NCBI GenBank assembly: GCA_963666485.2
Contig: CAXXUO010000009.1
Location: forward strand, 131,385-163,384
Source: Syntrophorhabdaceae bacterium
GTDB lineage: Bacteria > Desulfobacterota > Syntrophorhabdia > Syntrophorhabdales > Syntrophorhabdaceae
DNA length: 32,000 nucleotides
Direction of reading: 5' to 3'
The position numbers were made by a program, and so were the translations under genes. The notes beneath the pieces are model-generated. The model was not told the origin of the DNA and searched no databases. It saw only the letters and a program-made list of their open reading frames with translations. Shown in pieces: positions 1 through 32,000 of this stretch (the first letter of the stretch is position 1; every line of letters begins with the position of its first letter).

Positions 1-1
1 A

Positions 2-313
2 CACGACAAGCTTGGGTACTATCCTCTCGCACTCAAGGATTACGGGCGCGCTATCGAGCTCGATCACGGATACGCGACCGCCTACAACAACCGCGGGTTC
101 ACGCACTTCAACATGGGCAATTACCATGAATCTATCGCAGACTACACAAAGGCCATACAGTTACGGCCCGGGTACGCCCTTGCCTACTATAATAGAGCCG
201 TTGCGCACTCGAAGCTCGCCCAGATGGACGACGCCATATCCGACCTGAAGCAGGCCGCCAAGTTCGGCGATAAGGACGCGGAAGACGCGCTGAAGCAGCT
301 GAACATAAAATAA
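2..313 (+). CDS. TPR repeat protein, C-terminal fragment (5' end outside window)
   Basis: The frame of the 113..313 ORF stays open back to the window edge (HDKLGYYPLALKDYGRAIELDHGYATAYNNRGFTHFNMGNYHESIADYTKAIQLRPGYALAYYNRAVAH...). It contains three consecutive 34-aa units with the TPR signature (Y..AI.L.P....AY.NRG). Stop TAA at 311-313. Confidence 0.75.
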   Translation, partial: HDKLGYYPLALKDYGRAIELDHGYATAYNNRGFTHFNMGNYHESIADYTKAIQLRPGYALAYYNRAVAHSKLAQMDDAISDLKQAAKFGDKDAEDALKQLNIK

Positions 314-317
314 AAAA

Positions 318-431
318 CGGTTCAAAGTTCAAAGTTCAAAGAAGAAAAATAATCCCCGGTAAACAAAAATATCGGAACTGGCGGAGTTTAGTGGTTTTTT
401 CCTTGAACTTTGAACTTTGAACCTTGAACCG
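318..431. repeat. Inverted tandem-heptamer element, GTTCAAR family, copy 1 (probable bidirectional terminator)
   Basis: Left arm 318-341 is cggttcaaagttcaaagttcaaag (3 x 7-mer). Right arm 401-431 is ccttgaactttgaactttgaaccttgaaccg (4 x 7-mer), the reverse complement of the left arm with 1 mismatch over 24 nt. An A6 run (312-317) precedes it and a T5 run (432-436) follows. The element exactly fills the gap between the convergent stop codons at 313 and 436. Confidence 0.85.
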
Positions 432-435
432 TTTT

Positions 436-1350
436 TCAGGTTGCAACCCTGTTTCTGCCCGCCTTCTTCGCCGCGTACATCAACGCGTCCGCGCGTTTTA
501 TGATGCCGTGCGCGGAGTCTTTCTTGCGGGCCAGCGTGACGCCTATCGATATGGTGATATGGGTGTCGCTCCCGTCAAGCGGTACCGTGGACCTTTCGAC
601 GAGTACCCGCAGTTTTTCTGCAACATGGCGGAGCTTCTCTTCGTCCACGTTTGTGACGAAGGCAACGAACTCCTCTCCTCCCCATCGGCTGACTACGTCC
701 GACGACCGAAGGCCGTTGTTTATCGTGGCGGCGATCAGGCGCAGCACCCTGTCGCCGGCTTCGTGACCGTATGTGTCATTGACGTTCTTAAACCTGTCGA
801 TATCGATGAAAAGGACCCCGAAGGCCCACCCGTAGCGCTTGAGCTCCCTTAACTTGTTCGTGAGGTTCATCTCCCCGTACCGCCTGTTCCCGAGCCGGGT
901 CAAAGGGTCGAGCAGGGCCATGCGTTCGAGTTCGCGGAGTTTCCTCGTCAGGTCCTGGCTCGAATAATTGTCGCTGAAAACTTCTGCGGCGCCTATCACA
1001 ACGCCCTTGCTGTCGAGTATCGGCGCTATCCTGACGATCACGGGAACCTGGTGACCTTCCCGATGGTGAAAGAAAAGCTCTGCCTCCTTGTTCTTTCCTT
1101 CCCGCATAGCGGCCTCGAGAAGACACCGGTTGTCGCACAGTGCGGCCCCGTCATTGTCGATGTGCTTGAGGATATTGTCCCAGCAATACCTGCCGACGAT
1201 CTCGGACCGTTTGTAACCCGTCATTCTCTCTGCAGCTTCATTCCAGTACTGGATCTTGCGGTCTTTATCGACAACGTAGACGCCTTCGTACAGGTTGTCG
1301 AGAAGTTTATGATAGAAGGAATCGGTCAGAAGACCCCGGGTACGAGGCAT
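436..1350 (-). CDS. PAS domain-containing diguanylate cyclase (GGDEF)
   Basis: PAS-like N-terminus (LLDNLYEGVYVVDKDRKIQYWNEAAERMTGY). GGDEF domain with a GGEEF active site and an RSSD (RxxD) I-site five residues upstream. ATG at 1350 lies 2 nt after the tldD stop (1353-1355). The longer start at 1470 would overlap tldD by 118 nt. Confidence 0.88.
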   Translation of the reverse strand: MPRTRGLLTDSFYHKLLDNLYEGVYVVDKDRKIQYWNEAAERMTGYKRSEIVGRYCWDNILKHIDNDGAALCDNRCLLEAAMREGKNKEAELFFHHREGHQVPVIVRIAPILDSKGVVIGAAEVFSDNYSSQDLTRKLRELERMALLDPLTRLGNRRYGEMNLTNKLRELKRYGWAFGVLFIDIDRFKNVNDTYGHEAGDRVLRLIAATINNGLRSSDVVSRWGGEEFVAFVTNVDEEKLRHVAEKLRVLVERSTVPLDGSDTHITISIGVTLARKKDSAHGIIKRADALMYAAKKAGRNRVAT

Positions 1351-1352
1351 GA

Positions 1353-2732
1353 TTATCCGCCGCGGCCTCCCACGATGATCCCCGGTATCCGCAAGGTAGG
1401 CTGGGCGTCTGCAACGGGCACTCCCTGCCCGTCCTTCCCGCACGTGCCTATCCCGAACCCGAGGTCGCACCCCACCATGTCGATGTCCTTGAGCACCTTC
1501 AGCCCGTTTCCCATCATCGTCGCGTTCTTGATCATCGGCCCGACAGTGCCTTTTTCGATCAGGTACCCTTCCGATATTTCGAAGACAAAATCACCGCGCA
1601 CGGTATCGACCTGGCCGCCGCCCATCTTGACGACAAAAACACCGTCGTCAACGGATGCGAGGATCTCGCCGGGGTCGTGTTTTCCCGGCACGATCATCGT
1701 GTTGCTCATGCGCGGTATCGGCCTGAAACGGTATGATTCACGCCTGCCGTTCCCCGTCGACGGCATCGCGTGTTTCATGGCGTGGAACCGGTCGAAGAGA
1801 TAGTTTTTGAGAACACCGTGTTCAACGAGAACCGTGCGCTGCGATGAGGTGCCTTCGTCATCGAACGCGTACGTGCCGCGCATATGGGGGATGGTCGCAT
1901 CGTCGACAACGCCGATGAGGGGCGACGCTATCTCCTGCCCGAGAAGCCCCTTGTAGCAGGACAGTCCTTCCATGGCGAGGTCTGCCTCGAGCCCGTGGCC
2001 GATCGCTTCATGGATCATCGTCCCGCCGGCTTCCGACGCGAGGACGACAGTCTTCGCTCCACTCGGGGCCTCGCGCGCGGCAAGAAGGCCCGATAACCGC
2101 CTGACCGTTTTCTCGGCAAGCGACCCCATCAGCTCGTCGGTGAAATACTCAAACCCGTAGAACCCGCCTGCCGCCTCGTACGACGTCTGCATCTCGGAGC
2201 CGTCCCGCCCGACGAGAAGCACCGTGAACACAACCTGCATCCGGCTGTCGCGCTTAAGACCTTTGTCCGTGGTCGCTATCGTAACTTCCTGGCGCGTATC
2301 CCGGTACATAATGCGGACCTGGATGATCCGCGGCTCCAGGGAACGGACCTTTGCCTCGAAGTTCCTCACGAGCGCAAGTTTATCCTTGACATCGACGCCG
2401 CCGGGGTCGCGGGAGATCGAAAAAGGATACGCTGCGCTCGCCTCGCCCGCGGACAACAGGGCGGCCTCACCTTTCCGTGAACCCGTATAACCGGACAGCT
2501 TCTGAGCAAGGGACGTGAGCCGCGCCTCGTCGAAGGAATTTGTCGAGGCGTAATAGGTCTTCCAGGGATCGATCACCCTCAACCCGACCCCGGCATCCTC
2601 ACCCTGCTCCAGTTTTTCGACCTTTCCGGATTCAAGCTGGATAAGGGTGTAATTCCGTACATCGACGTACGTATCGGCGTACGCACCCGAGCGGTCCATA
2701 AGCGCTTCGAGTATCCTCTTCTCATTGAACAT
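1353..2732 (-). CDS. tldD: TldD-family metalloprotease
   Basis: 459 aa with the TldD-type HExxxH motif (HEAIGHGLEAD) and a glycine-rich C-terminus (KMGGGQV...GTCGKDGQ). GGGAGG Shine-Dalgarno 7 nt upstream of ATG 2732. Confidence 0.9.
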   Translation of the reverse strand: MFNEKRILEALMDRSGAYADTYVDVRNYTLIQLESGKVEKLEQGEDAGVGLRVIDPWKTYYASTNSFDEARLTSLAQKLSGYTGSRKGEAALLSAGEASAAYPFSISRDPGGVDVKDKLALVRNFEAKVRSLEPRIIQVRIMYRDTRQEVTIATTDKGLKRDSRMQVVFTVLLVGRDGSEMQTSYEAAGGFYGFEYFTDELMGSLAEKTVRRLSGLLAAREAPSGAKTVVLASEAGGTMIHEAIGHGLEADLAMEGLSCYKGLLGQEIASPLIGVVDDATIPHMRGTYAFDDEGTSSQRTVLVEHGVLKNYLFDRFHAMKHAMPSTGNGRRESYRFRPIPRMSNTMIVPGKHDPGEILASVDDGVFVVKMGGGQVDTVRGDFVFEISEGYLIEKGTVGPMIKNATMMGNGLKVLKDIDMVGCDLGFGIGTCGKDGQGVPVADAQPTLRIPGIIVGGRGG

Positions 2733-2970
2733 CGGGTGCCTCCCTGAATCCTATTCCATAGTGTACCATATCGGCGACGATGCCCCGGACATCCTCCTCG
2801 AAGGACGCCGGATAGATAAGCTCTATGAGGCCGCGGTCACCGTCAAGGACGGAAAAAATGGCGACGTCCTCGTATGATTCGAGGATCGCCTTAAAAAAAC
2901 CGATGCCGCTGCGGTCCATGATGTACCGTTTTGTCCGCTCCTCGAAAACACGTCGGCCATCCTGCGGCAT
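2722..2970 (-). CDS. DUF4911-like small protein
   Basis: The pattern KRYIMDRSGIGFFKAILESYEDVAIFSVLDGDRGLIELIYPASFEEDV matches my memory of the DUF4911 family (r.eI.flk.ilE.yegla..tt.d...g...l). The ATG at 2970 is preferred over the TTG at 2976. The gene overlaps the tldD start by 11 nt. Confidence 0.65.
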   Translation of the reverse strand: MPQDGRRVFEERTKRYIMDRSGIGFFKAILESYEDVAIFSVLDGDRGLIELIYPASFEEDVRGIVADMVHYGIGFREAPDVQ

Positions 2971-2972
2971 TG

Positions 2973-3977
2973 TCAATCCTCTCTTCCTTCGAGCATTTCG
3001 ATGAACGCCTCGATGCGGTTCTTCGTTCTCGTATCGAGGGTACGCGGCAGGTCGCCCTCGATCGTCAGGATCGGGACCGGGATCGTGTCCCGCAGGATAA
3101 GGTCCTCGATCGCACGAAAGCAGAAAGACTGAATATAATGGATGACCCCTTTGATCCCGCGCCGCTCGATCTCTTTGCCTATATCTTCCAGACGGGCAAA
3201 AATACCGTACGGGTACGTGTAGAGAAGATACCGCTCGACCAGGTCCCGGGTATGGTACGGGAGCGCAAACTGCCTTTGTGTCTCGTTATAGACGACATGG
3301 CCGCCGACCTCTTCGATAAATTCATACAACCCGTCTATAATGGGCGGTACCCCTATGTAGCCAAGGGGTATTCCTTCGAGCCTTTCACGTTTTCGCGCCT
3401 CCGTGATAAATCCTGCGGCGGCGTCGGAATATTCGATTATATTGCCGAGCATGTCCGATGAACGCACGAGCCAGAGATGGTTCTCGGCGCCTGTCACGTT
3501 CCGCTCGCTCCAGGTCATCATGTCGATCTCTTCGAGGTAGGACCGTGCCACCGTCAACTCTTTTTCCACCCTCAGGCTCGATCCCCTGTCCGGTGAAAGC
3601 TCTTTCTTCAGCTTCTCGATCTCCCGTGCCAAAACTCTCTCGTCGCGATCGTACGGGAAAGAAAAAGGGATCGTCCGGATACCCTTGTAGCGAAGGATCT
3701 CGGCAAGTGCCTGCGTATTGCTGCAATCGCCCTCCATGACCGTGATCACGGCGGCCATCTCATGTTCCATGATAACGCCATAGATCCCCTTGATCCACGT
3801 GCAGATGCTGTGCGGGAAACCGTCACGTTCCGCCCGGTCGACAAAATGCTGGGGGTCGGGGTCTTTCATGAAGATATTGTTGAGGTCGCAGGGGGTATAG
3901 CCGGCGGCGAAGATGATCTCGACAGGTATGGTCGTCGTAAAACCAACAACCCCTTTTCCCGGTGCTGGTGTCATCAT
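2973..3977 (-). CDS. 2-hydroxyacyl-CoA dehydratase family protein (HGD-D / BcrC-like)
   Basis: GFTTTIPVEIIFAAGYTPCDL, the DGFPHSICTWIKG and EGDCSNTQAL cysteines, and the C-terminal IQSFCFRAIEDL are typical of the D-component-like family. Start is uncertain: ATG at 3977/3974 (typical N-terminus) or ATG at 4034 (19 extra residues). Confidence 0.75.
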   Translation of the reverse strand: MMTPAPGKGVVGFTTTIPVEIIFAAGYTPCDLNNIFMKDPDPQHFVDRAERDGFPHSICTWIKGIYGVIMEHEMAAVITVMEGDCSNTQALAEILRYKGIRTIPFSFPYDRDERVLAREIEKLKKELSPDRGSSLRVEKELTVARSYLEEIDMMTWSERNVTGAENHLWLVRSSDMLGNIIEYSDAAAGFITEARKRERLEGIPLGYIGVPPIIDGLYEFIEEVGGHVVYNETQRQFALPYHTRDLVERYLLYTYPYGIFARLEDIGKEIERRGIKGVIHYIQSFCFRAIEDLILRDTIPVPILTIEGDLPRTLDTRTKNRIEAFIEMLEGRED

Positions 3978-4046
3978 AGTTCTAAAGATAATACTTTTTT
4001 CCGTAATGTTGCAACATTGCGTTACAGGTCGCATCAGCCTGAAAGA

Positions 4047-4333
4047 CCTCTCTCGCCCGTTCGTCGCTAAAGCTCCTCTCTCGAGTTCGCGGAGTTCGCG
4101 GAGAAAGGCGGAGGCCGCGGGAGCCCGGAGCCTTACCAGGCTCCCGCGGCACTTCGATCCTGCCCTTCAGGCAGGATGGACCGCTTGGTCTATTAATATG
4201 TTTTTTTTCTTTTCCTCGGCGAAGCCGACGAAAGTGCCGGCTGGTCGTGGTCGGCTCCGCGACCAGCCGGCAAAGTCTTTTCCTTCGCAATTCTCTGTGT
4301 TCTCTGTGAGCTCGAGCGAAGCGGGCGAGAGAA
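4047..4333. repeat. Structured intergenic element: 11-bp outer inverted repeat, paired 9-mer duplications, three perfect GC-rich hairpins
   Basis: - Outer inverted repeat: tctctcgcccg (4049-4059) and cgggcgagaga (4322-4332).
- ctcgag + 2 x ttcgcggag (4081-4103) is mirrored by 2 x ttctctgtg + agctcgag (4291-4316).
- Hairpin 1: 4114-4125 / 4139-4150, 12 bp perfect.
- Hairpin 2: 4157-4164 / 4170-4177, 8 bp perfect.
- Hairpin 3: 4236-4247 / 4260-4271, 12 bp perfect.
- An AT-rich core (4191-4215) sits in the middle. Confidence 0.6.
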
Positions 4334-4339
4334 TGTCTT

Positions 4340-5473
4340 TTATCGAAATTTCTTTTTCGCCAGGTTCTTGTCGCTGTATCGCGGATCGTCGGTGACTTTT
4401 TTCCCGATGGTGATGAAGGCGGGGATATCGGGCTGGCCCTTACTGCCGGGGCCCGGTGACTCGGCGCGCAGTATGATGAGGCCCTTGTGTTTTCCGTTAT
4501 ACACATCGATCTCGTAATACCTGTTGTTCCAGAGAAAACAGATCCGGTCCTTTGACAGGGCCTGCATATTCCGGTCTTTCAGGCCCGCGAGCCTCGTGTA
4601 CTCGTGTTCAGGTATGAGCTCTTCCTCTTCGACAGGCTGGTTATCGCCTGCGGTCCTCGTGCGCGCCAGGAAATAGAAATTCATCCCGTCCTGCCCGCGC
4701 CTGCGTATCCGGATCTGTGCCCCTTTCTCTTTTGTACGCAGGTAGATCTGCTCGATATCGAGCCGCTGGTGGGGAGGAAGGCCCGACATATCGATGTCGC
4801 GGACCAGGTACTTTTCCTGTATGGGGGGGACATCGGGTATGCCGACCATCGCGGCGAGCGCGGAGAACGTCCGGCGCATCTTTGCCTCGAAGTCGGTGCT
4901 GTTGTCGATGATCTTGAAGCGCGGGTGGCCAAGCCAGCTCTCCTGGGTCCTCAGGTCGATCCTCAAGGCCTCCTCAGCCGTTTCGAGGCGGGCGGAATTG
5001 TTCTCGCCCGTGTAATAATCCGGCGCCCCGTCGGCCGCGGTCACGAGGTGAATGATGCCGTCGTACCTGTGGCGGATCGCAGCCCGCGTCATGCTTTTTT
5101 TCTTCAGGATACTGTTAAAGACATCGTCGGTCAGAAATGCCCGGATATCCATGATGCCCCTGTCAAGCAGTATCACCTTCCGGCGTTCGGGAAATATGCG
5201 GGAGACTGCCTGTTTGTACGTGTCCTCGAACGAGATCTGCATATCGAAGATCGCCTCTTCGAAGACGACGATCTGTCCCGGCTTGTCCATCTTGCGCCGG
5301 TCGATCCCGTTCCCCGTAATAAGCGTCGCCGTCTCCGGCACGACAAACACCATGAACCCATGGTCGGAAAGCCTCTCCGTCAGGTACGCCAGCGAAGAGC
5401 TCTTCCCGGAGCACGGCCCCCCGGTAAGGACGATCATGGAAACGGGATTGAGTAAGCGGGATGAATCCGGCAT
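4340..5473 (-). CDS. P-loop NTPase (AAA_28 / NadR-kinase-like) fused to a C-terminal CYTH domain
   Basis: Walker A motif GGPCSGKSS near the N-terminus. The C-terminal half shows the CYTH pattern (EKYLV...IEQIYL...IRIRRRG...EEEELI...KDRICFLWNNRYYEIDVYNGKHKGLIILRAE). The ATG at 5473 has GGAG 5 nt upstream. The track start at 5497 is a TTG inside the repeat element. Confidence 0.8.
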   Translation of the reverse strand: MPDSSRLLNPVSMIVLTGGPCSGKSSSLAYLTERLSDHGFMVFVVPETATLITGNGIDRRKMDKPGQIVVFEEAIFDMQISFEDTYKQAVSRIFPERRKVILLDRGIMDIRAFLTDDVFNSILKKKSMTRAAIRHRYDGIIHLVTAADGAPDYYTGENNSARLETAEEALRIDLRTQESWLGHPRFKIIDNSTDFEAKMRRTFSALAAMVGIPDVPPIQEKYLVRDIDMSGLPPHQRLDIEQIYLRTKEKGAQIRIRRRGQDGMNFYFLARTRTAGDNQPVEEEELIPEHEYTRLAGLKDRNMQALSKDRICFLWNNRYYEIDVYNGKHKGLIILRAESPGPGSKGQPDIPAFITIGKKVTDDPRYSDKNLAKKKFR

Positions 5474-5488
5474 AGAACTCCGTAAAAA

Positions 5489-5574
5489 CTGGTTCAAGGT
5501 TCAAAGTTTGACGCCGAACCTTAAACGTTTCTTCGTTTTTTTACTTTGAACCTTGAACTTTGAACCTTGAACCG
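5489..5574. repeat. Inverted tandem-heptamer element, GTTCAAR family, copy 2
   Basis: Left arm 5491-5508 is ggttcaaggttcaaagtt. Right arm 5544-5574 is ctttgaaccttgaactttgaaccttgaaccg; its reverse complement matches the left arm perfectly over 18 nt. It uses the same 7-mer and the same cggttcaa/ttgaaccg termini as copy 1. On the minus-strand RNA the stem is followed by AGUUUUUA. It lies between the thiH stop (5579) and the next gene start (5473). Confidence 0.85.
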
Positions 5575-5578
5575 TCTT

Positions 5579-6628
5579 TCAGCTGTTTACAATATTTCTC
5601 CAATCCGTCACCACCGGATCGAAGCCTTTCGCTGTGAGCATTGCCTTGACCTCATCGAAGGTCCGCGGGTCGAAGACCTGGAACTGGCCGTCGTCGTACT
5701 CGGACTTGTCGATGTATCCGCCGACGCGGGTCGAAGACCCGGCCGACATCTTCGTCACGCCGAACTCGAAGATGCGGTCCCGGAATTCGGGCGTCTCCCG
5801 TGTCGAGAGGCTTATCCCGGCCCGGGGGAAGAACAATCGCGCCGCGCACATGATCTTCAGCATCTCCCTGTCGGTAACCTCAATGTAATTATGCTCGTCG
5901 TCGACGACACGCCTCAAGCGCGGGAACGCGAGGCCAAACTCGACGCCCGGGTACTTTCTCTCGAGGTTCCTGATATGCTGGAAAAGGGCGATGATGTCCT
6001 GCCGCCAATCGGTGAGGCCAAGGAGGACCCCCATCGATATGTGGCGCATCCCCGAACGCGCGATGCGGTCCGGGGCCTCGACACGGTAGTCATAGACCTT
6101 CTTCGGCCCGGCAAGGTGAAGCTCGTCATAGCGGGCCCGGTCATACGTTTCCTGGTAGAGTGTCACCCCGTCAACCCCCGCGAGGTAAAGCTCGCGGTAC
6201 TCATTCTCTTCGAGGGGATAGACCTCGACGGCGACGTAGGGGAAATGGCGGCCGGCGATGATGCAGGCGTCCCGGATATACTGCGGCGAAGAATGGAAGC
6301 GCGACTCTCCCGTCAGGATGAGGCAGCTGCGGATCCCGGTCGCGGCGAGCGCGGCGCATTCCCTGTCTATCTCGTCCATCGTGAGCTTGCTGCGCGGAAT
6401 TATCTTTGACGACGCGTGGAAACCGCAATAGACGCATTCATTCTGGCAATAATTGGCTATGTAGAGGGGGGCATACAGGCTGATCGTCCGCCCGAACTGG
6501 CGCCGCGTCAGCTCGCGCGCCGCATACGCCATTTCTTCGAGCAGGCCCCTGTCGTCATACGAAAAAATGCGGCGAATGTCACCGATCGTCAGATGCTCGA
6601 GGTCAATTCCGGACAAACCTTTATTCAT
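5579..6628 (-). CDS. thiH: 2-iminoacetate synthase ThiH (radical SAM)
   Basis: Radical-SAM motif [10 protein letters not shown], about 350 aa, ThiH-like throughout, and the last gene of a thiE-thiS-thiG-thiH array. Confidence 0.9.
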
Positions 6629-7397
6629 CGTAGAGGAACCCCGTGAGCGGCGATGAAGCGCGTGCTATCGACCTTTCTTTTCCCATTTTTGCGAGATACG
6701 CCATCCTGCCTGCTTCAACACCCCGCGCGAATGCCATCGCCATGAGCGGCGGGTCCTCGGCGTCCGCGACGGCGGTATTGGCAAGCACCGCGTCCGCGCC
6801 TATCTCCATTGCCTCGGCGGCATGGGACGGCCTGCCAATTCCCGCATCGACCACGATCGGGACCTCGTTGATCTCTTCTATGAGAACTTCGATAAGAGCC
6901 CTCATCCTGAGGCCCTGGTTGGACCCGATAAGGGAGCCGAGCGGCATGACCGCCGCCGCCCCGGCGTCTACCAGCTCCTTCGCGACATACAGGTCGGGGT
7001 TCATGTACGGCAGGACGGTAAAACCCTCGGCGGACAATATCTTCGTCGCCTTTACCGTCTCCCGGTTGTCGGGCAGGAGGTACCGGCTGTCATTGATCAC
7101 CTCGATCTTGATCCAGTCGCCGTACCCGGCCTCCCGGGCGATGCGGGCTATCCTGACCGCCTCGTCCGAATTTCTTGCACCCGACGTGTTCACCATGATG
7201 GTGGTCCCCTCAGGAATGAAGGAGAGGATGTTCTCATCCGTGTCTTCGAGGTCTATCCTGCGCAGGGCGACCGTCACGAGCTGAGAGCCCGAGGTCAGGA
7301 TCGCCTGTTTCATCGCCTCCTTGTTCCCGAACTTCCCGGTGCCGAGGAAAAAACGGCTTGTAAATTCCCTGCCGGCGATCAAGAGTTTATCTTCCAT
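6621..7397 (-). CDS. thiG: Thiazole synthase ThiG
   Basis: [19 protein letters not shown], the NTSG motif and [13 protein letters not shown] are typical of ThiG. The ATG at 7397 is preceded by GGGAGGGGG and lies 1 nt after the thiS stop. Confidence 0.93.
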
Positions 7398-7398
7398 G

Positions 7399-7599
7399 TC
7401 AGCCCCCTCCCACAAAGGACACCATCTCTATGCGGTCTCCATCGGTGAGGACCGTCAAAGGCCACTGGTCGCTTTTCACGACGCCATCGTTAAGGACAAG
7501 GATCACCCGCTCGGGGTTCGCCCTGCCTGAATAGACGAGCCGGTGGAGGTCCATGCCTTCCGCAATCTCCGTCTGCCTGCCGTTCACTGTGATCTTCAT
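7399..7599 (-). CDS. thiS: Sulfur carrier protein ThiS
   Basis: 66 aa, MKITVNG...[14 protein letters not shown] with a C-terminal Gly-Gly. Its ATG at 7599 overlaps the thiE stop as ATGA. Confidence 0.9.
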
Positions 7600-8189
7600 T
7601 GTGCTGCCTTCCTGATACGTTTCAATAATGCCGGCGCGTCGGTGCATGCCCGTACGACGCCGATCGTTTTTGCCCCTGCCTCGAGGACATCGTCGATATT
7701 CGTAAGGTCGATGCCGCCGATCGCGACTGCCGGTATGTCGAGGTTCTGCGCCGCTTCCCTGACGTACGCAAGGCCGACCGCGGGCCTGCCCGGCTTTGTC
7801 GGCGTCGGGTAGACGGGGCCGGTCGAAATGTAATCCGCTCCGTCCGCGATCGCCTGCCTGCCCTGTTCGAGATTATGCGTTGTCTTGCCGATGATCATAT
7901 CGCTGCCGACGATCGCGCGCGCGTCCTTCGTCGACATATCCTGCCCGATGTGGACCCCGTCCGCCCCCGCTTTTACTGCGAGCCGCGCGTCATCGTTCAG
8001 GATGAAGATAAAATCCCTGACCTTTTTGTATTCCACGATCTCGCGCGCCTTCTCGAGAACGGCACTTTCGTCGCCCGTCTTGTCGCGCAACTGCACGATC
8101 GCGGCCCCATCGTCAACCGCCTGCTTTAAGTCGTCCACGGACGCAGAAATGACATAAAGGTCATTTCTGAATGGTAATCTTCGCGTCAT
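7596..8189 (-). CDS. thiE: Thiamine-phosphate synthase ThiE
   Basis: 197 aa, LYVISAS...IVQLRDK...GADGVHIGQDM...GADYISTGPVYPTPTKP is typical of ThiE. There is no obvious Shine-Dalgarno sequence upstream of ATG 8189. Confidence 0.9.
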   Translation of the reverse strand: MTRRLPFRNDLYVISASVDDLKQAVDDGAAIVQLRDKTGDESAVLEKAREIVEYKKVRDFIFILNDDARLAVKAGADGVHIGQDMSTKDARAIVGSDMIIGKTTHNLEQGRQAIADGADYISTGPVYPTPTKPGRPAVGLAYVREAAQNLDIPAVAIGGIDLTNIDDVLEAGAKTIGVVRACTDAPALLKRIRKAAQ

Positions 8190-8259
8190 TTCTGCTATTA
8201 AATTACATCAAAATGGCTGACAAGTCCAAGATTCTCTGACACATCGCCGAAAGAGCCTT

Positions 8260-8697
8260 TCAGCCGCCGGAAAGCATCATGAAGCGCGGGCATTCCTGGA
8301 GCTCCGCTTCCTTATGGCCTTTTTCTTCCTTGTAACACAAGATATCGACCAGGTTATTGTAGCTCTTCACGTGCCAGCCGTCGATCAGCCTCATGACCGT
8401 CGGGTCGCCCCAATCCCAGGTCTTTGCCTCCGTAATCTCGCATACCCTCGATCTCCTGTTCTCGAGGTTCAGCACCCTGAGCACCAGTTTCGGCGCGCCG
8501 TTCGACCCGGCCTTGCCGGCCCAGGGGTCCAGGTACTCGTTCACCGCCTTGAAGTACTGTGAGATGCGGTCATTCTGTTTTTCGGAATGGTCCTGCAGGA
8601 CAATGTGGCGGTGCCGCCCCCTGTACACGCCGCATTCCGTGCACCTCTCATGTGTAAAGGGACATGTTGCGAGACATGCTTTCGATTCTTCTGCCAT
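8260..8697 (-). CDS. Hypothetical 145-aa protein: N-terminal four-Cys cluster and C-terminal Gly-Gly (candidate ubiquitin-like sulfur carrier)
   Basis: GAAGGAG lies 7 nt upstream of ATG 8697. Four-Cys cluster C8-x3-C12-x6-C19-x2-C22. The protein ends ...ECPRFMMLSGG-stop. I recognise no family. It sits between the E1-like gene and thiE. Confidence 0.7.
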   Translation of the reverse strand: MAEESKACLATCPFTHERCTECGVYRGRHRHIVLQDHSEKQNDRISQYFKAVNEYLDPWAGKAGSNGAPKLVLRVLNLENRRSRVCEITEAKTWDWGDPTVMRLIDGWHVKSYNNLVDILCYKEEKGHKEAELQECPRFMMLSGG

Positions 8698-8739
8698 ACG
8701 TCTACTCCTTCGAAAGTTTTTTATCTTTTATATTCATAT

Positions 8740-9909
8740 TCAGTGGCATACGCCTCCTGGCAATCCGCCTTCCTTCAATTCCCTGATAGTCGGGTTCGTG
8801 CCGCACAACGGGCATTCGGGGTTCCTCGTGACCTCGATCGTCTTATGGAATGCCTCCAACGCGTTGTAAACATAGAATTTTCCGATCATCGGCTTGCCGA
8901 GGCCTGCCGCGACCTTCAGTGCTTCAACCGCCTGTATCAGGCCTATTTGACCCGGGACGACCCCCAGGACGCCTGCGTCGCTTCAGGTAGGGACGAGGTG
9001 CTCCGGCGGCGGCTCCGGGAACATGCACCGCAAGCACGGCCCGCCCGATGCCGGGTGAAAAACGCCGGCCTGTCCGTCAAACGCGACGGCGCCCCCGAAA
9101 ATGTAGGGCTTGCCTGTAAAAAAACAGGCGTCGTTAAGGAGGAATTTCGTATTGATGCTGTCCGTCCCGTCAATGACGATATCGAACCCTTCGATAATCC
9201 GATATACGTTTCCCGCATCGACCCGCTCATTGAACAGGACGGTCTTTATATGGGGATTGAGCCGCCTTATGCCTTCTTCGGCGGATTCTGTCTTCAACCT
9301 TCCCACGTTTTCCGACAAATGGAGGACCTGGCGGTTAAGGTTCGAGATCTCCACCCGGTCAAAATCGGCTATGCCTATCGTTCCCACCCCGCATGCTGCG
9401 AGATAGAGCAGTGCCGGGCACCCGAGCCCGCCGGCCCCGACGACAAGCATCTTCGCGCGGGAGAGCCTGCGCTGCCCGTCCTCGCCCATCCCCTTGAGGA
9501 TGATATGCCTGCTGTAGCGCTCGTATTCATCCTGGCTGAAAAAACCCGCTTCATTGACAACCGGGAAGCCCCTCTGGGCCCACGCCGATATGCCCCCGGT
9601 CAGCGAGTAAAGGTTCCGGTAGCCCATCCTCTCGAGCTTCGACAAAGCTTTCAGCGACCTCACACCAATGGCGCAGTACACGATAATAGGCCTTGCGCGA
9701 TCGTCAGGAAGTTTGCCTTCGCTCCCTTCGATCTCATCGAGAGGAATATGGACCGCGCCTTTCAGGCAGCCGCGCGTCGTCTCCCATTTCTCACGGACGT
9801 CGATAATGACAGGAGGGTCGGATGATTCGGCAAGGCGCCGGGTCTCTTCGGGAGAAATTTCGCCCCTGTTTGCCGGCCCGCCGCTATTCCTCGAATTGCT
9901 GTCTTTCAT
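8740..9909 (-). CDS. Rhodanese-ThiF/MoeB E1-like adenylyltransferase with in-frame UGA (probable selenocysteine) at codon 309
   Basis: - N-terminal rhodanese domain with active-site loop YCAIGVRS.
- ThiF/MoeB Rossmann domain (VVGAGGLGCPALLYLAACGVG...DFDRVEISNLNRQ).
- The TGA at 8985-8983 replaces the conserved loop Cys.
- The frame stays open for 80 more codons (SDAGVLGVVPGQIGLIQAVEALK...NPECPLCG...GVCH) to TGA 8742-8740.
- The two CxxC pairs (CLRC and CPLC) straddle the UGA.
- The ORF track stops at 8983. Confidence 0.8.
8951..8968 (-). promoter_or_regulatory. Candidate bacterial SECIS hairpin
   Basis: The mRNA folds as CCUGGG-GGUCGU-CCCGGG: a 6-bp stem (one G-U pair) with a 6-nt GGU-containing loop. 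The stem starts 17 nt after the U of the UGA at 8985. Confidence 0.5.
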
Positions 9910-9913
9910 AGCT

Positions 9914-10552
9914 TTAACCTCGCTTTGTGTCCGCTTTTGCGCTCAGGCAGAACACCGCCGTTCGTGCCAGAAGGTTCGGAAACAGGGCCGCCGGCCGCCT
10001 TGCCCCCGCGTAGCGAGCGTCTTCGATCCGCACCCTGCGCGCCCGGCAATACCGCACAAAATCATCGATACTCAGGAAATGCAGGTTCGGCGTGTCGTAC
10101 CACTCATGGGGCAGTGCCGGCGTGACGGGCGCCCGGCCCCGGAAAAATATCTGGAACCGTGAGGAGACATGCGCAAAGTTGGGTATACCGACAATGACTT
10201 TCCCGCCCACTCTCAAGGCCTCCTTAAGTACGGTATCCGGATTCTTGACCTGCTGGAACGACTGGTTCAGGATCACGTAGTCGAAGGAGTTGTCGCCATA
10301 TTCGGCCAGGCCCGAGTCTATATCGTCATGGAAGACGCTGAGCCCTTTCACGACGCATTCGAAAATGGCGTGGCTGTCGATCTCAATGCCCTGCCCCCTG
10401 ACACCTTTTCGCCGCACGAGAAGGCCCAATAATTCACCCGTGCCGCACCCCAGGTCGAGGACGGTGGAACCCGGTTTCACCATATCGACGATTAGCCGGT
10501 GGTCGATCCGGCCGCCGCCGTTCAAATTTTCATGCGGCCCGTCTGCCATCAT
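9914..10552 (-). CDS. metW: Methionine biosynthesis protein MetW
   Basis: SAM-methyltransferase-like fold motif [12 protein letters not shown] plus the MetW-specific tail ([42 protein letters not shown]). It overlaps the metX stop by 23 nt. Confidence 0.9.
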
Positions 10553-11696
10553 AAACCTTCTTCAAGAAATGCGTGTACAAATACGTCTGCTCGTCAAACT
10601 CCACGAGAAACGCGTCGTGCCCGTAATGTGACGTCAATTCGCAGTATGTTGCGTCCGCGCCGGCCATCTTGCAGGCCTTCACGATCTGCTGCGACTGGTA
10701 CGGAGGGTACAGCCAATCGGACGAAAAGGCGATGATAAGGAGCTTGGTTCCTACGCCTTCCAGGAGCTTATGCAAGGGTTTGCCGTTCGCCGCGGCAAAG
10801 CTGTCAACCGCCTTTGTTATATACAGGTATGAGTTCGGATCGAAGCGGTTGATGAAGTTATACCCCCGGTAATGCAGGTACCCTTCCACCTCGAATTCCG
10901 GGCTGAATTTGAACGGCTGTTTTTTGTCCTTCACGCGCCGGCCGAACTTCTCGTTCATCGAATCGTCGCTCATGTACGTGATATGGCCGATCATCCGCGC
11001 GACGCTCAGGCCCTTGTCGGGAAGATCGAGGCCGTAATAATCCCCGTTGTTCCAGTTGGGGTCCGCCATGATCGCCTGCCTTCCCACCTCGTTGAAGGCT
11101 ATCTGCTGGGGAGTGTGCTCCGCGGTCGTCGCGATAAGGATGGCCGATGCCACATTTTCCGGGTACGACACGACCCACTGAAGGGCCTGCATCCCACCCA
11201 TGGACCCGCCTGCCACCCCAAGGAGCCTGTCTATCCCGAGATGGTCGAGAAGCCGCTTCTGGGCGTTGACCATGTCCTTGATGGTGACCACGGGGAATTC
11301 GAGACCGTACGGCCTTCCCGTGAGCGGGTTTTCCGAGGAGGGCCCCGTCGAGCCCCTGCACCCGCCCAGGATATTGCTGCAGATAACGAAATAACGGTCC
11401 GTATCGAAGGCACGGCCCGGACCGATCATATCATCCCACCAGCCGGGATTTGTATCGCCTTCATGATAACCGGCCGCATGTGCATCGCCCGTCAGCGCAT
11501 GGAGGATGAGAATAGCATTCGAGGCTTGTGCATCGAGCCTGCCGTACGTCTCGTATGCGAGAGTGACAGGCCCGATGCTTTCTCCGGATTCCAGTATAAA
11601 CGGCGCAGGAAAGTGACCAAAGGTAAAGGACTGTGCTCTTGCCGGCCCGATACCATCGTGCTGACCTGCTTCAACTTTCTCTGCCCTGAGGTTCAT
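10530..11696 (-). CDS. metX: Homoserine O-acetyltransferase MetX
   Basis: 388 aa alpha/beta hydrolase with [12 protein letters not shown] (nucleophile elbow), [19 protein letters not shown] and a C-terminal HDAFL, all typical of MetX. AGGAG lies 4 nt upstream of the ATG. Confidence 0.92.
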
Positions 11697-11712
11697 AAGG
11701 CTCCTGTTTTTA

Positions 11713-13032
<1,320 letters not shown>

Positions 13033-13111
13033 TTCGGTCTCCTTTTTTCAGTTTTCTTAAAATCGTAAACGTTTTTCAGGGACTGCCAGGTGAGAGAACC
13101 CGCCCGGGGCT

Positions 13112-13558
13112 CTAAATGTAGTACATCATAGAGTCTTGCTGCCCTTTGAGCTGCTGCATTTCAACAAGGGTAGCAATTGAATAATCGTTGAGGGTGTTCC
13201 GGATAGCGGCGCCCAGCTTGTTCCAGATCTCACGGGTGACGCACACGCCGGATTTGTCACAAACTGCTGTATTCTGCACGCAGTCAACAAGGGTACAGGG
13301 CCCTTCAAGTATGGTGATAATATCGAGGATCGTTATCTGATCGGCCGGCCGGTCGAGGAGGTAGCCCCCTTTTCTGCCGCGCTGCGCCTTCACGATGCCG
13401 CCTTTGTGGAGGGCCGAGAATATGTGCTCGAGGTACTTCTCGGAAACGTTCTGCCTTTTCGCGATATCGGAAAGGAACACGGGGGTGCCGTTCGTACCGT
13501 GCACCGCGAGGTCTATTATCGCCCGCAACCCGTATCTTCCTTTTGTCGATATCTTCAC
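13112..13558 (-). CDS. Rrf2 family transcriptional regulator (IscR/CymR-like, probable Fe-S binding)
   Basis: MKISTKGRYGLRAIIDLAVHG... winged-helix N-terminus. Cys cluster C-x4-C-x6-C-x5-C (GPCTLVDCVQNTAVCDKSGVC). GTG start at 13558 with AGGTGA 4 nt upstream. Confidence 0.9.
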   Translation of the reverse strand: MKISTKGRYGLRAIIDLAVHGTNGTPVFLSDIAKRQNVSEKYLEHIFSALHKGGIVKAQRGRKGGYLLDRPADQITILDIITILEGPCTLVDCVQNTAVCDKSGVCVTREIWNKLGAAIRNTLNDYSIATLVEMQQLKGQQDSMMYYI

Positions 13559-13585
13559 GTAATCACCTACTAAATTAATGGGAAT

Positions 13586-13614
13586 AGTATAGATATCTTG
13601 TTGACATGTGTCAA
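13586..13614 (-). promoter_or_regulatory. Candidate sigma70 promoter for rrf2-metYXW... (minus strand)
   Basis: On the minus strand: TTGACA (13614-13609), a 17-nt spacer, then TATACT (13591-13586). The predicted transcript start is about 20 nt upstream of the rrf2 GTG. Confidence 0.5.
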
Positions 13615-13629
13615 GACGTTTTTTATAAT
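13601..13629 (+). promoter_or_regulatory. Candidate sigma70 promoter for hydE-like-nifU-nifS-cysE-hgcAB (plus strand)
   Basis: Perfect consensus: TTGACA (13601-13606), a 17-nt spacer, then TATAAT (13624-13629). The -35 hexamer is half of the palindrome TTGACAtgTGTCAA (13601-13614), which is shared with the divergent promoter. Confidence 0.6.
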
Positions 13630-13690
13630 CGTGCGGAAAGTTATTATCCTATCTGTTACGTAGGCATTTTATGTATTATATTAACCTGGC

Positions 13691-14752
13691 ATGAAAGTCG
13701 GCAACGATCACAATAGAGAAAAACAGGTCATCGGCAAGGATGAGGTTCTGGGGCTCCTCAAAAGCGAGGGTGACGACATCGGCCTGCTGTACGCCCGCGC
13801 GGACAGGGTCCGCCAGGAGCACATGGGGGACGAGGTGTATGTCCGCGGCATTATCGAATTCTCCAACCTGTGCGCGAATGACTGCCTCTATTGCGGCATA
13901 CGGGCCTCGAATTTCAATGTCAACCGCTATTCAATGAGCATCGACGATATCATGCAGACCGTTGGCTCTTTCGAGCGAATGGGGCAGACGACGGTAGTGC
14001 TGCAGTCCGGGGAGACCCCGGGCTTAAGCGACGAGGATATCGGGAGGCTCATCAGGACGATCAAGTCAGAGACGTCCCTTGCCGTTACGCTCTCCGTCGG
14101 CAATCGTTCACGGGAGGTATACCGGTACTGGAAAGAATGCGGAATGGACAGGTACCTCATCCGTTTCGAGACGACAGACCGGCGGTTGTTCGCCCGCCTG
14201 CACCCGGATTGCTCGTTCGACGAGCGGGTCGCGTGCCTGCATATCCTCAAGGACCTCGGCGTACAGACGGGGAGCGGGTTCATGATCGGCGTCCCGGGCG
14301 AGACCCTCGACGTGCTTGCGGACAACATACTTTTTTGCAGGGAACTCGACCTCGACATGATAGGGATCGGGCCGTACATACCGCATCCCGACACACCTCT
14401 TGCCGATGAACCGAACGCGTACGCGGGCAGTGAAGAGACCTTCTACAAGGCCGTTGCCGTGCTGCGGCTCGCGAACCCCGATGCCCATATCCCGGCGACC
14501 ACCGCGTTTGACGCGGTGTTTCCCGGCGTCGGCAGGAATCTTGCCCTCACGCGCGGGGCCAACATTTTTATGCCGAACAACACGCCGGTCGAGCACAGGA
14601 AGGATTATCTCCTCTACCCGGGGAAGCCGTGCGTCGATGAGAACGCGGACCAGTGCGTTGCCTGCGTCATGATGCGGATCGAGTCGATCGGGCGAAAAAT
14701 AGGGGCGGGGCCGGGACACTCTTTAAAAAGCGCTAATAAAAGGCTACAATAA
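13691..14752 (+). CDS. HydE-like radical SAM protein (HydE/BioB/PylB family)
   Basis: CANDCLYCGIR radical-SAM motif. Long colinear similarity to HydE as I remember it (VYVRGIIEFSN.C...CLYCG.R, VVLQSGE, VTLS.G, DRYL.R.ET, GSG.M.G.PG.T...L..D..F....D.DM.GIGP.IPHP.TPLA). Confidence 0.75.
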   Translation: MKVGNDHNREKQVIGKDEVLGLLKSEGDDIGLLYARADRVRQEHMGDEVYVRGIIEFSNLCANDCLYCGIRASNFNVNRYSMSIDDIMQTVGSFERMGQTTVVLQSGETPGLSDEDIGRLIRTIKSETSLAVTLSVGNRSREVYRYWKECGMDRYLIRFETTDRRLFARLHPDCSFDERVACLHILKDLGVQTGSGFMIGVPGETLDVLADNILFCRELDLDMIGIGPYIPHPDTPLADEPNAYAGSEETFYKAVAVLRLANPDAHIPATTAFDAVFPGVGRNLALTRGANIFMPNNTPVEHRKDYLLYPGKPCVDENADQCVACVMMRIESIGRKIGAGPGHSLKSANKRLQ

Positions 14753-14762
14753 CCTGTATGCA

Positions 14763-14783
14763 TTCAGGCCGGTACGGCCTGAA
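14763..14783 (+). promoter_or_regulatory. Intercistronic stem-loop between hydE-like and nifU
   Basis: ttcaggccg-gta-cggcctgaa: a 9-bp perfect stem with a triloop. No T-run follows, so it is not a canonical terminator. It may be an RNA stability or processing element. Confidence 0.3.
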
Positions 14784-14808
14784 ATTCACAAAGGGAAAGG
14801 AGCACATT

Positions 14809-15645
14809 ATGTGGGAATATACGGACAAGGTAAAAGAGCATTTCCTCAACCCGAAGAATGCCGGGGAGATCGAGAACCCCGATGCCGTGGCTGAAGTGGG
14901 CTCCATCGCCTGCGGGGACGCCTTGAAACTGACCATGAAGCTCGACGAGAACAAAAAGATCGTCGACGCGAAGTTCAAGACCTTTGGATGCGCCAGTGCT
15001 ATCGCGTCCGCGTCCGCGCTGACCGAACTCCTCAAGGGGAAAACGATCGAAGAAGCGGAAAAGATAACCAACCAGGAGATAGCGGATTACCTTGGCGGGC
15101 TCCCCCCTGAAAAGATGCACTGCTCCGTCCTCGGCCAGGAGGCCCTCGAAAAGGCGATCGAGAACTACCGGGGCGTCTCCCATAAGATGCCCGAGGAAGT
15201 GATCGTCTGCGCCTGCTTCGGCGTGACCGACGGCGAGATCGAACGGGCCATCCGGCAGAACCACCTCACCAGCGTCGAAGAGGTGACAAACTATACGAAA
15301 GCCGGCGGCGGGTGTGGGAACTGCCATGAGAAGATACAGGCCATTATCGACCGCGTCTATGAAACGAAAGAAAGACAGGCCGAGCCGGTGGAGCGGCCGA
15401 AGCTCTCGAACCTCCAGAAGATCCGTATGATCGAGGAGACGATCGATCGCGAGATACGCCCGTCGCTCAAGCACGACGGCGGGGACATAGAGCTCGTCGA
15501 CGTGGTCGGCAACAGGGTGCTCGTCGCGATGCGCGGTGCGTGCGCCACGTGCCAGGCGTCCCAGGCGACGATGAAAGGGTTCGTACAGGGGAAGCTCCAG
15601 GAATTTGTTGCACCGGAGCTCGTCGTTGAGGAGGTGGCATCATGA
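14809..15645 (+). CDS. nifU: Fe-S cluster assembly scaffold NifU (IscU-like N-domain, central [2Fe-2S] domain, Nfu C-domain)
   Basis: N-terminal GSIACGDALKL...FGCASAIASAS...MHCSV (IscU Cys triad). Central CACFGV...GGGCGNC. C-terminal DGGDIELV...GACATCQAS. AAGGAG lies 6 nt upstream of ATG 14809. Confidence 0.9.
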   Translation: MWEYTDKVKEHFLNPKNAGEIENPDAVAEVGSIACGDALKLTMKLDENKKIVDAKFKTFGCASAIASASALTELLKGKTIEEAEKITNQEIADYLGGLPPEKMHCSVLGQEALEKAIENYRGVSHKMPEEVIVCACFGVTDGEIERAIRQNHLTSVEEVTNYTKAGGGCGNCHEKIQAIIDRVYETKERQAEPVERPKLSNLQKIRMIEETIDREIRPSLKHDGGDIELVDVVGNRVLVAMRGACATCQASQATMKGFVQGKLQEFVAPELVVEEVAS

Positions 15646-16823
15646 AAACGATCTACCTTGACAATAATGCGACAACGATGGTGGCGCCGGAAGTGGTCGA
15701 GGAGATGCTGCCCTACCTGCACGAGTATTACGGCAACCCCTCGAGCATGCACACGTTCGGCGGGCAGGTCGGCCGCAAGATAACCGAGGCGCGCCAGAAG
15801 ATCGCCTCGCTGATCGGGGCGGAGTTGGACGAGATCATCATCACGAGCTGCGGGACGGAAAGCGACAACACCGCGATAATGTCGGCGCTCGCGAACAACC
15901 CTGCAAAGAACCACATCGTGACGAGCAGGGTCGAGCATCCCGCAGTAAAGGTTTTGTGTGAACATCTCGCCCAGAAAGGGTACCGGGTCACGTTCATACC
16001 GGTCGATGCGGACGGCCGTCTCGACATGAACGAGTACGAGGCAAGCTTAACGCCGGATACCGCGGTCGTGAGCATCATGTGGGCGAACAACGAGACGGGC
16101 GTTATATTCCCCGTTGAAAAGGCAGCCCGCCTCGCCCGCGATAAAGGCATCCTCTTTCATACGGACGCGGTCCAGGCCATCGGGAAAATTCCCGTCAACA
16201 TGAAACAAAACGCGATCGACATGCTCTCGCTTTCCGGCCACAAACTCCATGCACCGAAAGGCGTCGGCGTGCTCTACGTCCGCAAGGGAACGAAGTTCTC
16301 GCCGTATTTGATCGGCGGGCACCAGGAAAAAGGGCGCCGGGGAGGGACGGAGAATGTCCCGAGCATAGTGGCCCTCGGCAAGGCGTGTGAGCTCGCCGCA
16401 GCCAACATGGAAAAGGAGAACACGTATGTCAGGGACCTGCGCGACAGGTTTGAGAAAGGTCTGTGCGCCGCAATACCCAGCTGCAAAATAAACGGAACGA
16501 CGGAAGAGCGCCTTCCCAACACCCTCAATATCAGCTTCGAGTTCATCGAAGGCGAAAGCATCCTGCTTCTCATGGACCAGTTCGGCATCTGTGCGTCATC
16601 CGGGTCGGCCTGCACATCGGGCTCCCTGCAGCCGTCCCACGTCCTGCGGGCGATGGGCGTCCCCTACACGATGGCCCACGGGTCCGTCCGCTTCAGCCTC
16701 AGCGTCTATAACACGGCCGAAGAAGTCGACACCGTCATCAGGGAACTGCCGGCGATAATCGAGAAACTGAGAGTCCTCTCCCCGTACTGGGCCACATCGC
16801 AGGGGGCATGCGCGACCGCCTGA
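15642..16823 (+). CDS. nifS: Cysteine desulfurase NifS
   Basis: IYLDNNATT, the PLP-lysine motif SGHKLHAPKGVG and the active-site loop SSGSACTSG. ATGA overlap with the nifU stop. Confidence 0.92.
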   Translation: MKTIYLDNNATTMVAPEVVEEMLPYLHEYYGNPSSMHTFGGQVGRKITEARQKIASLIGAELDEIIITSCGTESDNTAIMSALANNPAKNHIVTSRVEHPAVKVLCEHLAQKGYRVTFIPVDADGRLDMNEYEASLTPDTAVVSIMWANNETGVIFPVEKAARLARDKGILFHTDAVQAIGKIPVNMKQNAIDMLSLSGHKLHAPKGVGVLYVRKGTKFSPYLIGGHQEKGRRGGTENVPSIVALGKACELAAANMEKENTYVRDLRDRFEKGLCAAIPSCKINGTTEERLPNTLNISFEFIEGESILLLMDQFGICASSGSACTSGSLQPSHVLRAMGVPYTMAHGSVRFSLSVYNTAEEVDTVIRELPAIIEKLRVLSPYWATSQGACATA

Positions 16824-16835
16824 AAGGATAACCGG

Positions 16836-26283: not shown

Positions 26284-27384
26284 TTACCGGGACGATCCGG
26301 TAATGATCCCTCCGCCGAGGACCAATTCGCCGCGGTACAGAACCACGGACTGGCCCGGTGTTATTGATTCCTGGGGTTCTTTAAAGCATAGCGCCAACGA
26401 TCCATCGTCCCGGAGGTCTGCCACGCATTGCGCCGGAGGCGCGGTTGACCGGATCTTCGCATGAATTACACCATCCGGCCATTCGGGGAAAGGTACTAAC
26501 CAATTGACATTTTCTGCAACAAGCCCGCGGCTCATCAATTCCTCTTTCGGCCCCGCAACGATCTCATTCCCGGCGGCATCGATACGGATCACGTAATAGG
26601 GCTCTTTGAGCCCGGCAAGGCCGAGTGCCCGGCGCTGGCCTATCGTGTAGAATGCAACGCCGCGATGCTTCCCGATGATCTTGCCCGCCGTGTCGACTAT
26701 GTTGCCTGCCCGGGGCGTTTCTTTCAGCAAAGGGGTGTAGTCTGTGAATTCAAGGAAATCCTGACTTTCTCTTTTTTCGAGATACTCCCCGAAACCCGCT
26801 TCGAGCGCGAGCGCCTTCACATCCTGTTTGCTAAATTCACCAAGAGGAAATAGAACCTGTGAAAGCTGGTCCTGCGACAGACGATAAAGAAAATACGACT
26901 GGTCCTTGGACTTGTCGGTCCCGCGCAAAAGGGTATACCGGCCCAATGCGGCATCGCGTCTGACGCGGGCATAATGGCCCGTCGCAAACAGGTCGAAAGG
27001 AATACCGCTTGTCCGCGCTTTTTCGATGAGAGAACCAAATTTTACCCGTGAATTACAAACAACACAGGGATTGGGCGTTCTCCCGTCTGTGTACTCGGCG
27101 CTGAAATAATCGAGGACGACACTGTCATACTCTGCACAGAGATCTACGACAAAATGTTCGATGCCGAGCCCGGCCGCCGCTTTTTTCGCATCTTCAATAT
27201 CAGATGCTTCGCCGGGACCGTAACATCCGCTGCGTACCGGATCGCAGGCCATGGAGCCGTCCCATATCTTCATCGTCAGGCCAATGATGTCATACCCTTT
27301 TTCCTTGAGGAGGTATGCCGTTACCGTCGAATCGATGCCGCCGCTCATGCCCACGGCGACCCTTTTACCCGAGGTCATCATCAT
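26284..27384 (-). CDS. mnmA: tRNA 2-thiouridine(34) synthase MnmA
   Basis: PP-loop VAVGMSGGIDS, catalytic cysteines (NPCVVCN and the later Cys), ATGHYAR and DQSYFLY motifs. 366 aa. Confidence 0.92.
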   Translation of the reverse strand: MMMTSGKRVAVGMSGGIDSTVTAYLLKEKGYDIIGLTMKIWDGSMACDPVRSGCYGPGEASDIEDAKKAAAGLGIEHFVVDLCAEYDSVVLDYFSAEYTDGRTPNPCVVCNSRVKFGSLIEKARTSGIPFDLFATGHYARVRRDAALGRYTLLRGTDKSKDQSYFLYRLSQDQLSQVLFPLGEFSKQDVKALALEAGFGEYLEKRESQDFLEFTDYTPLLKETPRAGNIVDTAGKIIGKHRGVAFYTIGQRRALGLAGLKEPYYVIRIDAAGNEIVAGPKEELMSRGLVAENVNWLVPFPEWPDGVIHAKIRSTAPPAQCVADLRDDGSLALCFKEPQESITPGQSVVLYRGELVLGGGIITGSSR

Positions 27385-28201
27385 TCCCGTTCAGCGGAGC
27401 GTTCATGCTGCCTGTCCGGTATCCCTTGAGGTCGAGAGACACATACGTAAAGCCGAAACCAGCGAGTTTATCGGCTATGTCATTTCTGTATTCGAGGACG
27501 GTCGGCAGGTCGTTCGGCTCAACCTCGATGCGGGCCGTGTTTCCCTCGTGCCGGACACGTACCTGTGATATCCCCAGGCTCCTGATGAATGCCTCGGAAA
27601 GCTCTACCCTCTTCAACCGGTCAGCTGTGATTGCGGTACCGTACGGAATCCGCGACGCGAGGCACGCCTGGGCGGGCTTGTTGTGGGTGGGAAGTCCGAG
27701 TTCCTCCGACAGCCGCCTGACATCATTTTTCGACAACCCGGCTTCGAGGAGCGGGCTTTGAACGCCGGCTTCGAGACACGCCTTCCTTCCGGGCCGGAAG
27801 TCCTCGAGATCATCGACATTGGAGCCTTCAAGGATATGGGTAAAGCCCTCTTTCGTGATGACGTCCCGTATGGTCTTGAACAGTTCCGTCTTGCAGTGAT
27901 AGCAGCGGTCGGGGTTATTCGCGATATAAGCGGGGTTGTCCATTTCGACACCGTTGACCACGAGAAGGCGTGCCCCGAACGACCGGGCCAACGCCAGTGC
28001 CTCGTTCTTTTCCGCCTCAGGGTATGAAGGCGAAACCGCGGCAACGGCAACGACGTTCTCGCCTCCCAGGCAATCAAGGCTCGCCTTCAGCAGGAAGGTG
28101 CTGTCGACCCCGCCGGAAAACGCAACGGCCGCTTTTCCCAGGGACCTTATGATCCCCTGTAATTTCTCATATCGTGTATGTAATCCCTTTTCATCAGGCA
28201 T
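27365..28201 (-). CDS. LarE-like PP-loop ATP-dependent sulfur transferase (TIGR00268-type)
   Basis: PP-loop AFSGGVDS. CYHCK (CxxC) plus ACLASRIPYG. About 278 aa. The mnmA start overlaps its stop by 20 nt. No larA, larB or larC in the window. Confidence 0.8.
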   Translation of the reverse strand: MPDEKGLHTRYEKLQGIIRSLGKAAVAFSGGVDSTFLLKASLDCLGGENVVAVAAVSPSYPEAEKNEALALARSFGARLLVVNGVEMDNPAYIANNPDRCYHCKTELFKTIRDVITKEGFTHILEGSNVDDLEDFRPGRKACLEAGVQSPLLEAGLSKNDVRRLSEELGLPTHNKPAQACLASRIPYGTAITADRLKRVELSEAFIRSLGISQVRVRHEGNTARIEVEPNDLPTVLEYRNDIADKLAGFGFTYVSLDLKGYRTGSMNAPLNGNDDDLG

Positions 28202-28325
28202 GACAAATATTTATCTCCTCGCGAGGCACATCACAACGAGGAAGATATCACAAACAGCGTCCCCATACAAATCGGGACGCCGTTCTCTATCTCCTTACTC
28301 CTTACTCCTCACTATCCCCATTCGC

Positions 28326-29321
28326 TCATATAGGAATATCGGACGCCCCCGCGGATTCGAGCCCGCCAAGGATCCCTTCGAAAAGGGCGGTGGACAGGTA
28401 GCGCTCACCGGCATCCGGCAGGACGACGACGATCCTTTTCCCGGCATTTTCGCGTTCATTGGCGAGCTTCACTGCCACGTGCGCGGCGGCCCCGCATGAT
28501 ATGCCGCTCAATATGCCTTCCTCCCGGGAAAGGCGGCGGGCCATCTCTATGGCTTCTTCGTTGCTCACCGTCTCGATGCGGTCGACAAGGGAGAGGTCGA
28601 GGACCTTCGGCACAAAGCCCGCCCCGATACCCTGGATCTTGTGAGGCCCGGGCTTTAATTCCTCACCATTCCTGGTCTGGGTCAAAATGGGAGAATGTAT
28701 CGGCTCGACTGCAACAGACATGATCTTTTTGCCCCTGGTCAGCTTAAAATACCTGCTGACCCCTGTAATCGTTCCGCCGGTCCCCACGCCGGAAACGAAA
28801 GTGTCCATATCCCCGTCCGTGTCGTTCCACAGTTCAACGGCGGTTGTCGCCTCATGAATGGCCGGGTTTGCGGGGTTCTCGAACTGCTGGGGAAGAAAAT
28901 AGCGCGACGGGTCGCTCTTCGCGATCTCTTCGGCCTTTGCAACAGCCCCCTTCATGCCTTTCGCACCCTCAGTAAGGATGATATTGGCACCGAGGACCCT
29001 CAACACCTTGCGCCTCTCAAGCGACATAGTCTCCGGCATCGTCAGGGTAACCTTATAGCCCCGCGCTGCACCCACGAATGCGAGGGCGATCCCCGTATTA
29101 CCCGATGTCGGCTCGATTATCTCCATGCCCGGTTTCAACCTTCCGCTCTTTTCCGCATCCCACACCATGGCTGCGCCTATCCTGCATTTCACGGAATAGG
29201 AAGGATTTCTCCCTTCCACCTTGGCGAGGACAACAGCCCTTGCATTGCCGACAACTTTATTCAGCCTGACAAGCGGTGTCCTGCCAATCGAAAACGAATT
29301 ATCGTCAAATATATTTCCCAT
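28326..29321 (-). CDS. cysK: Cysteine synthase A (O-acetylserine sulfhydrylase)
   Basis: IGRTPLVRL, the PLP-lysine context [21 protein letters not shown], and GTGGTITG. Confidence 0.92.
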
Positions 29322-29419
29322 AACACTCCCTCCTTCAAGGCCCTTGCCCGGGAATCGTTTTGAATTCCTACCTAAATGATAGGATTAGTATAAAAAAGAC
29401 TTCTGCCGATGTCAATAAC

Positions 29420-29591
29420 ATAATACAGGCAATGGGCGATAGGCTATGGGCAATGGGGAAGCGGCAATGAACCCGAGTCCATCCTATCGCCTATCGCCCA
29501 TTGCCTATCGCCCATCGCCTATCGCCCATCGCCTATCGCCCATCGCCTATCGCCCATTGCCTATCGCCTATCGCCCAATTCCCTGTATTAT
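29420..29591. repeat. Inverted tandem-heptamer element (CCTATCG/CCCATCG family), 6 + 14 units, with 10-bp unique outer inverted repeat
   Basis: - Outer inverted repeat: ataatacagg (29420-29429) and cctgtattat (29582-29591).
- Left array 29428-29469: six 7-mers (ggcaatg ggcgata ggctatg ggcaatg gggaagc ggcaatg).
- Loop: aacccgagtccat.
- Right array 29483-29580: fourteen 7-mers alternating cctatcg / cccatcg / cccattg, the reverse complement of the left units. Confidence 0.9.
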
Positions 29592-29595
29592 TCAT

Positions 29596-29624
29596 TTGAC
29601 CCGACCGCTCATTAGTGATAGTTT
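29596..29624 (+). promoter_or_regulatory. Candidate promoter for DUF3617-ilvE
   Basis: TTGACC (29596-29601), a 17-nt spacer, then an extended -10 TGaTAGTTT (29616-29624). It lies about 40 nt upstream of the GGAGGAGG Shine-Dalgarno sequence and ATG 29667. Confidence 0.35.
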
Positions 29625-29666
29625 TTTTTACCGGCAAATCTCAGCGACAACTTTGGAGGAGGATGT

Positions 29667-30113
29667 ATGAAGGCAACTATCTTTGCAGTTTTGGCTATGG
29701 TTCTTGCCCTGGCATGGTGCGGGGGAACGCAGGCCGCGGACCTCAATATGAAAGATGGCCTGTGGGAGATCACGACGAAGACGGAGATAAAAGGGATGCC
29801 GGGAAATGTCCCGCCTACAAAGATGAAGCAGTGCATGACACAAAAGGATAATGTCCCGCAGCAGCAACCGGGTGAGAAGGGCAAGAACCCGAACTGCAAG
29901 ATGACGGAGAACAAGGTCAGCGGCAATACGGTAACATGGACCATGGTCTGCAATGAAAAGGACGGGACTATGGAAAACAAGGGCCAGACGACTTACAAGG
30001 GCGACACATTTGACGGGACGTCGGTCCTGACGATGAAAGATAAAAGCGGGAAGACCCAGCAGATCACGAGCAAAATGAGCGGCAAACGCCTTGGGCCCTG
30101 CGACAAGAAATAA
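29667..30113 (+). CDS. DUF3617-like secreted protein
   Basis: Signal peptide MKATIFAVLAMVLALAWCGGTQA. The G.WE.T......G......C.T......C......G.T....C...G......G...Y.GD.F.G.......G......GKR.G.C pattern matches my memory of DUF3617. Strong GGAGGAGG Shine-Dalgarno sequence. Confidence 0.7.
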   Translation: MKATIFAVLAMVLALAWCGGTQAADLNMKDGLWEITTKTEIKGMPGNVPPTKMKQCMTQKDNVPQQQPGEKGKNPNCKMTENKVSGNTVTWTMVCNEKDGTMENKGQTTYKGDTFDGTSVLTMKDKSGKTQQITSKMSGKRLGPCDKK

Positions 30114-31195
30114 TGCCCGAATCGAGGACCACTGTGAAGATCAAAACGAAGCTCAGCAAGAAAACCAGGATACACGAGGTCGACTTCGACAACCTTGAAT
30201 TCGGGGTCGATTTCTCCGACCATATGTACTATGTCGATTATAGCGACGGCGCGTGGAAAGAGCCCCGCATTGAGCCGTACGGGCCGATGAAGATGTACCC
30301 GGCGCTCTCGACGCTGCATTACGGGCAGGCCGTCTTCGAAGGCCTCAAGGCATTCCTCGGGATCGACGGGAAGATACGCCTGTTCCGTGCCGACAAGAAC
30401 CATGAACGGTACAACATGTCCTGCGAGCGCATGTGCATCCCGACCTTATCCTGGGAGTTGTGGTTCGAGGGCATGAAAAAACTGATAGAAATAGACAAGG
30501 AGTGGATACCGAAGAAGCGCGGGTGTTCCCTGTATATCAGGCCCTTTATATTCGCGACCGATAACTTTCTCGGCGTCAGGGTCTCCTATTCATACCGCTT
30601 CATGATCATAACATCGCCGGTCGGGGCCTACTACAAGGAAGGCTTGAACCCCGTGAAGCTCATTACGTCAGGGGAGTTCGTCCGCGCCGTCAAGGGAGGC
30701 CTCGGTGCCGTAAAGACGCCCGCCAATTATGCAGCATCCCTGTATCCCGGTGAGGTCGCTAAGAAAAAAGGGTTTACGCAGGTCCTCTGGCTCGACGGGA
30801 TCGAGAACCGCTGTATCGAAGAGGTCGGGACAATGAACATCATGTTCGTCCTCGACGGCACGATCGTCACGCCTCCCCTCGAAGGATCGATCCTGCCGGG
30901 CGTTACCCGGAACTCCGTCATATCGCTCGCCAAGCACTGGGGGATCCCCGTCGAGGAGCGCAAGATCACGATCGACGAGGTCATGGCCGAGGCCAAGACC
31001 GGCCGTCTCCAGGAAGTGTTCGGCACCGGAACGGCAGCGGTTATCTCGCCTGTTGGCTGGATACAGCATGAGAATGACATGGTCACGATCCATAACGGCG
31101 AGATAGGGCCGCTATCACAGAAACTGTACGATGAGATCACGGGGATGCAGTATGGTGAAAAGGCGGATCCGTTCGGGTGGTGTATAACGTTATAA
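30113..31195 (+). CDS. ilvE: Branched-chain amino acid aminotransferase (long form, class IV)
   Basis: FGVDFSDHMY...YGPMKMYPALSTLHYGQAVFEGLKAF...LYIRPF...EVGTMNIMFV...LPGVTRNS. TAATG overlap with the upstream stop. Confidence 0.92.
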   Translation: MPESRTTVKIKTKLSKKTRIHEVDFDNLEFGVDFSDHMYYVDYSDGAWKEPRIEPYGPMKMYPALSTLHYGQAVFEGLKAFLGIDGKIRLFRADKNHERYNMSCERMCIPTLSWELWFEGMKKLIEIDKEWIPKKRGCSLYIRPFIFATDNFLGVRVSYSYRFMIITSPVGAYYKEGLNPVKLITSGEFVRAVKGGLGAVKTPANYAASLYPGEVAKKKGFTQVLWLDGIENRCIEEVGTMNIMFVLDGTIVTPPLEGSILPGVTRNSVISLAKHWGIPVEERKITIDEVMAEAKTGRLQEVFGTGTAAVISPVGWIQHENDMVTIHNGEIGPLSQKLYDEITGMQYGEKADPFGWCITL

Positions 31196-31197
31196 AG

Positions 31198-31309
31198 ACG
31201 GCTAACGGCGTACGGCGTACGGCTAACGGTAAAAAACAAAAAAAAACCCTTCCGGTAATACTTCGGAAGGGTTTTTCCGTTAGCCGTTAGCCGTTAGCCG
31301 TTAGCCGTT
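31198..31309. repeat. Inverted tandem-heptamer element (ACGGCTA/CCGTTAG family) enclosing a terminator hairpin
   Basis: Left array 31198-31229: acggcta acggcgt acggcgt acggcta acgg. Right array 31277-31309: ccgttag x4 + ccgtt, the reverse complement of acggcta. The last unit contains the stop codon of the minus-strand gene (31301-31303). Confidence 0.85.
31231..31276. terminator. Bidirectional intrinsic terminator between ilvE and the rubrerythrin-like gene
   Basis: A-run 31231-31246, stem cccttccg (31247-31254), 9-nt loop, stem cggaaggg (31264-31271), T5 run 31272-31276. The hairpin is flanked by U-runs on both transcript strands. Confidence 0.75.
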
Positions 31310-31783
31310 CTTAAATTTCTTTTCCATTTCGGCCAGCTTCATGAAGTGCTTGCGCTCTTCTTCTATGATCTTGTCTATTTCGGCGTAGTGCTTCTTATCA
31401 ATAAATTCTTTGGCCTCGTGATAATAGAGGATCGAATCGACCTCGCGGCTCATGGCAAAACGTATTGCGCTGAGGGTGTCGAGGTTCCCGGACATGGCTT
31501 GGTCTTTTTCCTTCTTCGTAAACACAACTTTACCGTCGATATGATCTCTCAGGTACGCCGCATACTCACCATGATAGCTTTCAGCGGGCGGGTTCACATC
31601 GATTCCCTTCAGCATTTCGGCAAAGACCGTTTTGTGCCTTGCCTCTTCGTCGGCCATGAGATTGAAGAAATCTCTCACCTCTTTCGTCTCGGCATTGAGT
31701 GCGGCCTTGTGATAGAACATCTCACCATCTTCCTCGATGCGCATTGCAAATTGAAGAATATCACCGGTGTTAAAAATACTCAT
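31301..31783 (-). CDS. Rubrerythrin/ferritin-like diiron protein
   Basis: Two E...ExxH half-sites (EEDGE...EEARH and SREVD...EEERKH), about 160 aa, helical. The ATG at 31783 is preceded by GAAGGAGG; the track start at 31798 is a TTG. Confidence 0.75.
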   Translation of the reverse strand: MSIFNTGDILQFAMRIEEDGEMFYHKAALNAETKEVRDFFNLMADEEARHKTVFAEMLKGIDVNPPAESYHGEYAAYLRDHIDGKVVFTKKEKDQAMSGNLDTLSAIRFAMSREVDSILYYHEAKEFIDKKHYAEIDKIIEEERKHFMKLAEMEKKFKNG

Positions 31784-32000
31784 AACGTCCTCCTTCAAGG
31801 GGTTTGCCTATCGTCAAGCCCGGCCGGCATGACACAAACTACTAAATAATAGTACCGGGCATTACAATTGGCAATGGGTTGTATGACAAGTTTCTTTCGG
31901 AACCCGTTATTTCTCTGCCGACCCCCATTTTTTCAGGGAAAAACCCGACAATGTCTCATAAACCACGTAGCTGCCGTACCGGGCGAGATCGCCTGTGTTG

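Follow-up and report, generated by a model that had tools for sequence, protein, structure and literature searches.

The window analysed here, a stretch of 32,000 nt from a Syntrophorhabdaceae bacterium, carries on its minus strand an operon that runs from an Rrf2-family regulator gene to thiH (Table 1). The operon has a single promoter, 5' of the regulator gene, and no terminator-like site was found between any two genes down to thiH. Searches of the whole window against Rfam at gathering thresholds gave no match, and neither a TPP riboswitch nor another RNA element was detected in the 70-nt gap before thiE. For the Dehalococcoidales counterpart of the regulator (locus L012), the best-scoring model is CymR, at E 2e-38 but below the curated cut-off. 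metY was considered as a possible second selenoprotein gene and rejected, because its reading frame is broken by a frameshifted segment containing several stops and not by a single TGA.

Table 1. Gene X, its parts and the surrounding operon (positions in the window).
Feature	Position	Strand	Remarks
Gene X (ORF)	8260..8697	-	145 aa; ATG start; stop codon 8260-8262
Ribosome-binding site GAAGGAG of X	8705..8711	-	7 nt 5' of ATG; read directly from the sequence
N-terminal Cys/His knuckle of X, residues 8-31	8605..8676	-	C8, C12, C19, C22, H29, H31; putative Zn or Fe-S site; accessory
Linker helix and conserved PWAG motif of X, residues 43-61	8515..8571	-	helix 43-56 in the AlphaFold2 model
Beta-grasp-like core domain of X, residues 70-137	8287..8490	-	includes near-invariant EAKxWDWxDP motif; pLDDT ~90
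C-terminal tail RFMMLSGG of X, residues 138-145	8263..8286	-	proposed E1 adenylation/thiocarboxylation site
Rhodanese + ThiF/MoeB E1-like adenylyltransferase, 389 aa	8740..9909	-	PF00581 + PF00899, NF006444
Canonical ThiS, 66 aa, GG end	7399..7599	-	PF02597, E 4e-10; alternative or additional E1 substrate
thiE	7596-8189	-	TMP-TENI; downstream of X, same operon
thiG	6621-7415	-	translation, orthologous loci; downstream of X
thiH	5579-6628	-	translation, orthologous loci; downstream of X
metW	9914-10552	-	upstream of E1, same operon; Pfam labels of orthologous genes
metX	10530-11696	-	upstream, same operon; Pfam labels of orthologous genes
metY	11713-13032	-	upstream, same operon; middle out of frame in this assembly
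Rrf2-family regulator gene	13112..13558	-	operon head; tblastn and Pfam labels
Sigma-70-like promoter TTGACA-17-TATACT	13586..13614	-	upstream of Rrf2 gene

Gene X lies immediately downstream of the E1-like adenylyltransferase gene and starts 42 nt past its stop codon (8740-8742), as an earlier note made from the letters had observed. The reading frame, its ribosome-binding site and a C-terminus ...ECPRFMMLSGG-stop with a free Gly-Gly, all described in the same note, are equally sound, and the ORF is conserved among homologues. The note had been unable to place X in any known family, and our searches agree. Neither X nor the 93 aligned members of its family gave anything meaningful against Pfam, NCBIfam and PADLOC, and X alone had no Pfam or NCBIfam match even at E <= 1. 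These scans yielded only faint zinc-ribbon-like matches, judged to be noise (Ribosomal_L32p, Sina RING; E > 0.004), and a profile search against PDB sequences gave no match better than E = 2.9. No description was found in the full-text literature, although a family without a name is difficult to find there. X belongs to a rare, unannotated family.

Thirteen close homologues are 49-91% identical to X, and about 80-90 clusters of the family were found (79 representative clusters by profile search). All hosts are uncultured anaerobes (Syntrophorhabdaceae, Dehalococcoidales, Desulfomonilaceae, Syntrophaceae). Conservation was counted over the 93 aligned members, comprising 62 long forms and 31 forms without the N-terminal module. 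Gly-Gly is the most conserved chemical feature of the family. It forms the terminus in 88 of the 93 members, and no member carries residues past it. Of the other five, three terminate inside the conserved ...PRFM tail and two stop further upstream in the domain. GC or GGC replaces GG at the end of a few members. Homologues without Gly-Gly or with unrelated extensions were to count against the suggestion, made in the note, that X is a ubiquitin-like sulfur carrier, and the family shows the opposite pattern. Gly-Gly is invariant in 14 close homologues, the tail P-R-F-M-(M/L)-L-x-G-G is ~90% conserved and residues P137, R138, F139, L142, G144 and G145 are each conserved in at least 89% of the 93 members. 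Further upstream, A91 and W94 are invariant in the 93 sequences, and P58 is invariant among the close homologues.

The C-terminal part of X had been expected to adopt a beta-grasp fold. AlphaFold2 models a core of ~75 aa, comparable in size to ubiquitin or ThiS, with the order beta-beta-alpha-beta-beta-alpha-beta (pLDDT 89.6, pTM 0.78), and nearly all top Foldseek matches in the PDB are beta-grasp proteins, among them PB1, ubiquitin, SUMO, FAT10 and a bacterial Ubl. The statistics of these matches are weak (E 0.014-0.3, TM 0.5-0.56, none at E <= 0.001), and the top 50 include no ThiS or MoaD structure. The model supports a beta-grasp-like core, with a match that is borderline at TM ~0.5. Past the last strand follow eight residues, modelled with lower confidence as a short helix, whereas ubiquitin has a tail of about four residues at this position. 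A beta-grasp [2Fe-2S] ferredoxin was considered and rejected, since X has its cysteine motif in the optional N-terminal module and not in the core, which contains no cluster-binding cysteine loops.

X shares several features with the ThiS/MoaD family (PF02597), which works with ThiF/MoeB. Its domain is small (~70-80 aa) and of beta-grasp type, its C-terminal Gly-Gly is free, its gene adjoins that of a ThiF/MoeB-family E1 within a thiamine operon, and the system includes a rhodanese domain and a cysteine desulfurase. By contrast, the internal conservation of X is much stronger (EAKxWDWxDP, PRFMLLxGG), its tail is longer and it has an N-terminal Cys3-His metal module, optional in the family, and a linker helix. 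Profile comparison, which the note had proposed, detected no relationship: hhalign gave the alignment of X with ThiS/MoaD a probability of 0.4%, and none of the 93 family members matched PF02597, PF14453 or the ubiquitin families. We therefore regard X as the representative of a new family and reject the possibility that it is a divergent ThiS. Moreover, the bona fide ThiS ending in SFVGGG that had been noted in the window matches PF02597 and belongs to the same operon. Since this canonical ThiS is encoded two genes downstream of the E1, proximity to the E1 is not enough to single out X as its substrate. ThiS (or, in loci L012 and L021, a MoaD-like protein encoded there) could be the real substrate of the E1.

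The E1 gene itself contains an in-frame TGA (8983-8985) that aligns with a Cys codon (TGC or TGT) in five orthologous E1 loci and probably encodes selenocysteine. RNA folding downstream of the TGA gave nothing significant that would resemble a SECIS element (z = -0.21), so that the case for selenocysteine rests on the alignment of TGA with Cys. In the E1 subgroup paired with X, 11 distinct loci have TGA and three have Cys at this site. MoeB selenoproteins are a known family (PMC1088965), and only the recurrent pairing of the Sec/Cys E1 subgroup with X is new.

Of about 30 distinct loci, 18 have a ThiF/MoeB-type E1 gene within 10 kb of X, and in 13 it lies immediately upstream of X, against an expectation for random genes of about 1-2%, which is a rough estimate and not a computed value. 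The pairing involves two E1 subtypes in two phyla, a rhodanese-E1 in deltaproteobacterial lineages and, in Dehalococcoidales, an E1 of the PRK12475 type, and the gene orders differ between the two. The note had asked whether the gene always neighbours a rhodanese-E1. Linkage to an E1 is strong, but it is not confined to the rhodanese-E1 and is not universal: no E1 is present within 10 kb at seven short-form loci, one short-form clade stands alone, and at four long-form loci an Rrf2 gene but no E1 is nearby. These exceptions bear on the explanation that X is functionally unlinked to the E1, a conserved hitch-hiker in sulfur operons, with ThiS as the only E1 substrate. The presence of ThiS in the same operon, the mobility of X within the cluster (in L004 it lies upstream of the Rrf2 gene), its solitary occurrence in several genomes and its lack of homology to known carriers would all fit. 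However, two unrelated E1 subtypes show the pairing, in different phyla and gene orders, and it is also seen where no ThiS/MoaD-like gene is present, X being the sole small ORF with a GG end near the E1 in L013, L015, L020, L025 and L032-L036. A mere hitch-hiker would also leave the conservation of Gly-Gly unexplained, and we give this explanation little credence.

The N-terminal module of X was described in the note as a cluster of four cysteines. The spacing C8-x3-C12-x6-C19-x2-C22 is indeed present in X, but the Cys4 character does not extend to the family, where the motif is Cys3-His, C12-P-F-x4-C19-x-E-C22-x2-Y-R-G-R-H29 (CPFx4CxECxxYRGRH). Only 16 of the 62 long forms, all in the Syntrophorhabdaceae clade, have C8, and the module is missing altogether in 31 of 93 members; the cluster, the invariance of which the note had proposed to test, is therefore not invariant. 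The AlphaFold2 confidence is low at the knuckle (pLDDT 45-64). The module is an accessory, optional add-on with putative metal binding, and it may serve in docking or regulation. We found no description of a sulfur carrier with a metal-binding N-terminal domain of this kind. In the core, C86 is the only frequent cysteine (75/93, 81%), and no cysteine is invariant in the family.

The cysteines of X raise the question whether it is instead a persulfide acceptor or desulfurase partner comparable to SufE, CsdE or TusA, which would take sulfur from a NifS-type desulfurase onto an N-terminal cysteine or C86 for onward transfer, with the E1 as a mere neighbour. In the CsdA-CsdE-CsdL/TcdA trio of E. 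coli, an E1 is likewise the neighbour of a desulfurase and its acceptor. A NifS-type desulfurase gene is frequent near X and immediately adjacent in L015 and L020, and the conserved cysteine cluster and C86 would offer acceptor sites. On the other hand, members without any cysteine adjoin the E1 in L015 and L033, and therefore a function common to the family cannot rest on a cysteine persulfide or a metal site. This led us to reject persulfide acceptance as a family-wide mechanism. The N-terminal cluster is also absent from 31 of the 93 members, and an acceptor role would leave the near-universal free Gly-Gly and the conserved tail unexplained. For X in general we consider the acceptor role a slim prospect.

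The same module, in which the Cys3-His motif precedes a basic YRGRH patch, could suit a metal or Fe-S sensor that acts as co-regulator with the CymR/IscR-like Rrf2 repressor, or a non-covalent modulator of the E1, reporting sulfur or iron status. Rrf2 genes are as frequent near X as E1 genes and directly adjoin X in L004, L010, L018 and L024, loci at which no E1 gene lies next to it. But short forms without the metal motif lie beside an E1 with no Rrf2 gene nearby (L015, L032-L036), Pfam and NCBIfam scans of X and the 93 members revealed neither a DNA-binding domain nor that of a known regulator, and sensing does not account for the invariance of Gly-Gly and the tail. We regard a sensor or modulator as unlikely.

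The sulfur-carrier idea is supported, with the corrections given above, by the fold, the terminus and the co-occurrence with E1. We lean towards X being a ubiquitin-like carrier of a new family, the free C-terminal Gly-Gly of which would be activated by a ThiF/MoeB-type E1 to a thiocarboxylate. The chemistry, which we infer from ThiS/ThiF, MoaD/MoeB and Urm1/Uba4, would begin with adenylation of Gly145 by the rhodanese-E1 encoded 42 nt upstream. A persulfide from the NifS-type desulfurase, carried on the rhodanese cysteine of the E1, would then attack the acyl-adenylate of X, and the active-site Cys of the E1 (here probably Sec) would resolve the acyl-persulfide to give X-COSH. The latter could serve as a protected sulfide donor for neighbouring sulfur-inserting enzymes, which differ by locus. 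Candidate acceptors are MetY (O-acetylhomoserine sulfhydrylase) in Syntrophorhabdaceae, a CysK-like enzyme in Dehalococcoidales and ThiI-like and LarE-like PP-loop ATPases elsewhere. metY-metX-metW are located upstream in the window and in L001, L004, L006, L008, L017, L025 and L026, and a CysK-like gene follows directly downstream in L012, L020, L021, L023 and L024. Other recurrent neighbours include CysE, sulfate-assimilation genes, BioB-like radical-SAM genes and ThiS/G/H. The same E1 probably serves the canonical ThiS of the operon as well.

Such a system could reveal how one E1 discriminates between two carriers or shares them. Ubiquitin signalling is regarded as having its evolutionary root in ubiquitin-like sulfur carriers that are activated by an E1, and to our knowledge the bacterial ones characterised so far all belong to the ThiS/MoaD family. 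If X is a carrier, it would represent a second, sequence-unrelated family of GG-terminated beta-grasp proteins, paired with E1s that often contain selenocysteine and embedded in Cys/Met/thiamine operons, and would widen the prokaryotic Ubl repertoire. It would also fill an annotation gap in the sulfur assimilation of poorly studied anaerobes (Syntrophorhabdaceae, Dehalococcoidales), adding a new player in their insertion of sulfur into amino acids and vitamins. A far-reaching version, which we consider improbable, is that X is an independently evolved Ubl carrier dedicated to a Sec-containing E1 and provides strict anaerobes with a general currency of protected sulfide, or even selenide, for Cys, Met, thiamine, biotin and tRNA thiolation, while its N-terminal domain couples loading to Rrf2. 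Such a combination of carrier and signal would have no counterpart among ThiS, MoaD and Urm1.

A beta-grasp-like fold and a GG end beside an E1 are also what would be seen if X were a ubiquitin-like modifier conjugated to target lysines, as in SAMPs and urmylation, possibly besides carrying sulfur. SAMP and Urm1 provide the precedent, one E1 supporting both sulfur transfer and conjugation. However, no E2, E3 or JAB/JAMM deconjugase was found at any X locus, the PADLOC models of defence-system Ubls remained unmatched, and the neighbourhoods of X consist purely of metabolic sulfur genes, which makes conjugation the least credible of these roles.

The sulfur-carrier reading has its closest parallels in thiocarboxylate-dependent synthesis of Cys or Hcy by CysO-CysM-Mec (M. 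tuberculosis), HcyS-HcyF-HcyD-MetY (Wolinella) and MetO-MetM-Mec-MoeZ (Streptomyces). Like X, these systems combine a GG carrier and an E1 with a PLP enzyme of the cysteine-synthase or O-acetylhomoserine-sulfhydrylase type and with sulfate-assimilation genes. They differ in that their carriers are ThiS/MoaD-family members, several of which have residues after Gly-Gly that are trimmed, whereas X is made with a mature Gly-Gly. Furthermore, the CysO and HcyS pathways require a JAMM/Mec hydrolase to release Cys or Hcy, as does MetO. At the 39 X loci scanned, by contrast, no ORF has the JAMM motif HxHx(6-9)[ST]xxD and no called gene belongs to a JAB/MPN Pfam family; the hydrolase could be encoded elsewhere in the genome. 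Operons of this type, in which a carrier and an E1 accompany sulfur-assimilation genes, have been described (PMC1779556), as has the MetO pathway (GapMind 2026 preprint).

A second parallel is tRNA 2-thiolation by TtuB-TtuC-TtuA and Urm1-Uba4-Ncs6, in which a PP-loop ATPase uses a Ubl thiocarboxylate that an E1 generates (the E1 Uba4 includes a rhodanese domain). X is of a different sequence family than TtuB and Urm1, and its PP-loop neighbours, present at only some loci, are not orthologues of TtuA or Ncs6. In L015 X lies beside ThiI-like, LarE-like and MnmA genes, and in L001 and L010 a ThiI-like PP-loop gene is translationally coupled to X, with gaps of 8 nt and 7 nt, respectively.

Protein X, the 145-aa product of the gene that directly follows the rhodanese-ThiF/MoeB adenylyltransferase (E1) gene, has no match in Pfam, NCBIfam or PADLOC, nor by sequence in the PDB. 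The first search recovered 13 close homologues (49–91% identity), three of which carry organism labels and are 'hypothetical' proteins of Syntrophorhabdaceae or 'Deltaproteobacteria' MAGs. Of 1.84 billion cluster representatives, 79 matched in a profile search, 57 of them at E <= 1e-10; a second, word-indexed search with a broader profile gave 93 proteins, all of them lacking Pfam domains and informative names. The 22 X loci in GTDB representative genomes all come from MAGs, with hosts in Syntrophorhabdaceae/Syntrophorhabdales, Dehalococcoidales/Chloroflexia, Desulfomonilaceae, Syntrophaceae and unclassified 'delta proteobacteria'. No description of the family was found in the literature; an unnamed prior description could exist.

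In the alignment of the 93 sequences, a terminal Gly-Gly is kept in 88 and followed by further residues in none; of the remaining five, three stop inside the conserved ...PRFM tail and two end further upstream within the domain. Conservation is about 90% along the tail P137-R-F-M-(M/L)-L-x-G-G, and A91 and W94 are invariant (motif E-A-K-x-W-D-W-x-(D/N)-P). Both features that the earlier note had singled out, the GG end (...ECPRFMMLSGG-stop) and the N-terminal cluster C8-x3-C12-x6-C19-x2-C22, are present in the translation of X. The GG end extends to the family, but the Cys4 cluster does not: at family level it is Cys3-His (C12-P-F-x4-C19-x-E-C22-x2-Y-R-G-R-H29), with C8 restricted to the Syntrophorhabdaceae clade (16 of the 62 long forms, those with the N-terminal module). 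A subgroup from loci L025 and L026, including both X paralogues of L026, has the spacing C-x7-C-x2-C-x7-C, and the module is missing from the short forms (31/93, about 70–107 aa). The family core is a ~75-aa GG-terminated domain of ThiS or ubiquitin size. In the window X it is preceded by the optional, putative metal knuckle and a linker helix with a PWAG motif, which accounts for the double size of X relative to ThiS or MoaD. A few members end in ...GC or ...GGC (PVFMLHGGC, APFYMGC, PRFMMLNGC; P0035, P0036, P0063, P0067, L028:9941-10231, L038:9959-10222); the two with context examined, those of L028 and L038, are solitary, lacking an E1 within 10 kb. A terminal Cys after GG resembles the CysO-cysteine adduct, or such ends may mark a functionally diverged subgroup.

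The AlphaFold2 model based on the 93-sequence alignment has pLDDT of about 90 for residues 70–140 and low confidence for residues 1–40; a domain-only model (residues 66–145) reached pLDDT 89.6 and pTM 0.78. Along this domain model the secondary structure runs beta(7-12), beta(17-21), short helix(23-28), beta(36-40), beta(43-44), helix(48-60), beta(65-72), tail, which is the beta-beta-alpha-beta-beta-alpha-beta succession seen in beta-grasp and PB1 domains. Foldseek matches in the PDB were nearly all beta-grasp (PB1, ubiquitin, SUMO, FAT10, UBL domains, LC3 and the bacterial Ubl 8tyx), with best values of E = 0.014, probability 0.99 and TM 0.50–0.56 over about 80 columns; none reached E <= 0.001, and no ThiS or MoaD structure was among the top 50. 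The beta-grasp fold suggested in the earlier note for the C-terminal part is thus moderately supported, on the basis of structure prediction and of Foldseek matches with borderline scores. No kinship with ThiS/MoaD appeared: hhalign of the X-domain profile against a ThiS/MoaD alignment gave a probability of 0.4%, and the PF02597 and ubiquitin Pfam models matched no family member. By sequence, X is no detectable member of the ThiS/MoaD family.

In the window, X lies in a minus-strand series of genes with the order Rrf2-metY-metX-metW-E1-X-thiE-thiS-thiG-thiH. Direct reading bears out the ribosome-binding site and the 42-nt gap between the end of the E1 gene (8740-8742) and X described in the earlier note, as well as a GG-ending ThiS in the same window. 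No terminator-like site was found between any gene pair from the Rrf2 promoter down to thiH, and an Rfam scan of the whole window matched no family, a TPP riboswitch included; the thi genes appear to be transcribed together with the met genes, starting at the promoter that precedes the Rrf2 gene.

Features of the X operon and its surroundings in the window
Feature	Position	Strand	Remarks
thiH	5579-6628	-	
thiG	6621-7415	-	
thiS	7399-7599	-	PF02597, E 4e-10; product ends ...SFVGGG
thiE	7596-8189	-	
X ORF	8260-8697	-	145 aa
X ribosome-binding site	8705-8711	-	GAAGGAG, 7 nt before ATG, read directly from sequence
rhodanese-ThiF/MoeB E1	8740-9909	-	PF00581 N-terminal + PF00899
metW	9914-10552	-	
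metX	10530-11696	-	
metY	11713-13032	-	O-acetylhomoserine sulfhydrylase; central part off-frame in this assembly
Rrf2 regulator	13112-13558	-	first gene in operon order
sigma-70-like promoter	13614-13586	-	near-consensus; just upstream of Rrf2 gene
radical-SAM/NifU/NifS cluster	13691-16823 within 13691-18942	+	divergent from Rrf2 promoter

Both ends of metY share one frame, and ~160 nt in the middle (about 12370-12532) are off-frame with several stops; either the assembly is wrong here or metY is a pseudogene. The orthologues in L001, L004, L006 and L008 are intact. Unlike in related loci, no NifS gene lies between metW and E1. The divergent cluster, which encodes a radical-SAM protein, NifU (NifU_N + BFD + NifU), a NifS-type desulfurase, a hexapeptide-repeat protein and a CdhD-like protein, is kept beside the operon in L004 and L006, and it is the probable source of persulfide in this genome. 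A second sulfur group (26302-29312, minus strand) comprises MnmA, a LarE-like PP-loop ATPase and a PALP (cysteine-synthase-type) gene, with neither a second X copy nor a GG-ending small ORF nearby.

Gene neighbourhoods were compared in 39 sequence sets (the window and 38 fetched loci), corresponding to about 30 distinct places. The usual order in Syntrophorhabdaceae and relatives is Rrf2-metY-metX-metW-(NifS)-rhodanese-E1-X-(ThiI-like)-(BioB-like)-thiE-thiS-thiG-thiH. In L004, X has left this position and immediately precedes the Rrf2 gene, and the same MAG has a paralogue in an Rrf2-X-ThiI-like arrangement (L010), beside a sulfate ABC transporter, two PAPS-reductase-family genes and a GTP_EFTU/APS-kinase-domain gene. 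In L026, a Syntrophorhabdaceae MAG locus, two copies (L026:9965-10396 and L026:12404-12862) flank rhodanese-E1 (metW-X1 ... E1-X2). Dehalococcoidales/Chloroflexi loci have a CymR-like Rrf2, a PRK12475-type ThiF/MoeB E1 missing the rhodanese domain, an EF2568-type cysteine desulfurase, optionally a MoaD-like protein (89 aa, GG end), X, CysK-like and CysE genes. L015/L016 have the order HcyBio, NIL-ferredoxin, LarE-like PP-loop, ThiI-like, rhodanese-E1, short-form X, NifS, MnmA, and in L032-L036 short-form X directly follows rhodanese-E1. In these counts from fragmentary MAG contigs, an E1 lies within 10 kb of X in 18 of ~30 distinct loci and is the immediate upstream gene in 13, against a rough, uncomputed expectation of 1–2% for a random gene (given a few ThiF-family genes per genome). 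The association is common but not constant, as the available flanks of short-form L027-L031, L037 and L038 and long-form L010, L018, L019 and L024 have no E1. X is the sole GG-ending small ORF anywhere near E1 in L013, L015, L020, L025 and L032-L036. The downstream gene varies (thiE, ThiI-like, BioB-like, CysK-like, NifS or, in L025, a 335-aa gene) and the upstream module Rrf2/E1/NifS is constant, so X belongs to a sulfur-mobilising module rather than to one acceptor pathway. A 330-aa ThiI-like PP-loop protein (PF02568 + NFACT-R_2; the ThiI match covers the PP-loop part only) is encoded at L001:8447-9439 and L010:8455-8735, starting 8 and 7 nt past the X stop codon. These gaps suggest translational coupling with X and make the ThiI-like protein a candidate acceptor enzyme.

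Among the E1-adjacent short forms, those of L015 and L033 are devoid of cysteine, and the L032 and L034-L036 proteins have a single, non-conserved one. Therefore, a Cys-persulfide (SufE/TusA-like) or metal-centred mechanism common to the family is ruled out. The N-terminal knuckle is an accessory module. The free GG carboxylate, the group adenylated by E1 enzymes, is the sole reactive feature shared throughout the family. No E2, E3 or JAB component occurs in the X loci and PADLOC gave no match, which makes a role in conjugation or defence unlikely. From this wholly computational evidence, we lean slightly towards X being an E1-activated C-terminal carrier. NifS would form a persulfide to be handed to the rhodanese cysteine of E1; E1 would adenylate G145 of X, the persulfide would attack the adenylate, and the active-site Cys/Sec of E1 would resolve the product to X-COSH. 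The latter could donate sulfur to locally encoded sulfur-inserting enzymes, MetY/CysK-like PLP or ThiI-like/LarE-like PP-loop, the identity of the acceptor being much less certain than the carrier role. ThiS would most likely be charged by the same E1 for ThiG/ThiH, similar to TtuC, MoeZ and UbaA, which serve multiple carriers.

CysO and HcyS are established carriers in thiocarboxylate-dependent Cys/Hcy synthesis. X holds the carrier position, as do the carriers of CysO/HcyS/MetO operons, yet by sequence it forms a family of its own, which has an additional, putative metal module and lacks a JAMM partner: neither a motif scan of the 39 sequence sets nor the Pfam lists of called genes revealed a JAMM/Mec-type peptidase. 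This absence agrees with synthesis of X with an already mature GG terminus. It speaks against a strict CysO- or HcyS-type cycle, since such cycles depend on hydrolysis of the carrier-amino-acid amide. A hydrolase gene may still lie elsewhere in the genome, or the X thiocarboxylate might be used in a self-releasing way, as in ThiS/ThiG, MoaD/MoaE and TtuB/TtuA. Since X would work like a ThiS/MoaD carrier but lacks sequence membership, it may be regarded as a new family of a known carrier kind. For MetO, thiocarboxylate-dependent Cys/Hcy synthesis is cited as established in the GapMind 2026 preprint.

The best NCBIfam match of the window E1 is NF006444 'MoeB' (419 bits versus a cut-off of 449). 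Its gene contains an in-frame TGA (8983-8985, minus strand; motif PT-U-SDAGVLG), shared with 10 further distinct loci (L004, L006, L015/16, L017, L025, L032-L036; 11 if the L015/L016 duplicate is counted separately), and the reading frame is conserved past it. Since the TGA aligns with Cys codons (TGC or TGT) in L001, L008, L020, L021 and L026, this E1 is a probable selenoprotein. MoeB-type selenoproteins are already a known family (PMC1088965). Simple folding of the RNA downstream of the TGA gave no significant SECIS-like hairpin. A 'delta proteobacterium' MAG locus (L012:1687-12143, same contig as L022) has the gene order of Dehalococcoidales MAGs, and its X operon is followed by YqeB, XdhC, HcyBio (PF01837), NifS, NifU and an AIRS-domain protein, possibly SelD-like. 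YqeB acts in selenium-dependent molybdenum-hydroxylase maturation, and the EF2568-type desulfurase of this locus is related to the selenocysteine lyase SclA. This gene content hints at a possible link of the X module to selenium metabolism.
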